A DNA stretch of 64,000 bases from an uncultured Acidimicrobiia bacterium (GTDB lineage: Bacteria > Actinomycetota > Acidimicrobiia > Spongiisociales > UBA5794). A program made the translations under genes and the position numbers. Position 1 is the stretch's first letter, and each line of letters starts with the position of its first letter. Below are positions 1 through 64,000 of the stretch, piece by piece. The notes below the pieces were generated by a model, which saw only the letters and a program-made list of their open reading frames with translations, did not search any database and was not told the origin of the DNA. The DNA is taken from assembly GCA_963821095.1 (NCBI GenBank), contig CAWGCJ010000023.1:42967-106966 (forward strand), in the 5' to 3' direction.

Positions 1-361
1 TGAGGTGGCGAGCTACCAGCAGCCCGGCTCGGGCCCCAATGCAGGCGGCGGCGACATTGGCGTCAGCTTTGCGGGCGGTGCCGCCACCGAGGACTTCGGC
101 GAGGGCCCGGCATTGAGCGCCGCGGGTCCATATCACCCGGGGGGCGCCGTCGTGGGCGTTGTGGCGACTGTCGTTTCGGCGCTGGGCGTCGTCCCGGGTG
201 ATGGGAGGCGCACCGGGGGGCTGAGATGGCGACGGACGGATGTTCCCTAGGTCGGCCCTCGGGGGGGACGGGCCGTTATTCCCGAGCCATGGTTCGCTCC
301 GCCGTCGGGTTCTCGCGGGTGCCTCGCCTAGTTGGCGTTCCGACCTATCCGAGATGCTCAT
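1..361 (-). CDS. Partial hypothetical protein running off the window edge, possible third gene of the DksA/TraR operon
   Basis: Manual translation from ATG at 361 (MSISDRSERQ...CRALAEVLGGGTARKADANVAAACIGARAGLLVARHL) stays open to position 1 and starts 10 nt after the previous stop. Not in the ORF track because the stop lies outside the window. Confidence 0.35.
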   Translation of the reverse strand, partial: MSISDRSERQLGEAPARTRRRSEPWLGNNGPSPPRADLGNIRPSPSQPPGAPPITRDDAQRRNDSRHNAHDGAPRVIWTRGAQCRALAEVLGGGTARKADANVAAACIGARAGLLVARHL

Positions 362-370
362 ACGGTTGTG

Positions 371-685
371 TCATCCCGCGCACTCCCGGCACGTCGTTGT
401 GGCGGGTAGCGCCTCGAGTCGCCTCCCTGTGATCGCTATTCCGCACGCAAAGCACAGCCCATAGACACCCGATGCGATGCGTTCGAGGGCGCCATCGATA
501 CCGGCAAGGCGAGCCTCGATGACATCAGCCTGCATCGCGGCCTCGTCATCGGTGACGTCGTGCGGTTCGTAGTCCCCGCGACTAGTCGCGGCGGCCCGCA
601 GATCCTCGAGCAGAGCTCGCAGTCGGTTCTGTTCGTCGAGGAGCTGCGACTGTTGCCGCCATTCAGATGTGGACAACACCCTCAT
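371..685 (-). CDS. TraR/DksA C4-type zinc-finger protein (second of tandem pair)
   Basis: YGLCFACGIAITGRRLEALPATTTCREC is C-x2-C-x17-C-x2-C after a helical region. ATG at 685 overlaps the upstream stop (ATGA). Confidence 0.85.
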   Translation of the reverse strand: MRVLSTSEWRQQSQLLDEQNRLRALLEDLRAAATSRGDYEPHDVTDDEAAMQADVIEARLAGIDGALERIASGVYGLCFACGIAITGRRLEALPATTTCRECAG

Positions 686-1155
686 CGCCCGACCGCCGGG
701 CCCGACGTGCCACCGACCAGCGGAGATCGCCGACCGGCTCTGTCGGTCGTCTTGCGGTCTGGGCCCACACGGGTGCGTGCGCGGTGTGACGACCGATCGC
801 TGCATGTAACACAGGTCGCAGCCGCCGGCAACGCCCGCAGCCGCTCCAATGGGATGCCCCTCCCGCAAACGGTGCAGTATCCGTACGTTCCGCCGTCCAT
901 ACGTGCCAGCGCCTGCTCAACCTCCCTGAGACGCCGTTCGGCCCGCTCGACCAAGAGCAGAACTACGGCGCCGTCAGAATCCGTCGTTGGATCCTCCTGG
1001 TCGTACATGTCGCTCAGATCCCGCCGGCTGAACGCATCGACGGCCTCACGGCGCAACGCGTCAACCCTTCGTTCTATCGAGGCACGACGATCCAGCAAGA
1101 GGCCAACCAGGGCCGTGGTCGTCGACGGTGCGAAGCGGGGGATTGTGATCACCAT
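682..1155 (-). CDS. TraR/DksA C4-type zinc-finger protein (first of tandem pair)
   Basis: ALARMDGGTYGYCTVCGRGIPLERLRALPAAATCVTC, acidic segment DLSDMYDQED, SD AAAGGAG at 1162-1168. Confidence 0.9.
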   Translation of the reverse strand: MVITIPRFAPSTTTALVGLLLDRRASIERRVDALRREAVDAFSRRDLSDMYDQEDPTTDSDGAVVLLLVERAERRLREVEQALARMDGGTYGYCTVCGRGIPLERLRALPAAATCVTCSDRSSHRARTRVGPDRKTTDRAGRRSPLVGGTSGPAVGR

Positions 1156-1198
1156 GACCGACTCCTTTGACCTTCGTGAGACGCTGATCGTCCATCTG

Positions 1199-1286
1199 CG
1201 AAGGTCTCTCCCGCCCTAGAAAGGGCCAGCAAACCGGGCCATGCGGCCGTACTGACGGCAGTGCTGTTTCGGGATACTCCCCTTGT
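1199..1286 (-). ncRNA. yybP-ykoY (Mn2+-sensing) riboswitch
   Basis: Minus strand reads CAAGGGGAGUAUCCCG-AAA-CAGCACUGCCGUCAGUACGGCCGCAUGGCCCGGUUUGCUG-GCCCUUUCUAGGGC-GGGAGAGACCUU. It has the hallmark GGGGAGUA...GAGACC (P1/L1) and CGUCAGUACG (L3) motifs with pairable stems. Confidence 0.85.
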
Positions 1287-1293
1287 GACGCCA

Positions 1294-1322
1294 AACATAT
1301 CATGAGATAAATGACGTGTCTA
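1294..1322 (-). promoter_or_regulatory. sigmaA-type promoter for the riboswitch/DksA operon, overlapped by an operator-like site (1296-1315)
   Basis: TAGACA (1322-1317) - 17 nt - TATGTT (1299-1294) with extended TG; predicted start falls at the 5' end of the riboswitch. Confidence 0.65.
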
Positions 1323-1351
1323 GGGAGGTCTCGGTCAAGCGAGCGTTCGCT

Positions 1352-1382
1352 GCTCGTATCCCCGGACGGCTCGTATCCCCGG
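1352..1382. repeat. Perfect 14-bp direct repeat GCTCGTATCCCCGG x2
   Basis: Copies at 1352-1365 and 1369-1382, enclosed by the inverted repeat GCGAGCG (1339-1345)/CGCTCGC (1394-1400). Confidence 0.8.
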
Positions 1383-1532
1383 GCGGGGGGAGTCGCTCGC
1401 CGAGAAGCTTTGTGACCAGAGCGGTCCAGGCCGTTTGCGGTGCCCAGGACCCGGCGCCGTACGGGGTTCAGAGGGTGGGCTGGGGCTCATCTCGTCGGTG
1501 GCCCGCTTCTTCGAAAGGTTGTGTCTATATCT

Positions 1533-1554
1533 GCCATTTATCTCATGTTATGCT
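1533..1554 (+). promoter_or_regulatory. Second copy of the 20-bp operator-like site, overlapping extended -10 TGtTATGCT of the wHTH gene
   Basis: Reverse complement of 1533-1552 (CATAACATGAGATAAATGGC) matches 1296-1315 (CATATCATGAGATAAATGAC) at 18/20. Confidence 0.7.
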
Positions 1555-1688
1555 TGACTCATAATGGTATGTGTCGACCGGCGCGCCGGGTGGGCAGGGG
1601 CGGTCAGCGCCACACCGCAGAGATTCGGATCGTCTGAGAGATCATCACGTCGGCACCGCACGACCTCGGTACCAAAGAGGGAGCTGCC

Positions 1689-2012
1689 ATAGTCGATCAC
1701 GACCACCGACCATGGACGTTCCTCACGAGCCATGCCCGGGTTCTCATCATCATCTCGCACAACCCGAGCATCCGCGTCCGCGAAATCGCCGCCATTGCCG
1801 GCCTCACCGAGCGCTCCACCCAACGAATCGTCGCCGACCTCGAGGCTGCCGGCTACCTGTGCCACGAGCGGATTGGCCGACGGAACCACTACACGATTAG
1901 GACCGGCGAAACACTGCGTCATCCCCATGAACAGGGCGTTGAGATCGGCCTTCTCCTCGAATTGTTCTCCAACACTTCAAGCAACGCATCGCACAACGAG
2001 GTCCATCGGTAA
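1689..2012 (+). CDS. Winged helix-turn-helix transcriptional regulator (MarR/ArsR-like, 'WTFLTxH' type) with ATA start
   Basis: Manual translation: VDHDHRPWTFLTSHARVLIIISHNPSIRVREIAAIAGLTERSTQRIVADLEAAGYLCHERIGRRNHY...LRHP. SD GAGGGAG lies 5 nt before ATA; no ATG/GTG/TTG in frame after the stop at 1635-1637. Confidence 0.85.
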   Translation: MVDHDHRPWTFLTSHARVLIIISHNPSIRVREIAAIAGLTERSTQRIVADLEAAGYLCHERIGRRNHYTIRTGETLRHPHEQGVEIGLLLELFSNTSSNASHNEVHR

Positions 2013-2170
2013 GGGCCGGTCATCTACTGACCTTGTGCCAGGCCGTACGGCCACGTTCGGGCTGTTGGCCTCAGGTCTGCTGCCCCGGCTGTTGGTGATG
2101 CTCGGTAGTTGCGAGCAGCCACAGGTCCTTCATTCGGTCGATATCGCTCGACGATGCGAGGAGGCATCTG

Positions 2171-2355
2171 ATGAGCTACAGGTGCATCGATTTGATATCA
2201 ACATGGTGACCGATTCCGCCAAGTTGGAGGCGTTCTTGAATGGGCTTGGCGGAGAAGTCGTCTCGATCATTCCCAACGTGAGGAAGACGACCCTTGCTCA
2301 GATCTACGGAGTGACGCGCAAGGTCGATTTCCTCCTCATCGTCGAGCGGACGTAG
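2171..2355 (+). CDS. Small hypothetical protein (~60 aa), probably one base missing near the start
   Basis: SD GAGGAGG then ATG AGC TAC AGG; adding one G gives MSYRVHRFDINMVTDSAKLEAFLNGLGGEVVSIIPNVRKTT...FLLIVERT. Confidence 0.6.
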
Positions 2356-2400
2356 CCGAGAGCCCTCGATCGACGTCCGGCCCCCGTTCCCAACGCCGAT

Positions 2401-4395
2401 TCAGTTCGCTTCGGAGGTGTAACGCTCCATCGCCCGTTGCAGGTCATCCCGGGTGACGGCCATTGCCGACGAGTCGCGTCGCAGTGCCTGCAGCGCCGCT
2501 TCGCGCAGCAACCCGGAGAGGTCTGCAAACGACAACCCCTCGGTGCCCGCGATGACTTCCTCGACATCGACGTCTTCGGCGAATGGGACATGCGAGATTC
2601 CGAAGAAGGCGCGCCGCGATTCCGCCGGCGGCAAACCCAGATAAAGGTGGGTCTCGAGCCTACCCGGTCGGAGCAGCGCAGGATCGACCAGATCTTTGCG
2701 ATTGGTGGCGCCGATGACGAAGACGTCGCCACGTTCGGACACGCCATCCATCTCGGTCAGCAGAGCGGCGACGACCGAGTCGGTGACAGAATTGGTCGAG
2801 TTGCCGCGGACCGGCGCCAGGGCATCGATCTCGTCGAAGAACAGGATGGCGGGCGCCACCGCCCGGGCTCGCGCAAAGACCTCGCGTACCCCGCGTTCGG
2901 ACTCTCCAACGTACTTGTCGAGCAATTCGGCGCCCTTGATGGTGAAGAATGCCGCACCGGACTCGTGGGCAAGCGCTCGGATTACGAACGTCTTGCCGGT
3001 GCCGGGAGGTCCGTGGAGTAGGAGGCCCTTCGGAGGTTCGATCCCGAGCCGGGTGAAGCGCTCCGGCTCCTGCATTTGCCAGATGACCGACTCGGTCAGG
3101 CGCTGCTTGACCTCATCGAGGTTGGCCACGCGTTCGAAGCCGTACGACGGGATCTCGCCGAGCGAAGCGGTACCCAACGACGGGGTCGTTTCGGTGATGG
3201 CGCGCTCGAGAAGATCCTCCGTCACTTCGCCCCCGTTGGTGGCGATGAGGGCTGAGGCGTGCACCACGGTGGAGATGACGTCGGCGCCCGAGAAGCCGGC
3301 GGTGCGATTGGCCAGGTTGGCGAATTCGATCTCTGCGGTCGGCACCTGAGCCAACGCCGACTCGAACAGCAGGGTGCGCCGCTCGAGGTCGGGGGGTGGG
3401 ATCGAAAGCGTCCGCGGCAACAGTGCCGAGTCGGCAACGGCATCGGGGAGCTTGGTCACCGACGAGATGGCGAGTACGCAAGCCAGGCGCGGACGATCGG
3501 CGACTGCGTCCAGGAACCAACGCAGTATGGCGGTCATCTGATTGCGGAACATGGCGTCGTCCCCGGCGACGGCGTCGAGGCGGTCGACAAAGATGACCGC
3601 AGGCACGGTCGTGTTCTTGACCGCCTTTTCGAGTAGTTCGAGCAGCTTGTCCGGCTTGAACACCAACTCGAGCGAGACTTCGTGCACTTTGGCGCCGGCT
3701 GCCTCCGCCGCGGCGTTGACCAGTTCCGACTTGCCGCAACCTGCCGGTCCTTCGATGAGTACGCCGGCCACCTTGGGCAGGCCCCAGGTGCTCGGCAGAT
3801 TCTGCGGCGAGGTCAGCAGCGACAGCCAACCCGTCATAGTCTCGAGTTCGGCATCGAGTCCGGCCAAGAGCGCCTCTGCCGTGGTCGGCGCCTCTCCGGC
3901 CGGCTGGCCCTCTGGCTGGGCGACCACGGCGGGCGGGGCCTCCCCCTCCTCATAGACGACGGTGCCGTTGCCGACCATGCCGGCCGGGCCGGGCACGACA
4001 TCCACCACCCGGAGTTCGACGTCTCCGGTCGAACCGCCGTCCCCGTACGAGGCCCGAACGACCACCATATCGCCGGCCGTGACCGGAGTGCCCTGAAGCG
4101 ATCGGGCGAGATGACGGGAGTCGAGTCGCTCATCTGTCGACGAGAGGACGACCCGCGATGCCTGGGGGAGGGGGGCACGCTGCACGTCCGGGTTGTCGCC
4201 GACGGCGAGACCGGCATTGTGCAGAGTGCGCGGTCCAACGGTGAGACCGTTGGCGGAGCCAACGTCGCCGGGCATGACGACGGCGTGGGTGTTGCCGAGT
4301 TTGATGACTCCACCGCCGGGGAGACCCATCACGGTCAAGAGGGCGGAGTCGGCGCGGGCCTGAGGGTCCGTGCCGGGACGCAGTACAAATCGCAT
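2401..4395 (-). CDS. Cdc48/p97-like tandem AAA+ ATPase (Cpa-like)
   Basis: N-domain plus two AAA modules: GPAGCGKS...IFVDRLD and GPPGTGKT...LFFDEID, SRH ATNRKDLVDPALLRPGRL. Start placed at MRFVLR, 8 nt after -10-like TAGCCT. Confidence 0.88.
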   Translation of the reverse strand: MRFVLRPGTDPQARADSALLTVMGLPGGGVIKLGNTHAVVMPGDVGSANGLTVGPRTLHNAGLAVGDNPDVQRAPLPQASRVVLSSTDERLDSRHLARSLQGTPVTAGDMVVVRASYGDGGSTGDVELRVVDVVPGPAGMVGNGTVVYEEGEAPPAVVAQPEGQPAGEAPTTAEALLAGLDAELETMTGWLSLLTSPQNLPSTWGLPKVAGVLIEGPAGCGKSELVNAAAEAAGAKVHEVSLELVFKPDKLLELLEKAVKNTTVPAVIFVDRLDAVAGDDAMFRNQMTAILRWFLDAVADRPRLACVLAISSVTKLPDAVADSALLPRTLSIPPPDLERRTLLFESALAQVPTAEIEFANLANRTAGFSGADVISTVVHASALIATNGGEVTEDLLERAITETTPSLGTASLGEIPSYGFERVANLDEVKQRLTESVIWQMQEPERFTRLGIEPPKGLLLHGPPGTGKTFVIRALAHESGAAFFTIKGAELLDKYVGESERGVREVFARARAVAPAILFFDEIDALAPVRGNSTNSVTDSVVAALLTEMDGVSERGDVFVIGATNRKDLVDPALLRPGRLETHLYLGLPPAESRRAFFGISHVPFAEDVDVEEVIAGTEGLSFADLSGLLREAALQALRRDSSAMAVTRDDLQRAMERYTSEAN

Positions 4396-4469
4396 GAGGG
4401 TGCAGGCTACTCCGCCGGACGCAGTTGACATCGGTGCCATAGCCGGCAGCGGTCCGACCACCCGATTGG

Positions 4470-6104
4470 TCAGCCGGCCAGCGAGTCGAGGTGAGGCACC
4501 GGGATGGCCGGCAACGCCAGCGGATGGGTGGCGTCGACGATGTGCACGCCGGGGCGCTCCAACCAGCGCCAGAGCAGGTGAGCCTCCTCAGCGACAGAGA
4601 CCGACGGCGGGACGGCGTCCGACATGGCTTCGTGTCCGGCGATTCGCATCAGCGGTGGCGAACCTGGGGCCCGCCACGCCGCGGCCAGCCGTCCGCTGTC
4701 GACGAGGACGCTGTCGCCGTTCTCGTCCTCAGCCCACAACATTCCGGCGCCCTGGAGGGCCTGCCAGGCCCGCTGCCGCTCCAAGCTGCGCCCCAGGGCG
4801 CGGTGCCGGTCGCGCAGGGTCGCAGCGTCTTCGAATCGTTCGTTGCGGGCATGGTTGACCATGCGTTCCGTCAGCGGCGCCAGCAGAGCCTCAGGGTCGG
4901 TGGTCACCCCGTGTTCGAGTTGGGCGACGACGGCAGCGTACGCCTCCTCGGTCACGCTGCCGTCGCAGGGGCAGATTGCCACGCCGAGCTGGGCGTAGTT
5001 GCAGGCAGCGCTGCGGGTGCCGCCACGAGTGAGGCAGCGCCGGATCGGCACGGCATCCCACATGGCATGCATCACCACTTCGGCGTGACGACGCGAGCGG
5101 TACGGCCCGAGGTAGAGGCAGCCGTCGTCGCTGCGGTAGCGGCGTACCAGCGAAAGGCGGGGGAAGCGTTCGTTCGTCAGCTTGATCCAGTGCGGCGACT
5201 TGGGTGGACGCGACCTGCGGTTGTAGCGGGGGCGGTGGGCGTGGATGAGGCGTAGTTCTGCGATCTCGGCTTCTAGTTCTGTGGCGCACGAGATGTGATC
5301 GATCACAGTCAGGTCGCGCAGCATCTGTTCGACCGAGCGCCGGTCATCGCCGTAGAAGTACGACCGCACCCTCGAGCGCAGATTCTTGGCTTTGCCGACG
5401 TAGATCACCGTCTCGTCGCGATCCCGGAAGAAATACACGCCGGGGCCACGCGGCAGGGAGTCGGTCAGTTCGATCTTGCGGTAATGCGGCTTGCCGCGGG
5501 CGGTCGGCAGGCGCATCAAGTCTTCGAGGTGGCTGACCCCGAGCGACCCAGCTCGGGCGAGCAACTCCCAGAACACGTGGGCCGTGGCCTTGGCGTCTTC
5601 GAGTGCCCGGTGATTTGGGGTGACGGGGGAGCGGAAGTGTGCCGCCAGGGAGCTGAGCTTCAGGTTGCGAACCTCCTGGCGGACCAGGCGGCGGGCCAGG
5701 GCGTAGGTGTCGGCGCTGCGGTTCGGGAGCCTGCCGTAGCCGAGCCGAATCGCGGCTGCGTTCAGGAACGAGATGTCGAAGCGGACGTTGTGGCCGACGA
5801 TGACGGCGTCGCCGATGAACTCCAGGAAGGCCGGCAAGGCCTCCTCGATACGCGGCGCCTCGACGAGCATGAAGTGGGTGATTCCGGTGAGGACCGTGAT
5901 CATTGGCGGAATCGGGACGCCGGGATTCACCAGTGTCTGGAACGTCCCGACCAGTTCACCGCCGACGTACTTGACTGCGCCGATTTCGGTGATCTCGCAC
6001 GAAGCCGCCGTCGCCCCGGTCGTTTCGAGATCGAGGACGCAAAAGGGAACCTCATGCAGCGGCGCCCCCATGTCGTCGAACGTCTGCTGCCGGCCACCCG
6101 CCAC
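4470..6104 (-). CDS. DEDD(h) exonuclease fused to GIY-YIG/UvrC-like endonuclease (Rv2191/Cho-like)
   Basis: VLDLETTG, GHNVRFD, HRALEDA; PGVYFF...IYVGKAKNLRSRVRSYF; Cys cluster; UVR-like ERFEDAATLRD. SD GGAGG before GTG 6104. Confidence 0.92.
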   Translation of the reverse strand: MAGGRQQTFDDMGAPLHEVPFCVLDLETTGATAASCEITEIGAVKYVGGELVGTFQTLVNPGVPIPPMITVLTGITHFMLVEAPRIEEALPAFLEFIGDAVIVGHNVRFDISFLNAAAIRLGYGRLPNRSADTYALARRLVRQEVRNLKLSSLAAHFRSPVTPNHRALEDAKATAHVFWELLARAGSLGVSHLEDLMRLPTARGKPHYRKIELTDSLPRGPGVYFFRDRDETVIYVGKAKNLRSRVRSYFYGDDRRSVEQMLRDLTVIDHISCATELEAEIAELRLIHAHRPRYNRRSRPPKSPHWIKLTNERFPRLSLVRRYRSDDGCLYLGPYRSRRHAEVVMHAMWDAVPIRRCLTRGGTRSAACNYAQLGVAICPCDGSVTEEAYAAVVAQLEHGVTTDPEALLAPLTERMVNHARNERFEDAATLRDRHRALGRSLERQRAWQALQGAGMLWAEDENGDSVLVDSGRLAAAWRAPGSPPLMRIAGHEAMSDAVPPSVSVAEEAHLLWRWLERPGVHIVDATHPLALPAIPVPHLDSLAG

Positions 6105-6132
6105 CTTGTCCTCCTGCCCACCGGACCAATCC

Positions 6133-6162
6133 ACCGTAGGTCGAACATATGTTCGATGTCAA
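6133..6162 (-). promoter_or_regulatory. LexA SOS box inside the promoter of the DEDD/GIY-YIG gene
   Basis: Perfect palindrome TCGAACATATGTTCGA (6141-6156) between TTGACA (6162-6157) and TACGGT (6138-6133); matches the actinobacterial TCGAAC-N4-GTTCGA consensus. Confidence 0.9.
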
Positions 6163-6205
6163 GGATCTGACCATGAGGCGGGCGCGGTGCTCTACCCTGC
6201 GCGCC

Positions 6206-6754
6206 ATGGAATTCTCGGGACGGGTGTACTTCGACATCGCCTCGGGTGACAGTTGGCGTTTCTACCAACTGATCGCACGGGCTTTCGAGGAACGGGCGCA
6301 GATTCGGCTCGAGTGGCGGAGTTGGGTTGCCGGCGGACTCGGCGATGGCCCGCTCACCGGCCAGGAAAGGGCCCAAGCGGCGTACGAATGGGTGCGAGAG
6401 GCCGTCCCGACCAAGCAGGGGCCATTCCTTCAGGCGCTGTTCATTGCCGTCCATGAGGAGGAGGCTCCGCCGGGTGACGCCGCCACGATTCTGTTGGCCG
6501 CCCGTCTTGCCGGCCTGGACCCAGATCTGCTGACGGACACCGAGATCGACGGTGAGGGCCGCAGGCTGCTCGAGATCTCCACCCGGGAGGGGGACGAACT
6601 CGGCGTTGCCGGAGTCCCGTCCGTCTATCGCCTCGGTCCGGTGCTCCAGGTGCGGACTACCGGCGCCGTCACCCGGGATAGGGCGTCCGACCGCCTCGAA
6701 ACCATCAACCGCATGTTGGATGACGATGGACTGTGGGAGTTGCGCAAACCATGA
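6206..6754 (+). CDS. DsbA/Rv2466c-like thioredoxin-fold protein without CXXC
   Basis: YFDIASGDSW at the CXXC position, LGVAGVPS cis-Pro loop, C-terminal LWELRKP. Leaderless start after TACCCT. Confidence 0.7.
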   Translation: MEFSGRVYFDIASGDSWRFYQLIARAFEERAQIRLEWRSWVAGGLGDGPLTGQERAQAAYEWVREAVPTKQGPFLQALFIAVHEEEAPPGDAATILLAARLAGLDPDLLTDTEIDGEGRRLLEISTREGDELGVAGVPSVYRLGPVLQVRTTGAVTRDRASDRLETINRMLDDDGLWELRKP

Positions 6755-6966
6755 GTGGCCTGGTCCGATATCGCTGTGCCCACTGCGGCAACAAGACCCG
6801 ATTTGACGTCTACGACACGGTCCGGCGCCGCCGCTTTGAGCACGCCACGCTCGGCGGTGAGGTCGCCATCGACGAGGAAGAGATCCTCCAACGGACCGTT
6901 GAGCGGGTGGTGTGCCGCTGGTGCGATCGGGACGATGCCATTGAGACGGTGAATCCCGCCAGCTGA
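6751..6966 (+). CDS. Small zinc-ribbon protein
   Basis: YRCAHCGNKTRFDV...VVCRWC; ATGA overlap with the upstream stop. Confidence 0.8.
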   Translation: MSGLVRYRCAHCGNKTRFDVYDTVRRRRFEHATLGGEVAIDEEEILQRTVERVVCRWCDRDDAIETVNPAS

Positions 6967-7041
6967 GCCGGTTGCCGGGTGCCGCGGTCTGGTTGAGTCG
7001 GTGATCTTCGGTACGCTCGAGTCAGCGACGAAGGAGGGAAG

Positions 7042-7431
7042 GTGGGAGTACGACTCGATCTCATCGGTCTGGTGGTGGCCGACATGCCCCGGGCGTTGGC
7101 GTTCTACCGCCGGTTGGGTCTCGACATCCCGCCGGAAGCTGATGGTGGAGGTCATGTCGAGTGCACCCTTCCCGGCGGGCTGCGGCTGGCTTGGGACACG
7201 GTCGAGGTGATCGAGAGTTTCTCCACGTGGCAGCCACCTCGGGGTGGTCATCGGATCGGTCTGGCTTTCCTATGTGACAGCGCCGCCGAGGTCGATGTTC
7301 GGTACGACGAGCTGATGCGGGAGGGCTATCGCAGCCAGCTGGCGCCGTTTGATGCCTTCTGGGGCCAGCGATACGCCACCGTCCTCGATCCGGACGGCAA
7401 TCCGGTGGACCTGTTTGCACCGCTCACCTAG
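7042..7431 (+). CDS. VOC/glyoxalase family protein
   Basis: IGLVVADMPRALAFYRRLG...PFDAFWGQRYATVLDPDGNPVDL. Confidence 0.92.
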   Translation: MGVRLDLIGLVVADMPRALAFYRRLGLDIPPEADGGGHVECTLPGGLRLAWDTVEVIESFSTWQPPRGGHRIGLAFLCDSAAEVDVRYDELMREGYRSQLAPFDAFWGQRYATVLDPDGNPVDLFAPLT

Positions 7432-8231
7432 CGGGGCGAGCCAAGACGCTGCCGGACGGCTTCGTAGAGCATCACCGCAGCGGCGACCGAGGCGTTGAGA
7501 CTGTCGGAGCTGCCTGCCATTGGGATCGCCACGGTGGTGCCGGGGGAGCGAAACGCCGCGGTGAGTCCCGTGTCCTCAGAGCCGACGACGACGGCGGTGG
7601 GGACCGCCAGGTCGGCGTCCCACAGACTGCGGTGGGCGTCGGGTGAGGCGGCGACCATCTGCAGGCCGTGGTGCACCAACCAGTCGAGTGTTGCCGAGGT
7701 CGATGCCGTTGCGATCGGGACGACGAAGACCGCTCCCTGTGAGGCCCGGATCACGTTGGGATTCCATAGGTCGGCTCCGTCAGGGGCAACGACGACGGCT
7801 TCGACTCCGGCACCGTCTGCGGTGCGCAACATGGCTCCGACGTTTCCCGGTTTCTCGACCGCTTCGATCACCAGGACCAACGGGTTCGGACTAAGGGCAA
7901 GTGCCGCGAGCGGCCGCGGTGGGATGGGCGCGGCGCCGAGCAATCCGTCGGGATGGCGTCGCATCGAGATCCGGGCAAAGGCGTCGGCACCCATCTCGAC
8001 CAAGTCGACACCTGATGCCGCCAGGGTGGCGGCGATGGCACGGTCGTCATCGTTGGCGAGGTCGGGAGCGATGACCACCTGATCGATCGCAATGTCTGCG
8101 GCTGCGGCTCTTCCCAATTCGCGGCCACCCTCGATGAGGAAGCGGTTGGCCGCAGTCCGACCCCGCCGCTCCTTGAGGCGTGCCAGTGACTTGACTAGCG
8201 GGTTGGCCGTGCTGGTGATCTGATCCGGCAC
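7428..8231 (-). CDS. TrmH/SpoU family RNA methyltransferase
   Basis: ITSTANPLVK, EKPGNVGAMLRTA, VGSEDTGL, IPMAGSSDSLNASVAAA. Confidence 0.92.
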   Translation of the reverse strand: MPDQITSTANPLVKSLARLKERRGRTAANRFLIEGGRELGRAAAADIAIDQVVIAPDLANDDDRAIAATLAASGVDLVEMGADAFARISMRRHPDGLLGAAPIPPRPLAALALSPNPLVLVIEAVEKPGNVGAMLRTADGAGVEAVVVAPDGADLWNPNVIRASQGAVFVVPIATASTSATLDWLVHHGLQMVAASPDAHRSLWDADLAVPTAVVVGSEDTGLTAAFRSPGTTVAIPMAGSSDSLNASVAAAVMLYEAVRQRLGSPR

Positions 8232-8233
8232 CG

Positions 8234-10561
8234 CTACCAGCCGCCTCCGCCGCCGCCCGAGAAGCCGCCACCGCCGCCGAAGCCACCAAAGCCACCGCCG
8301 CCGCCCCAGGAGCCACCTCCCCACGAAGAGCTGCCTCCGCCGCCGCCGGAGAAGCCGCCACCGCCGCCCCAACCGCCAAATCCGCCGGCGCCGGACCACC
8401 ATGAGCCGCGGTCCTGTGACCACGACTGGTCGCGGTAGATCGGCTCCCACCCGTAGCTGCCGTGGTGGCCCTTGGTGATGACCCAGTGGTAGAACAGCAA
8501 CGTGAAGGGGTCGAAGTTGTACAGGCCGCGGGGGATGGGTTGGCCGGTCCACGTGTCGGTTTGGTCCCGGGTGCCCTCGTGGGCGAGTTCCGGCGCAAAG
8601 CGGTCGGCGTCGTCGATGGTGCTGCGCGCCAGAGCCTGGCGCTGAGCGGCGTATGAGAGGGCGAACACCCGCGGGCCACGCGGGTCGGAGGCGCCGAAGG
8701 CAGCCGCCACGTCGGCGTAGCTGCCTTGCAGGCCCATTGCGGAGAGGGCTTCTCTGGCCTCGAGCCAACGGCGAATGGCCTGGGCCGGTTCGAGGGAGAT
8801 TGCGAGGATGCCGGCGACGGTCTTGCTGGAGTCTCCAGCAAGACCGTGCTCGGCGAGCTGATCGCGCAGGATGGCGTAGACCTCGGGCCCGTCGTCACGA
8901 CGACGCAGCAAAGCGGTTGTGATGGCGATGGGGAGTCCAAGCCGGTCGGCTTCGCGACGGACCCGTTCGATCTCGCCCGGTTCCTGGAGGCCGGCGAGGG
9001 CGTACTCGACCGACTCGTCGGGCTCGGAGCCCCGGCCGCGATTGTGGCGATAGGCGTCGAGGAACTCGCCGACGTCGGCTTCGTCGTTGTTCATCAGCAG
9101 CAGGGCCGCCACGGCGGGGATGTCGAGACCATCGCGAGCCAGGACGTCTCCCGTCGACGTCAACTCCTGACGGACTCGTTCGTAGTCCTCGTATGAGGTG
9201 TCCACGCTGGTCTCGAGGTCCGCCAGCGCCGCAGCGACGGCGGGACGGGTCGTGCTGCTCGGCAGCTTGCCGTAGAGAACTTCGAGGCGGTCGGTCTTGT
9301 CCTTGGCTCTGGCGTACACCGACTCCATTTCGCTGAGCGACGCCGACAGAGAGGCTTCGTGATTGAGTGCGGCGGCTGATTGCATGAAACGTTCGCCTGC
9401 ATCTGACGGCGTCATCCAGCCCAGCGGAGTGGCGACTAGATGCGCTGCGATGGTCTCGGCCGTTCGGCGGCGGGCGGCGGCAACGCGGTGGGGCCGCAGT
9501 GCGGTGATCACCCGGTCGAGTTCGTTGCGCTTGATGTCGAAGACTTCAGGCTGCTTCCAATCGACGGCAAGGGCGTCGTGGGTCGTCTGCTGAAGCGCCC
9601 CTTCGAGGAGTGCCCGTTCGCCCGAAGCCAGCAGTTCGAACGGCTCGGCGGTGTCGAGCAATAGCCGGTCGCGATCGATGACGACGACGAGGCCTTCGGC
9701 CCACACGGCTTCCAGATCAGGCATGTCGCCGGGATCACGACCCTCTGCCACGGCTCGCAACGAGCGGACGGCATCGCCGGTTGTCGACGGCGGGGCTTCG
9801 GCGGCAAACGGCACCTCGAAGTCGGTGAGGAGGGCCAATTCGTGTCCCGCCGGCTCTAGCTTTTCGAGGTCGCTGTCGATGAGGGCTTCGCGGCGCTTGG
9901 TCTCGCGCCGATCGCGCTTGCGGGCGTTCTGACGTATCGCCAGACCACCGCCGATGGCCGCGGCGCCGACCAGGCCGGCGAGTACGAGCCATCCGGAGCC
10001 GCGGTCGTCGTCGGGTTCTGCGGCGATGGGAGCCGACCCCGAGTCGCCGGCATCGCCGTGGAACGCAGCGAGCGCCTGCTCGAGGCTGCCGACAATGGCA
10101 AGGGCGCCACCCTCGAAGTCGCCGGCGCCAAAGAAGCTGTTGCCGGCACCGGCGACCGTCCGTTCGGGGATGGACACGCCGGGGCCGGTCACGACGAAGG
10201 TCTCCTCGGCTTCGAGGTCGACGAGGACCACGATTCCGTCGTCGCGTGCCGCGTCACCAACGCCCCAGGCGTTGCCAAGGTTGGCGGCGAATTCCAGAGG
10301 GTCCTGACCGCGGCTGTCGGTCACGATGACCAGCGCGATGTCGTTGCCGTAGCGGCCCACCAGGCGGTCGATGGCGTCCTCGACACGTTGCGGATCGGCC
10401 GCAACACCCGGCTCGTCGGTGAACCATCCGACGCACACGACACCCTCGTAGACGCCGCACTCGACGGGCCCGGTGGGTTCCTGTGCCGAAGCGAGTCCGG
10501 GCGCGAGCACAAAGGTCGCAAGGATGAAAAGGACGGCTGCGGAGGTGGTGCTGCGTCTCAT
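8234..10561 (-). CDS. TPM-domain membrane protein with long helical region and Gly-rich C-terminus
   Basis: Signal peptide, TPM motif WGVGDAARDDGIVVLVD, one TM helix, terminal GGFSGGGGGGW. Confidence 0.8.
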   Translation of the reverse strand: MRRSTTSAAVLFILATFVLAPGLASAQEPTGPVECGVYEGVVCVGWFTDEPGVAADPQRVEDAIDRLVGRYGNDIALVIVTDSRGQDPLEFAANLGNAWGVGDAARDDGIVVLVDLEAEETFVVTGPGVSIPERTVAGAGNSFFGAGDFEGGALAIVGSLEQALAAFHGDAGDSGSAPIAAEPDDDRGSGWLVLAGLVGAAAIGGGLAIRQNARKRDRRETKRREALIDSDLEKLEPAGHELALLTDFEVPFAAEAPPSTTGDAVRSLRAVAEGRDPGDMPDLEAVWAEGLVVVIDRDRLLLDTAEPFELLASGERALLEGALQQTTHDALAVDWKQPEVFDIKRNELDRVITALRPHRVAAARRRTAETIAAHLVATPLGWMTPSDAGERFMQSAAALNHEASLSASLSEMESVYARAKDKTDRLEVLYGKLPSSTTRPAVAAALADLETSVDTSYEDYERVRQELTSTGDVLARDGLDIPAVAALLLMNNDEADVGEFLDAYRHNRGRGSEPDESVEYALAGLQEPGEIERVRREADRLGLPIAITTALLRRRDDGPEVYAILRDQLAEHGLAGDSSKTVAGILAISLEPAQAIRRWLEAREALSAMGLQGSYADVAAAFGASDPRGPRVFALSYAAQRQALARSTIDDADRFAPELAHEGTRDQTDTWTGQPIPRGLYNFDPFTLLFYHWVITKGHHGSYGWEPIYRDQSWSQDRGSWWSGAGGFGGWGGGGGFSGGGGGSSSWGGGSWGGGGGFGGFGGGGGFSGGGGGGW

Positions 10562-10596
10562 GTTGGAAACGCTAGCCGAGCAGGGGTCGGCTGGGG

Positions 10597-11379
10597 TCAG
10601 CCGCCGGAGCGAGCGGATGTCGACGCCGGCACCGGGTTGAAGTCTGGATCGACTTGGAAGAGGGTGCACAACGCGTCGCGGCTGCCTTCGGCCCACGATT
10701 CCTGTTCGGGAATGAACGTCGTGTAGTCCCACATGAACACTTCGTCGTCGAGGGAGATCCCGGTGTAATCCAGGAACGCCTCGAAACAGGCGTCATCCGC
10801 CTCTTGGAACAAGTCGAAACTGCCTGGCCACGCCCCATCGTTGCCGACCAGAATGACAGAAGCGAACATCTCGTAATCGTGCGAGGTGTTGCAGTCCACC
10901 GTGTCGACCTCGCTGATCGCCTCAGATCCGGGATCATCGAAGCAGTCGCCGGCGGTGAGATCCTCAACCGCCGTGCTGCGGTTGAGATACGAGATACCCA
11001 AGATGGCGAGGAATACGCCACCGACGATCCATCCCCGTTTGGCCCACAGCTGCGATCCCAGGCCGGGTTGAGTGGTGGCGACCGGCCCGTCCTCAGGGTT
11101 GAGGGGCGGAGCGTCGGAGCCCGGGAGAGGAGCCTGTCGGCTGCGTGCGGCGGCCGGCTGGAAATCTGCCGGGATCAGAGGCTCGTCGCCGGTAGGAGCC
11201 GGTGTTTCGGCTGTCGGCCCTTCGGGCTTCGGTGGCTGCTGAGCTGGAGTTTCGGCCGTGGGAGGGGCAGATACCGGCGCCGCGGGGTCGTCCGGAGGCG
11301 AGGGGCGGGCCAACTCGTCCCGCGCTTGGCGAAGGAGCTCCTCGCTCGAGAGCGGCTCTTCATTGCTGCGGTCGGTCAT
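10597..11379 (-). CDS. Septum-formation-family domain membrane protein
   Basis: Pro-rich N-terminus, TM helix, LTAGDCFD...VDCNTSHDYEMF...SWAEGSRDALC. Confidence 0.75.
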   Translation of the reverse strand: MTDRSNEEPLSSEELLRQARDELARPSPPDDPAAPVSAPPTAETPAQQPPKPEGPTAETPAPTGDEPLIPADFQPAAARSRQAPLPGSDAPPLNPEDGPVATTQPGLGSQLWAKRGWIVGGVFLAILGISYLNRSTAVEDLTAGDCFDDPGSEAISEVDTVDCNTSHDYEMFASVILVGNDGAWPGSFDLFQEADDACFEAFLDYTGISLDDEVFMWDYTTFIPEQESWAEGSRDALCTLFQVDPDFNPVPASTSARSGG

Positions 11380-11467
11380 CGTTTCCTCGGGGTTGCTTGG
11401 CCCGGTCTGTCATGCATCGGCGCCGACTAGCGGAGACCTGAGCGTGATGCGTGGGCAGCACCGTACC

Positions 11468-11504
11468 GCAAAACCAGCGGGGCGCCCCGGATGAGGCGCC
11501 CCGC
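11468..11504 (-). terminator. Intrinsic terminator after the ABC substrate-binding gene
   Basis: 10-bp stem GCGGGGCGCC/GGCGCCCCGC followed by TGGTTTT on the minus strand. Confidence 0.65.
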
Positions 11505-11527
11505 CGTAGTCTGCGTTTCTGGTTGGA

Positions 11528-12535
11528 TCAGCCGAGGAATCCGTTCTCCTGCAGCCACACCGTGGCCACATCTTCAGGATCCTCCGCGTCGATTTCGACG
11601 AAGCCGTTGAGCGCAATCAGCGCTTCGGTCGTGATCTTCGCCGAGATGGCGTTCAGCAGATCGGAGACACCCGCTCCGTAGGCGTCGAGCACCTCGTTGC
11701 GGATGACCGGCACGATATTCTCGGCCCGGATCAACCCCATGTCATCCTCGAGCGCCACAAATCCCTCAACGGCAATTACCGGCTGCGTCGAGAAGAGAAG
11801 TGCGACATCGATTTCGCCGCTCTTGAGAGCAGCAATTCGTGCTGCGCCCTCCTGCAGGCTCTCGAAGCCAAGTTGGGTGATGCCGTAGGTGTCGACCAAA
11901 CCGAGGTAGCACGTGTCGCGCTCCTCGCACTCGGGCGGTCCGCCGAGTGTGACCGGGTCGAGACCCTTGAGATCACTCACTGTGGACAAATCGTTGGCGG
12001 CGGCGGCATCGCCGGTGACCACGAAGACGTTCTTGTCTTCGCCCGGCGAGTAGTCGAGCACGGTGACGTCGTAGGCGGCGAAAGCGTCGGCCAGTGCTGC
12101 TGCCACCGAATCGGAGTCCGAGTCCGAGTCGACACCGAAGCCGACGCCGAGGGCGGAGCCCAGGTATTCAGGCAGGAGATCAAGTTCACCGTTCTCGAGG
12201 GAGGGGAAGATCAATTCCCGCGAACCCAGATTGAGCTTCTTGTCGACCGGATATCCGGCATTCTCGAGCGCCTGGGCGTAGATCTCGGCCAGGATGGCGC
12301 TTTCCGGGAAGTTGAACGACGCCACGGTGATCGTGGGGCCATCCGTAGCCTCGGCAGTGGTCGTCGTTTCGTTGGCTGCGGTCGTGGTTGTCTCGGTTGC
12401 TGCGGTTGTGGTGGTCCCGTCGGCTGCGGTGGTAGTCGTGTCCCCACCCGAATCATCGTCGCCACACGCTGCAGCCAGCAGCGCAAAGGCAACGAGAATC
12501 GCCCCGAGAACTCGAATGCGGTGGTTTACCCGCAT
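11528..12535 (-). CDS. Osmoprotectant ABC transporter substrate-binding lipoprotein (OpuAC/OsmX-like)
   Basis: Lipobox LAAAC, Thr-rich linker, SFNFPESAILAEIYAQALE, LGGPPEC. Confidence 0.92.
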   Translation of the reverse strand: MRVNHRIRVLGAILVAFALLAAACGDDDSGGDTTTTAADGTTTTAATETTTTAANETTTTAEATDGPTITVASFNFPESAILAEIYAQALENAGYPVDKKLNLGSRELIFPSLENGELDLLPEYLGSALGVGFGVDSDSDSDSVAAALADAFAAYDVTVLDYSPGEDKNVFVVTGDAAAANDLSTVSDLKGLDPVTLGGPPECEERDTCYLGLVDTYGITQLGFESLQEGAARIAALKSGEIDVALLFSTQPVIAVEGFVALEDDMGLIRAENIVPVIRNEVLDAYGAGVSDLLNAISAKITTEALIALNGFVEIDAEDPEDVATVWLQENGFLG

Positions 12536-12669
12536 GGGTTACTCCTCTGTTCGATAGCAAAAAGGCCGGACTGGCCGGCCGCCCCAGACGGTAACCGACT
12601 GGGAGCACTAGCCCGAACGCTGGCCCCAGTGACGGTATTCCGACGTTTGCCCACCGGCCTGGTCGGCAG

Positions 12670-13392
12670 CTAAGCCGCGGCGCCGGTCGGAGTCGCCTCG
12701 CGAGTGAGGTGCTGGACCCCCCGGGGCAGTACGAGGCGTTCGAGCAGCGTGAAGGCGCCCTCCGCGGCGAGCGTCAGGATTCCGAGCAGTATGGCGCCGG
12801 CAAACACCTCGGCGTGGCCGCCCGGGCCGCGGGCGAACCCGTCGACGATGTAGCGGCCCAACCCACCTCCGCTCGAAATGATGGCTCCGATGGTCACTGT
12901 GGCGATGACCTGGACGAGAGCGATCCGGATCCCGGCCAAGAGAACATTGGCGCCAATCGGCATCTCGACGTCGACGAGTACCTCGCGTTCGGAGAGACCC
13001 ATGCCGCGGGCGGCCTCGGTCATTGCGGGGTCGACGCCGGCGATGGCGGTGTATGCGTTGGTGAAGATGGGCGGAATGGCCAGAGCGACGAGAGCAACCA
13101 CGACTGGCCAGAAGCGGAGGCTGACGCCGCGGCGCACAAAGAACAGGCCGGCAATGATGATGACCCCAAATGATGGAACGGCTCGGCCGATGTTGACGAG
13201 GGCGTTGGCGAAGAATGCTCCTTTGCGCTTGTGGGCGAGATATAGGGCCGGGGGAATGGCAACGACCACGGCGATGACCATGGGGACGATGGTCAGCCAG
13301 ATGTGTTCGAGCACTCGGGCCGGAATCCCGTTGGTGCCGGTCCAATTGGCCGGGTCGGCGAACCACGCAAACGTTTCGGACAAGATCTCCAT
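12670..13392 (-). CDS. Osmoprotectant ABC transporter permease
   Basis: EAARGMG motif, GGLGRYIVDG, several TM helices. Confidence 0.92.
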   Translation of the reverse strand: MEILSETFAWFADPANWTGTNGIPARVLEHIWLTIVPMVIAVVVAIPPALYLAHKRKGAFFANALVNIGRAVPSFGVIIIAGLFFVRRGVSLRFWPVVVALVALAIPPIFTNAYTAIAGVDPAMTEAARGMGLSEREVLVDVEMPIGANVLLAGIRIALVQVIATVTIGAIISSGGGLGRYIVDGFARGPGGHAEVFAGAILLGILTLAAEGAFTLLERLVLPRGVQHLTREATPTGAAA

Positions 13393-14075
13393 CAGGTGCC
13401 TCCCGTCCGGTTGGCCCATGGGGTGAGGGCGTGCTGCACGCCCAGCAGGATCAGGTCGAGTGCTGCAGCCAGCACGACCGAGAGGACGGTGCCGACGATG
13501 ATCTCAGTCGGGAAGATGATGGAGCGTCTGAAGCCGTCGAGGATGAACGCTCCCAGTCCACCAAGGCCGAGCAACGAAGTGACGGTGACCAGGCCGACGA
13601 TCGTGACGGTGGCGATGCGCACCCCGGCCATGATGACGGGCAACGCCAGAGGGAGTTCGATCTTGAAGAACAGCCTGCGACGTTGGTAGCCCATTCCGAT
13701 GGCAGCTTCCTTGATGTCGGCGGGGACCTCTCGGATTCCGGTCACGATGTTGCGCACCAGGATCAGAATGGTGTAGGTGACCAGAGCGATCAGCGCCGTG
13801 GTGTTTGTGAGACCCGTGAACGGGACCAGGAAGGCAAACAGCGCCAGGCTCGGGATGGTGTAAAGCAGGCCGCTGGCTCCGATGATCGTCGGGTAGGTCG
13901 CCGGACGGCGCAACGCGATGACGGCGAGGACCAGGGAGATGATGATCCCGATCCCAACTGCCATGCCGGTGAGGTAGAGGTGCTGGGCGGTGGCGTCCCA
14001 GATGTCGTCGAGGTGGCTCCAGATCCAGTCCCACTCGACCAGCGGCTTGTCGGCCTGCGCGAAGACGGCTGTCAC
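13392..14075 (-). CDS. Osmoprotectant ABC transporter permease
   Basis: YTIPSLAL, EAAIGMG, IELPLALP, GGLGAFILDG. Confidence 0.92.
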   Translation of the reverse strand: MTAVFAQADKPLVEWDWIWSHLDDIWDATAQHLYLTGMAVGIGIIISLVLAVIALRRPATYPTIIGASGLLYTIPSLALFAFLVPFTGLTNTTALIALVTYTILILVRNIVTGIREVPADIKEAAIGMGYQRRRLFFKIELPLALPVIMAGVRIATVTIVGLVTVTSLLGLGGLGAFILDGFRRSIIFPTEIIVGTVLSVVLAAALDLILLGVQHALTPWANRTGGT

Positions 14076-15175
14076 TGGACGATCTCCCGGCTGATTTCCT
14101 CCGCGCTGAGCATTCCGAGGAACCGGTCACCTTCGAAGACGGCCGCTATCTGGGTGCGGCTGCTGACGACGGCATCGAGTGCCTCCTTGAGGGAGTCGCT
14201 GCACTGCAGGGTGGTCTGGAAGGGGAGGAGGTCGACATCGCCCAGGATGGCGACGTTGGTGAGCTCCTCTTCTGGCGCCCAACCCTGGAGGTCTTCGCCG
14301 ACACCAACCGCAATCCAATCGATCCCGTATTCCTCCATCACCCGGTTGGCTTGCGCCGGGGTCGCCGTCGGGGGCAGAACCGGCCCGGGTTCGAGCGCAA
14401 CCGTCGAGATGGGGATCAGCCCGAGACGCTTCAGGCCGCGGTCGGAGCCGAGGAAGTCGGCGACGAACTGGTTGGCGGGGTCACGCAGCACGTCGGCCGG
14501 TGGGGCGTACTGCTCGAGGATCCCGCCGACATTGAGGATGGCGATGCGGTCGCCAAGCTTGATGGCCTCATCGATGTCGTGGGTGACCATCACGATGGTC
14601 TTCTTGAGTTCGGCCTGGAGTTCGAGGAACTGATCTTGCAGCTTGGCGCGGATGATCGGGTCGACGGCGCCGAACGGTTCGTCCATCAGCATCACCGGCG
14701 GGTCGGCGGCCAGGGCGCGGGCTACGCCCACCCGTTGGCGTTGACCCCCGGACAATTCGCCCGGGTAGCGGTCCCGCATGGCGGGGTCGAGATGGACGGT
14801 GTCGATCAACTCGTCGACCCGAGCCGAGATCGTGGCCTTGTCCCAACCCAGCAGGCTGGGCACCGTTGCGATGTTCTGGGCGATCGTGCGATGGGGGAAC
14901 AGCCCAATCTGTTGGATCACGTAGCCGATGCGGCGGCGCAACTCGTGGGCTTCGAGGTCGAGGATGTTGAGGCCCCCGATGACGATGTCGCCCCCGGTCG
15001 GCTCGATCAGTCGGTTGATCATCTTGAGCGTTGTCGTCTTGCCGCAGCCCGACGGGCCGACCAACACCGCGATCTCGCCCTCGGGAACGTCGAGCGTCAG
15101 CGCGTCGACGGCGGGCTCGGTGGTCCCTGGATAGGTTTTGGTCACCGCCTCGAGGCGGATCATCGGTTCGGGCAC
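14072..15175 (-). CDS. Osmoprotectant ABC transporter ATP-binding subunit with CBS-like C-terminus
   Basis: GPSGCGKTT, LSGGQRQRV, MDEPFGAVDP, VTHD. Confidence 0.93.
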   Translation of the reverse strand: MPEPMIRLEAVTKTYPGTTEPAVDALTLDVPEGEIAVLVGPSGCGKTTTLKMINRLIEPTGGDIVIGGLNILDLEAHELRRRIGYVIQQIGLFPHRTIAQNIATVPSLLGWDKATISARVDELIDTVHLDPAMRDRYPGELSGGQRQRVGVARALAADPPVMLMDEPFGAVDPIIRAKLQDQFLELQAELKKTIVMVTHDIDEAIKLGDRIAILNVGGILEQYAPPADVLRDPANQFVADFLGSDRGLKRLGLIPISTVALEPGPVLPPTATPAQANRVMEEYGIDWIAVGVGEDLQGWAPEEELTNVAILGDVDLLPFQTTLQCSDSLKEALDAVVSSRTQIAAVFEGDRFLGMLSAEEISREIVQ

Positions 15176-15261
15176 GTCTGCTCCCGTCGCTTGCCGGCAC
15201 GCCGACTGACACCATAGATGCGGCCGGTGTTCCGACCCGCGACGTCGGGTAGGTTCGTGGC

Positions 15262-16157
15262 ATGCCGACCCGCTTGATTCCGCTGCCAGAGCCGTTTGAT
15301 CTGCGGCGCACCATGATTGCGTTGGGGACCCCCGCCCTCGAGTGGGTGCCGACCACGGCGACTGAGGCATGGCGGGCGACGGTGACACCTGCCGGTCCCG
15401 GCCACCGTGCAGTTGCGACGTCGCCTCCGGTTCGGTTGAGGCGGAAGCATGGGGTCCCGGCACCGATTGGCTGCTGGCCCGCATCCCAGAACTCATCGGC
15501 GTCGATGACGATCTCCCGACGTTTCATCCTCCTCCCGGTGTGGTGCGGGACCTGCACCGGCGTGCCGGCGGGTTGCGCCTCGGCAGTACCGGGCGGGTGT
15601 TCGAGGCCCTCATGCCGACGGTGCTGGCACAGCTGGTGGTCGGGGTCGAGTCGAAGCGATCCTATCGACGCATCGTCGCCGCCTACGGGGAGCCGGCGCC
15701 GGGACCCCGAGATTTGAGGGTGCCGCCGACTCCCGAGGCGATCGCACGGCTCGACTACTCGGAGCTGCACCGGTTACGGGGTCGAGCGGAAACGGGCCTC
15801 GATCCTGATCGAGGTCGCCCGGCGGGCCGGGCGGCTCGAGGAGGCGGTCGATCTACCCCGTGATGAGGCGTATCGGCGGTTACAGGCGGTGCGTGGCGTT
15901 GGCCCGTGGACTGCGGCGTATGCCATGGGGATCGCCTGGGGGGATCACGATGCCGTCCCGGTTGGCGACTACAACCTGCCCAATCTGGTGTCGTGGGCTC
16001 TTGCCGGAGAACCCCGCGGCGACGACGAGCGGATGCTGGAGCTCCTCGAGCCCTATCGGGGCCACCGCCGCCGGGTGCTCTGCTCCTCAAGGATTCGCCC
16101 ATCAAAGAGCCCAGATACGGCCCCAGAGTCGCCCTGCGGGACATCGAATCGAGCTAG
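15262..16157 (+). CDS. AlkA-like HhH-GPD DNA-3-methyladenine glycosylase, split by several frameshifts
   Basis: Consecutive frames give FDLRRT...AWGPG...VFEALMPTVLAQ...RGVGPWTA...DAVPVGDYNLP...YRGHR...PRYGPR. Confidence 0.8.
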
Positions 16158-16203
16158 CGAACGGGTCCCCGGCCAGGGTTGCATGCGAACCCGCCTTGTG
16201 GGG

Positions 16204-16380
16204 GCTGCCCCCTCCGCCTTCGTCGCAGACTCCTCAGGCACCTCCCCCGGCGAGCCGGGGGAGGGCACAAAACCGGCGTCGTTGCCCAGCGATCCGTCCC
16301 CTCTTTCTGCGCCCTCCCTCGCCCGGAGGGTGGGGGAGGTGGGCCGGCGCCGCTCTGAGCGCCGGGTCGGAGGGGGCAGC
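16204..16380. repeat. REP-like palindromic doublet between convergent genes
   Basis: GCTGCCCCCTCCG 16204-16216 pairs with 16368-16380; CACCTCCCCC 16239-16248 pairs with 16332-16341; internal hairpin CTCCCCCGG-CGAG-CCGGGGGAG. Confidence 0.75.
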
Positions 16381-16409
16381 GAACCCCATAGCGCAGGCCC
16401 GAAGGTCCC

Positions 16410-17654
16410 CTAGGTCACGCCTTTGCGTTCGGTCGGGTAGTCGCGGTAGATGCCGCTGCCGACCACGTCCGCCATGGCCTCGACCGCATCCCACACCTCG
16501 CTGAATGTCGTGTAGAGCGGGGCGAGCCCGAGGCGGATCGTGTCGGGGGCTCGGAAGTCGGGGATCACGTTGCGGTCGATCAGCGCCTGTGTGATCGGAT
16601 AGGCGTCGGGATGAAGCAAGGAGACGTGCCCGCCTCGCCGTTCCGGGTCCCGTGGTGAGCCGAGGGCGAACCTGAGGTCTGCCAGTCGAGCGTCGTAGCG
16701 GGCGATGAGGAGTTCGGTGAGTTGGAGACTCTTGGTGCGGATCGCCTCGATGCCGGCTTCGGCGCTGAACGATATGCCTGCCTGACTACCGCGCAGGGAC
16801 AGGATCGGTGGAGTGCCGGCTGCAAAGCGGCGAATGCCGGGGGCGGGGGAGTAGGTGGGGTCGAAGGCGAACATATCGGCATGGCCGAACCAGCCGGGAA
16901 TTGGCGTGACGAGGCGCTCCTGGAGATCGCTGCGGACGTACAGAAACGCCGGGCGCTCCGGGTCCGCCGTTGAGGTACTTGTAGGTGCAGCCGACGGCGA
17001 GGTCGACGTCATGAGCGTTGAGCCCGACAGGGACGACGCCGGCCGAGTGGCTGAGGTCCCACAGCATCAACGCTCCGGCGTCATGGGTGAGGGCGGTGAT
17101 GGCATCCAGGTCGGCAATGGCGCCGGACTTGAACCCAACGTGGGAGAGCGAAACCAGTCCCACCTGCTTGTTCTGCAATGGCTCGATGTTATTGACGTCG
17201 GGTCCTGCGGCCGGATCGACGCGGGCGACGCGAAGCCGGCCCCCGGCGGCGCGGGCCACGGCGTCGAGCACGTAGAGATCCGATGGGAAATTGGAGTCGT
17301 CCGAGACGATGTCGGTTCGTCCGGTCGCAGCGAGCGCAGCCGAAGCCAGCTTGAACAGATTCACCGAGGTCTGATCGCTGATCAACACCTCGCCCGGTGC
17401 CGCGCCGACGATGGGGGCGAGCAGGTCGCCGACCTGTGCCGGAAGTCCGATCCACTCGCGGCGCCAGGAGCGAACGAGGCCGCGACCCCACTCGTCGTGA
17501 AGCGCGCCTCGATACTCTCGACACCATCAACCGTCGGCCGGCCCAGCGAGTTGCCGTCGAGGTAGATCAGACCGGGGTCCGGGATAGCGAAGTGGTCCCG
17601 ATAGCGGGCAAGTGGATCGGCGGAATCAGCGGCGATGGCTTGGTCCCTTGTCAC
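16410..17654 (-). CDS. kynU: Kynureninase (frameshifted in this sequence)
   Basis: [10 protein letters not shown]...YLDGNSLG; [36 protein letters not shown]; [23 protein letters not shown], spread across three or more frames. Confidence 0.9.
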
Positions 17655-17842
17655 GAGAACGAGTGTGCCACACCTGAAGGGTGCCGAATCGGGTTGAGTT
17701 GCGTCTCGCTGCAGCGGGCCGCGCGCCGCCAACAACAATTGATCCCCCCACGCAGGGGCTTTGGCGTGTAGGGTCGGCATGGCGCCACCCGAGTGCCATT
17801 GGGCGGTGCAAGTCATGTTGGCCATCGGGAGGGGAAGCCCCA

Positions 17843-18355
17843 ATGAGAAGTCGATTCAGTTTCAAGTCCGCACTGGTAGGTGGACTGTTTGTCGCTCTGC
17901 TGCTGAGCGCGGTGCCGGTGGGTGCCGCGGTTGGTGACGTAATCCGTGCAGGCCAGAGCACCTCCTCGAACAAGACCACCAACCTGAAGGGCAACGCCGA
18001 ATTCCAGAACTTCAAGGTCACCAACACCCGCGCCGTGGGCGTGGCGGCACGCTTCGTTGTCAAGCCGGGCAACCCACCATTCCACGTGTCCTCCGGCGTC
18101 ACCGTGCCCAAGCTGAACGCCGACCGGGTTGACGGCGTCCACGCCGCCGGACTCTTGAAGAAGAAGGACTATGACGTGGACAAGAACCTCGGTAGTAGTG
18201 CTGAGTCGGTCGGTGGCGTCGGCCTCGGCGGATTTTGCCGGCAGCTGGACCGCTGCCGGCTGGGGCAACCCGTTGGGTCGTATATGGACTACTTGGCGGT
18301 CAACTCGAAGAGGCATCGTACGAGCACGAACGGCAACGGGCATGTTCCGCTGTAG
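17843..18355 (+). CDS. Secreted hypothetical protein; 3' part heavily frameshifted and probably extending to ~18700
   Basis: SD GGGAGG, signal peptide, [11 protein letters not shown] motif; protein-like fragments ([24 protein letters not shown]) continue in other frames. Confidence 0.6.
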
Positions 18356-18833
18356 CGTTACCGTTCCTGATGGAGTGACGATGGCGTCGGTGACGACGCC
18401 CTCCACGACACGAATGCCGCGGTTCGCGAACGTCAATCCTGATGCAGCCTGTGGCGGACCGGTATGACGTGCTCACCGGGAGGCGAGACCAATTTGGCGC
18501 CATCAGTAGCGACAGTGGCACGCCGGGAGCAACGACACTCACATCTGCGGTGACGAACGGACTGGTCGACAACTCGGCATATTCTATTTCGTGCAGTGCA
18601 ATCCCGGTGCGGGCGACAGCACGACCGCATCGTATGGCGCGACGATCAACTACTCAGCCAACGGCGCCGGAGCTGCCCCAGGAGGCAAGGCCGACGTCGG
18701 TTCATCCTTGGAGGAGTAGGCGGCAAGTGACACTCGGGCACGTTCAGCGTGCCCGAGAGGATTGCGCCTGTTGCGCCGTGGCGGCGACTTCCGCCGCGGC
18801 GCAGCGGTGCGTATGGACCGGCCAGGGCCGTCC

Positions 18834-19241
18834 CTACGAACTCAGCACGATCGCCAGCAGCCCGATGACCAGGTACAGGAAGCCCCCGATGGCCATCCAG
18901 AACGCGCCGGGGTCGGCGGCCGGGCGGTCGTAGCCGCCGCGCAGCGCTTCGCCCACCAGCCTGTTGCCGTCGCCGCGCATGTAGTGGTTGCGGCCGATGC
19001 CTTCACCGATGCCGTACACGGCGTATCCACCGCCGGTGAGGCCGCCACCCAGCAGGCAGATGGCACCAAGTATCACCATGGTGTAGCCGAACGCTGGCGC
19101 CAACGGGGCGCCGAATATGGCCCCGGAGATCAGTCCGACAGCGATACCCCCGGCGAGTCCGATTCCGAACACCGTGAGGCGGTCCGGGAGTCGTTCCCGG
19201 AAGCTTGGCTCGCTGATGATGACACGGCCGGTTTCGGCCAT
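18834..19241 (-). CDS. Hypothetical membrane protein (3 TM)
   Basis: Hydrophobic helices and GC3-rich codons. Confidence 0.7.
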   Translation of the reverse strand: MAETGRVIISEPSFRERLPDRLTVFGIGLAGGIAVGLISGAIFGAPLAPAFGYTMVILGAICLLGGGLTGGGYAVYGIGEGIGRNHYMRGDGNRLVGEALRGGYDRPAADPGAFWMAIGGFLYLVIGLLAIVLSS

Positions 19242-19360
19242 ACGGTGTCCCCGAGTTCGTGAGTCCCCATCATCTCGCCGCCGCAGGCAAACGACAAGGG
19301 TCGATTGTCGCCGCGACGGCGAAGTGCAGGTGACCGGGTCAGACCGAGATCAACTCGGTC

Positions 19361-20513
19361 CTAGAACAACTCGTACTCGTCGGCGATGAGGCGGTCGCGC
19401 ACGCCGTCCCAGTCCTCGAAGCAGTCCTTGACGACGCGCGGCGACGTAGGCCTCGTCGTGGGGGCCACACACCTCGATGTGGGCGGCCTGGGGATCGGTG
19501 ACCGGGTGGCCGATCGACGAGAGGAGCCGCACCGTGACTTCGCTGATGTCGGTCTCGGCGATGAGGCGAGTGGCGATGTCGTAGCCGACGGCGTGGTAGG
19601 TCTTGCCGACGTGGGCGGCGGGGTTCTTGCCGGCGGCGGCTTCGAGGCTCATGGGGCGGTACGGGGTGATCAACCCACCGAAGCGGTTGCCCCGGCCGAC
19701 CTGGCCGTCGTCTCCCGCCTCGGCCGACGTTCCCGTGAGGGTGAGGTACTCGGAGCCCTCGGTGTCGGCTTGGTTGACGTCAACCTCAACCTCATCACCG
19801 AAGATGTCGGTGGCGAGACGGACGGCCGTCGCTCGCACGGCAGCGACGACCTCGTTGTACTCGTCGCGAGACTGCACGGCGCGGGCCATGACGGGTGCCG
19901 CCACGGTGAGGCGGGCATCGTCTTCGTTGCGGGCACCCATGACCTTGATGTCGCGCCCGATCGGCACCTCAGCTCGGTATTCGGGGCTGTTCAGGAGATC
20001 TTCGACCTTGTGCACCATCTCCTCGAGTGGAGAACGGGGCAACGACACGGCGGCGAACGAGGTGTCGTTGGCCAGGGGAGCGGCGGCTCCGCTGCGGGTG
20101 ACGACGGCCTGGAGGTCCACCGACGATTGGTTGAGCCAGACCTCGACCTCGAAAGCCTCCGGTCCGGCATCAGGGAGAAGCTCGAGCAACTTGGCGTGAT
20201 ACTCCACGGCCAGAGCTTCAGGGTCCGGCTGGTAGCCACTGCCGAAGTCGGCCTTGCCAACCAAGACCAGCTTCGACGGCTTGGTGTGCTCTCCGCCGCC
20301 GAAACCGATATCCACCGAGCCCGCCGCGAAGACGGCCTTGTCCACATTGAACGCCTGCACCTGGCCGGTGTGCTTCAGATACGCCGCGGCGAGTTGCTGG
20401 GCGAGGTCCTCAGCCAGGCGGTCGCAGATGGTGTCTGGATGGCCAACGCCTTTGCGTTCCACGAATTCGACATGTGGCCCGTACGGCGATCGATGCGAGA
20501 TCAAGAGGTTCAT
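19361..20513 (-). CDS. mat: Archaeal-type methionine adenosyltransferase (frameshift near the C-terminus)
   Basis: VEFVERKGVGHPDTICD, GRDIKVMG, YLTLTGTSAEAGDDGQVGRGNR, MSLEAAAGKNPAAHVGK. The likely true end (VKDCFEDW...EYELF*) is in a shifted frame ending at 19361. Confidence 0.88.
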
Positions 20514-20715
20514 GGACTCCCCAAGGACGTGGACTCGGTGGGATGGTAGTTGCCCGACGCCATGAATAGAACCGTGACGAGGCCGAAGCAGATTGGGTAT
20601 TCCCTCATCGGCCGGCGGCATGGTCCCACAATGATTCTTGGGATGCGGCCGTTTGCACGGAACGACGAACGCCGCGCCAAACGCCGATTGTTCGCCGGTC
20701 TTCTAGCCTTGCCGC

Positions 20716-21804
20716 ATGCACGACGATCCGGCCACCGTGGCCCTCCACGCCGACGGCGAACTCGCTGAGCTCCCCGACATCGCCCCAGCGATCCGGCCGG
20801 CGACTACGTTCGCAAAAGACGCCAACAGGTTCGCCAAGGCATCGACGCCTCGGTACTACCGGCGGGAGTCACACGAGACGACTGAGCGGCTCGAGGCCGT
20901 CCTGGGTGCCCTCGAAGGTGGCAGCGCGGTGATGTACCCATCCGGCATGGCTGCAGTCGCCGCGGTGTTGCGGTTCCTGCGCCCTCGCCGCATTGCCCTT
21001 CCGGAGGACGTCTACCACGGGGTGCGGTCATTCGTCGGCCGAGAGGCAACCCACGGCACCTGGGAGGTGACGGCTTCGGCTCTGCTCGCAGCCGGCGATG
21101 TCTGGTGGGTGGAGACGCCTTCGAATCCCAAGTGTTTGGTGACCGACATTGCCGACGTGGCGGCGGCGGCTCGCCCGCGTGGCGTTCACGTGGTCGTCGA
21201 CGCCACCTTCGCTACCCCGGTCCTGCAGCGTTCCCTGGGCCTGGGTGCCGACTTCGTCGTCCACGCTGCCACCAAGTTCATCGCCGGCCACTCCGATGCG
21301 ATGGGCGGTGTCGTGGTTTCGGGCGACGAGGCGGTGGCGGCGCAGCTGCGGGAGATTCGCAGCGACAACGGAGCCATTCCCGGAGCACTCGAGACCTGGC
21401 TGGCGTTGCGTGGTGTGCGCAGCTTGCCGCTGCGGGTCGAACGCCAATCGGCATCCGCTCTCGCCGTTGCCGAACATCTGAGCAGCTACCTGCCTCAGGT
21501 CTGGTATCCCGGCCTGCCGAACCATCCCGGGCACGATGTTGCCGTTCGGCAGATGACGGCGTTCGGTGGGGTGCTTTCATTCGAGGTCGAGTCGGCGGCC
21601 CGAGCCGCTCGATTGGTGAATGCGGTGCGGCTCTTCCGCAACGCAACATCGCTTGGGGGCGTCGAGTCCCTTGTCGAGCATCGGATCGAGGCCGACGCCG
21701 AGGCGCCACCCGGGTTGATTCGGCTTTCGGTCGGCCTCGAAAGTCCGGTCGATCTCATTGCCGATCTCGACCAGGCGCACGCAGCATCCGGAGTCGGCTC
21801 ATGA
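20716..21804 (+). CDS. Cys/Met metabolism PLP enzyme (cystathionine gamma-synthase/lyase family)
   Basis: YPSGMAA, VETPSNP, VDATFATP, HAATKFIAGHSD, ATSLGGVESL, IRLSVGLE. Confidence 0.9.
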   Translation: MHDDPATVALHADGELAELPDIAPAIRPATTFAKDANRFAKASTPRYYRRESHETTERLEAVLGALEGGSAVMYPSGMAAVAAVLRFLRPRRIALPEDVYHGVRSFVGREATHGTWEVTASALLAAGDVWWVETPSNPKCLVTDIADVAAAARPRGVHVVVDATFATPVLQRSLGLGADFVVHAATKFIAGHSDAMGGVVVSGDEAVAAQLREIRSDNGAIPGALETWLALRGVRSLPLRVERQSASALAVAEHLSSYLPQVWYPGLPNHPGHDVAVRQMTAFGGVLSFEVESAARAARLVNAVRLFRNATSLGGVESLVEHRIEADAEAPPGLIRLSVGLESPVDLIADLDQAHAASGVGS

Positions 21805-22688
21805 GCCTGCTCCCGCCGCGTGTAGCGGCGTGGGTTGAGGAGGCGCTGGGTTTGGATGCGTGGATTGTCGGCATGGACGGAGTCTCCGGCCACCACCTCA
21901 ACGCAGTACACACCGTCGACGTCGCGATGGGCAAAGGCGGCATGGCCGCCCTTGTAGTCAAGCGGTTTCCCGGCGAACCGCCCGATGAGCAGGTGCGGGC
22001 CGTTACCAGGGAGGCGGCCAACCTCGAGCTGCTCGCTCCCACCGCGGTTCCTGCGCCGCGCCTTGTCGCCGTCGACCCGACGGGCAGCGAGGCGGGGGAG
22101 CCCACCCTCATCATGGAGCGACTTCCCGGTAACGTCGTCCTCGACCCGCCCGCAGTCGAGGACTGGCTGCGGGGTATGGCGGCATTGCTGCCGTTGGTGC
22201 ACGAGGTAGTAGTGCCGATTGGAACGGAGGTGCGGCCGTTCTCGGTGTACAACAATGTCGACGAACTCGACGTCCCGATTTGGAGCTCCGACCCGGCGTT
22301 GTGGAGCTTCGTGCTCGAGACTGCGGCAAGTCCGGCTCCAGAGTCGGCCTACTCGTTCATCCACCGCGATTTTCATCCCGGCAACGTGCTGTGGGTGGGT
22401 GACGCAACGTCGGCGCTGATCGACTGGGAGCCGGCTTCGATCGGGCCTTCGGCGATGGATCTCGCCCACTGCCGGTTGAACCTCGCCAGGCTCTATGACG
22501 TTGCGGTTGCCGACGCCTTCCTGGGCACCCACGCGGCGTTGACGGGCGGATACGAGCATCAGCCGTTCTTCGACCTGCTGGCCATCGTCGACACCCTGCC
22601 GCAGGCGCTGCCCCCGTACGGTGGTGTGCTGACTCCACACCGGGCCAAGCTCGAAAGCTTCGTCAGGTCGGTCGTTCGCCGTCTTTGA
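21801..22688 (+). CDS. Aminoglycoside phosphotransferase/choline kinase family protein
   Basis: HRDFHPGNVLW, LIDWE, DLAHCR; ATGA coupling to the upstream gene. Confidence 0.88.
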   Translation: MSLLPPRVAAWVEEALGLDAWIVGMDGVSGHHLNAVHTVDVAMGKGGMAALVVKRFPGEPPDEQVRAVTREAANLELLAPTAVPAPRLVAVDPTGSEAGEPTLIMERLPGNVVLDPPAVEDWLRGMAALLPLVHEVVVPIGTEVRPFSVYNNVDELDVPIWSSDPALWSFVLETAASPAPESAYSFIHRDFHPGNVLWVGDATSALIDWEPASIGPSAMDLAHCRLNLARLYDVAVADAFLGTHAALTGGYEHQPFFDLLAIVDTLPQALPPYGGVLTPHRAKLESFVRSVVRRL

Positions 22689-22693
22689 ACCCG

Positions 22694-23281
22694 CTACCAG
22701 GTCTCGCGGTGGACGACCTCGTCGGCGTCCTTGCGACCTCTTGCCAATGAGCCGCTGCGGCGGTCCGGTGCTGGGTGTCCGATGGTGACGATGCCGATCG
22801 GTTCCACTTCGTCGGGGATCCCGAGTTCCCTCTTGAGCTCCGGCATGGCATGGGAACCGAGGAACCCGGCGGCCAATCCCTCGTCGACCGCAGCGAGCAG
22901 GAGCAGCATCATGGCGGCGCCGGCGTCGACCCACCAGTAGGGAACCGGCCAGTCCTGCGCATTGCCTGCGGCGACCTTGTCAGGCTCGGAATACCGGTCT
23001 CGGTAGACCTTCTCGCTCACGCAGACCACGACATGGACCGGCGCCCGGGAGATCCAGGGATCGAACCCCTCGGCCACGTAGGCGGGTTCGTCGGCGAGTT
23101 CGGCGATGCGGCTGCGCCGCTGCGGTTCGGTGACGACGATGAAGGCTTGCCCCTGACTGAAACCGGCCGATGGGGCGCGCCGCGCCGTGTCGAGAATGCG
23201 CTCCAGGGTGGCCGGATCGACCGGCTCATCCGTGTAGTTGCGAACGATGCGGCGCCGCTTGACGACCTCTTCGAACTGCAC
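22694..23281 (-). CDS. Nitroreductase family protein
   Basis: RRRIVRNY, RAPSAGFSQG, LAAVDEGL, VTIGHP. Confidence 0.9.
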   Translation of the reverse strand: MQFEEVVKRRRIVRNYTDEPVDPATLERILDTARRAPSAGFSQGQAFIVVTEPQRRSRIAELADEPAYVAEGFDPWISRAPVHVVVCVSEKVYRDRYSEPDKVAAGNAQDWPVPYWWVDAGAAMMLLLLAAVDEGLAAGFLGSHAMPELKRELGIPDEVEPIGIVTIGHPAPDRRSGSLARGRKDADEVVHRETW

Positions 23282-23283
23282 GG

Positions 23284-24642
23284 TTACACGTTGGCGAGGG
23301 CGGTGACGACGCTCTCGACGGCGTCCTTGCCATCGGCAAACAACATCATCGTGTTGTCGAGGTAGAACAGCGGATTGTCGATGCCGGCGAAGCCCGGCGA
23401 CAGGCTGCGCTTGATCACAATGCAGGTTTGGGCGTTGTCGACCTCGAGGATCGGCATCCCGTAGATGGGGCTGGTGGCATCGTCGCGGGCCGACGGGTTG
23501 ACCACATCGTTGGCGCCGATGATCAACACGGCATCGGTCTGGGGCAACATGGGGTTGGACTGTTCGAGGTCGAGTAGCTGGTCGTAGGGCACGTCGGCCT
23601 CCGCCAGCAACACGTTCATGTGGCCGGGCATGCGGCCCGCTACCGGGTGGATCGCATAGTTGACCTCGACCCCGCGCTCTTCGAGAGCGGTGGCGAGTTC
23701 CCGCACCGCGTGCTGGGCTTGGGCGACGGCCATTCCGTAGCCGGGCACCACCATCACGCTGTCGGCGTAGGCGAGCGCGATGGCGACATCGTCGGGTGTC
23801 GCCGACTTCACCGGCTTGTCGCTGGTAGTGATCGGGCCGGCGCTCTCGGTGCCGAACCCGGAGAACAGCACGTTGGCTAGAGACCGGTTCATCGCCTCTC
23901 CCATCAGCATGGTGAGGATGAAGCCGGCAGCTCCGACGAGGGCACCGCCAATGATGAGGGCTTCGTTGCCGACGACGAAGCCGGCCATGGCGGCGGCAAC
24001 GCCGGACAGTGAGTTCAGCAGGGAGATCACAACCGGCATGTCGGCGCCACCGATGGGGGTGACGGCGAGCACGCCGAGGAACAACGCAGCAGCCGCCACC
24101 AGCCAGTAGGCGAGGGTGGAATCGGCCGCAATGGCCCAGATGCCGCAACCGACGATGCTGATGGCGAGGAGGGCATTGATGATCTGCCCCCCGGCGAACC
24201 CGAGCGGACGACCAGGCAGGATTCCTTGGAGTTTGCCGAAGGCAACGAAGCTGCCGGAGAACGTCACCGTTCCGATTGCGAGCGAGAGCACCACGGTGAC
24301 GCCGGTTTCGACGTCAAAGACGCCGGCGACCTGGTCGATCGCAACAAGAGCCACCAGGGTCGAGGCGATGCCACCGAAGCCGTTGAAGGCGGCGACGAGT
24401 TGCGGCATCTCGGTCATCTGCACCCGGATGGCGAGGAAGGCGCCGACGGCACCACCGACCACGAGGCCCGCGATGATGGTGCCCCAATTGGTGATGTCCT
24501 GGTCGATCAGCGTGATGACGATGGCGGCGAGCATGCCGGTAGCGGCGAGCGTGTTGCCGCGGCGGGCGGTGCGGGGCGAGCCGAGCTGCTTGAGGCCAAA
24601 GATGAAGAGGACGGCAGCGGCGAGGTAGAGGAGCTCAGTCAC
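23284..24642 (-). CDS. pntB: NAD(P) transhydrogenase subunit beta
   Basis: MTEMPQLVA, IGGADMPVVISLLNS, PGYGMAVAQAQH, HPVAGRMPGHMNVLLAEA. Confidence 0.97.
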   Translation of the reverse strand: MTELLYLAAAVLFIFGLKQLGSPRTARRGNTLAATGMLAAIVITLIDQDITNWGTIIAGLVVGGAVGAFLAIRVQMTEMPQLVAAFNGFGGIASTLVALVAIDQVAGVFDVETGVTVVLSLAIGTVTFSGSFVAFGKLQGILPGRPLGFAGGQIINALLAISIVGCGIWAIAADSTLAYWLVAAAALFLGVLAVTPIGGADMPVVISLLNSLSGVAAAMAGFVVGNEALIIGGALVGAAGFILTMLMGEAMNRSLANVLFSGFGTESAGPITTSDKPVKSATPDDVAIALAYADSVMVVPGYGMAVAQAQHAVRELATALEERGVEVNYAIHPVAGRMPGHMNVLLAEADVPYDQLLDLEQSNPMLPQTDAVLIIGANDVVNPSARDDATSPIYGMPILEVDNAQTCIVIKRSLSPGFAGIDNPLFYLDNTMMLFADGKDAVESVVTALANV

Positions 24643-24934
24643 GCCTGCGCTCCGGCTTCTTCTTGAACATCTCGAGCATGCGATCGGTGACCATGAAGCC
24701 GCCGACGACGTTGATCATTGCGGCGGCAACCGCCAGGAAACCGAGCACGGCGGCAAGGGTGCCGGAGCCGAGCCCGGCCGCGGTGATGGCGCCAACGACC
24801 GTGATGCCCGAAATGGCGTTTGCCCCGGACATCAGCGGCGTGTGCAGGGTTGGAGGCACTTTCGAAATCACCTCGAGGCCCACGAAGGCGGCGAGGACGA
24901 AGACGACGATGCCGGTGATGAACTCAGGGCTCAT
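24635..24934 (-). CDS. pntA: NAD(P) transhydrogenase subunit alpha, part 2
   Basis: VPPTLHTPLMSGANAISG, GGFMVTDRMLEMF. Confidence 0.95.
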   Translation of the reverse strand: MSPEFITGIVVFVLAAFVGLEVISKVPPTLHTPLMSGANAISGITVVGAITAAGLGSGTLAAVLGFLAVAAAMINVVGGFMVTDRMLEMFKKKPERRRD

Positions 24935-26074
24935 GCGCTGGAGTCCTCCATTCCGAGCAGTTGCCGGCTGCGGGGCTGAACCACGCGGCCGTCGTAGGTG
25001 ATGGTGCTGCCCCCGATGATTTCGTCGTCCAGGTCGAAGGCGAGTTCGCCGGTCTCCTTGTCGCGGACTCGGTCGATGAAAGCGATCAGGTTTCTGGCGT
25101 ACATGCGGCTGGCGTCGGTCGGCACGAAGCTGGCGAGGTTGGTCGGGCCGAAGATCTTGACGCCGCCGATGTCCACTACTTCGTCCGGCTTGGATCCGGC
25201 AACGTTGCCGCCGGTGCCGGCGGCCATGTCGACGATCACCGAGCCGGGATGCATGGTGGCGACCATCTCCTGCGTGATGAGGAGCGGTGCCGGTCGGCCG
25301 GGAATCTGCGCCGTGGTCACGATGAGATCCGAGTCGGCGACGTGGGGCGACAGGGCCTCGAATTGGCGCTGCTGGACGTCATCTTGGACTTCGCGGGCGT
25401 AGCCGCCCTCGTCTGCCTCGGCCGTTGGGGCTTCGATGAACTTTGCGCCGAGGCTCTCGACCTGCTCCTTGGTCTCGACCCGAATGTCGTAGGCGTGGAC
25501 GACGGCGCCGAGGCGGCGGGCGGTGGCGATGGCTTGCAGGCCGGCTACACCGACTCCGAGGATGAGCGCCTTGGAGGGCGGAATCGTTCCGGCTGCGGTC
25601 ACCATCATCGGCAGCAACTTGGGCGAGGCCTGGGCGCCCATCAGCACGGCCGCATAGCCGGCAAGGTTTGCTTGCGAGGAAAGGGCGTCCATTGCCTGGG
25701 CCAGCGTGGTGCGGGGGATGGCCTCGACGGCGACCGAGGTGAGGTTGCGGGCGGCGAGGGCGCGCACGAGGTCGGCGTCGACAAATGGATCGAGGAATCC
25801 GATCAACGCGGCGCTCTCCTTTGGTCAATCCGACCTCTTCGAGAGCGGGCGGGCCGACCCGTAGGACGAGGTCGGCGTCGTGGGCTGATGCCGCGTCGGG
25901 CACGATCTCGGCGCCGGCTGCAACGAACAGGTCGTCCGGGAAGCCGGCTTCGGTGCCCGCATCGGCCTGGACCTTCACGGCCCAGCCCCAGCCGAGCATT
26001 GTTTCGACGGTGGCGGGAACTGCGGCAACCCGCCGCTCACCGGGGCGCGACTCCTTGGGGACTCCTACGTGCAT
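24931..26074 (-). CDS. pntA: NAD(P) transhydrogenase subunit alpha, part 1 (frameshift ~25810)
   Basis: GVPKESRPGERRVA; IPRTTLAQAMDALSSQANLAGY, GVGVAGLQAI, TTAQIPGRPAP. Confidence 0.93.
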
Positions 26075-26185
26075 GGCGGGCACGCTACCGGATTCCTGCC
26101 CCGGCTCCGAGTCGAGGGTGGTCCCGACTCTGCTGCAATTCGACCCTATTCACCGATAGGGGAGGCGACCGGTAGATTCTGCGCC

Positions 26186-27576
26186 ATGGATCAGAGCTAC
26201 TGGGCTCGACTGCTCGCGTCGGAATTCACCGCCAGGAAGTTCTTGATCGTGAGCGAGAGCCTTGCGGGGGCGACCAGCCTGGTTCGCTTCCTGGGCGAGT
26301 GCGGGGCGCAACGGCCATTCGTCCTTGCCTCGTACGAGGGTATGGGAGAGTTGCCGGATCCGGCCGACGCCGAGTGGGCGCTGCTGGCGACGACCGGGTC
26401 GACGCACATGGGGTTGATCCGCAGCTTCCTGGAGGCGGTGACCGATTTGCCTTCCGGGATCGTGGCGCAGATCGATGCTTGGGATCCAGAACGGAGCGCC
26501 GAGGTGCTGGACGGGTTCCTTGCGGCCGAGTCGTTGGTGGCCGGCTCGCGCGCACTACGGGACGCGACCGCAGGCGTGGGTGGATCTCGAGGACAAGACC
26601 GTCATCGACCAGATCTGGGATCGTGCCGAGGTGCCGCGGGCGCCGTCGGCGGTTGTTTCGGTCGCCGGGTCGGCAGATCGATCAGGTACTCGGTGATCTC
26701 GACTGGGGTGCAGGCACCGTGTGGGTGGCGGACAACTCGGATGGCTGGCACGGTGGCGCCGAGTACCTCCGGTGGGTGCGCTCGTCCGGCGATGCCGCGG
26801 GTGCTCGGGACTGGTTCGTCACCAGGTGCGAGCGCGTGCGGATCATGCCGTTCCTCGAGGGGATTCCCTGCAGCGTGCACGGCTTCGTGTTCCCCGAATA
26901 TGTGGCAGCGATTCGCCCAATCGAGATGCTGGTGCTGCGCAAGGTGGGAACCACCGAGTTCAAATACGTCGGGACGGCCTCCTACTGGGACCCGCCGCAG
27001 GCTGACCGCGAGGAGATGCGCGACATTGCCCGCCGGGTCGGCAAGGTGTTGCGCTCCGAGCGTGCCTATGCCGGTGGGTTCACAGTGGACGGTGTGATGA
27101 CCCGCGACGGCTTTCTGCCGACCGAACTCAATTCCAGGATGGGAGCGGGTATCGGGCGGGCGGCGCGTGGTTTGCCCGATCTGGCCCTCGGGGCGATCAA
27201 CCGAGCTCTCATCGCCGGCGTCGACATCGACTACCGGCCCGGCGAGTTCGAGCACATGCTGGTGACCGGGGCCGATTCGGCGCGCTCCGGGATCGGGTTT
27301 CTGATGATTGATGAAGTACCTGACGACAAGCAGGTACACGGGGTGGTGCTCTCCGCCGGGCAATCCCGGCTGGCTCGGCCGGGTGAGACGCCTGAGGCGA
27401 CCATCACCTGGGAGCGGGGCAGTCCGGCCGGTTCGGTGGCGGTGCGGCCCGATCCAGACCGAGTCCCTACGGGATCGTCGATTGCTCCCTGGGTGGTGCG
27501 TGGCTTCGAGATGGCCAACCGGGTGTGGGATCTGGGTCTTCCCGAGTTCACCGCCGCCGAGGACCTGCATCGATAG
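26186..27576 (+). CDS. ATP-grasp-like hypothetical protein (frameshifts ~26550-26680)
   Basis: LEDKTVID, WHGGAEY, RIMPFLEGIPCSVHG, FTVDGVM...PTELNSR; leaderless start after TAGATT. Confidence 0.65.
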
Positions 27577-27689
27577 CGGCTGGGGCTACAGGTCGCTCGT
27601 CAGGAGCCAGAATCTGATCGGCATGACGCATTCTGGCAGGCTGCTAGGCGTTCCTCGCCCAAATCGGACAATGGGCGTTGCTCGCACGC

Positions 27690-27842
27690 CGAATGGAAGA
27701 GCCCGGAGGAGGGTCCGGGGCTCGTTCGAGATGGTGCAGCGGCTGCAGGGAGATCCGTGAGGGGGTTGTTACAGACGATCAACCCCACAGCCGCCGTCAC
27801 CTCTGATGGAGGGTGTTGAGGACGGTCCCTCCAAACCGATAC
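27690..27842 (-). ncRNA. Candidate ECF-sigma-dependent small RNA
   Basis: Follows an ECF-like promoter; stems at 27807-27833 and 27762-27786 and a terminator-like stem at 27699-27723; no credible ORF. Confidence 0.45.
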
Positions 27843-27847
27843 CCCAT

Positions 27848-27875
27848 TTCGACACGGCAGTTGCATCAAAGTTCC
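27848..27875 (-). promoter_or_regulatory. ECF-type promoter GGAACT-N16-GTCGAA
   Basis: -35 at 27875-27870 and -10 at 27853-27848; resembles the divergent promoter at 27922. Confidence 0.55.
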
Positions 27876-27921
27876 CAGGTCGTCAGTATTTTCCTTCGTG
27901 AAAGTATTTCTCTTCCAGTCG

Positions 27922-27950
27922 GGAACCTCGGGCGGGTTGCGTGGGTCTAA
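27922..27950 (+). promoter_or_regulatory. ECF-type (likely autoregulatory) promoter GGAACC-N17-GTCTAA
   Basis: Directly upstream of the ECF sigma coding region; GGAAC/GTC pattern typical of RpoE-like sigma promoters. Confidence 0.65.
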
Positions 27951-28498
27951 CCGGTCATAGCTCGCTATTTGAGGGGGTCGCCGATGCCGATCTCGTTGAG
28001 ATGGCATCAGGCGACCTCGACGCCTTCGGCGAGCTGGTGAGACGACATCAGGACTTCGTATACGGAGCGGCGTTGCGAGTAGTGCGAAACCCGGTCCTCG
28101 CCGAGGACGTGGCGCAAGAAGCGTTCGTACGCGCCTACAAGGCACTGCCTGATTTCCGGGGCCAGGCGCAAGTGCGGTCCTGGCTGTATCGCATTGCGAC
28201 GAACCTCGCCCTCAATGCCGTATCCCGTCGCCGCGAATACCCCCAGGACTCGATGCCGGAGGTTGCCGCCCGGCGTGGTCCGGAGCGCGAGACGGAACTC
28301 GCACTGATGCGAGACGACCTGGAATCCGCTATCGCCGAGCTGCCCCCCGATCTGCGGGAGGCGTTGGTGCTGCGCGAGTTCGACGGCCTGTCCTACCAAG
28401 AGATCGCCGAGCGCCTGGAGCTGCCGCTCAACACGGTGCGAACCAGAATCCTGCGAGCTCGTCGGGCGTTGCGCAGTCAGATGGAGGAGTGGCGATGA
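27941..28498 (+). CDS. ECF RNA polymerase sigma factor (start uncertain, likely downstream of 27950)
   Basis: GDLDAFGELVRRHQ, AEDVAQEAF, SWLYRIATN, GLSYQEIAERLELPLNTVRTRILRAR. Confidence 0.95.
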   Translation: MGLTGHSSLFEGVADADLVEMASGDLDAFGELVRRHQDFVYGAALRVVRNPVLAEDVAQEAFVRAYKALPDFRGQAQVRSWLYRIATNLALNAVSRRREYPQDSMPEVAARRGPERETELALMRDDLESAIAELPPDLREALVLREFDGLSYQEIAERLELPLNTVRTRILRARRALRSQMEEWR

Positions 28499-28830
28499 GA
28501 ACCTGCCACACCACCGACGATCTTCTCTTCGCATTCGTCGACGGCGCTGACCTCGCCGATTTCCAGGACCTCGACTCTCACGTGGAGACATGCGACGAGT
28601 GCCAGGCTTTCCTCGCCGAAGTGTGGGAGGGCGAACTCAGCCACGACCTGCGCGAACCGGTGATTCGCCGCATCCGATTTGACCAGTTCCTCAGCGAAAT
28701 CGTCGGCTTCGGCGTGAACATCGTCTCCGCCATGGGTCGCGCCACCGCCGAGTACACCTTCGGAGTCGATGACACCCACCGCGATGGCCGAAGCGATGAC
28801 GCTCCGCGAGGCAGACGCAGATCCTGCTGA
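28495..28830 (+). CDS. ZAS (zf-HC2) anti-sigma factor; C-terminus may be frameshifted (alternative end 28881)
   Basis: HVETCDEC (Hx3Cx2C); ATGA coupling to the sigma gene. Confidence 0.8.
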   Translation: MRTCHTTDDLLFAFVDGADLADFQDLDSHVETCDECQAFLAEVWEGELSHDLREPVIRRIRFDQFLSEIVGFGVNIVSAMGRATAEYTFGVDDTHRDGRSDDAPRGRRRSC

Positions 28831-28900
28831 CGCAGCCGCCTCTGAGGCAGGGGATGATGAAGCGGGCGAATCCGCCCCGTAGGCTGGGGGAAGGGTCGGC

Positions 28901-29626
28901 ATGGAAGGAGACATCGTGGAGCGGCTTGTGACGGCCGGCATCGTCGTGGCCATCGCGTTGGTCATCTGGATCATCGGGCGGGTGCTCAAGAAGAAGCTGC
29001 CCGATCAGTGGGGCGACCTGGTCGGTCAACTCACTCCCGTGCTCGTCCTTGCCGTGCTCGTGGTCGGCGCTCTCGTTGTGGTCGACCCCGACCAGGCCGA
29101 ACAGTTGGCCGACTCATTCATTCGTTCGGTGCCGGACCTCATGGTGGCGGTCATCATCGTGATCATTGCTCGGGCCCTGGGACGGATTGTCGGCTTGCTG
29201 GTCGAGGCGGGTCTGCGGGGGTTCTCCCCGGCGATCGCGGGCCGCGCTCGCCTGATCACGTCGTCACTCATCCTCGGCATCGGCGTGATCATCGCGCTGC
29301 AGCAGATCGGGATCTCGACGGACATCATCCTGGTCCTCGTGGCCGCAGTCGCCTTCGGCGCAGCCCTGTCTTTGGCGTTGGCCGCGGGCCTTGGCTCGGT
29401 ACCCATCGCCCGGCAGGTCTCGGCCGGCCGCCATGTCCACCGTCGCTACGAGCCGGGTGACAGAGTGCGGATCGGTGATGTCGAGGGAGCGGTGATCGAG
29501 ATCGGGCTTTCCACGACTCGGATCCAGGTGTCGGACCATCGGGCCATGGACGTGCCCAACGCGGAATTCCTCGCGGCCGCGGTTAGCGTCGAGACCAGTT
29601 CAGGCGACACATCATCAAGCGCCTAG
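28901..29626 (+). CDS. MscS-family mechanosensitive channel protein
   Basis: TM helices, ALQQIGIS, YEPGDRVRIGDVEGAVIEIGLSTT, VPNAEF. Confidence 0.85.
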   Translation: MEGDIVERLVTAGIVVAIALVIWIIGRVLKKKLPDQWGDLVGQLTPVLVLAVLVVGALVVVDPDQAEQLADSFIRSVPDLMVAVIIVIIARALGRIVGLLVEAGLRGFSPAIAGRARLITSSLILGIGVIIALQQIGISTDIILVLVAAVAFGAALSLALAAGLGSVPIARQVSAGRHVHRRYEPGDRVRIGDVEGAVIEIGLSTTRIQVSDHRAMDVPNAEFLAAAVSVETSSGDTSSSA

Positions 29627-29668
29627 GTGTGCCAAGGTGTGACAGCCGGGATCGTGAACTCACATTGT

Positions 29669-30547
29669 TCAAGAGACGCCTAGACCTGCGACCACCTCTG
29701 CCACGAAGGCGGCATCTTCCGGGCTGACCGGGAGCAAGGGGCGGCGGGGGAATCCGGCATGGAGGCCACGGGCATTCGCCGCTGCCTTTGTTCCTGGAAG
29801 TCCGAAGGCTTCAACTTCCTTCACGATTGCGGTGAGTCGCCCTTGATGCACCTCCGCATCGGCCTGCAACACTGCGCTGGCGGCGACAATCTTGGCGATG
29901 AGCTCTGAGGCGTAGTTGCCGCTGGCGTTGATGGCGCCGTAACCGCCGGCCGCCATCGACGGCGCCAGAGCGATCGAAGCCCCGGCGAACATCAAGAAGA
30001 GATCGTCGAGGCTGGATGCGATCTCCTTGATCCTGACAGGGCGAGCTCCCGAGTCCTTCATACCAAAGATGTTGGGATGGGCGGCAAGGGTTACCACGGC
30101 GTCCACCGGGATCTCGTAACCGGTCACCCGCGGGACTGAGTACAGGTAGACCGGCAGGGGTGAGGCAGTGGCAACGTCGAGGTAGTAATGGACGACGGCA
30201 GCGTGATTGCCCCGGGCCATCGACGTCGGCGTGATCACCAACACGGCGTCGGCGCCTCCATCGGCCGCTTCGGAGATTTGTGTCAGTGCCTGACGCACCG
30301 ACTCCCCGGAGACACCGCCGAGAAGGAACGGGTCGCTACCGAGCTCACTGCGGGCCGCGGTGAGGAGCCACTTCCGCTCACCAGGTTCGAGATAGGGGCC
30401 TTCTCCCGTCGAGCCGGCGATGAGAAACCCTTGACAGCCGCGGGCCTGGAGTGTTGCCAGGTTGTGGAGATGTGCGGCTTCATTCAGTTCCCCGGCCGCA
30501 GTGAATGGCGTTATCACCGCCGGCATCACATTTGGTGGGGTGCGCAT
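29669..30547 (-). CDS. Dihydrodipicolinate synthase (DapA)-family aldolase
   Basis: PAVITPF, GSTGEG, YSVPRVTG, GMKDS. Confidence 0.88.
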   Translation of the reverse strand: MRTPPNVMPAVITPFTAAGELNEAAHLHNLATLQARGCQGFLIAGSTGEGPYLEPGERKWLLTAARSELGSDPFLLGGVSGESVRQALTQISEAADGGADAVLVITPTSMARGNHAAVVHYYLDVATASPLPVYLYSVPRVTGYEIPVDAVVTLAAHPNIFGMKDSGARPVRIKEIASSLDDLFLMFAGASIALAPSMAAGGYGAINASGNYASELIAKIVAASAVLQADAEVHQGRLTAIVKEVEAFGLPGTKAAANARGLHAGFPRRPLLPVSPEDAAFVAEVVAGLGVS

Positions 30548-30610
30548 CGGATAGAGATTAGGAGATTTGTGGCGGCCTGAATCGATCGCGCCCGCCAGAT
30601 GTCACTCCTG

Positions 30611-32059
30611 CTACACCGTGTAGGTAGTTGATGACACGTCGCCGCCCTCGCCGGTCCAGTTGGTGTGAAAGAACTCGCCGCGGGCTTCATCGATCCGCTC
30701 GTAGGTGTGTGCCCCGAAGTAGTCGCGTTGCGCCTGGATCAGATTCGCCGGAGTTCGCCCTGAGCGGTAGCCGTCGTAGAACGCCAACGCAGAGGAATAG
30801 GCGGGTACTGCGATCCCGGCCGCACTGGCCCGGGCGACGGTGCGACGCCATCCCCCCTGCGCCGCCGTTATCTCGCCGGCAAAGAAGGGTTGCAGGAGCA
30901 GGCTGCGGACTTCGGGGCGGTCGCGATAGGCCGTCATCACTTCTCCGAGGAACCGTGAGCGGATGATGCAGCCGCCCCGCCACATCGAGGCAATCGAGCT
31001 GAAGTCGAGATCCCAGCCGTATTCGTTCGCAGCCGCGTCGAGGAGCATGAACCCCTGAGCGTACGAAGTGATCTTGGAGGCGTAGAGCGCGTCGTGTAGG
31101 TCGGTGAGGATCTCGGTGCGGTCTCCCTTGATGTGTGGCGACGGTCCGTCGAGCACAGCGGCGGCGGCAACTCGGTCATCCTTGAGTGAGGAAACGATGC
31201 GGGCGTAGACGGCCTCCGCCACCAGCGTGACCGGCTCGCCGAGGTCCATCGACGACATCACCGTCCACTTGCCGGTGCCCTTCTGTCCGGCGGTGTCGAG
31301 GATCTTCTCGAGCAACGGTTCACCGGCTTCGTCGCGAAAGGCGAGGATCTCGGCCGTGATCTCGATGAGGTAGGAATCCAGCTTGTCCCGATTCCACTCG
31401 GCGAATACGGTGTGCATCTCATCGTGGTTCATGCCGAGTCCGCGATGCATTAGGTCGTAGGCCTCCGCAATCACCTGCATGTCACCGTATTCGATGCCGT
31501 TGTGCACCATCTTGACGTAGTGGCCGGAACCGTCGCTGCTGATCCAATCGCTGCAGGGGACGCCATCGACGTGGGCGGCAATGGTCTGGAAGACGGACTG
31601 CACCTCAGGCCATGCCGACGTGGTGCCACCGGGCATGATCGAAGGACCGTTCCGAGCCCCCTCCTCGCCCCCGGAGACGCCGGTCCCGACGTACCGCAGG
31701 CCGGCGGCCTCGACCTCGGCGGTGCGTCGAATCGTGTCGGTGAACAGTGAGTTGCCGCCGTCGATGATGATGTCACCGGGCGATAGCAGCGGAACGAGCC
31801 CATCGATGGTCGCATCCACCGCGGGGCCGGCTTTGATCATCAGCATGATGCGGCGTGGTGGCTCGAGTGCCGCCACCAACTCGTGCAGCGAGTGGACTCC
31901 AACGACCGCGGTCCCCGCGGCTTCGCCGGCGATGAATTCATCGACTCGGTCGGTGGTCCGGTTGTAGGCCGCCACCGTGAAGCCATGGTCGTCCATGTTG
32001 AGGATGAGATTGCGGCCCATCACGGCGAGGCCGATGACGCCGATGTCGGCTGTGGTCAC
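30611..32059 (-). CDS. gndA: 6-phosphogluconate dehydrogenase, decarboxylating (NADP+)
   Basis: IGLAVMG, SGGEEGA, GHYVKMVHNGIEYGDMQ, WRGGCIIRS, QAQRDYFGAHTY. Confidence 0.97.
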   Translation of the reverse strand: MTTADIGVIGLAVMGRNLILNMDDHGFTVAAYNRTTDRVDEFIAGEAAGTAVVGVHSLHELVAALEPPRRIMLMIKAGPAVDATIDGLVPLLSPGDIIIDGGNSLFTDTIRRTAEVEAAGLRYVGTGVSGGEEGARNGPSIMPGGTTSAWPEVQSVFQTIAAHVDGVPCSDWISSDGSGHYVKMVHNGIEYGDMQVIAEAYDLMHRGLGMNHDEMHTVFAEWNRDKLDSYLIEITAEILAFRDEAGEPLLEKILDTAGQKGTGKWTVMSSMDLGEPVTLVAEAVYARIVSSLKDDRVAAAAVLDGPSPHIKGDRTEILTDLHDALYASKITSYAQGFMLLDAAANEYGWDLDFSSIASMWRGGCIIRSRFLGEVMTAYRDRPEVRSLLLQPFFAGEITAAQGGWRRTVARASAAGIAVPAYSSALAFYDGYRSGRTPANLIQAQRDYFGAHTYERIDEARGEFFHTNWTGEGGDVSSTTYTV

Positions 32060-32183
32060 GGTCGTTGTCTCCTCGGGTCGGTGCGACGGCATGACGTCGC
32101 GGTCCTGCGTAACGGCCCTGCCGCTCGCACCTCGGGAATGGGGACGGCGCGGCCGCGGCAACAATACCGATAGGATCGCGGTG

Positions 32184-33035
32184 ATGGCTCCTTCGCACAC
32201 TTTTGATCTCGAGCTCTTCCTCCAACTGAATGAGGAATACGAAGCCAAGCCGGTGGTGGCTCGACCGCGCACCTTCGACGAGCAGTCCCTGGACCAAGGC
32301 GCAGCGAGGCGCCTCAGCAATGTTGAGCGAAGGGTCGATCTATCGGACAAGCGAGTTCTCGAGATCGGTTCGGGGCGGGGTCACATCTGTCGAAGGCTCG
32401 CCGATCACTACGGCTGCGAGGTCGTGGGGGTCGACATCAAGGAGTACGACCAGTGGGAGAGCCTGAGCGGGCGCAACGTCGACCTGCGGATCCACGACGT
32501 GTCGGCAGACGACAACGCCGCGCTAGGCACGTTTGATTTGATCCTGTCCTTTGCCGTGTGGGAACACGTCGAGCATCCGTATGCGGCGCTGCAGGGGGTC
32601 AAGGAGCTGCTCGGCCCCGAGGGCAGGGCCTATATCTACGCCAACCTCTATCGCGGTCCCAAAGCGTCACATCGCTATCGGGACATCTACTTCCCATGGC
32701 CGCATCTGCTGTTCACCGATGAGGTGTTCGAGGAGTTCTACCTGCACACCATCGGACGGAAGAAGCGGGCGGCGTGGGTGAACAAGCTGACGGCGGCGCA
32801 CTACACGTTCTACTTCGACCAACTCGACCTCGTCCCCGAACAACTCTTCTACTCGAAGGATGCGTTCGACGCCGAGCTCTACGCCCGCTTCGAGGACGTG
32901 CTTGGTCGCTACCCACGCTTCGACCTGAGCCACGACTTCATCAACGCCGTGCTGCGGCACCGAGATGCAGCCATGATCGAGCCGCCGACCCCAGCTAGGC
33001 GCGGTGCGCTGTCCCTCTTCCGCCGCGGCTCCTAG
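32184..33035 (+). CDS. Class I SAM-dependent methyltransferase
   Basis: VLEIGSGRG, VGVDI, FDLILSFAVWEHV. Confidence 0.85.
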   Translation: MAPSHTFDLELFLQLNEEYEAKPVVARPRTFDEQSLDQGAARRLSNVERRVDLSDKRVLEIGSGRGHICRRLADHYGCEVVGVDIKEYDQWESLSGRNVDLRIHDVSADDNAALGTFDLILSFAVWEHVEHPYAALQGVKELLGPEGRAYIYANLYRGPKASHRYRDIYFPWPHLLFTDEVFEEFYLHTIGRKKRAAWVNKLTAAHYTFYFDQLDLVPEQLFYSKDAFDAELYARFEDVLGRYPRFDLSHDFINAVLRHRDAAMIEPPTPARRGALSLFRRGS

Positions 33036-34555
33036 GACGGGAAGTTGGGGATGTCCTCGCCGTACAACCAGCGGTCGAAGAGGTCGCCGAGGTCCTGTCC
33101 CGAAGCCTCTTCGGCGACGGCGATGAAGTCTGCGGTCGTTGCGGTCGACCCGTTGTAGCGGGCGAAGTAGGTCTGGAGTGTCGTGAAGAACGCCTCGTCT
33201 CCGACCGTGAGACGCAGTGCATGCAGCGTCATGGCGCCGACTCGGTAGACCGACGTGTTGAAGAGGTCGTCGTGGGGCGGGGTGCCTACTGGTGGCAGGG
33301 TCAGCGAGCCGGACTCGCTCAATTCGACAAGCCGGTTGCGCTCTGCAGTGATTCCCACCGCAAGGAACTCAGGGCCCTGCTGCTCCTCGAGCCACAACCA
33401 CTCGGCGTATGAGGCAAACCCTTCGTTGAGCCAGATGTCCTCCCAGGTTTCCGTGCTGACCGCGTCTCCGAACCACTGGTGGGCCAATTCGTGAACGATG
33501 ATCGCCTCGTTGCTCTCGAGGCCGGCGCCGAAGATGGAGAGGGTCTGGTTCTCGAGGGCGGCCGGAAAATCATCGACCACGGCAATCCCGTAGGTCGAGA
33601 ATGGATATGGGCCGAATCGGTCGGCGAGGAAGGCGATCATTTCGCCCTGGCGCTGTACGGCCACCGGGGGAGCGGCGGCGAGGTGCGCAGGGAGGACATT
33701 GCGCACCGGCACGCCGGCGACCTGGGCAGACGCGGTGTCTTCCACGATCTCGAAGTCGCCGACCACGATGGTGGCGAGATACGGGGCCATCGGATCGTTC
33801 ATCTCCCACACCCACGTGGCGCCAGCGGCAGTTGGCACGGTTTCCACCAGCGTGCCATTCGCTGCGGCGATGACCGACTCGGGAACGGTGACGTGGAACG
33901 TGTAGGTGGCCTTGTCGCGGGGGTGGTCGTTGTTCGGGAACCACGAGTGGGCGGCATCCGGTTGGGCGACGACGTAATGGTGGCCGGACGGGGTCGACTG
34001 CCATCCCATGCCGAAGGCAATGGCCCGCGAAGCAACCGGCTCCGGGCGGCCGGCATACGCAACGGTGGTGGTGAACGTCGTCCCCGTGGGGATCGCGGCA
34101 GACAAGTCGATGACCAACTCAGATCCCTGTCGTTCGTAGTCGGCAGGCGTGTCATCGATGAGGAGCGACGTGACCTCAAACCCGGCGAAGTCAAGGTTAA
34201 ATCGATCGAGATCCATTGTGGCGACGGACGTGATCGTGGTGGTGGCGACGAGGTCGCCGGTGACCGGATCGAGGTCGAGTTCGAGGAGGTAGTGGTCGAC
34301 GTCGTAGCCACCGTTGCCTAGATCCGGGTAGAAGGGATCGCCGATCCCTGCGGCTCCTGCCGCGCCGACCGGAGCCACAGTGGCCTCAGGTGGCGCCGAG
34401 GTCGTGGTCGACGGGCCTGCGATTGTGGTCGTGGTGGTCAGGTCGGTCGTCGTGGTGGTGGTCGGGCCGGTCGTCGTGGTCGTGTCACCAAGGCCGGACC
34501 CAGAGCATGCTCCGCTCAGAGTGGCGACGACGACGACAGCGATAACCCAACGCAT
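33032..34555 (-). CDS. M1 family metallo-aminopeptidase lipoprotein
   Basis: Lipobox SGAC, GDPFYPDLGNGGYD, AALENQ, HELAHQWFG...WLNEGFA, YRVGA. Confidence 0.93.
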   Translation of the reverse strand: MRWVIAVVVVATLSGACSGSGLGDTTTTTGPTTTTTTDLTTTTTIAGPSTTTSAPPEATVAPVGAAGAAGIGDPFYPDLGNGGYDVDHYLLELDLDPVTGDLVATTTITSVATMDLDRFNLDFAGFEVTSLLIDDTPADYERQGSELVIDLSAAIPTGTTFTTTVAYAGRPEPVASRAIAFGMGWQSTPSGHHYVVAQPDAAHSWFPNNDHPRDKATYTFHVTVPESVIAAANGTLVETVPTAAGATWVWEMNDPMAPYLATIVVGDFEIVEDTASAQVAGVPVRNVLPAHLAAAPPVAVQRQGEMIAFLADRFGPYPFSTYGIAVVDDFPAALENQTLSIFGAGLESNEAIIVHELAHQWFGDAVSTETWEDIWLNEGFASYAEWLWLEEQQGPEFLAVGITAERNRLVELSESGSLTLPPVGTPPHDDLFNTSVYRVGAMTLHALRLTVGDEAFFTTLQTYFARYNGSTATTADFIAVAEEASGQDLGDLFDRWLYGEDIPNFPS

Positions 34556-34608
34556 GGCCTGCAGAGTACGGCTCGGCCGGAACAAACTGAGCGCTGGGCC
34601 GGGGAGAC

Positions 34609-35001
34609 TCAGACGCCGGTGGCCGGCGGGGCGCCGCGGGCGATCCAGAAGTCGTTGATGGCACCCTGAATCTTCACGTACCAAACGATCTGGCCAATCA
34701 ACGGAAGCAAGAACCACAGGCCCCACAGGGCGTTGATCGGCGGATGCTCGCCGGCCTCTTCGTACATCTTTCCAACCTCGTCGGCCATCAGGAACATGGT
34801 GACCGGCAGGATGAAGAGCGTCATCAGCAGGTAGAAGATGCCGCCGAGGCCCTGGTTGCGGTAGCGCTTGAGATCCTCGCCGCTCCAGAAGGACCAGAAC
34901 AGAGTCCAGATCCCGAAGGTGAAGATGGTCACCAAGATGGTCAGTCCGATCGAACGTGGCTTGCCGATGGGGCCCGTCGACTGGCGTGGTTGAGTAGTCA
35001 T
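34609..35001 (-). CDS. DUF4234-like small membrane protein
   Basis: GKPRSIGLTILVTIFTFGIW, VKIQGAINDFW. Confidence 0.75.
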   Translation of the reverse strand: MTTQPRQSTGPIGKPRSIGLTILVTIFTFGIWTLFWSFWSGEDLKRYRNQGLGGIFYLLMTLFILPVTMFLMADEVGKMYEEAGEHPPINALWGLWFLLPLIGQIVWYVKIQGAINDFWIARGAPPATGV

Positions 35002-35058
35002 GCCATCGAGTGTAGATGGCGCGTCCCCGACCTTTGGACCGATTGCGTCCGGTTAGCC

Positions 35059-36552
35059 CTAGGGGAAGCCGGGGAGGGTGTCGCCGTGGAACCAGGCGTC
35101 GAAATAGAAATCGAGGCTCTCGCCTGCGGTGGCTTCTGCGATGTCGACCAGCGCCGCAGTCGTGCCGAAACTCCCGGCAAAGGTGTCGTGGAAGGTCCCC
35201 AGGGTCTCGAAGAAGGCCTCGTCGCCGATCTTGAGACGGAGGGCGTGGAGGAAGGTGGCGCCGTAGACGAACACCCCGTCCACGTAGACGTCCCCCTCCG
35301 GCGGGTCGTCCGGAGCAGGCCAACTCGAATTCTTCACCTTGGCGCGGCCACCCTTGGCGGCGAGTTCGAGGGCGTTCTTGCCGATGATGCGTTGTAGCCA
35401 CATCCACTCTGCGTAGGTCGGAACGCCGGTGGACAACCAGACGTTCGACCACGTTGCGAACCCGGCGTCATCTCCAAACCAGTGTCGGGTCAGGTCACGA
35501 ACGATGCGCCCGCTGAAGGCGTCGCCGGCGAGTTCGTCGGGAGAAATGATCGACCATGTGTGGCCGGGCAGCATGGTCGCCACTCCATCGACCACGATCA
35601 CACCGTATGAGGCTGCGGGAAAGCGGCCAAAACGCCTCTCGAGGAACGCCATGGCATCGGCGACCACGGCCAACTCGGCCGGCATGGCTTCGGCACCGGC
35701 AGCCACGACATGGCGCACTTCGACGCCGGTTGCGGCCGAGGTGGGTACATCCTCGACCAGGGTGAACTCGCCGATCAGCATGACGAGCGAGTGGGGGGCG
35801 ATCTCGCCGGCGGTCTCCCACTCGAAGAGCCGGGTGGTCTCGCGGTCGAGATGGCGCTCCAGCGAACCCGAAGCCACCACTGTCAGCGGCGGCGGGACGG
35901 TGACGGAAAGGGTGAATCGTGCCCGGTCACTGGGATGATCGTTGACGGGGAACCAGGTGTGAGCCCCATCCGGGTCGTTGCGAACCAGGATCTCGCCGCC
36001 CGGCAGGGTGATCCACCCGACCTGGCCGCGGGCGAGCTCCGAGCGAGCCGGCTCCGGGCTACCTCGGTAGGCGACGGTAACCACAAACTCCTCGCCGGCC
36101 CCGATCGGGGTGGCTGGAGTCACGATGAGCTCGTGGCCCCGACGGCCCAGATCTGCAGTCTGGTCATTCACCGTCAGCCGGTCGATGACGAAGCCGGTGA
36201 AGTCGAGATTGAAGACAGCGAGGTCGGTTGTGGCGGTGGCAGTGATCACGACCTCGGCCGAGAGGATTGTCGTGCCGGGGTCCCAGGTGAGGGTGAGGTC
36301 GTAATGAGCGGCGTCATAGCCGCCGTTGCCGAGGGTGGGGGCCAGCGGATCGCCCATCCCGTCTTGGGTCGCCTCGAGGTTGAGGGCCGCCTGGGAAGCG
36401 AAGGCGACGGTCGACGTTGTTGCCTGTGACGTCGACGCTGGTTGGGGAGTCTCGGCACAGCCCGCGGCAGCCAGCGCCACCATCAGGGCACCAACGATGA
36501 GCGCTCGTGGTGTATGTCCTCGGGTCACCGTAAATCCTCCAGGTTCCTTCAC
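35059..36552 (-). CDS. M1 aminopeptidase paralog lacking the zinc-binding residues (lipoprotein)
   Basis: GDPLAPTLGNGGYD and WFPVNDHPSD retained; RDLTRHWFG...WLSTG replaces HELAHQWFG...WLNEG. Confidence 0.85.
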   Translation of the reverse strand: MKEPGGFTVTRGHTPRALIVGALMVALAAAGCAETPQPASTSQATTSTVAFASQAALNLEATQDGMGDPLAPTLGNGGYDAAHYDLTLTWDPGTTILSAEVVITATATTDLAVFNLDFTGFVIDRLTVNDQTADLGRRGHELIVTPATPIGAGEEFVVTVAYRGSPEPARSELARGQVGWITLPGGEILVRNDPDGAHTWFPVNDHPSDRARFTLSVTVPPPLTVVASGSLERHLDRETTRLFEWETAGEIAPHSLVMLIGEFTLVEDVPTSAATGVEVRHVVAAGAEAMPAELAVVADAMAFLERRFGRFPAASYGVIVVDGVATMLPGHTWSIISPDELAGDAFSGRIVRDLTRHWFGDDAGFATWSNVWLSTGVPTYAEWMWLQRIIGKNALELAAKGGRAKVKNSSWPAPDDPPEGDVYVDGVFVYGATFLHALRLKIGDEAFFETLGTFHDTFAGSFGTTAALVDIAEATAGESLDFYFDAWFHGDTLPGFP

Positions 36553-36607
36553 TCATCGGCCTAAACGAGCGATGGCTGGAGTGTGGCTTGCGCGGAATTT
36601 GGTCCGC

Positions 36608-37678
36608 TCAGGCGATGGCGGCCGCGACGGCGTCACCCATCTGCGTGGTCGTCACCCAGGGACCGCCGGCCGCGATGTCCGGAGTGCGCAGACCGGCGTC
36701 GAGCACGGCTTCAACCGCGGCTTCGACCACGGCCGCTTCGTCGTTGAGATGGAGCGAGTGCCGTAGCGCCATCGCCGCCGCCAGGATGGTGGCGAGCGGG
36801 TTGGCAACACCGGTGCCCGCGATGTCCGGCGCCGAACCGTGGATTGGCTCGTAGAGACCGGGGCCGGAATCACCGAGGGAGGCCGACGGCAGCATCCCCA
36901 TCGACCCCGGCAGCATCGAAGCCTCATCGGTGAGAATGTCCCCGAACATGTTCCCGGTTACGACCACATCGAAGGTCGCCGGCCTGCTGATCAGGTGCAT
37001 CGCCATCGCATCGACCAGAACCACCTCGTAGGTGATGTCGGGGAACTCCTCGGCGACAACAGCGGCCGCTACCCGGCGCCACAGACGCGACACCTCGAGC
37101 ACATTCGCTTTGTCGACTGAGGTGAGCCGGCCACGGCGGTCGCGAGCCGCAGCCGCCGCCAGCCGAACGATTCGCTCGATCTCCTCGACGTGGTATTCCA
37201 TGACGGAGCGGGCACTGCGGCCATCGGCGCTGGTGGAATGCTCGCCGAAGTAGATCCCACCGGTGAGTTCCCTGAAGAACAGAATGTCGACTCCATCGAT
37301 GAGGTCGCGGCGCAATGGTGACGCCGCGATGAGTTGATGGTGGGCGGTCACCGGCCGCAGATTGGCGTACAGACCCAGTTCGCGTCGCAAGGCGAGCAGT
37401 CCCGCTTCGGGGCGGGTCTTGGCGGTCGGGTCGTCCCACTTGGGCCCACCGACCGCCCCGAGCAGTACCGCATCAGACGCCCGAGATGCCTCGAGCGTCG
37501 CGGCCGGTAGCGGATCGCCGAACTGGTCGATGGCGATTCCGCCGACGGCGTGGGATTCGAAGCTGAAGCGGTGGTTGAAGCGGACGGCCACCGCCTCGAG
37601 AACCTTGCGGCCCTCCGCGATGACCTCCGGCCCGATGCCGTCGCCGGGCAGGAGGACGAACGAGGCGGTCACCGTCAT
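36608..37678 (-). CDS. leuB: 3-isopropylmalate dehydrogenase
   Basis: [52 protein letters not shown]. Confidence 0.97.
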
Positions 37679-39210
37679 CCGCCGTTGCCGACAACGCGAT
37701 CGGCCTGGTCGACGAGCGCCTTGTTGAGAGCCGAGACGAACGCGCGAGCCGAGCCTTCGACCACATCGGTTGAAACCCCGCGGCCCGAGTAGGTATCAGG
37801 CCCAACCTGGATGATGACGTTCACTTCCGCCATGGCGTCGGCGCCCGAGGTGAGCGGACTCACCCGGTAGTCGAGCAGCGTCGCCGGAATGTCGAACACC
37901 TGTTGGAGGGCGACGAACGCTGCGTTCACCATCCCGTCACCTTCGGCCTCGACCGTGCGCTCGGCGCCGCCCTGATCGACCCTGACGGTCGCAACCGGGA
38001 CGGTCTCGTTGCCTCCCGAGACGTGGATGCCGACGAGGTGGATCAGGTCGGTGGCGATGCTGGTCTCCTCATAGACGATGGCGCGCAGTCCCTCTTCGGA
38101 GATTTCGCCTTTGCGGTCGGCCAACTCCTTGAATCTGGTGAAGGCGCGGGCAAAGTCCTCGTCCTCGAGGTTGATCCCCAGCTTGGTGAGGGCATCACCA
38201 AACGCAGCGCGCCCTGAGTGCTTGCCCAGCACCAGCACGCTCTCATGGCCGATGGCTTTCGGGTCCATGATCTCGTAAGTTTCGCGATGGCGCAGCACAC
38301 CGTGCTGGTGGATCCCCGATTCGTGGGCAAAGGCGTTGCGTCCGACGACGGCCTTGTTGTATTGGACCGGATACCCCGTCAGCCGGGAGACGAGCCGCGA
38401 CGTTTCGAAGATCTCAGTCGTGTCGGCGCCGATCTCAACTCCGAAGCGATCCTGGCGGGTGGTGATCGCCATGATGACTTCCTCGGTCGATGTGTTGCCG
38501 GCCCGTTCGCCGATTCCGTTGATGGCCCCTTCGATCTGGCGGGCACCCGCGGCGATCGCAGACAGCGAGTTGGCAACTGCCAGGCCGAGGTCGTTGTGGC
38601 AGTGGGTGGAGACGATGACGTCCTCGTTGTCACCCCTGACCTCCTGGTAGACCCGGCTCAGCATGTCGACGAACTCGTTGGGAGTGGCGTAGCCGACGGT
38701 ATCGGGGATGTTGATGGTCGTTGCCCCCGCCTCGACTGCGGCACGGCAGATCTCCATGATGAAATCGGGGTCTGACCGGGTGGCGTCCTGGGGTGAGAAC
38801 TCGACGTCGTCGACATAGGTACGGGCTCGCTTGACGCTTTCGACCGCCGCCGCCATCACCTCGGCCGGGGTCATCCGCAACATCTCCTCCATGTGGATCG
38901 GCGATGTGGAGATGAAGACGTGGATGCGCTGGCGATCTGCCGCCTGGATCGCCTCCGCGGCAGCATCGATGTCGCCGGGGAGGGTGCGGGCCAGGCTGGC
39001 GATGATTGGTCCCTGCACTTCGGCGGCGATCCTCGAAACGGACTCGAAGTCGCCCGGTGACGATGCCGCAAAGCCGGCTTCGATGACATCGACCTTGAGT
39101 CGAGCCAACTGGGCGGCGATGGCGACCTTGTCGTCGGGCGACAGCGCAATGCCGGGGGCCTGCTCGCCGTCGCGCAGGGTGGTATCGAGAATGATCAGTC
39201 GGTCGGACAT
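37675..39210 (-). CDS. leuA: 2-isopropylmalate synthase (bacterial type 1)
   Basis: [49 protein letters not shown], regulatory domain. Confidence 0.96.
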
Positions 39211-39287
39211 AGGGGTGAATCTCCTTGGAGAGGCGGTGGAAGCTACCAGAACGACGCCGGGTCGGTGGCCTTCCGGCACCCGCCCGG

Positions 39288-39317
39288 CTACGTAAGGAGC
39301 AGACGTCCCTGCGTCAC
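39288..39317 (-). CDS. Putative leuA leader peptide MTQGRLLLT
   Basis: GTG ACG CAG GGA CGT CTG CTC CTT ACG TAG; the GTG overlaps the ilvN TGA; followed by a GC hairpin at 39256-39288. Confidence 0.65.
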   Translation of the reverse strand: MTQGRLLLT

Positions 39318-39823
39318 GCCGACCTCAGCTTGGTCCGACCGGTCTTGCCGGTCTTGGCGTCCTTGGCCATCGCGATGCGGCCGGACTTGACCAGATCGAC
39401 GATCCCGTAGGGCCGCATCAACTCCAGAAAGTCACCGAGCCGATCGGGCGGGCCCGACAGTTCGAACGTGATCGTGGACGATCCGACGTCAACGGCCCGG
39501 GCGTTGAAGATCCCGGCGGCTTCGAGCATCTCCGCCCTGCGTTGGTCGGCGTTCACTCGCAGCAGCATGATCTCGCGTTCGACTCCCTCGCCGGGGACCA
39601 TCTCGGTGACCTTGACAATGTGCACCAGCTTGTACAGCTGCTTGATGATCTGCTCCATCTCGGGGCCGTCGACGACGAGGGTGACGCGAGACATTTCCGG
39701 TTCCGAGGTCGGGCCGACCGCCAGGGAGTGGATGTTGAAGCCGCGGCGGGCGAACATCGACGAGATTCGGGCAAGGACGCCGGGCTTGTTCTCCACCAGC
39801 ACGCTGATCACGTGGTTGTTCAT
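39314..39823 (-). CDS. ilvN: Acetolactate synthase small subunit
   Basis: [40 protein letters not shown]. Confidence 0.96.
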
Positions 39824-41556
39824 GCCGGCACCTCGGGGGTCTCGAGGTCGGCGATGGACATCACCACTTGATCGTTGGAACGTCCGGCGGGAATCATCGG
39901 GAACACCATGGCGTCGGGATCACATTTGAACTCGACGACCACCGGCCGGTCGGTGATGGCAAGCGCTTTCTCCAGGGTGGGCGCAACCTCGGACGGCCGT
40001 TCGGCGCGCATCCCGACACAGCCCATTGCCTCGGCCAGCATCACATAGTCGGGGGTGTGGTCGGTCAGGTCGGTGGCGCTGTAGCGCTCGTTATAGAAGA
40101 GGCGCTGCCATTGCCTCACCATGCCGAGGTTGTTGTTGTTCATGACGGCGATCTTCACCGGGATGCCCTCGACCGAGGCGGTGATGAGTTCCTGGAACGT
40201 CATCTGGAAACAGCCGTCACCATCGATTGCGAAGACGGTCTCGTCGGGCTTGGCGACCTGGGCGCCGACCGCAGCGGGCACCGCGTAGCCCATCGTGCCG
40301 AGACCACCTGAGTTGATCCAGGTGTTGGGACGTTCGAATCCCCAGAACTGCGACGCCCACATCTGATGCTGGCCGACGCCGGCGACGATGATCGCGTTGC
40401 CCGCCGTGAGCCGGTGCAGCTCCTCGATGACGTACTGCTGCTGGATCGGGCCGTCGGGGTCCTGCTCGTACTGCAGTGGGAATTCTTCTTGCCAGCGGGC
40501 GAGGGTTTCCATCCACGGGCGCCGGGACGGGGGCGGGCCCCCGTCGAGCGACTTCTCTTCGGCGTCGATGAGTTGGGCCAAGATCGCCTTGGCGTCGCCG
40601 ACGACGGGCACGTCGGCATGTCGGACCTTGCTGATCTCGGCGGGATCGACGTCGGCGTGGATGATCTTGGCGTTGGGGGCAAAGGACGAGACTTGGCCGG
40701 TGACTCGATCGTCGAAGCGGGCGCCGACGGCGACGAGCAAATCGGCTTGCTGCATGGCCGTGATCGCGGTGTAGGTCCCGTGCATCCCCGGCATGCCGAG
40801 ACACAGGCGGTGGGAGTCGGGGATCACGCCTCGTGCCATCAGGGTGGTGACAACCGGCAGGTTGGCCGCTTCGGCGAATGCCACCAGTTCTTCCGAGGCG
40901 CCGGCGCGAAGGATGCCGCCTCCGGCGTAGAGCACGGGGCGCTCCGACGCGTTGATCATCTTGACGGCCGCCTTGATTTGGCGGGGGTGTCCTTTGATCG
41001 AGGGCTTGTAGCCGGGGAGTTTGATCTCGCCGGGGCGGCGCCAGGTCATCGTTGCCGACAGGACGTCCTTCGGGATGTCGACGAGGACGGGGCCGGGGCG
41101 GCCGGTGGCGGCGAGGTGGAATGCCTCCCGGATGACGTCGGGAATCTCATCGGCGTCCGTCAGCAGATAGTTGTGCTTGGTGCACGGCATCGAGATGCCC
41201 CACGTGTGGGCTTCCTGGAACGCATCCATCCCGATGGAGGTCGAGGCCACCTGACCGGTGATGGCGACCACCGGGATCGAGTCCATGTGGGCGTCCTGGA
41301 GTGGGGTGATCAGGTTGGTGGCGCCCGGACCGGATGTGGCCACCATCACGCCAACCTTCCCGCTGGCGTGGGCATACCCCGACGCCATGTGCCCGGCACC
41401 CTGTTCGTGGCGAGCGAGGACGTGTCGGATTGGACTGTCGAGGATCGGGTCGTAGGCAGGCAGGATGGCTCCGCCGGGTACCCCGAACATGACTTCAACG
41501 CCTTCGTGCTCGAGTGCTCTGATGAGAGCCTGGGCTCCGGTGAGGGTCTCGCTCAT
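39820..41556 (-). CDS. ilvB: Acetolactate synthase large subunit
   Basis: [40 protein letters not shown]...[12 protein letters not shown]. Confidence 0.97.
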
Positions 41557-41605
41557 CTCGGTTCTCCTGCGTTGGTCGGTTCGGTGGATGCTTCGGATGC
41601 TTTGG

Positions 41606-41649
41606 TATGGCCGTGTCGTCCCGGATATGGCCGTGTTGCCCCGGATATG
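41606..41649. repeat. Imperfect 20-bp tandem repeat in the ilvB 5' region
   Basis: TATGGCCGTGTCGTCCCGGA / TATGGCCGTGTTGCCCCGGA (18/20) plus a partial TATG. Confidence 0.75.
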
Positions 41650-41672
41650 AAAGAGCCCTCCGGGTGGAGGGC
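41649..41672 (-). terminator. ilvB attenuator terminator
   Basis: GCCCTCC-ACCC-GGAGGGC-TCTTT downstream of the leader peptide. Confidence 0.8.
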
Positions 41673-41707
41673 AGTGGGCACATACGCGTCTGGGACGACG
41701 TATGCGC

Positions 41708-41746
41708 CTAGGTGATAAGTACGAGGAAGGGGGCGTTGGTGGTCAT
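41708..41746 (-). CDS. ilvB operon leader peptide [12 protein letters not shown]
   Basis: ATG ACC ACC AAC GCC CCC TTC CTC GTA CTT ATC ACC TAG with a Leu-Val-Leu-Ile run, then hairpin 41678-41707 and the terminator. Confidence 0.85.
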
Positions 41747-41771
41747 GTGCTCAATCAGTTGTCGGACAGCG

Positions 41772-41799
41772 AGTATGCCACTGTGCAGTCGTGTGTCAA
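41772..41799 (-). promoter_or_regulatory. ilv-leu operon promoter
   Basis: TTGACA - 16 nt - (TGg)CATACT upstream of the leader peptide. Confidence 0.6.
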
Positions 41800-41854
41800 G
41801 CTCCGCCGACGATCATGAATGTGTGTTGCCCGATCGTCCCGCGAAGATGACTCC

Positions 41855-43100
41855 ATGAAGCGATTTCCGATCCCGCTGCAATCGGTACTCGCCGGTGCCA
41901 TCGAGGCCGGGAGGGCTGCGCTACGCGACCTCGATGCTGAAGAGGTCCCCGCCGGACTCAAGCGAGTGGCGGCACACAGCGGAGGCCGGTTGCCGCCGCC
42001 GCTGGCGGTATCGCTGCTCGAAGCAATCGACGACGACGAGTGGCTCCGGGAAAAAGTGTCCGAGAAGCTGGGCGAAGCGGTCGCGCCGGATGACCCCGCC
42101 GCCCTCTTTTTGAATCGCCCGCCGGGTTGGTGGTCGGAACTAGCCATCGCCGGTGCCGCTACGGCCGTTGCCGATGAGGAACGGCGGGCCGGTAAGGCGC
42201 AGCGCCAGATCGAGGATCTGCTGAGCCGGGTTGAGGAATCCAAACGGAAGCTCAAGGATGCGCGGCGCGAGGCGCGGGTCGGCGTGGCCGAACTCAAGGC
42301 TCAGCTCGTTGCCACCCGAAAGCAACTCAAGGCGGCGGAGGCCGCGGCCGGTGGCGACACGGCCAAACTCGAGCAGGCGTTGGCCGACATGGAGCAACGC
42401 CTCGCCGGGGCGGAAGCCGCCAGGGCAGAGGTGCAGGATGTGCTCGCCGAGCAGCGGGTCCAGTTTCGGAGGCTGCGCCGGGGACGGGCGGCAGCCGAAC
42501 GTGAGGCCCGTCGTGGGGGAGCGGCATCGTTCGGCGGCGACGCCATCGACATGGCGCGTACGCTCGACCACATGGCCGCCGGCGTGCGTCCTCCCCGAAG
42601 CCGCATCACGCCGCAGCCCGGCACAGACCGCATCCGCATCAGGCTCGGCTGGCTTGGCCCTGCCGGCGGGGGTTGCCCCCGATTCGCCCGACGCGGTGAC
42701 CTGGCTTGTTGGGTCCGCAGGAGTGTTCTCACTGATCGTCGACGGCTACAACGTGCTGTTCCATCTCGATCGCGGCGATTTCTCAACCGGCCGTGCCCGC
42801 CAACGCCTGGCCCAAGAGCTTGGTCGCTTGAAGCGTGAAGCAGGTACCGCTCGGATAATCGTGGTGTACGACTCGGCGTTGCCGGGCGGGCGGCGGGCTC
42901 GCCCGACCGCCGGTGGCGTCGAGGTGCGGTTTGCCGAAGAGGACCGTCTGGCCGACGAGGAGGTCATCCTGCTTGCCGGCGACTTGACCGGGTCCGTGGT
43001 CGTCGTGAGCAGCGATCGCGAGGTCCGCGAAGGGGCCGAATCTACCGGTGCGCTGGCACTTTGGTCGGAAGCGCTGGTCGGTTGGATCGAAGGGTCCTAG
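41855..43100 (+). CDS. Coiled-coil plus YacP-like NYN domain protein (frameshift ~42640)
   Basis: Coiled coil in one frame; LALPAGVAPDS...LIVDGYNV...VVYD...ADEEV...VVSSDREV in the next. Confidence 0.85.
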
Positions 43101-43194
43101 CCACGACGATTTCTCCCGTATCAGACAGGCCGGCCGCGTATCTTTAACCACAAGCGCCCGGGACAGGCCCGGGCGGATATGTGAGGGAGGGATC

Positions 43195-43698
43195 ATGCGC
43201 AAAGGTAAGCGCTTGACCATCATCGGCGGAATTGTGGTCGGCTTGCTGGCGTTTTCGGCGGTTGCGATAGCAGCGTCGAATTCGTTCCAGAGCAAGGGGA
43301 TCAACAACGTCCGAGTCAAGACGGAGACGAGTGCCTATTCGACGAGTTCGACGAGTTGGGTATCGCTGCCCGGCGCGAGCCTGACCATGAGCATCCCAAA
43401 CGGGAAGCAGAAGCTCTTCATCGCTGAGTTCGACGCTGAGAGCTATTGCCAGGGGGGCACCGGCTGGTGCTCGGTTCGTATCCTGGTTGATGGCAACGAG
43501 ATGCATCCGATCTCGGGCACTGATTTCGCTTTCGACAGCGTTGATACCGACGGGTATGAGAGTCATGCCATGACGAGAACGTACGGCCCGATGGGGCCCG
43601 GTCAGCACACGTTCCAGGTCCAGATGAGGGTGAACAATGCTGCAACGCAGTTCAGGCTCGACGACTGGACGTTCAAGGTGTTCAAGGGCGCCGCCTAG
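43195..43698 (+). CDS. Secreted beta-rich hypothetical protein
   Basis: SD GGGAGG, signal peptide, one Cys pair. Confidence 0.75.
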   Translation: MRKGKRLTIIGGIVVGLLAFSAVAIAASNSFQSKGINNVRVKTETSAYSTSSTSWVSLPGASLTMSIPNGKQKLFIAEFDAESYCQGGTGWCSVRILVDGNEMHPISGTDFAFDSVDTDGYESHAMTRTYGPMGPGQHTFQVQMRVNNAATQFRLDDWTFKVFKGAA

Positions 43699-43757
43699 AG
43701 GACAACACCGGATCACGAGATGATCGGAGCCGCGGCCACAGCCGCGGCTCCGGCGCG

Positions 43758-44789
43758 TCACAGGGCGAGTTCGGCCAGAGTGCGCAGAGTGGTGACGTCG
43801 GTGGTCGAGACGTTCAGCGTTGTGACCCCCGAGTCTCGCCAGGCGGCGAGGCGGTCGCGAACCATGTCCCTGGTTCCGACCAGGCTGACCTCGTCGATGA
43901 GCGCTTCGGGAACCGCGTTGCCGGCCGCAAAAGGCTTGCCGGCGAGGTAGTGGTCCTGGATCTCGGCGGCCGCTTGTTCGAAGCCGTAGCGGCAGGCAAG
44001 GTCGTTGTAGAAGTTGCGCCCTTTTGATCCCATCCCGCCGATGTAGAGCGCCAGACCGGGTCGCACCGAGTTGCGGGCCGCTTCCACGTCGTCGCTGATC
44101 AAGGCGGCCACGGACGGAGCGATGTCGAAGGTTGCAGCCTTGTTCGGGTCGCCTGCGGCGGCAAAACCAGCGGCGATCATGGGCCCGAAGACGGTTCCGG
44201 CCCGTTCGGGCGAGTAGAAGACGGGGAGCCAGCCGTCGGCGATCTCGGCGGTGAGTTGCACGTTCTTGGGCCCGATCGATGCCAGGTAGATCGGCACGGC
44301 ATGCTTCGGGTGGGTGATCATCCGCAGCGGCTTGCCCAACCCCGTGGCGTCGTCACCTCGATATGGGATCTGGTAGTGGTCGCCATCGTGCTCGAGCGGC
44401 TCACGGCGGGCGATCGCGTCCCGCACGATCGAGACGTACTCGCGGGTCTTGCCCAGCGGCTTGCCGTAGGCCACTCCGTGCCAGCCTTCGACCACCTGGG
44501 GGCCGGACAGGCCGAGCCCGAGCAGGAATCTGCCGCCGGACAGCTCGTTGAGGGTGACCGCCGTCATGGCCGTCATCGCCGGCGTGCGGGCCGGCATCTG
44601 CAGGATGGCCGAGCCGGCCTTGATTCGCTCGGTGCGCGCCGCGATCCAGCTGAGCACGGTGACGGCGTCCGAGCCCCAGGCTTCGGCGGCCCACACCGAG
44701 TCGTAGCCGAGCCGCTCGGCTTCGAGCACCAGGTCCATGTCGAGCCCGGCGTTGGCTCCCCAGTAGGCGATGTTGAGTCCAAGCCGCAT
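43758..44789 (-). CDS. LLM class F420-dependent oxidoreductase
   Basis: [48 protein letters not shown]. Confidence 0.93.
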
Positions 44790-44820
44790 CCCGAGACCCT
44801 ACCTCGCCGTCATTTTCCCT

Positions 44821-44871
44821 GTTCTGGCGTGGCTGAGGTACCAGAAACCGCGCTTGTCTTCAGGCCAGAAC
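44821..44871. repeat. REP-like inverted repeat GTTCTGGC...GCCAGAAC at the IS insertion site
   Basis: 44821-44828 pairs with 44864-44871. Confidence 0.5.
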
Positions 44872-45001
44872 GGGAAACCCCTCCGTGTCCATGATGGGTG
44901 AGACACTTTCTGGTTTGTGTTGTGAGTGGTGAGGGCGGTGGAAGAGGTGAACCGTTGTGGGAAACAAGCGGGCAGCGATCTATAGGGCCGATACTTGGCA
45001 T

Positions 45002-45397
45002 ATGGATGATGCTGTTGCCAGTGATGGGAGTGGGAGGCCGTTGAGGAATCCGGTGCGCCGGTCGTTCAGTCCGGAATACAAGTTGTCGATCCTCGCCGAG
45101 TACGACAGGGCATCCGAGACCGGCGAGAAGGGCGCCATCTTGCGCAGGGAAGGCCTCTACTCGAGTTTGATCACCGACTGGCGGCGGCAACATCGCCAGG
45201 GCCTGTTGAAAGCCGCTCTCGGGCGGAGCGACGGTGGTCGGGGTGGGCCGAGCCGTTCGGAGGTGGCCAAGCTGCGGGCTGAGAACGAGCGACTGAAGAC
45301 CAAACTGGCCCAGGCCGAGGCGGTGATCACGGTCCAGGGAAAAGTGCACGCGCTCTTGGAGGAGATCTCAAAGAGCGCGGACACCGACGAATCGTGA
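45002..45397 (+). CDS. IS3-family transposase OrfA
   Basis: RRSFSPEYKLSIL...GAILRREGLYSSLITDWR plus zipper; slippery heptamer G GGA AAA at 45337-45343 with the -1 frame open into OrfB. Confidence 0.9.
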   Translation: MDDAVASDGSGRPLRNPVRRSFSPEYKLSILAEYDRASETGEKGAILRREGLYSSLITDWRRQHRQGLLKAALGRSDGGRGGPSRSEVAKLRAENERLKTKLAQAEAVITVQGKVHALLEEISKSADTDES

Positions 45398-46401
45398 CCG
45401 CCATTTTGGACGCCGCAGTCGACGAACTCGCTCCCATCGTTGGGCGTAAACGAGCCTGTGAAGCCCTCGGACGATCTCGTGCCAGCCACTACCGGCAACG
45501 GCAGGGACCCCGGTATGGACCTGCGATACCACGACGCTCGCCTCGGGCCCTGACAGCTACCGAAGCTGAAACCGTGATCGAGACCCTGAACGAAGAACGG
45601 TTCTGCGACAAGGCACCGGCCCAGATATGGGCCACCCTGTTGGACGAAGGCACCTACCTGGCGTCGGTCTCGACCATGTATCGCCTGCTGCGCCAACGTC
45701 ACCAGGTCAGGGAACGTCGAGCCCAGGCTCGCCGCCCGGCGCTGATCAAACCCGAACTGGTCGCGGTTGGCCCCAACGAAGTCTGGAGCTGGGACATCAC
45801 CAAACTCGCCGGCCCCTACAAATGGACCTGGTTCCATCTCTACACGATCCTCGACATCTACTCCCGGTACGTAGTGGGGTGGCTCGTCGCCCCCACAGAA
45901 TCCGCCAAGCTCGCCGAACAACTCATCGCCGACGCCATCTACACCAACGACATCGACCACGACCAGTTGACACTCCACGCCGATCGAGGCAGCTCGATGA
46001 CGTCACGCACCGTCAGTCAACTCCTCGCCGACCTCGGCGTGCTCCAAAGCCATTCCAGACCACACCAGTCCAACGACAACCCCTACTCCGAAGCGCAGTT
46101 CAAGACCCTGAAATACTCACCCACCTTCCCCAAACGGTTCGCCAACATCGCCGCGGCTCGATCATTCTGCGAAACCTTCTTCGAGTACTACAACAACGAA
46201 CACCGCCACTCCGGTATCGGCCTCAACACCCCAGCCAACGTCCACTACGGCCTCGACGACATCATCCGCCAGAAACGCCAAGGAGTGCTCAACGCCGCCT
46301 ACGCCAACCGACCCGACCGCTTCCGAAAACCACCCCAAGCACCCACAGTGCCCCAAGCCACCTGGATCAACCGGCCCGAGAAGGAACCCATCGCCATCTG
46401 A
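45394..46401 (+). CDS. IS3-family transposase OrfB (DDE integrase core)
   Basis: WSWDIT, LDIYSR, LHADRG, NDNPYSEAQFKTLK, YNNEHRHSG. Confidence 0.95.
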   Translation: MTAILDAAVDELAPIVGRKRACEALGRSRASHYRQRQGPRYGPAIPRRSPRALTATEAETVIETLNEERFCDKAPAQIWATLLDEGTYLASVSTMYRLLRQRHQVRERRAQARRPALIKPELVAVGPNEVWSWDITKLAGPYKWTWFHLYTILDIYSRYVVGWLVAPTESAKLAEQLIADAIYTNDIDHDQLTLHADRGSSMTSRTVSQLLADLGVLQSHSRPHQSNDNPYSEAQFKTLKYSPTFPKRFANIAAARSFCETFFEYYNNEHRHSGIGLNTPANVHYGLDDIIRQKRQGVLNAAYANRPDRFRKPPQAPTVPQATWINRPEKEPIAI

Positions 46402-46448
46402 GCAACCCCTGTCTCATTCCCCTTGACACGTTCCGAACGCGGCGTTCT

Positions 46449-46470
46449 TGTCACACCCTTTCCGTACGTT
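46449..46470 (+). promoter_or_regulatory. PafBC/RecA-NDp-like promoter motif
   Basis: TGTCAC-N10-TACGTT versus mycobacterial consensus TGTCGG-N10-TANNNT. Confidence 0.45.
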
Positions 46471-46504
46471 GTGGTGACAGGTGGTAGGACCCAGGAGGGC
46501 AACC

Positions 46505-46711
46505 GTGATCATCGACTGCAATCAGTGCGCCATGCAGCACACCAGCGCCTGCGACGACTGTGTCGTTGCGGTCGTCCTCGGCATGGAGCCGGGCCCACTC
46601 GAACTGAACGGCGACGAGGCTGCCGCGTTGGACCATCTGGCCGACGCCGGGATGGTTGCGCCGCTGCGCCTCGTGTCGAAGTTCGACGGGCGGGAGACGG
46701 CTGCGGGCTGA
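46505..46711 (+). CDS. Small Cys-rich hypothetical protein
   Basis: SD AGGAGG; IIDCNQC...ACDDCVV...LADAGMVAPLRL. Confidence 0.8.
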   Translation: MIIDCNQCAMQHTSACDDCVVAVVLGMEPGPLELNGDEAAALDHLADAGMVAPLRLVSKFDGRETAAG

Positions 46712-46852
46712 GCGGCCGGTGGGGAACGGAAGTCTCGGGGGCCCCCACGGGGGAGCGGCGCGCGGAGTCGCCGCGGTGGGATGGGTCGGCGGGCCGGGCA
46801 TGAGGCGGGGCAAGGGTGGCCTCGTGCTCGGCTCGCTGCGTACCCTGCGTCC

Positions 46853-47956
46853 ATGGAGTTGCCCGATCGTATCCGCCGCGGCGCCGATGAGGCGGGAGTA
46901 GCCGGCTTTGGCATCTGTGATGCCGAACCCTTCACGTCCACGGCCGACGCCATCGGCCGGCGGGTCGCCGCCGGGATGCACGCCGGGATGCGTTTCACTT
47001 TTGGCGATCCGTCGCGGGCCACCGACATCAGGGCCTCGTTCCCGTGGGCGCAGCGATTGGTAGTGGTCGCTTGGAGCTACCTGCCCGAGGCCGGCAGTCC
47101 CGGATCGGCCGAACCGGGCACCGCCCGCATTGCGCGTTTCGCCACCAAGAATCACTACGACGGGCTGCGCCGGGTGCTGACCGAGATCGCCACGGTGCTG
47201 CGGGTAGACGGCCATCAGGCGGAGCCGATCGCCGATGACAATCGGCTGGTCGACCGGGCTGCCGCCGTGCGGGCCGGAGTCGGATGGTGGGGCAAGAACA
47301 CCATGGTGCTGGCCCCGGGAGTGGGGCCCTGGCTGCTGCTCGGCAGCGTGGTCACCGATGCCGACCTCCCTGTTTCTGAGCCGATGGTGCGCGACTGCGG
47401 TACCTGCGCAGCCTGCCTGCCTGCTTGTCCCACGGGGGCGTTGGTGTCCCCGGGAGTTCTCGATGCCCGGCTCTGTCTTGCCTATTGGCTCCAGGGCCCG
47501 GGCGTCATCCCGTACGACCTGCGCCGGGCGATGGACGACCGCATCTACGGCTGTGACGACTGTCTCGAGGCATGTCCGCCGGGTGGTCGTCTGCTGACCA
47601 GCTCCACCGAGGCGCAGGGACGCACCAACCTGCTGGAGCTACTTGGTAGCGATGACGCCGCCCTGCTCGATCGTTACGGCCACTGGTACATCCCGCGGCG
47701 TCAGCCCCGCTACCTGCGACGCAATGCCTTGATTGCGCTCGGCAATACCGGTGGTCCCGAGGCTCCCGAAGTTGCCTCAGGCTTCCTCTCGCATCCCGAC
47801 TGGTTGTTGCGCGCCCATGCGGCGTGGGCGGTCGGCGAGCTCGGAAGCGACTTGGCCCGGGAGGTACTCGATGCCGCCGCCGCAGGCGAGACCCATCCAG
47901 AGGTCTGCCTCGAGATCGACCTGGCTCGGGAGGTGGCGGCGGCGGGTCTACGCTGA
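46853..47956 (+). CDS. queG: Epoxyqueuosine reductase
   Basis: AGVGWWGKN, CGTCAACLPACPTGA, LDARLC, YGCDDCLEACP, RNALIALGN HEAT repeat. Confidence 0.93.
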   Translation: MELPDRIRRGADEAGVAGFGICDAEPFTSTADAIGRRVAAGMHAGMRFTFGDPSRATDIRASFPWAQRLVVVAWSYLPEAGSPGSAEPGTARIARFATKNHYDGLRRVLTEIATVLRVDGHQAEPIADDNRLVDRAAAVRAGVGWWGKNTMVLAPGVGPWLLLGSVVTDADLPVSEPMVRDCGTCAACLPACPTGALVSPGVLDARLCLAYWLQGPGVIPYDLRRAMDDRIYGCDDCLEACPPGGRLLTSSTEAQGRTNLLELLGSDDAALLDRYGHWYIPRRQPRYLRRNALIALGNTGGPEAPEVASGFLSHPDWLLRAHAAWAVGELGSDLAREVLDAAAAGETHPEVCLEIDLAREVAAAGLR

Positions 47957-47994
47957 CGCCCCATGACGAGTTTCACGATCATTGGGACGCGTTG

Positions 47995-48297
47995 ATGGTG
48001 CCGATCTACGCCCTTGCCACCGGCGTCGGCGTGGTCGCGCTACTCGCCTGGATTGGGCTGACGGTGTTCGCCAACACCGTTGCAGGGCGTCAATCGCTGG
48101 ACCCGGAGCAACGCTTCGGGCCGACCGGACGCGTGGCGGTGGCCGCGGTGTTCGGGTTTGGGCTGGCCGGCATGTCCGCTTCATTCGCCGGTTGGCAATG
48201 GTTGGCGGCTCTCGCCGCGGCGTTGGCCGGCGCCATTGGGGCTGGCCTCGTGGCGCAGTTCCTCGGCCCCGAGTCGGAAGGGAGCGTTGCCCGCTGA
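47995..48297 (+). CDS. Small membrane protein
   Basis: Three hydrophobic segments; stop overlaps the next ATG. Confidence 0.6.
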   Translation: MVPIYALATGVGVVALLAWIGLTVFANTVAGRQSLDPEQRFGPTGRVAVAAVFGFGLAGMSASFAGWQWLAALAAALAGAIGAGLVAQFLGPESEGSVAR

Positions 48298-49052
48298 TGC
48301 TGCTGGTCGCCGATGTGCACGGAGCCGTCGCTGCATTGCGCCGGGTGGCCGCCTCAGGCGAGCCGCTGCTGGTCCTCGGCGACCTGGTCAACTTCATCGA
48401 CTATCGGACCAATCAAGGGATCCTCACCGACGTTGCCGGCCGGCCCTTTGTTGAAGAGATGGTGCGTCTCCGCACCAACGGCCACATGAAGGACGCCGCC
48501 GAACTCTGGGCTGAGATGGCCCGGGGACGCGAGGCGGAGTTGCGCGGCCGGTTCGACGAACTGATCCAACTGGCCTACGAAGACGTCTGTGGTGCGCTGG
48601 ACGGCGCGGAGTCGTACGTCACGTACGGCAACGTCGACCAACCGACCGTGCTGGCCGAGACCCTGCCGCCCGGATCGCGCTTTGTCGACGGCGAGGTGGT
48701 CGAGATCGGCGGACTTCGGGTCGGGTTCGCCGGTGGGGGTGTGCCCCGGCTGAACACCCCCGGCGAGGTGTCTGATGAAGCAATGGCAGCCAAGCTGGCC
48801 TCGCTCGGGTCTGTCGACATCCTGTGCACCCACGTTGCGCCGGCCATTCCCGCCCTGGCCCGCGACGTGGTCGGCGGCAAGGAGAAGGGTTCGGCGGCCG
48901 TGTTGGACTATCTGCTCCGGGTGCAGCCTCCGTTCCACTACTTCGGTGATATCCACCAGCCACAGGCGGTCGCGTGGAGAGTGGGCGACACGCGATGCCG
49001 CAACGTCGGCTACTTCCGTGCGACGGGTAGGGCGGTGCGTCACGAACCGTGA
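48297..49052 (+). CDS. Metallophosphoesterase
   Basis: ADVHG, LGDLVN, YGNVD, LCTH, FGDIHQP, NVGYF. Confidence 0.9.
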   Translation: MLLVADVHGAVAALRRVAASGEPLLVLGDLVNFIDYRTNQGILTDVAGRPFVEEMVRLRTNGHMKDAAELWAEMARGREAELRGRFDELIQLAYEDVCGALDGAESYVTYGNVDQPTVLAETLPPGSRFVDGEVVEIGGLRVGFAGGGVPRLNTPGEVSDEAMAAKLASLGSVDILCTHVAPAIPALARDVVGGKEKGSAAVLDYLLRVQPPFHYFGDIHQPQAVAWRVGDTRCRNVGYFRATGRAVRHEP

Positions 49053-49818
49053 CACCCCCGCCGGTGATCTGCCCAGCCCTGAGGTCAACCTCGACGTTTT
49101 GGCAGAGGGCTATCGCTATCGGCCGCCATCCGCAGGTTCGTTGGCGCATGCGGCGCGGGCGGCTGACTCTGCCGACTTGGAACCGGGCGATTGGGCGCTC
49201 GACGCCGGTGGCGGGCCCGGCGACCACGCCGCTATGTGGGCGGAGGTCGGTGCCGCCGCCGTTGTGCTCGACGCCAGCCCGGCCATGGTGCGTACCGCGG
49301 GGTCGCGCCCCGGGGTTGAAGCCGTCGTGGGACGGACCCAACAGATGCCGTTTCGAGCTGGGCGGTTCTCCCTCGTGTACTTCCACCTATCGATCCACTA
49401 CGGCGATTGGCGGGCGGCCCTGCACGAAGCCCATCGTGTTCTGGGACCCGGTGGCGAATGCTGGGTCTGGACGCTCGGTGCCGTGCATCACCGCGCCTCG
49501 TTTCTCGCCCGCTGGTTCCCGTCGGTCGGTGAGATCGATGCGGCCCGTTTTCCCGATCCTGCCGAGATCGCCGATGCCCTTGCCGACCGATTCGGAGACG
49601 TGAGCCGCGGCACGACGCTGGAGGTGGTGGAACGCTCGGCCGGGTCGTGGGTTGAGGCGGTACGCGGCGGCTTTGTCTCGACCCTCCAAATGGTTCCACC
49701 TCAGGAGTTGGAATCCGGTCTCGCCTCGTTTGCCCGTGAGTACCCGGACCCAGATGCCATCGTCGAGTACCAGATGAGATGGGACTGGCTCTCAACCCAG
49801 CGGCGAACGCTACGCTAA
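49049..49818 (+). CDS. Class I SAM-dependent methyltransferase (likely one C missing in the run near the start)
   Basis: LDAGGGPG, LDASPAM, LHEAHRVLGPGG; GTGA overlap at 49049 joins the frame if one C is added. Confidence 0.8.
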
Positions 49819-49856
49819 CCCCCTCAGCTCAGGTCTTGCGAGGAGTGGGGAAAACT

Positions 49857-50297
49857 ATGGCGATGGAAGGCACCGTTCAGAGCATCGAGGTCTCGGCCGC
49901 GCCTCAATTCGTCTTTGAGGTCGCGCTCCATCTCGAGGCGTACCCGGAGTGGGTGACGGGAGTGAAGTCCGTCGACATCCTCGAGGAGGACGACTTCGGC
50001 CGGCCGGTCAGGGTCGCCTTTGTGGCCGACGCCATGATCAAGGAAATCTCCTACACGCTGCGGTACGAGTACGACCTGGAGAACGGCTTCTCGTGGCATG
50101 CGGAGCCCGGGCGAGACATCAAGGCCATGGACGGCAGCTACGAGTTCAACGAGATGTCCGATGGGGGCACCGAAGTGCTCTATGCCCTCCGAGTCGATCC
50201 GGCCTTCACGGTCCCCGGGTTTCTTCGTCGTCAGGCCGAGAAGCAGATCGTGTCGAGCGCGTTGCGCGGGTTGAAGAAGCGCTCCGAAGCCGGCTGA
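49857..50297 (+). CDS. SRPBCC/polyketide cyclase family protein
   Basis: LEAYPEW, MDGSYEF, PGFLRRQAEKQIV. Confidence 0.9.
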   Translation: MAMEGTVQSIEVSAAPQFVFEVALHLEAYPEWVTGVKSVDILEEDDFGRPVRVAFVADAMIKEISYTLRYEYDLENGFSWHAEPGRDIKAMDGSYEFNEMSDGGTEVLYALRVDPAFTVPGFLRRQAEKQIVSSALRGLKKRSEAG

Positions 50298-51475
50298 TGC
50301 GGGTCATCCTCGTCACCGGCAAAGGCGGCGTCGGCAAGACCACTGTGTCGGCGGCGACCGCCTTGCGGGCGGCGGACTCCGGCTCACGAACCCTGGTGAT
50401 GTCTACTGATCCGGCTCACTCACTCGCTGATGCCTTCCAACTCAGTTTTGGCGACGCCCCTTCGCAAGTCACCACCCGCTTGGCGGCTCAACAGATCAAC
50501 GCCCAAGAGCGTCTCGAGGACTCGTGGGGCGAGGTCCGCGACCACCTCACCGAACTGTTCGATTGGTCGGGGCTAAAGGGCATAGAAGCCGAAGAGCTCA
50601 CGGTGTTCCCCGGGATGGATGAGATCTTCTCGCTGGCTACCGTGCGCGATCATGTCCGTTCCGGCGACTACGACGTGGTCGTGGTTGATTGTGCGCCGAC
50701 GGCTGAGACGTTGCGATTGCTCAGTCTTCCCGAGGTGCTCTCCTGGTACATGGAGAAGATGTTCCCGATCGGGCGCCGGGTGGCGAAGGTCGTGAGGCCC
50801 GTGCTGAGCCGGGTCACCAACATGCCGGTCGCCGACGACAAGGTCTTTGAGGCGGTTGTGAACTTCTACTCCAGGCTCGATGGGATCAGAGAGATCCTGG
50901 CCGACCCCGAGATCACCAGCGCCCGGTTGGTGATGAATCCAGAGAAGATGGTCATTTCTGAAGCCCGCCGCACCTACACGTATCTAGGTCTGTTCGGGTA
51001 CGCGGTCGACGCCGCCATTGTGAACCGGGTGCTTCCCGATACCGTGTCGGATCCGTACTTCAAGCGGTGGCGCGAGATCCAGCAGCACCACCTCGAGTCG
51101 GTCGAAGAGGGCTTCGCCGACGTGAACGTCCGCACCTTGCGGCTGTTCGACGAAGAGATGGTTGGTATCGACAACCTGCGCCTGGTCGGCGAGGAGCTCT
51201 ACGAGGATGTCGATCCGGTGTCGCGCCTCTCCGAAGGGCGCCCATTCCGGGTTGAGGATGATCCCGACAGCGACGACCAAGTCATCCTCGTGCTCACTAT
51301 TCCGTTCGCCGAGAAGGGCGATGTCGACGTGCTTCGCCACGGCGACGAGCTCTACATCACGGTTGGCCCCTACCGGAGGTCGTTTGTGCTTCCCGACTCC
51401 CTGAAGAGACGTCACGTGCGGCGAGCCCGGTTGGTCGAGGGCGAGCTCCGGGTCACGTTCGGACTCGAGCCATGA
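50297..51475 (+). CDS. ArsA/Get3-like ATPase with C-terminal HSP20-like domain
   Basis: TGKGGVGKTT, STDPAHSL, PGMDE, DCAPT, NPEKMV. Confidence 0.92.
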   Translation: MRVILVTGKGGVGKTTVSAATALRAADSGSRTLVMSTDPAHSLADAFQLSFGDAPSQVTTRLAAQQINAQERLEDSWGEVRDHLTELFDWSGLKGIEAEELTVFPGMDEIFSLATVRDHVRSGDYDVVVVDCAPTAETLRLLSLPEVLSWYMEKMFPIGRRVAKVVRPVLSRVTNMPVADDKVFEAVVNFYSRLDGIREILADPEITSARLVMNPEKMVISEARRTYTYLGLFGYAVDAAIVNRVLPDTVSDPYFKRWREIQQHHLESVEEGFADVNVRTLRLFDEEMVGIDNLRLVGEELYEDVDPVSRLSEGRPFRVEDDPDSDDQVILVLTIPFAEKGDVDVLRHGDELYITVGPYRRSFVLPDSLKRRHVRRARLVEGELRVTFGLEP

Positions 51476-51663
51476 GTGACGAGGGAGACCGCGTGGACCA
51501 GGGTCGGGTCAAGATGGGCCTCCAGCGGGCCGGACTCCACATGCTGCGCGCCGGCTACGAAGTCGTCGCCGGAGTCGCAGCATTCCTCGACGAAATCGTG
51601 CGGGTGCGCCGCGACACCGTTGCCGACGACGACGAAGGTCCCACCAAGATCGAACTGGAGTAG
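51472..51663 (+). CDS. Small hypothetical protein between ArsA and ROK kinase
   Basis: ATGA coupling; HMLRAGYEVVAG...KIELE. Confidence 0.7.
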   Translation: MSDEGDRVDQGRVKMGLQRAGLHMLRAGYEVVAGVAAFLDEIVRVRRDTVADDDEGPTKIELE

Positions 51664-51665
51664 GC

Positions 51666-52610
51666 ATGGCGACCACGATTGGCGTCGACATGGGCGGGAC
51701 CAAGATGCTGGTCGTCCGTGTCGAGAACAACGATGTGATTTCCCAGACCCGGCACTCGGTGCCGGAGGCGCCTGAAGAACTCTCCAGCGCAGCGATCGAC
51801 GCGGTTCGCACGCTGATGAGCGACGACGTCGAGGGGATCGGAGTCGGCGTGGCCGGGCTAGTGCAGTGGCCCGATGGAGTATTTGTGTGGGGTCCCCACG
51901 TCGCCGGGACCAGGGTCCCGATGCGCGAAGAGATCCAGGCCGAGTTCGGCGTACCGGTGGTGGTCGACAACGACGCCAACGCCGGCGCTTGGGGTGAGTT
52001 ACACCTGGGTGCGGGCCGTGGCTACCGCGACCTGCTGTTCGTCACCCTTGGCACCGGTATCGGAGGTGCCATCGTTCTCGATGGCACCATCCACCGTGGA
52101 TTGTCGTTCGCCGGCGAATGGGGCCATGCCCTCTACGAACCCGGAGGGGCGCGCTGTGGCTGTGGCAAGCAAGGTTGCTGGGAAACCGCGGCCAGCGGCC
52201 CCGCTCTCACCAGGCTGGCCCGCGTCATGCTCGCCCAGAATCCAGACGGGCCGCTGGCGCATCGGCTGCGGGACCAGGAACTGACCGGTGAGGCCATCAC
52301 CGCGGCGGCCGACGCCGGGGACGAAACCGCCCGCGGCCTTGTCGCCCAGGTCGGCGCCGACCTCGGCCGTGGGCTGTGCAACCTGATCGCGATCTTCGAC
52401 CCCGAGATCGTGATCGTCGGCGGTGGGCTTGGTTCTGTGGGCGAATCGTTGCTCGGCCCGGCCCGGCGAGTTGCCGCCGATGCCCTCCACGGCGGTTCCC
52501 ACCGAATGCTGCCTCCGATCTTGGTGGCGGGGTTGGGTCCGGCAGCCGGCGCGGTCGGCGCCGCCATGCTGGCGGAAGACCTGGTCACCGGCCGCCTCCT
52601 GCTGAGCTGA
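51666..52610 (+). CDS. ROK family sugar kinase (glucokinase-like)
   Basis: GVDMGGTK, DNDAN, LGTGIGG, GEWGH, CGCGKQGCWE. Confidence 0.92.
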   Translation: MATTIGVDMGGTKMLVVRVENNDVISQTRHSVPEAPEELSSAAIDAVRTLMSDDVEGIGVGVAGLVQWPDGVFVWGPHVAGTRVPMREEIQAEFGVPVVVDNDANAGAWGELHLGAGRGYRDLLFVTLGTGIGGAIVLDGTIHRGLSFAGEWGHALYEPGGARCGCGKQGCWETAASGPALTRLARVMLAQNPDGPLAHRLRDQELTGEAITAAADAGDETARGLVAQVGADLGRGLCNLIAIFDPEIVIVGGGLGSVGESLLGPARRVAADALHGGSHRMLPPILVAGLGPAAGAVGAAMLAEDLVTGRLLLS

Positions 52611-52622
52611 CTACGTTGCACC

Positions 52623-53057
52623 ATGGCTGAGTTCCCGAACCACGAGATGCCGGAGTGGGGTCCAGACCTGGCCGAGCCGCGGCCACGGCGGTCCAAGCGA
52701 GCCGTGATCGGCGAAGTGCTACTTGCCGGTCCCCACCTTGCCACGCTGGTCTACCGGCTGCTGCGCGATCCGCGGGTTTCGCGCCGTCGCAAACTGGTCC
52801 TGGCCGGTGCGCTTGCCTACGTCGTGTCGCCGATCGACCTGATCCCCGGCAAGCTCTTTCCCATCGTCGGGCAGATGGATGACGCTCTCGTCGCCGCCTT
52901 CTCCGTCGACTACCTCATGCGCGGCGTCGAACCCGGCGTATTGGCCGAATTATGGGGCGGCAGCGAGGACGGTCTCGAGATGGTCGTGGCCCTCATGGAG
53001 TGGGGAAGCGAGTTCGTACCGGCCTCGCTGAAACGGCTGATCGAGTCGGGCGGCTGA
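52623..53057 (+). CDS. YkvA/DUF1232 family protein
   Basis: [11 protein letters not shown]...GQMDD. Confidence 0.88.
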
Positions 53058-53095
53058 TCCGCAGCGAAGTGGCCACCCGCCAGTACGCTGGCGCC

Positions 53096-54268
53096 ATGGA
53101 ATTTCGGCGTATCAACAATCTGCCCCCGTACGTGTTTGCCCAAGTCAACGATCTGAAGATCGAGGCGCGCCGGGCGGGCGAGGATGTGATCGACCTCGGT
53201 TTTGGGAACCCGGACATCCCATCGCCCCCGCAGGTCGTCGAGAAGCTGGTGGAGGCTGCTCGCAACGACCGCAATCATGGCTACTCGGCTTCCCGTGGCC
53301 TGCCCAACCTCCGCAAAGCGGTTGCGGACCGATACCGCCGCCGGTTCGGCGTCGAACTCGACCCGGATAGCGAAGTGATCAGCACCATCGGGGCCAAAGA
53401 GGGCCTTTCCCACCTGATGTGGACGCTGGTCCAGCCCGGTGATGTCGCATTGGTTCCAGAGCCCTCCTACCCGATCCACATCTACGCCCCGGTACTGGCC
53501 GGCGCCGAGGTGCGGCGGGTCCATCTCTCGCTCGAGGCCGATTTCTTCGAAGATATGCACCAGGTGTTCCTCGACACCTGGCCGAGGCCACGGGTCATCC
53601 TGACTTCGTTCCCGCACAATCCGACGACGGCGTGCGTCGATCTGGAGTTCTTCGAGCGACTGGTGCGCTTCGCCCAGGAGCACGAGGTCATGTTGGTGCA
53701 CGACTTCGCCTACGCCGAGATCCACTTCGATGGTTACCGGCCGCCGAGCCTGCTCCAGGTGCCCGGGGCCAAGGATGTCGGAGTCGAGTTGTACACCCTC
53801 TCCAAGAGTCACTCGATGGCCGGTTGGCGGGTCGGTTTTGTCGTCGGCAATCCGGAAATGGTGGCAGCGCTCGCCAAGCTCAAGTCGTATCTCGACTACG
53901 GCACGTTCCAGCCCATCCAGATTGCCTCCATCATCGCCCTCAATGAGGGCGATGACTACATCGGCGAGGTCAACGCGGTGTACGAGCGGCGACGCGACAT
54001 CCTGGTTGACGGATTGAACCGGGCGGGATGGAAGGTGCCCAAGCCCCTAGGCACCATGTTCGTCTGGGCCGAGATCCCTGAACCGTACGCAGAGATGAAT
54101 TCTGTCGATTTTTCGATCCACCTACTGAGGGAAGCCAAGGTTGCCGTCAGCCCCGGTGTCGGGTTTGGCCCCTCAGGTGACCGCCACGTCCGGTTTGCCC
54201 TCGTCGAGAACGAGCACAGGGTCGGCCAAGCGGTGCGGGGGATTCGCCAGGCGCTCACCCGGCTCTAG
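53096..54268 (+). CDS. Class I/II PLP aminotransferase (AlaC-like)
   Basis: [46 protein letters not shown]. Confidence 0.92.
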
Positions 54269-54332
54269 TTCTTCTTCTGTTGCGGAGGCACCGTCGGCCT
54301 CGGCGGTCTCGTCGGCGGCGGGGCCTGCCGCG

Positions 54333-56489
54333 TCACTTGCCTTTTTGGGTTGGTACCGCCGGCCTTGGCTTCCTCGCCAGCGGCAGGTAGGCGGCTTCGC
54401 TGTAGTCGACCAACATCCGCTGCGTCGAGAAATCGGGGAGGGCCGACACGATGGATTCCTTCATCATCTCCACCCACGCCTGGGGGATACCGTCCTCATC
54501 CCGGTCGTAGAACGTGGGGATGACCTCGCTCTCGAGCAGGTGGTAGAGGATCCCGGCATCCTCGGCGTCGGAATTGGAGTGCTCAGAGAAACCCCACCCG
54601 TTCTTGCCGTTGAAGCCTTCGACCCACCAGCCGTCGAGCACGGAGAGGTTGAGGCCGCCGTTGGCGGACGCCTTCATCCCCGACGTGCCGCTCGCTTCGT
54701 TGGGTGGGCGCGGATTGTTGAGCCAGACGTCGGCGCCGGCCACCAGCGAGGCGCCCAGTTCCATGTCGTAGTTCTCGACGAAGAAGATGTGGCCGGCGAG
54801 TTCGTGGCTGTTGGACATCTCCACCACCCAGCGGATCAGACCCTGACCCTCGCGGTCGGCGGGGTGAGCCTTGCCGGCGAACAGCACCTGGACGGGTCGC
54901 TCCGGGTTGGTCAGGATGGCACGGGTCCGCCCCGGGTCGCTGAAGATCAGCCCGGCTCGCTTGTAGGTGGCGAATCGCCTGGCGAATACCAGCGTCAGCC
55001 GGTCGGCAGGCAACTGGTCGTCGAGCCAGCGGAGCCGCTCCGGGCTGTGGCCGTGACGGGCGTACTGCTGGCGCAACCGAGAGCGCAGCGCTCGCAGCAT
55101 GATGGCCTTCTGCGTTTCGTGAGCCCGCCACAGGTCGGCGGCCGGAATATCGCGCACCTTCTCCCACGAATCGTGGTCGATGACCTCTTGGTCCCAGACC
55201 TCGCCGACGGTCTTGTGATATAGCCTGGCCATGTTGCGGCCCACCCAGGTCTGGGGGTGCATCCCGTTGGTGATCCCGATGGCAGGGCCACCGATGAGAT
55301 GGCTCCAGTCGCGGGTGGCAATTTCGCCGTGACGTTGGGACACCCCGTTGGCGATCGAAGAGAGACGAATCGCCAAGGCCCCCATATCGAAGCGACCTTC
55401 GTCGTGATCGTGAGCGCGGGAGGATTCGCTGAGGATCTTGTCGTCGATTCCGGGCAGGGTGCCGTGGAGGTAGTGCTTCGCCATGGCGAGGTCAAAAACT
55501 TCATTGCCGGCAGGCACCGGGGTGTGCAGCGTGAAGAGCGTGTTCTCAACGACCCCTGCGGCGGCCTCCTCGTAGCTTTCACCGGCCTGGATGCGCCGGC
55601 TGACTCGCTCCAGGAGGCTCAGCGCGGCGTGGCCCTCGTTGACATGCCACACCGATGGGTCGATGTCGAGGGCACGCAACATGCGGGCACCGCCGATGCC
55701 GAGCACGATTTCCTGGCAGAAACGCATCTCGCGGCCCCGCACGTAGAGGATGTGGGTGATTGGGCGGTCGGCCGGATCGTTCTCCGGAAGGTCGGTGTCG
55801 AGCAGCAACACGGGGATCCGTCCGACATCGACTCGCCAGGCGCCGACCGAGACGTCGCGACCCGGAAGCTGCACCGTCACTCGCAACGGGCGGCCGGTGT
55901 GGCGGTCGAGCACCTCGCGCACTGGTCGGCGCGCCGTCTCGAACGGGAGGTACGTGGCTTGCTGGTTGCCGTCGGGGTCGACGGCCTGCTGGAAGTAACC
56001 ACGCCGATAGAGCAGCCCCACGGCAACCATCGGCAAGCCGAGGTCGGAAGCGGCCTTGACGTGGTCTCCCGCCAATACGCCGAGCCCACCCGAGTACAGG
56101 CGGAGTTTCTGGTTGATCCCAAACTCGGCGCAGAGATAGGCGATCGGGTCCTCGAATGCGCCGTCGTGATTCTTCGTGTACCAGGTGTCCTCTCCGGCAA
56201 GGTAATCATCGAAGAGTTCGGTGACCTCTTCGTAGAGTTGGTTGAAGCTGACGTTGGCGACGAGTGCTTCCCAGGTCTGGCGTTCAACGACGGGGAGCAT
56301 GGAGAGTGGGTTGCGGTTCGCCGCCCAACGCAGCGGGTCGATCCGGCCCCAGAGTTCGCCTGCGAGCGGATTCCACGACCACCACAGGTTGTAGGCAAGG
56401 TCGTGGATGCGGTGAAACTCGGGGGGAACGTAGAACGGGGCCTTTGGCCCAGCCCAAATCTCGTTGAACATTTCGGGGATCTTCTTCAT
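54333..56489 (-). CDS. glgP: Alpha-glucan (glycogen) phosphorylase
   Basis: LAYNLWWSW, YSGGLGVLAGDH, NEGH, FARRFATYKR, EASGTSGMK. Confidence 0.96.
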   Translation of the reverse strand: MKKIPEMFNEIWAGPKAPFYVPPEFHRIHDLAYNLWWSWNPLAGELWGRIDPLRWAANRNPLSMLPVVERQTWEALVANVSFNQLYEEVTELFDDYLAGEDTWYTKNHDGAFEDPIAYLCAEFGINQKLRLYSGGLGVLAGDHVKAASDLGLPMVAVGLLYRRGYFQQAVDPDGNQQATYLPFETARRPVREVLDRHTGRPLRVTVQLPGRDVSVGAWRVDVGRIPVLLLDTDLPENDPADRPITHILYVRGREMRFCQEIVLGIGGARMLRALDIDPSVWHVNEGHAALSLLERVSRRIQAGESYEEAAAGVVENTLFTLHTPVPAGNEVFDLAMAKHYLHGTLPGIDDKILSESSRAHDHDEGRFDMGALAIRLSSIANGVSQRHGEIATRDWSHLIGGPAIGITNGMHPQTWVGRNMARLYHKTVGEVWDQEVIDHDSWEKVRDIPAADLWRAHETQKAIMLRALRSRLRQQYARHGHSPERLRWLDDQLPADRLTLVFARRFATYKRAGLIFSDPGRTRAILTNPERPVQVLFAGKAHPADREGQGLIRWVVEMSNSHELAGHIFFVENYDMELGASLVAGADVWLNNPRPPNEASGTSGMKASANGGLNLSVLDGWWVEGFNGKNGWGFSEHSNSDAEDAGILYHLLESEVIPTFYDRDEDGIPQAWVEMMKESIVSALPDFSTQRMLVDYSEAAYLPLARKPRPAVPTQKGK

Positions 56490-56607
56490 GGTGCCTTCAG
56501 GTGAATGGACGGGCCGCAGTCCGGCGATTGGGCGACCCAGTCGGGCGGTTCTCTCATCGGTAGCCGGACCATTGTTGACCCAGAGTCGATGCTGCGCAAG
56601 CACGCAG

Positions 56608-57282
56608 CTATCCGTTACACATCGCGGCGAGGGCCTCCTCGGCCGCCTGACGAGCGTACCTGATGTGGTTGGTGATGTAGCCGCTGTTGACGTGGCCGTG
56701 GTAGATGGCGTGGGCGCGGTCACCCACATCGCTGAGCTCCGAGATGATCGTCGCCTCGAGACGGCGACCTCGCAGGCCTGCCGTCGCCGCCTCCCTGACG
56801 ATGTCGCCGCCGCAGCGGCGGGCGACTTCCTCGTTGATGAAGGCGTGACCATTCTCGTGGTCCGCGGAGTACCCAACCGAGCCGTATTGCGGGACGAGTT
56901 CCGCAGTTACCGAGGTGAGGACGACAGGGTCCTTGGTGATGTCGACGTTGTAGAGGGCGTAGGCGAGGGCGATCGCCTTGCCGGATTTGAAGTAGTCGGC
57001 TCCGGTGTCGGCCAGCCAGGTCAGATACTCGGTGTCGCCGGCAATGCGTTTGAGTTCTCGGCTCAGGGCAGGGCTCGACTCCGAGTCGGCGGCTGCCCGG
57101 AGTTCGCCGGATAACCCGGCGATGATGATGTTGCGATCGGGGTTGATCGGGAGCACAAGACGAACCGGATCGGCGGCAATGACGCGCACCCCAACGTCGG
57201 GGTCAACGGTCGGTCCGGCGACGCGATTGAGCCCGATCAGGGCCGCTACGGCGACCACCACAAGCAGAAGCGTGGCCTTCAT
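56608..57282 (-). CDS. Exported protein with HEXXH motif (possible zinc peptidase, DUF922-like)
   Basis: N-terminal hydrophobic signal; ADHENGHAFI. Confidence 0.55.
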   Translation of the reverse strand: MKATLLLVVVAVAALIGLNRVAGPTVDPDVGVRVIAADPVRLVLPINPDRNIIIAGLSGELRAAADSESSPALSRELKRIAGDTEYLTWLADTGADYFKSGKAIALAYALYNVDITKDPVVLTSVTAELVPQYGSVGYSADHENGHAFINEEVARRCGGDIVREAATAGLRGRRLEATIISELSDVGDRAHAIYHGHVNSGYITNHIRYARQAAEEALAAMCNG

Positions 57283-57390
57283 CTCGTCTGCATCGGAAGA
57301 AGGTCACGACGAATTGAGCCCCCACGGCACCAATTCCGGGCCATACTCCGCGTTCGTAACCGTTCCCGTCCCGACCAGGTCGTATTCCAG

Positions 57391-58317
57391 ATGTCGTACG
57401 CAGTTCTCTTTCCAGGCCAAGGAAGCCAGTTCGTCGGCATGGGCGCCGACGTGTTCGCCGCCCGTCCCGACTTGCTGGGAAGCGAGGCAGATGCCGCGCT
57501 TGGCTGGTCATTGCAGGAGTTGTGTGCGGCGGGACCGGAAGAGGATCTGACTCGAACCGACCGAGCCCAGCCGGCCCTCTACGCCACGGCATACGCGCTG
57601 TGGGAGGCCTTTCGTGAGGCAGTGGGGTTCGACCCTGTTGCTGCCGCAGGCCATTCCCTCGGTGAGTACACCGCGCTGGCGGCCGCTGGCGTATTCGACT
57701 TCTCCACCGGGCTTCGCCTCGTCGCCGCGCGCGGTGCTGCCATGGATGTAGCGGCCCAACTCGAGGACTCCGGCATGGCGGCGTTGATCGGCGTAGACGA
57801 GGCCACAGCCGAGACGGTTGCTGCCACCAGGCGAGACGCCGAGGGCCGGCTCTGGGTGGCAAATCTCAATGCCCCTGGTCAGATTGTTGTTGCCGGCGGT
57901 GCCGAGGACATCGAGTGGGTCGTTGCCAACGGGCGGGACCTCGGCGTCCGCCGTGCCATACCGCTCAAGGTGGCAGGTGCGTTCCACTCCCCCTACATGG
58001 CCGTGGCGGCCGAACAGCTCGCCGCGGCATTGGGTGCGACCGTCTTTGCTCCGCCACGTTTTCCGGTCTACGCCAATGCCACGGGTGGGCCGGTCACCGA
58101 CGTTGCGGCCAATCTCGAAGAACAGTTGGTCAGCCCGGTGCGGTTCGCCGCAAGTCTCGAGGCGATGGCAGCCGCCGGAGTCGATACTTTTGTCCACATC
58201 GGTCCGGGCGACGTCACTGCCGGAATGGTGAAGCGCACGGTGCCGGACGCATCCGTGCTCGTTGTGTCGGTACTCGACGACATACCCGCGATTGCTGAGG
58301 AGCTCAACGTACAATGA
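57391..58317 (+). CDS. fabD: Malonyl-CoA:ACP transacylase
   Basis: FPGQGSQ, AQPA, GHSLGE, GAFHS. Confidence 0.96.
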   Translation: MSYAVLFPGQGSQFVGMGADVFAARPDLLGSEADAALGWSLQELCAAGPEEDLTRTDRAQPALYATAYALWEAFREAVGFDPVAAAGHSLGEYTALAAAGVFDFSTGLRLVAARGAAMDVAAQLEDSGMAALIGVDEATAETVAATRRDAEGRLWVANLNAPGQIVVAGGAEDIEWVVANGRDLGVRRAIPLKVAGAFHSPYMAVAAEQLAAALGATVFAPPRFPVYANATGGPVTDVAANLEEQLVSPVRFAASLEAMAAAGVDTFVHIGPGDVTAGMVKRTVPDASVLVVSVLDDIPAIAEELNVQ

Positions 58318-58342
58318 GGTCCGATCGGAGGGAGGGAAGCCC

Positions 58343-59417
58343 GTGAGAAGGGCCACGATCACTGGGTGGGGTAAATGTGTCCCACCGGCGGTGCTGAGCA
58401 ACGCCGACCTCGAGACCGTGATGGATACCACCGACGAGTGGATCACCACCCGGACCGGTATCAAGGAGCGGCGCATCACCCATATGGAGACCTCGGACAT
58501 GGCCGCGGTCGCCGGCAAACATGCCATTGCCGCCGCGGGCTTGGAGCCGGAGGACATCGATCTCCTCGTCTTGGCGACCTGCACTCCCGACCGGATCATC
58601 CCCTCGGCTGCCTCATTCGTGCAGGCCAAGATCGGCGCTCACAACGCCCCCGCCGTCGACGTGAATGCCGCCTGCAGCGGCTTCGTCTACGGGCTGAATC
58701 TCGCCAGCGCCATGGTGGCGGCCGGCAACGCAAGTCGTGTGCTGCTGATTGGCTCCGAGAAGTTTTCCCCGCTGCTCGATGTTGAGGACCGGTCGACCGC
58801 CGTGTTGTTCGGCGATGGCGCAGGTGCCGTCGTGCTCGAGGCGACCGATGGCACCGACGGGGTGCTGTCGGCGATGCTGGGAACCGACGGCCGCCTCGCC
58901 AAGATCCTGACCGTGCCGGGGTCCGGCACCGAGGACCCCGATCCCGAGGAGGCCAACGGTCGCATCTACATGGACGGGCGCGAGGTGTTCCGCAACGCCG
59001 TTGTCCAGATGGGCGAGGCCGCACGCAAGGTGATCGCCGATGCCGGTCTCAAACTCAGCGACGTCGACGTGTTGATCCCGCACCAGGCGAACGAGCGCAT
59101 CATCGACGCTATCGCTCGTCGGATGAAACTCTCCCCGGACAAAGGTGTTCATCAACATCGCCTCATACGGCAATACCTCGGCTGCCAGCATTCCGATTGC
59201 CCTGACCGAAGCTCTCGCTGAGGGCCGGATCGCACCGGGAGCCGTTGTTGCGTTTGTTGCCTTCGGTGGCGGCCTGACCTGGGGAGCAGCTGCACTGCGC
59301 TGGGGCGACCGCATCGACCCAATCGCTGAAAGCGACGCGGCGCTGCCACCCACAGACAAGACCGGGCTGGACCTCTTCCTCGAACGCCAGAAAATGCACG
59401 TTCGGGGGCTGCTGTGA
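58343..59417 (+). CDS. fabH: Beta-ketoacyl-ACP synthase III (frameshift ~59145)
   Basis: [26 protein letters not shown]; next frame [17 protein letters not shown]. Confidence 0.93.
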
Positions 59418-60151
59418 CAGATCGGGTGGCGCTGGTGACGGGAGCCTCGCGCGGGATCGGCCGGGCGATCGCGCTGCAGTTGGCTGCCGACGGCCACGTG
59501 GTCGCGGTGAACTACGCCTCGAATGCCGCTGCGGCGGCTGAGGTCGTCGATGCCATCATTTCGGGTGGCGGCCGCGCCATCCCCGTTGCTGCCGATGTCG
59601 GTGACGAATCCGCCGTTGCTGCCATGTTCGAGACCGTCGCTGATGAACTTGGTCCTGTTGCGGTGCTGGTGAACAACGCCGGCATCACCCGCGACGACCT
59701 CATGCTGCGGATGAAGGTGGAGGCCTGGGATGAGGTCATCACGACAAACCTGCGGTCGGTGTACCTGTGCTCGAAGGCCGCCCTGCGCGGCATGCTGCGG
59801 GCCAGGTGGGGGAGGGTGATCTCGGTCGGTTCGGTGTCCGGGATCGCCGGAAACCCGGGACAAGCCAACTACGCGGCCGCTAAAGCTGGCATCATCGGGT
59901 TCACGAAGTCGCTGGCGAAAGAGATCGGATCGCGCGGCATCACGGCCAACGTCGTGGCACCCGGGTTTGTTGCCACCGACATGACCGCCGACCTCGGTGA
60001 AGCGGTCCAGGAAGCGGCGACAGAGAGAATCAGTCTTGGTCGGCTCGGCCGACCTGAAGAAGTGGCGTCGGCGGTTGGCTATCTTGCTTCCGACGGCGCC
60101 GGCTACATCACCGGACAGACCATTGTGGTCGACGGTGGGTTGGCGTTGTAA
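59414..60151 (+). CDS. fabG: 3-oxoacyl-ACP reductase
   Basis: [30 protein letters not shown]. Confidence 0.96.
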
Positions 60152-60178
60152 AGGGACGGAGCCAAGGAGGGCTACACG

Positions 60179-60421
60179 ATGGATCAGGATGAGATCCAAG
60201 CGAAACTCGTCGACCTGCTCGTAGAAGAGCTGGGTATCGACCGTGACAAGATCACCATGGACGCCACGTTTGAGGAAGACCTCGAGGTCGATTCGCTCGG
60301 CGTCGTGGAGCTCCTGATGGCGCTCGAAGACAACTTCGACGTGAAGATCCCCGACGAAGAGGCAGAGAAGATCACAACGGTCGGCGAAGCCGTCAACGTG
60401 GTCGCCGTGAAACTGCAGTAA
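60179..60421 (+). CDS. acpP: Acyl carrier protein
   Basis: [19 protein letters not shown]. Confidence 0.96.
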
Positions 60422-60435
60422 CCACGGAGCTGAAT

Positions 60436-61679
60436 GTGACGAGAAGGCGAGTCGTCGTCACCGGGCTGGGGACCGTCAACCCCCTCGGCCGGTCGATCGA
60501 TGAGTTCTGGAAGAATGCCCAGGCCGGAGTATCCGGCGTTGGGCCGATCACCCTGTTCGATCCTGCCCCGTTCACCAGCCGCATTGCGGCCGAGGTGAAG
60601 GACTGGGACCCCGAGGTCTACATGCCGCGGCGCGAGGCGCGCCGGCTCGACCGCACGGCCAGTTCTTCGTGGTCGCGGTTGATCAGGCGCTGGCGGACGC
60701 CGGTATCGCCTACGAGGAGGACGACCCGGCGGCCACCAGGGCCGGGGTCGTCGTCGGCACCGGTATCGGCGGGATCATCACCACCCAGGACGAGGTCGAC
60801 ATGCTGCGTGAGCGTGGTCCCGACCGGATCTCGCCGCTCTCGATCACCAAGATCATCTCGAACATGTCCGGCGGAGTCGTGTCGATCCGGCACCACCTCT
60901 ACGGCCCCAACACCTGCACCGTGACGGCGTGTGCCGCGTCGGCCAACGCCATCGGGGACGCCGCCGAGATCATTCGCCGCAACGCGGCCGACGTCATGGT
61001 GGCCGGTGGCACCGAGGCCGGCATCGTCGAGTTCGCCCTCGCCGGCTTCTGCGCCTCACGCGCCGTGAGCACTCGCAACGACGACCCGCAAGGGGCGAGC
61101 CGGCCGTTCGACCTCGATCGCGACGGGTTCGTGATGGGCGAGGGGGCGGCGGCGTTGATTCTCGAGGAGCGGGACCACGCCATTGCCCGTGGGGCCACCA
61201 TCTACGGCGAGGTTCTCGGCTACGGCATGTCGGCCGACGGCTACCACATCACGCTGCCTCGACCCGGCGGCGCCGGTGCGGCCCGCGCCATGCAGGCCGC
61301 CCTCGACGACGCCGGGATGGCGCCGGCGGACATCGACTACATCAATGCCCACGGCACATCGACGCCGGCCAACGACGCCACCGAGACGGCGGCGATCAAG
61401 ACCGTCTTCGGTGACGAGGCCTATCGGGTGCCGATCTCGTCGACGAAGTCGATGACGGGTCACTTGCTCGGTGGCGCCGGAGCGCTCGAGGCACTGGCCT
61501 GCATCCTGGCGATTCGCGACGGCGTGGTGCCGCCGACGATCAACTACACCACCCCGGACCCCGAGTGCGATCTCGACTACGTGCCCAATGAGGCCCGCGA
61601 GGTCCCAGTTCGCACCACGATGACCAACTCGTTCGGTTTCGGCGGCCACAACGTCGCCCTGGTGATCGGCGCTCCGTAG
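60436..61679 (+). CDS. fabF: Beta-ketoacyl-ACP synthase II (frameshift ~60660)
   Basis: RRVVVTGLG; TACAAS, NAHGTST, GHLLG, NSFGFGGHN. Confidence 0.95.
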
Positions 61680-61680
61680 G

Positions 61681-62567
61681 TGTGACAATCGGGGACGTTG
61701 TCCCTGGCGGGATGGGGTGACTGATGGAGCCCTCCGAGCGAGACTGCGGGTTGAAAGACTCACGGCTCCCAAGGAGGGCTCATGACATACGCTAGATCAC
61801 AGCATCCGAACGCGCCGCTCACCCCGGAGGGTCGCCGCCGCATGGTCGAGTGTGATGTGGAACGCAAGTGGACGGTCACGGCCACGGCGGAACGGTTCCA
61901 GGTCGACGCCAAGACGGTGCGTAAGTGGCGGGACCGGTTCCTCACCGAGGGTGAATCGGGTTTGCGGGATTGGTCGTCGCGGCCGCGTCGGTCTCCGAAC
62001 CGGACCCCGCGGCATCTGCGTCGTCGGGTGATCCGGCTCCGTAAGAAGCGCCGCTGGGGGGCGGATCACATTGGGTATGAGATTGGTCTGGCTGCCTCAA
62101 CGGTGCAGAACATCTTGAACCGGGCCGGCATCGGCCGTCTCGATCGGGGAGACCGAGCCACCCGCAAGGTGAAACCTTGCCGGTATCAACGTGACCTGCC
62201 AGGCGAGTTGATCCACGTCGATATCAAGAAACTGGCCGGGATCCCCGACGGAGGCGGCTGGCGTCTCCACGGACGCGGCTACTCGGGTGAGAAGGCCACC
62301 ATTGCGGGACGAGCCGGGTACCGCTACATCCACACCGCCATCGATGACCGCACCCGATTGCCTACTCCGAGATCCTCAACGACGAGAAAGCCATCACCGC
62401 CGCTGGGTTCTGGACCCGCGCCGCAGCCTGGTACCAGTCGATCGGGATCAGCACGCAACGGGTCCTTACCGACAACGGCGGCTGCTACAAATCCGGGCTC
62501 TGGCACCGCGCCTGTGCCGCCACCGGCACCCGGCAAAAAGACCCGACCTCGCCGCCCCCAAACCAAC
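61681..62567 (+). mobile_element. Truncated IS481-family element (left end plus partial transposase from 61782)
   Basis: Left end TGTGACAATC...GACGTT; HPNAPLTPEGR, SSRPRRSP, PGELIHVDIKK, TDNG, RPQTN; breaks before the third catalytic residue; no right end seen. Confidence 0.88.
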
Positions 62568-62841
62568 GACGGCGAGAGAGATCCTCGATCAGGTCAGAGC
62601 TCTCGGGGTCGAGATGCGTTCCGGCCTCCACACCGGCGAGATAACGCTCGAAGGCACCGATATCGCAGGTATCGGTGTCCACATCGCCTCACGGGTGATG
62701 GATCACGCGCCGGACGGAGGGATCGCGGTCTCCAGCACGGTGAAGGATCTGACCGTCGGCTCGTCGTTCCGCTACGACCCCATCGGACCGTTCGAACTCA
62801 AAGGGGTTCCCGGCAAGTGGAATCTCTACGTCGTTCACTGA
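62568..62841 (+). pseudogene. C-terminal remnant of a class III adenylate/guanylate cyclase-domain gene
   Basis: EMRSGLHTGE...IAGIGVHIASRV...ELKGVPGKW*; no N-terminus, abuts the IS481 fragment. Confidence 0.85.
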
Positions 62842-62890
62842 TCGCCATCTCGCCATCAGTTGAGGAAGGCGCCGAGAGCCCCGGCATTCC

Positions 62891-64000
62891 CTACGGACTC
62901 TGCGTCCATTCGGCGATGACGGCGCTCTGGGCCGCGATGGACTCGTCGCTGAACAGCATCCCGTTGGGGGTACCCGAACAGCATGGATCGCGGAACGCTT
63001 GGGCGTAGACCTCGGGGTAATTGGTCGCCAGCCACTCCTCGTACTCGGCGAACTGTTCGAGCCAGGCCTCGTCCTGACCGGGTGATGCGCTCGAGGTCGA
63101 CTGCTCGCCGAGTTCGACGATCTGGCCATCGGCGATTCGGAAGGGCTGGTCGATCTCGACGGGTGGGATCCCGGCGCGGTCGCCGAACAAGTCGGTCTGA
63201 CGAAGGCTGCAGATCACCTTGGCGCCTGCTGCGAGACACTCGGCATCGAAGCTGGTGAGGATCATGGCACCAAAGGCGTTTTGGGCGACGATGATGTCGC
63301 TCAGCGTCACTACGCCGTCGTCGTCCCAGTCCCAAGATGCATCAAATCCGGCCTCAGGAGGAATCGGTTCGTTGAGGGGTAGGGACGATCCGTCCTCGAA
63401 GGTCATGACTGCGTCACTCGAGAAGAGGCTGGACAGGGCATCGAGGTCGCCGGTGGCGAACAGGCGGTAGAGCTCCTCGGCTACCGCAACATCGCTAGCA
63501 GTGGCCGGAATGGTGGATGTCGTTGAGCTTGTCGTTGTCGTGGTTGCTGGAGGCGGTGGTGACGGTTCCTCCGTGAACCGGAGGACGAGGAACCCGTGGG
63601 GTTCAATCGACTCAACGGGCGCGTAGTCAACAAATCCGCCGGCAGCCGTGATTTGTGGCGCGGTCGCCTCCGGCCCTACCACGGGAACGACTCCCTGCAT
63701 GCCGGCGAGGGGCCCAGACGGGAGCTGGAGTGAGAGATCGGTGGCGTAGTCGACGGCCGCGTTGAGGACGACGAGGACGTGGTCGTTTCCCTCCGAGCGC
63801 AGATAGGCGGCGAGACTCGGTGTGCCCGTCTCCACTTCGAGGAGGACTCCCCGCCGCAGGGCAACGCTGGCGGCGCGATCCTGGATCAGGGCGCGGTAGT
63901 GGGAGAGCAGCGAATCTGGATCGTCGATCTGATCGGCAACGTTGGCGGCGACGAAGCCGGGGTCGGCCGGTTGCCAGGGCACACCGGTGGTGAACCCAAC
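62891..64000 (-). CDS. 3' part of a GH13 alpha-amylase/glucosidase-family protein fused to an NTF2/SnoaL-like domain
   Basis: GFTTGVPW...NVADQIDDPDSLLSHYRALI...ALRRG, Pro/Thr linker, then VAEELYRLFATGDLDALSSLFSSDAV. Confidence 0.8.
   Translation of the reverse strand, partial: VGFTTGVPWQPADPGFVAANVADQIDDPDSLLSHYRALIQDRAASVALRRGVLLEVETGTPSLAAYLRSEGNDHVLVVLNAAVDYATDLSLQLPSGPLAGMQGVVPVVGPEATAPQITAAGGFVDYAPVESIEPHGFLVLRFTEEPSPPPPATTTTTSSTTSTIPATASDVAVAEELYRLFATGDLDALSSLFSSDAVMTFEDGSSLPLNEPIPPEAGFDASWDWDDDGVVTLSDIIVAQNAFGAMILTSFDAECLAAGAKVICSLRQTDLFGDRAGIPPVEIDQPFRIADGQIVELGEQSTSSASPGQDEAWLEQFAEYEEWLATNYPEVYAQAFRDPCCSGTPNGMLFSDESIAAQSAVIAEWTQSP

What the first reader, a model, noticed from the sequence alone, without database searches (positions are those of the whole stretch)
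371..1322. Mn2+ (yybP-ykoY) riboswitch leading a tandem pair of DksA/TraR-type zinc-finger genes
Seen: a promoter (TAGACA-17-TATGTT) fires straight into a yybP-ykoY-like aptamer (1286-1199). Its 3' P1 strand GACCUUCG can alternatively pair with CGAAGGUC (1176-1169), which sits immediately 5' of the SD AAAGGAG. Two translationally coupled C-x2-C-x17-C-x2-C proteins follow. Known: yybP-ykoY riboswitches usually control membrane proteins (MntP, TerC/Alx, P-type ATPases, UPF0016), the E. coli alx riboswitch also responds to alkaline pH, and proteobacterial DksA/TraR act in the RNA polymerase secondary channel. Inference: a Mn2+/pH signal here may switch on RNAP-binding or metal-binding factors rather than a transporter. 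I am not aware of this being described; best candidate for a new system in the window.
Basis: partly seen in the sequence, partly recalled or inferred. Interest (0 to 1): 0.88.

Follow-up and report, generated by a model that had tools for sequence, protein, structure and literature searches.

The report
Manganese-type riboswitch controlling DksA-like genes
A metal-sensing RNA switch of the manganese (yybP-ykoY) family, normally found in front of metal exporters, here sits in front of two DksA-like zinc-finger genes, and this wiring is conserved in a group of actinobacteria.

Summary
On the minus strand a promoter (1322-1294) runs into a 94-nt structured leader (1288-1195). Then come an anti-P1 hairpin, a Shine-Dalgarno site and two overlapping (ATGA) C4 zinc-finger genes.

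Rfam 15 gives no hit, but that model also misses E. coli alx and scores E. coli mntP below its cut-off.

A model built from this leader and its relatives (R1):
- finds the E. coli mntP and alx riboswitches as its best hits in their loci;
- finds about 100 leaders across Actinomycetota, of which 61 of 81 pattern matches sit before TerC and others before P-type ATPases;
- is backed by strong covariation.

The aptamer is a three-way-junction, alx-like form with L3 loop UCAGUAC.

In the window's order, 17 of 40 hits are followed first by the DksA-like gene. The genome holds five copies. One paralogous operon runs zf1-zf2-CBS/BON-USP-P-type ATPase.

Ligand (Mn2+) and direction (ON) are inferred, not shown. 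For this copy, folding does not predict Shine-Dalgarno unmasking.

My literature searches found no description of this wiring. I rate it a known riboswitch class with a new, conserved regulon.

The parts
1294..1322 (-). Promoter: -35 TAGACA (1322-1317), 17-nt spacer, -10 TATGTT (1299-1294) preceded by TG. The spacer holds a degenerate copy of the CACG-N10-CGTG inverted repeat seen in the sister leaders.
   Evidence: only site in 1-2500; 0.4 expected. The layout is conserved in the other four leaders of the genome and in G002, G034 and G016.
1195..1288 (-). Aptamer of the Mn2+ (yybP-ykoY) riboswitch family, three-way-junction (alx-like) form. P1.1 AAGG 1284-1281 / CCUU 1204-1201. L1 GGAGUA 1280-1275 / GAGA 1208-1205. 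P1.2 UCCC 1274-1271 / GGGA 1212-1209. P3 outer stem, then GCCG 1259-1256 / CGGU 1236-1233. L3 bulge UCAGUAC 1255-1249, with the candidate metal-contacting A at 1253. P3.2 hairpin 1248-1237. P4 hairpin 1226-1213.
   Evidence: R1 99.6 bits. The minimum-free-energy fold of the isolated 94 nt gives this structure. Covariation on 102 distinct sequences. Aligns with E. coli mntP and alx.
1169..1206 (-). Expression platform. GACCUUCG (1206-1199, which includes the 3' strand of P1.1) pairs with CGAAGGUC (1176-1169) around an inner hairpin. This excludes P1.1.
   Evidence: -17.3 kcal/mol, z -3.2. The same design with nearly the same inner sequence occurs in G000 copies b, c, e and in G002a/b, G012, G004.
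1153..1168 (-). Shine-Dalgarno AAAGGAG (1168-1162) and the start codon ATG (1155-1153) of zf1.
682..1155 (-). zf1: DksA-like protein, 157 aa. Long helical hairpin, C4 zinc finger CTVC-x17-CVTC, disordered tail.
   Evidence: Pfam PF01258 40.3 bits. NCBIfam DksA-like and YteA below their cut-offs. AlphaFold model pLDDT 75.7. Foldseek: DksA2 4ijj E 1.4e-6, DksA 1tjl. Alignment A3.
371..685 (-). zf2: second DksA/TraR-type protein, 104 aa, CFAC-x17-CREC. Its ATG overlaps the zf1 stop (ATGA).
1..361 (-). 5' part of the third gene of the operon, a CBS-domain protein that continues left of the window. Its start codon is uncertain.
   Evidence: tblastn 42% identity to the gene behind riboswitch copy c. 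CBS Pfam E 8.2e-10. Followed by a gene on the other strand, with no transporter.
1644..2012 (+). Divergent MarR-type winged-helix regulator gene. There is no ATG/GTG/TTG in frame near its 5' end. Paralogues lie divergent to riboswitch copies b and e.
1535..1556 (+). Second copy of the 22-nt promoter/operator element, an inverted repeat of 1292-1313, ahead of the MarR-type gene.
   Evidence: 91% complementary. These are the only two exact copies of its 13-nt core in the genome.

Best explanation
The leader at 1288-1195 (minus strand) is a genuine member of the Mn2+-sensing yybP-ykoY riboswitch family. It has the three-way-junction, alx-like form that is the usual TerC leader in Actinomycetota.

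Transcription starts a few bases upstream of helix P1.1. When the metal site between loops L1 and L3 is filled, P1.1 (AAGG/CCUU) is held. Otherwise its 3' strand is captured by CGAAGGUC in a -17 kcal/mol hairpin that abuts the Shine-Dalgarno site.

The most likely outcome is more expression at high Mn2+ (an ON switch) of an operon for two DksA-like zinc-finger proteins and a CBS-domain protein. A MarR-type repressor encoded divergently probably adds control at the promoter.

The locus is one of five riboswitch-led units in this genome. The others hold a second zinc-finger pair with CBS/BON, USP and a P-type ATPase, and USP or CBS genes.

Shown: the RNA family and structure, the conservation of the gene link, and the DksA-like fold of zf1.

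Inferred: the ligand (about 0.8), the ON direction (about 0.6), the regulated step (translation or termination, open), and RNA polymerase binding by the proteins (about 0.4).
For: 1. Family.
- R1 was built from 9 zinc-finger-linked leaders. Its best hit in the E. coli mntP locus is 2464-2576 (13.1 bits, E 0.025). This overlaps the RF00080 hit there at 2462-2558 and has the same P1/L1/P1.2 frame.
- The alx leader is its best hit in that locus, although weak (7.9 bits, E 0.81), with CGUCAUUACG aligned to CGUCAGUACG.
- RF00080 itself gives a sub-threshold hit (24.3 bits, E 0.011) on the R1 site of a Pseudonocardia TerC leader.

2. Gene contexts typical of the family.
- A strict pattern of the motif found at least 116 stretches in named Actinomycetota, Chloroflexota and others.
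- Of the 81 matches in the 80 loci returned, the first downstream gene is TerC in 61 and a P-type ATPase in 4.
- In the class-level sample, 23 new loci gave 6 TerC and 13 P-type ATPase.

3. Structure.
- On 102 distinct sequences, 97.1% of cells pair.
- 13 of 20 pairs show changes on both sides (268 cells).
- 0 of 500 shuffles reach this, and slid controls give 31-62% paired.

4. Metal-site motifs are unchanged. L1 GGGAGUAU and GAGA and L3 UCAGUAC are identical to those of TerC-linked leaders; the window's L3 occurs in 11 of them. L3 fits the alx-like consensus UCAUUAC (PMC12153347, passages).

5. Conserved link to the genes.
- Of the 40 R1 hits examined in the order, the first gene is zf1 in 17, from 14 genomes.
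- The others are USP 4, CBS-type 1, P-type ATPase 2, TerC 14, CaCA 1 and none 1.
- zf2 overlaps zf1 by ATGA in 8 of the 14 loci tested.

6. Switch. The anti-P1 hairpin appears. Enforcing the aptamer raises the modelled accessibility of the Shine-Dalgarno site by 0.10 or more in 13 of 18 non-TerC leaders and by 0.20 or more in 4 of 5 TerC leaders.

7. Proteins.
Against: - Rfam 15 gives no hit at this locus even at E<=10.
- For the window's own leader, the folding model predicts no unmasking of the Shine-Dalgarno site (0.69 free, 0.58 with the aptamer enforced). A second leader falls by more than 0.1 (L052, G004, -0.21) and three others change by less than 0.1. No U-tract follows the hairpin. 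The regulated step is therefore not explained for this copy.
- The R1 hits on E. coli mntP and alx are weak, and R1's E-values are rough.
- The alignment used for covariation was fitted to the model, which leans towards the structure.
- No Mn2+ transporter lies in this operon, so the ligand rests on aptamer similarity alone.
- The acidic tip of zf1 is D-x-x-D followed by E or D. It is not the DksA D-x-x-D-x-A.
- No transcription data exist beyond one 151-nt contig from an RNA library.
Confidence: 0.7

Rival explanations
1. Same fold, different or additional signal. This alx-like three-way-junction aptamer may report another cation (Ca2+, Fe2+, free Mg2+) or cytoplasmic alkalinity. That would suit its stress-type cargo of USP, CBS and DksA-like genes.
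For: The cargo is not metal transport. L3 begins with U, as in alx, and the authors of PMC12153347 propose a role for this U in the pH effect (passages). A pneumococcal family member also responds to Ca2+ (PMC11672702, passages).
Against: The L1 and L3 motifs are the same as in TerC- and ATPase-linked leaders of the same and other lineages. In E. coli the alx pH response still needs the Mn-contacting adenosine.
Confidence: 0.15
2. The riboswitch is a working Mn2+ switch, but the zinc-finger proteins are not RNA polymerase factors. They would be accessory or metal-handling proteins of a riboswitch-controlled efflux operon. The window's locus would then be a duplicated front part that lost the pump.
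For: The paralogous operon b and the operons in G002b, G004, G016 and G042b run zf1-(zf2)-(CBS/BON)-USP-P-type ATPase. Copies d and e carry short remnants of the zf1 N-terminus ahead of USP genes, which shows that the leader was copied as a module.
Against: 9 of 14 zf-led stretches examined (4.4-6.9 kb) show no ATPase. zf1 has the full DksA fold, with top matches DksA2 and DksA, including chains from RNA polymerase complexes. It also has an invariant D-x-x-D at the tip of the hairpin.
Confidence: 0.2
3. Control is mainly by the divergent MarR-type repressor at the promoter. The leader would be a conserved but ligand-independent structure, or a decaying copy.
For: A MarR-type gene lies divergent to copies a, b and e. 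An inverted repeat CACG-N10-CGTG sits in the promoter spacers (read by eye).
Against: All five copies keep every helix and both loop motifs despite 62% protein identity between the paralogous zf1 genes, and their stems differ by paired changes. The aptamer is kept in 14 genomes.
Confidence: 0.05

Closest known systems
E. coli alx leader (yybP-ykoY family, three-way-junction type)
   Same: - No P2 helix, so a three-way junction.
- L1 GGAGUA and GAGA.
- L3 is a 7-nt bulge that starts U-C-A (alx UCAUUAC, here UCAGUAC).
- The P1.1 3' strand is shared with the expression platform.
- The wider actinobacterial group mostly precedes TerC-family genes, as alx does.
   Different: - Here the cargo is two DksA-like genes and a CBS-domain gene.
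- There is no terminator inside P4.
- The RNA is G+C-rich and 94 nt long.
- The paper states that alx-like riboswitches occur only in Enterobacteriales (PMC12153347). This RNA lies in Actinomycetota.
E. coli mntP, and the Lactococcus and Xanthomonas Mn2+ riboswitches (four-way-junction type, Rfam RF00080)
   Same: The same P1.1/L1/P1.2 frame, as shown by the R1 alignment to mntP. The same ON logic, in which Mn2+ holds P1.1 (PMC12153347 and PMC11672702, passages).
   Different: Those RNAs have a P2 helix and L3 consensus ACAUACU. RF00080 does not score this RNA.
DksA (E. coli), DksA2 (P. aeruginosa), TraR, and the Gram-positive YteA/YlyA group
   Same: C4 zinc finger, long helical hairpin and an acidic tip. 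Foldseek TM 0.64-0.76 to 4ijj and 1tjl. Pfam and NCBIfam matches.
   Different: - They score below the equivalog cut-offs of NCBIfam.
- The tip is D-x-x-D-(E/D), not D-x-x-D-x-A.
- zf1 has a 30-residue disordered tail.
- The two genes come as a translationally coupled pair.
- Their function in Actinomycetota is unknown. That YlyA binds RNA polymerase is recalled, from no call.
Pneumococcal mgtA and lactococcal yoaB leaders (Mn2+ riboswitch before a P-type ATPase)
   Same: Sister operons here end in a P2-type ATPase with Cation_ATPase_N and E1-E2_ATPase domains.
   Different: Here two to four non-transport genes (zinc-finger, CBS/BON, USP) stand between the riboswitch and the pump. At the window's locus the pump is missing.

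Membership tests
yybP-ykoY / Mn2+ riboswitch (RF00080) | Score at or above the Rfam gathering cut-off (45 bits) | tested here: not met
   No hit at the gathering score or at E<=10. Control: E. coli mntP scores 41.6 bits and E. coli alx gives no hit. The Rfam 15 model therefore fails on proven members, and this row carries little weight.
yybP-ykoY / Mn2+ riboswitch (RF00080) | L1 internal loop with 5' GGGGAGUA and 3' GAGA(CC), flanked by P1.1 and P1.2 | tested here: met
   Invariant in A1. Aligned column for column with E. coli mntP and alx.
yybP-ykoY / Mn2+ riboswitch (RF00080) | L3 loop with the conserved metal-contacting adenosine | tested here: met
   L3 is UCAGUAC (1255-1249), with A at 1253. 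The alx-like consensus is UCAUUAC (PMC12153347). The same L3 occurs in 11 TerC-linked leaders. Met at the sequence level only.
yybP-ykoY / Mn2+ riboswitch (RF00080) | Two helical legs joined by a four-way or, as in alx, a three-way junction, supported by covariation | tested here: met
   Three-way junction. 97.1% of cells paired and 13 of 20 pairs with double changes. The isolated aptamer folds to this structure as its minimum-free-energy fold.
yybP-ykoY / Mn2+ riboswitch (RF00080) | The 3' half of P1.1 pairs alternatively in the expression platform | tested here: met
   GACCUUCG / CGAAGGUC, -17.3 kcal/mol.
yybP-ykoY / Mn2+ riboswitch (RF00080) | The same RNA type precedes Mn-homeostasis genes (TerC, MntP, P-type ATPase, UPF0016) | tested here: met
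   TerC in 61 of 81 and P-type ATPase in 4 of 81. 14 TerC and 2 ATPase among 40 hits in the order. Not at this locus.
yybP-ykoY / Mn2+ riboswitch (RF00080) | Binds Mn2+ and switches expression | not testable with these tools
   Needs probing, ITC and reporter assays.
DksA/TraR zinc-finger family (PF01258) | C4 finger CxxC-x17-CxxC and a Pfam score over the cut-off | tested here: met
   zf1 scores 40.3 bits against a cut-off of 24.9. zf2 scores 23.5 as an ORF and 29.7 in the six-frame search. The cysteines are invariant in A3 and A4.
DksA/TraR zinc-finger family (PF01258) | DksA-type fold: helical hairpin plus globular zinc domain | tested here: met
   zf1 only: helices 10-43 and 60-88, pLDDT above 88 in most of them. 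Foldseek top hits are DksA2 and DksA. zf2 was not folded.
DksA/TraR zinc-finger family (PF01258) | Acidic tip D-x-x-D-x-A | tested here: inconclusive
   zf1 has invariant S48-D49-x-x-D52, then E or D rather than A. zf2 has H-D-V-T-D-D-E-A-A. The DksA motif itself is recalled.
DksA/TraR zinc-finger family (PF01258) | Binds the secondary channel of RNA polymerase | not testable with these tools
   Needs pull-down or in vitro transcription.

The most novel reading that the evidence does not exclude
In this group of Acidimicrobiia-like actinobacteria, an alx-type Mn2+ (and perhaps pH) riboswitch acts together with a MarR-type repressor. The pair controls a dedicated set of two DksA-like RNA polymerase secondary-channel factors, plus USP and CBS/BON stress proteins. 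A rise in free Mn2+ or another divalent cation would then be passed directly to the transcription machinery and to a dormancy-like stress programme, not only to a pump. This would be the first riboswitch known to control RNA-polymerase-binding factors.
Probability: 0.25. Interest if true: 0.8.

Novelty: new variant of a known kind. Interest (0 to 1): 0.6.

Why it matters
Mn2+ riboswitches are described as fail-safe ON switches for exporters (PMC11672702, passages). Here the same aptamer is wired, conservedly and in several copies per genome, to DksA-like proteins, universal stress proteins and CBS/BON proteins. This suggests that metal status feeds into transcription or stress physiology in a little-studied actinobacterial lineage. 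It also offers a testable handle on the unknown function of actinobacterial DksA/TraR proteins.

Two practical by-products follow:
- The Rfam 15 RF00080 model misses the three-way-junction type. It gave no hit at E<=10 on E. coli alx, on 6 of the 7 named actinobacterial TerC leaders tested (one sub-threshold hit), or on any of the 10 loci of the window's order tested.
- The alx-like architecture, said in print to be confined to Enterobacteriales, appears to be the usual form in Actinomycetota.

Tried and rejected
**Rfam as arbiter.** The result was negative. I rejected it as a test after the controls on mntP and alx.

**Mobile-element reading of the 22-nt inverted repeat (1292-1313 / 1535-1556).** Rejected. 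Its 13-nt core has only these two exact copies in the genome. They sit at two divergent promoters.

**Simple Shine-Dalgarno sequestration for this copy.** Not supported by folding: 0.69 free against 0.58 with the aptamer enforced.

**Intrinsic terminator after the aptamer.** None was found on the minus strand.

**zf1-zf2 heterodimer.** Complex prediction gave no verdict (score 0.00). This is not evidence either way.

**Expression.**
- The run search found 20 runs, of which only one was an RNA run with a small share.
- Laying four runs gave one 151-nt contig from the RNA library on 1121-1271, identical to the window.
- Contigs cannot show a start, an end or a strand, and DNA may be present in such a library. 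This is at most a weak hint. The uncovered parts say nothing.

**Literature.**
- Searches found no paper that links this riboswitch to DksA/TraR or USP genes.
- The two founding papers (Dambach 2015, Price 2015) are not held. What I say of them is recalled.
Their gene-context tables, and those of Rfam and RegPrecise, may list such contexts.

**Tools.** I did not use the look-up of encoding contigs, which is closed.

**Naming.** Pfam finds only CBS in the third gene. My first name for it, 'USP-CBS', rested on a motif seen by eye, and I dropped it.

**Unpublished genomes.** G027 and G038 were among the genomes searched (the relatives search), and G027 is listed without a match. No locus or claim rests on them.
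Full report
**What is in the sequence.**

The finding lies on the minus strand of the window, which is G000:C23:42967-106966. Its parts, in order:
- The only sigma-70-like site in 1-2500: TAGACA (1322-1317), 17 nt, TG-n-TATGTT (1299-1294).
- A leader.
- AAAGGAG (1168-1162) and ATG (1155-1153).
- ORF1 (zf1): 1155-682, 157 aa.
- ORF2 (zf2): 685-371, 104 aa. Its ATG overlaps the ORF1 stop as ATGA.

Both proteins carry CxxC-x17-CxxC. ORF1 matches Pfam zf-dskA_traR at 40.3 bits, cut-off 24.9. ORF2 scores 23.5 bits as an ORF and 29.7 in a six-frame search. NCBIfam places both near the DksA-like and YteA models, below their cut-offs.

It folds at -17.3 kcal/mol, and 1 of 200 shuffles does as well.

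**Rfam says no, but the control fails too.**

Rfam 15 gives no hit at this place:
- at the gathering score on the whole window;
- at E<=10 on 1000-1600;
- with RF00080 across the genome.

I then ran the same tool on proven members:
- The E. coli mntP riboswitch scores 41.6 bits, under the cut-off of 45.
- The E. coli alx leader is not found at E<=10.
- Of 7 named actinobacterial TerC leaders, only one gives a weak hit (24.3 bits, Pseudonocardia).
- None of 10 loci of the window's order gives any hit.

The missing Rfam hit therefore cannot decide the matter.

**Comparative evidence for a structured RNA.**

The ORF1 protein has close relatives in several genomes of the same order and a paralogue in the same genome. 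Their upstream regions share a striking leader: AAGGGGAGUAUCCC ... CCGUCAnnACGG-hairpin-CCGG ... hairpin ... GGGAGAGACCUUC.

RNAalifold gives P1.1, an internal loop, P1.2 and a three-way junction with two hairpin arms. One arm bears a 7-nt bulge. I built model R1 from these nine leaders.

On 103 matches (102 distinct) from many lineages:
- 97.1% of cells pair.
- 13 of 20 pairs have changes on both sides (268 cells).
- No shuffle in 500 reaches this.
- Sliding the partners drops pairing to 31-62%.

This alignment was fitted to the model, which favours the structure. The isolated 94 nt also fold to it on their own as the minimum-free-energy structure.

**It belongs to the Mn2+ riboswitch family.**

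Four lines agree.

1. *Reciprocal hits on proven members.*
   - In a 6-kb E. coli locus, R1's best hit is the mntP riboswitch (2464-2576, 13.1 bits, E 0.025). It shows the same frame: UUUGGGGAGUAGCC ... GGCGAGACC. The RF00080 hit there is at 2462-2558.
   - In the alx locus, R1's best hit, though weak (7.9 bits, E 0.81), is the alx leader, with CGUCAUUACG aligned to CGUCAGUACG.

2. *Gene context.*
They lie in Kocuria, Arthrobacter, Nocardioides, Actinomadura, Microbispora, Geodermatophilus, Pseudonocardia and many metagenome-assembled genomes, with a few in Chloroflexota and Acidobacteria.
   - The 80 loci returned hold 81 matches. The first downstream gene is TerC in 61, a P-type ATPase in 4, USP plus ATPase in 1, and the zinc-finger pair in 1 (an Acidimicrobiaceae genome). 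One match has no downstream sequence, and 13 are other genes.
   - In 23 new loci from other orders of the class: 6 TerC, 13 P-type ATPase, 4 unassigned.

3. *Unchanged metal-site motifs.* The loop motifs in zinc-finger-linked and TerC-linked leaders are the same. The window's L3, UCAGUAC, occurs in 11 TerC-linked leaders.

4. *Fit to the published architecture.* The literature describes two legs, L1 and L3 forming the metal site, an adenosine in L3 contacting Mn2+, and a P1.1 switch helix (PMC12153347 and PMC11672702, passages).

**It is the alx-like subtype.**

PMC12153347 (passages) states:
- alx lacks P2 and forms a three-way junction.
- Its L3 consensus is UCAUUAC, against the family consensus ACAUACU.
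- alx-like riboswitches occur only in Enterobacteriales.

The RNA here has no P2 and has L3 UCAGUAC. The same holds for the actinobacterial TerC leaders found. So the alx-like architecture appears widespread in Actinomycetota. It is probably under-counted because the Rfam model does not see it.

**The link to the zinc-finger genes is conserved.**

R1 hit 31 of 151 genomes sampled from the order and 52 of 151 from the class.

I examined 40 hits in 38 loci of the order, including second copies and two relatives that I added. The first gene downstream is:

| First gene | Hits |
|---|---|
| zf1 | 17 (14 genomes, several families) |
| USP | 4 |
| CBS-type | 1 |
| P-type ATPase | 2 (one after a zf1 remnant) |
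| TerC | 14 |
| CaCA antiporter | 1 |
| Nothing recognisable | 1 |

zf2 follows zf1 with the ATGA overlap in 8 of 14 loci tested, follows after a 37-43-nt gap (depending on the start codon) in one, and is absent in 5. Outside the order I saw the pair only once, among the 81 pattern matches.

**The regulon in this genome.**

R1 finds five copies. What follows each:

| Copy | Position | Downstream genes |
|---|---|---|
| a | the finding | zf1, zf2, CBS-domain gene, then a gene on the other strand |
| b | C23:279343-279439 | zf1, zf2, CBS/BON, tandem USP, P-type ATPase |
| c | C23:281704-281797 | CBS-type gene |
| d | C7:293187-293281 | short remnant of the zf1 N-terminus, then a tandem USP gene |
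| e | C7:294559-294653 | short remnant of the zf1 N-terminus, then a tandem USP gene |

Further points:
- No TerC domain was found in this 89.8%-complete genome.
- Six zf-dskA_traR domains exist. Four lie in the two riboswitch-led pairs.
- Of 14 zf-led stretches of 4.4-6.9 kb, four show a clear P-type ATPase downstream (G000b, G002b, G004, G016). One shows only weak fragments (G034). Nine show none.

It does not apply to this locus. The family history nevertheless points to an efflux operon as one home of these genes.

**How it most likely works.**

The -10 box ends 8-11 nt before P1.1 in the leaders compared. The transcript therefore starts at the aptamer.

With the metal site filled, P1.1 is held. 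Without it, the 3' strand of P1.1 pairs with CGAAGGUC. This mirrors the known ON logic of the family (passages).

I modelled 23 leaders with and without the aptamer enforced:
- Accessibility of the Shine-Dalgarno site rises by 0.10 or more in 13 of 18 non-TerC leaders.
- It rises by 0.20 or more in 4 of 5 TerC leaders.
- The window's own leader shows no gain (0.69 to 0.58).
- Four other non-TerC leaders do not gain: three change by less than 0.1 (L047/G012 +0.06, L014/G002a 0.00, L059/G089 -0.05) and one falls (L052/G004 -0.21). L047, L014 and L052 share the window's hairpin design; L059 does not. L044 (G002b), which also has that design, gains only 0.10.

In that design the hairpin ends one base before the Shine-Dalgarno site and has no U-tract. 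The regulated step could be ribosome access next to a stable helix, or termination without a U-tract. I cannot tell which.

The inner part of the hairpin, GACGAUCAnCGUCUCA, is conserved in sequence among paralogues. That hints at a further constraint.

**The proteins.**

The AlphaFold model of zf1 was built on an alignment of 15 orthologues and has mean pLDDT 75.7. It shows a helical hairpin (10-43 and 60-88), a zinc domain and a disordered tail from 129.

Its best structural matches are DksA2 (4ijj, E 1.4e-6, TM 0.64/0.76), E. coli DksA (1tjl), and DksA chains in RNA polymerase complexes.

The loop of the hairpin holds invariant S-D-x-x-D. zf2 keeps DYEPHDVTDDEAA. Binding to RNA polymerase is an inference from family and fold.

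From recall, with no call behind it: some Gram-positive DksA-like proteins (YlyA) bind RNA polymerase. USP, a CBS protein and a P2-type ATPase are co-regulated in the mycobacterial DosR regulon.

**A second layer of control.**

A MarR-type gene lies divergent to copies a, b and e. The window's copy (1644-2012, plus strand) has no ATG, GTG or TTG in frame near its start.

A 22-nt element is shared by the two divergent promoters. The spacers of the sister promoters hold CACG-N10-CGTG (read by eye).

**Novelty.**

The RNA class is known, and so is the alx-like shape. What I could not find in print is the wiring to DksA/TraR, USP and CBS/BON genes and its multiplication within a genome. The searches were made, over open-access papers and bioRxiv only.

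Limits of that search:
- Dambach 2015 and Price 2015 are not held.

I rate the finding a new variant of a known kind and of moderate to good interest. The ligand, the direction of switching and the protein function remain to be tested.

Noticed in passing
window 1292-1313 (-) and 1535-1556 (+); 1644-2012 (+): A 22-nt element (91% complementary inverted repeat) lies at two divergent promoters: that of the riboswitch operon and that of a MarR-type gene. Sister promoters carry CACG-N10-CGTG in the spacer, a likely operator. The window's MarR-type gene has no canonical start codon in frame near its 5' end.
   Followed up: partly
window 1352-1385: There is a tandem direct repeat of 17 nt (GCTCGTATCCCCGGACG, two copies, 94% alike) in the intergenic region. 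One 553-nt metagenome contig (run X7) lacks one 17-nt copy, so the copy number varies in related populations.
   Followed up: partly
L077 2462-2558 (E. coli mntP) and L236 3382-3494 (E. coli alx): The Rfam 15 RF00080 model scores the proven mntP riboswitch at 41.6 bits, below its own cut-off of 45. It gives no hit at E<=10 on the proven alx riboswitch. Its consensus does not pair the 5' and 3' strands of P1.
   Followed up: yes
L083-L162 (named Actinomycetota and others): TerC leaders across Actinomycetota have the three-way-junction form with L3 UCAnnAC. This is the alx-like architecture that PMC12153347 states is confined to Enterobacteriales.
   Followed up: partly
L100 805-1272; L103 954-1298; L113; L145; L108 129-1145; L125; L128; L146; L102 5465-7348; L112; L151 4673-4957: The same riboswitch type precedes other unexpected genes in other genomes:
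- a GreA/GreB C-terminal domain protein, another RNA polymerase secondary-channel type;
- Zn_ribbon_TFIIB proteins;
- baeRF family 3 proteins;
- AMP-binding enzymes;
- an MT0933-like antitoxin protein.
The likeness of L112, L113, L145, L125, L128 and L146 to the scanned ones was judged by eye.
   Followed up: partly
G000:C7:293187-294653 (L078): Riboswitch copies d and e are each followed by a short ORF that begins like zf1 (MATTTAR..., MATAMPQCAPATTT...), and then by a tandem USP gene. The promoter, the leader and the first codons seem to have been copied as one module.
   Followed up: partly
window 2401-4461 (-): There is a two-domain AAA+ ATPase of the CDC48/VCP type, 686 aa, with AAA 186 bits and a CDC48_2 trace, upstream on the same strand.
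   Followed up: no
window 1121-1271: One 151-nt contig from a salt-marsh metatranscriptome library (coded run X20) is identical to the window. It spans from inside the aptamer into the first codons of zf1. This is only a weak hint of expression.
   Followed up: partly
window 2101-2355 (+): The open frame ends with a well-formed 50-80-residue stretch (…MVTDSAKLEAFLNGLGGEVVSIIPNVRK…) between the MarR-type gene and the AAA+ gene. It has no Pfam match at E<=0.1.
   Followed up: partly
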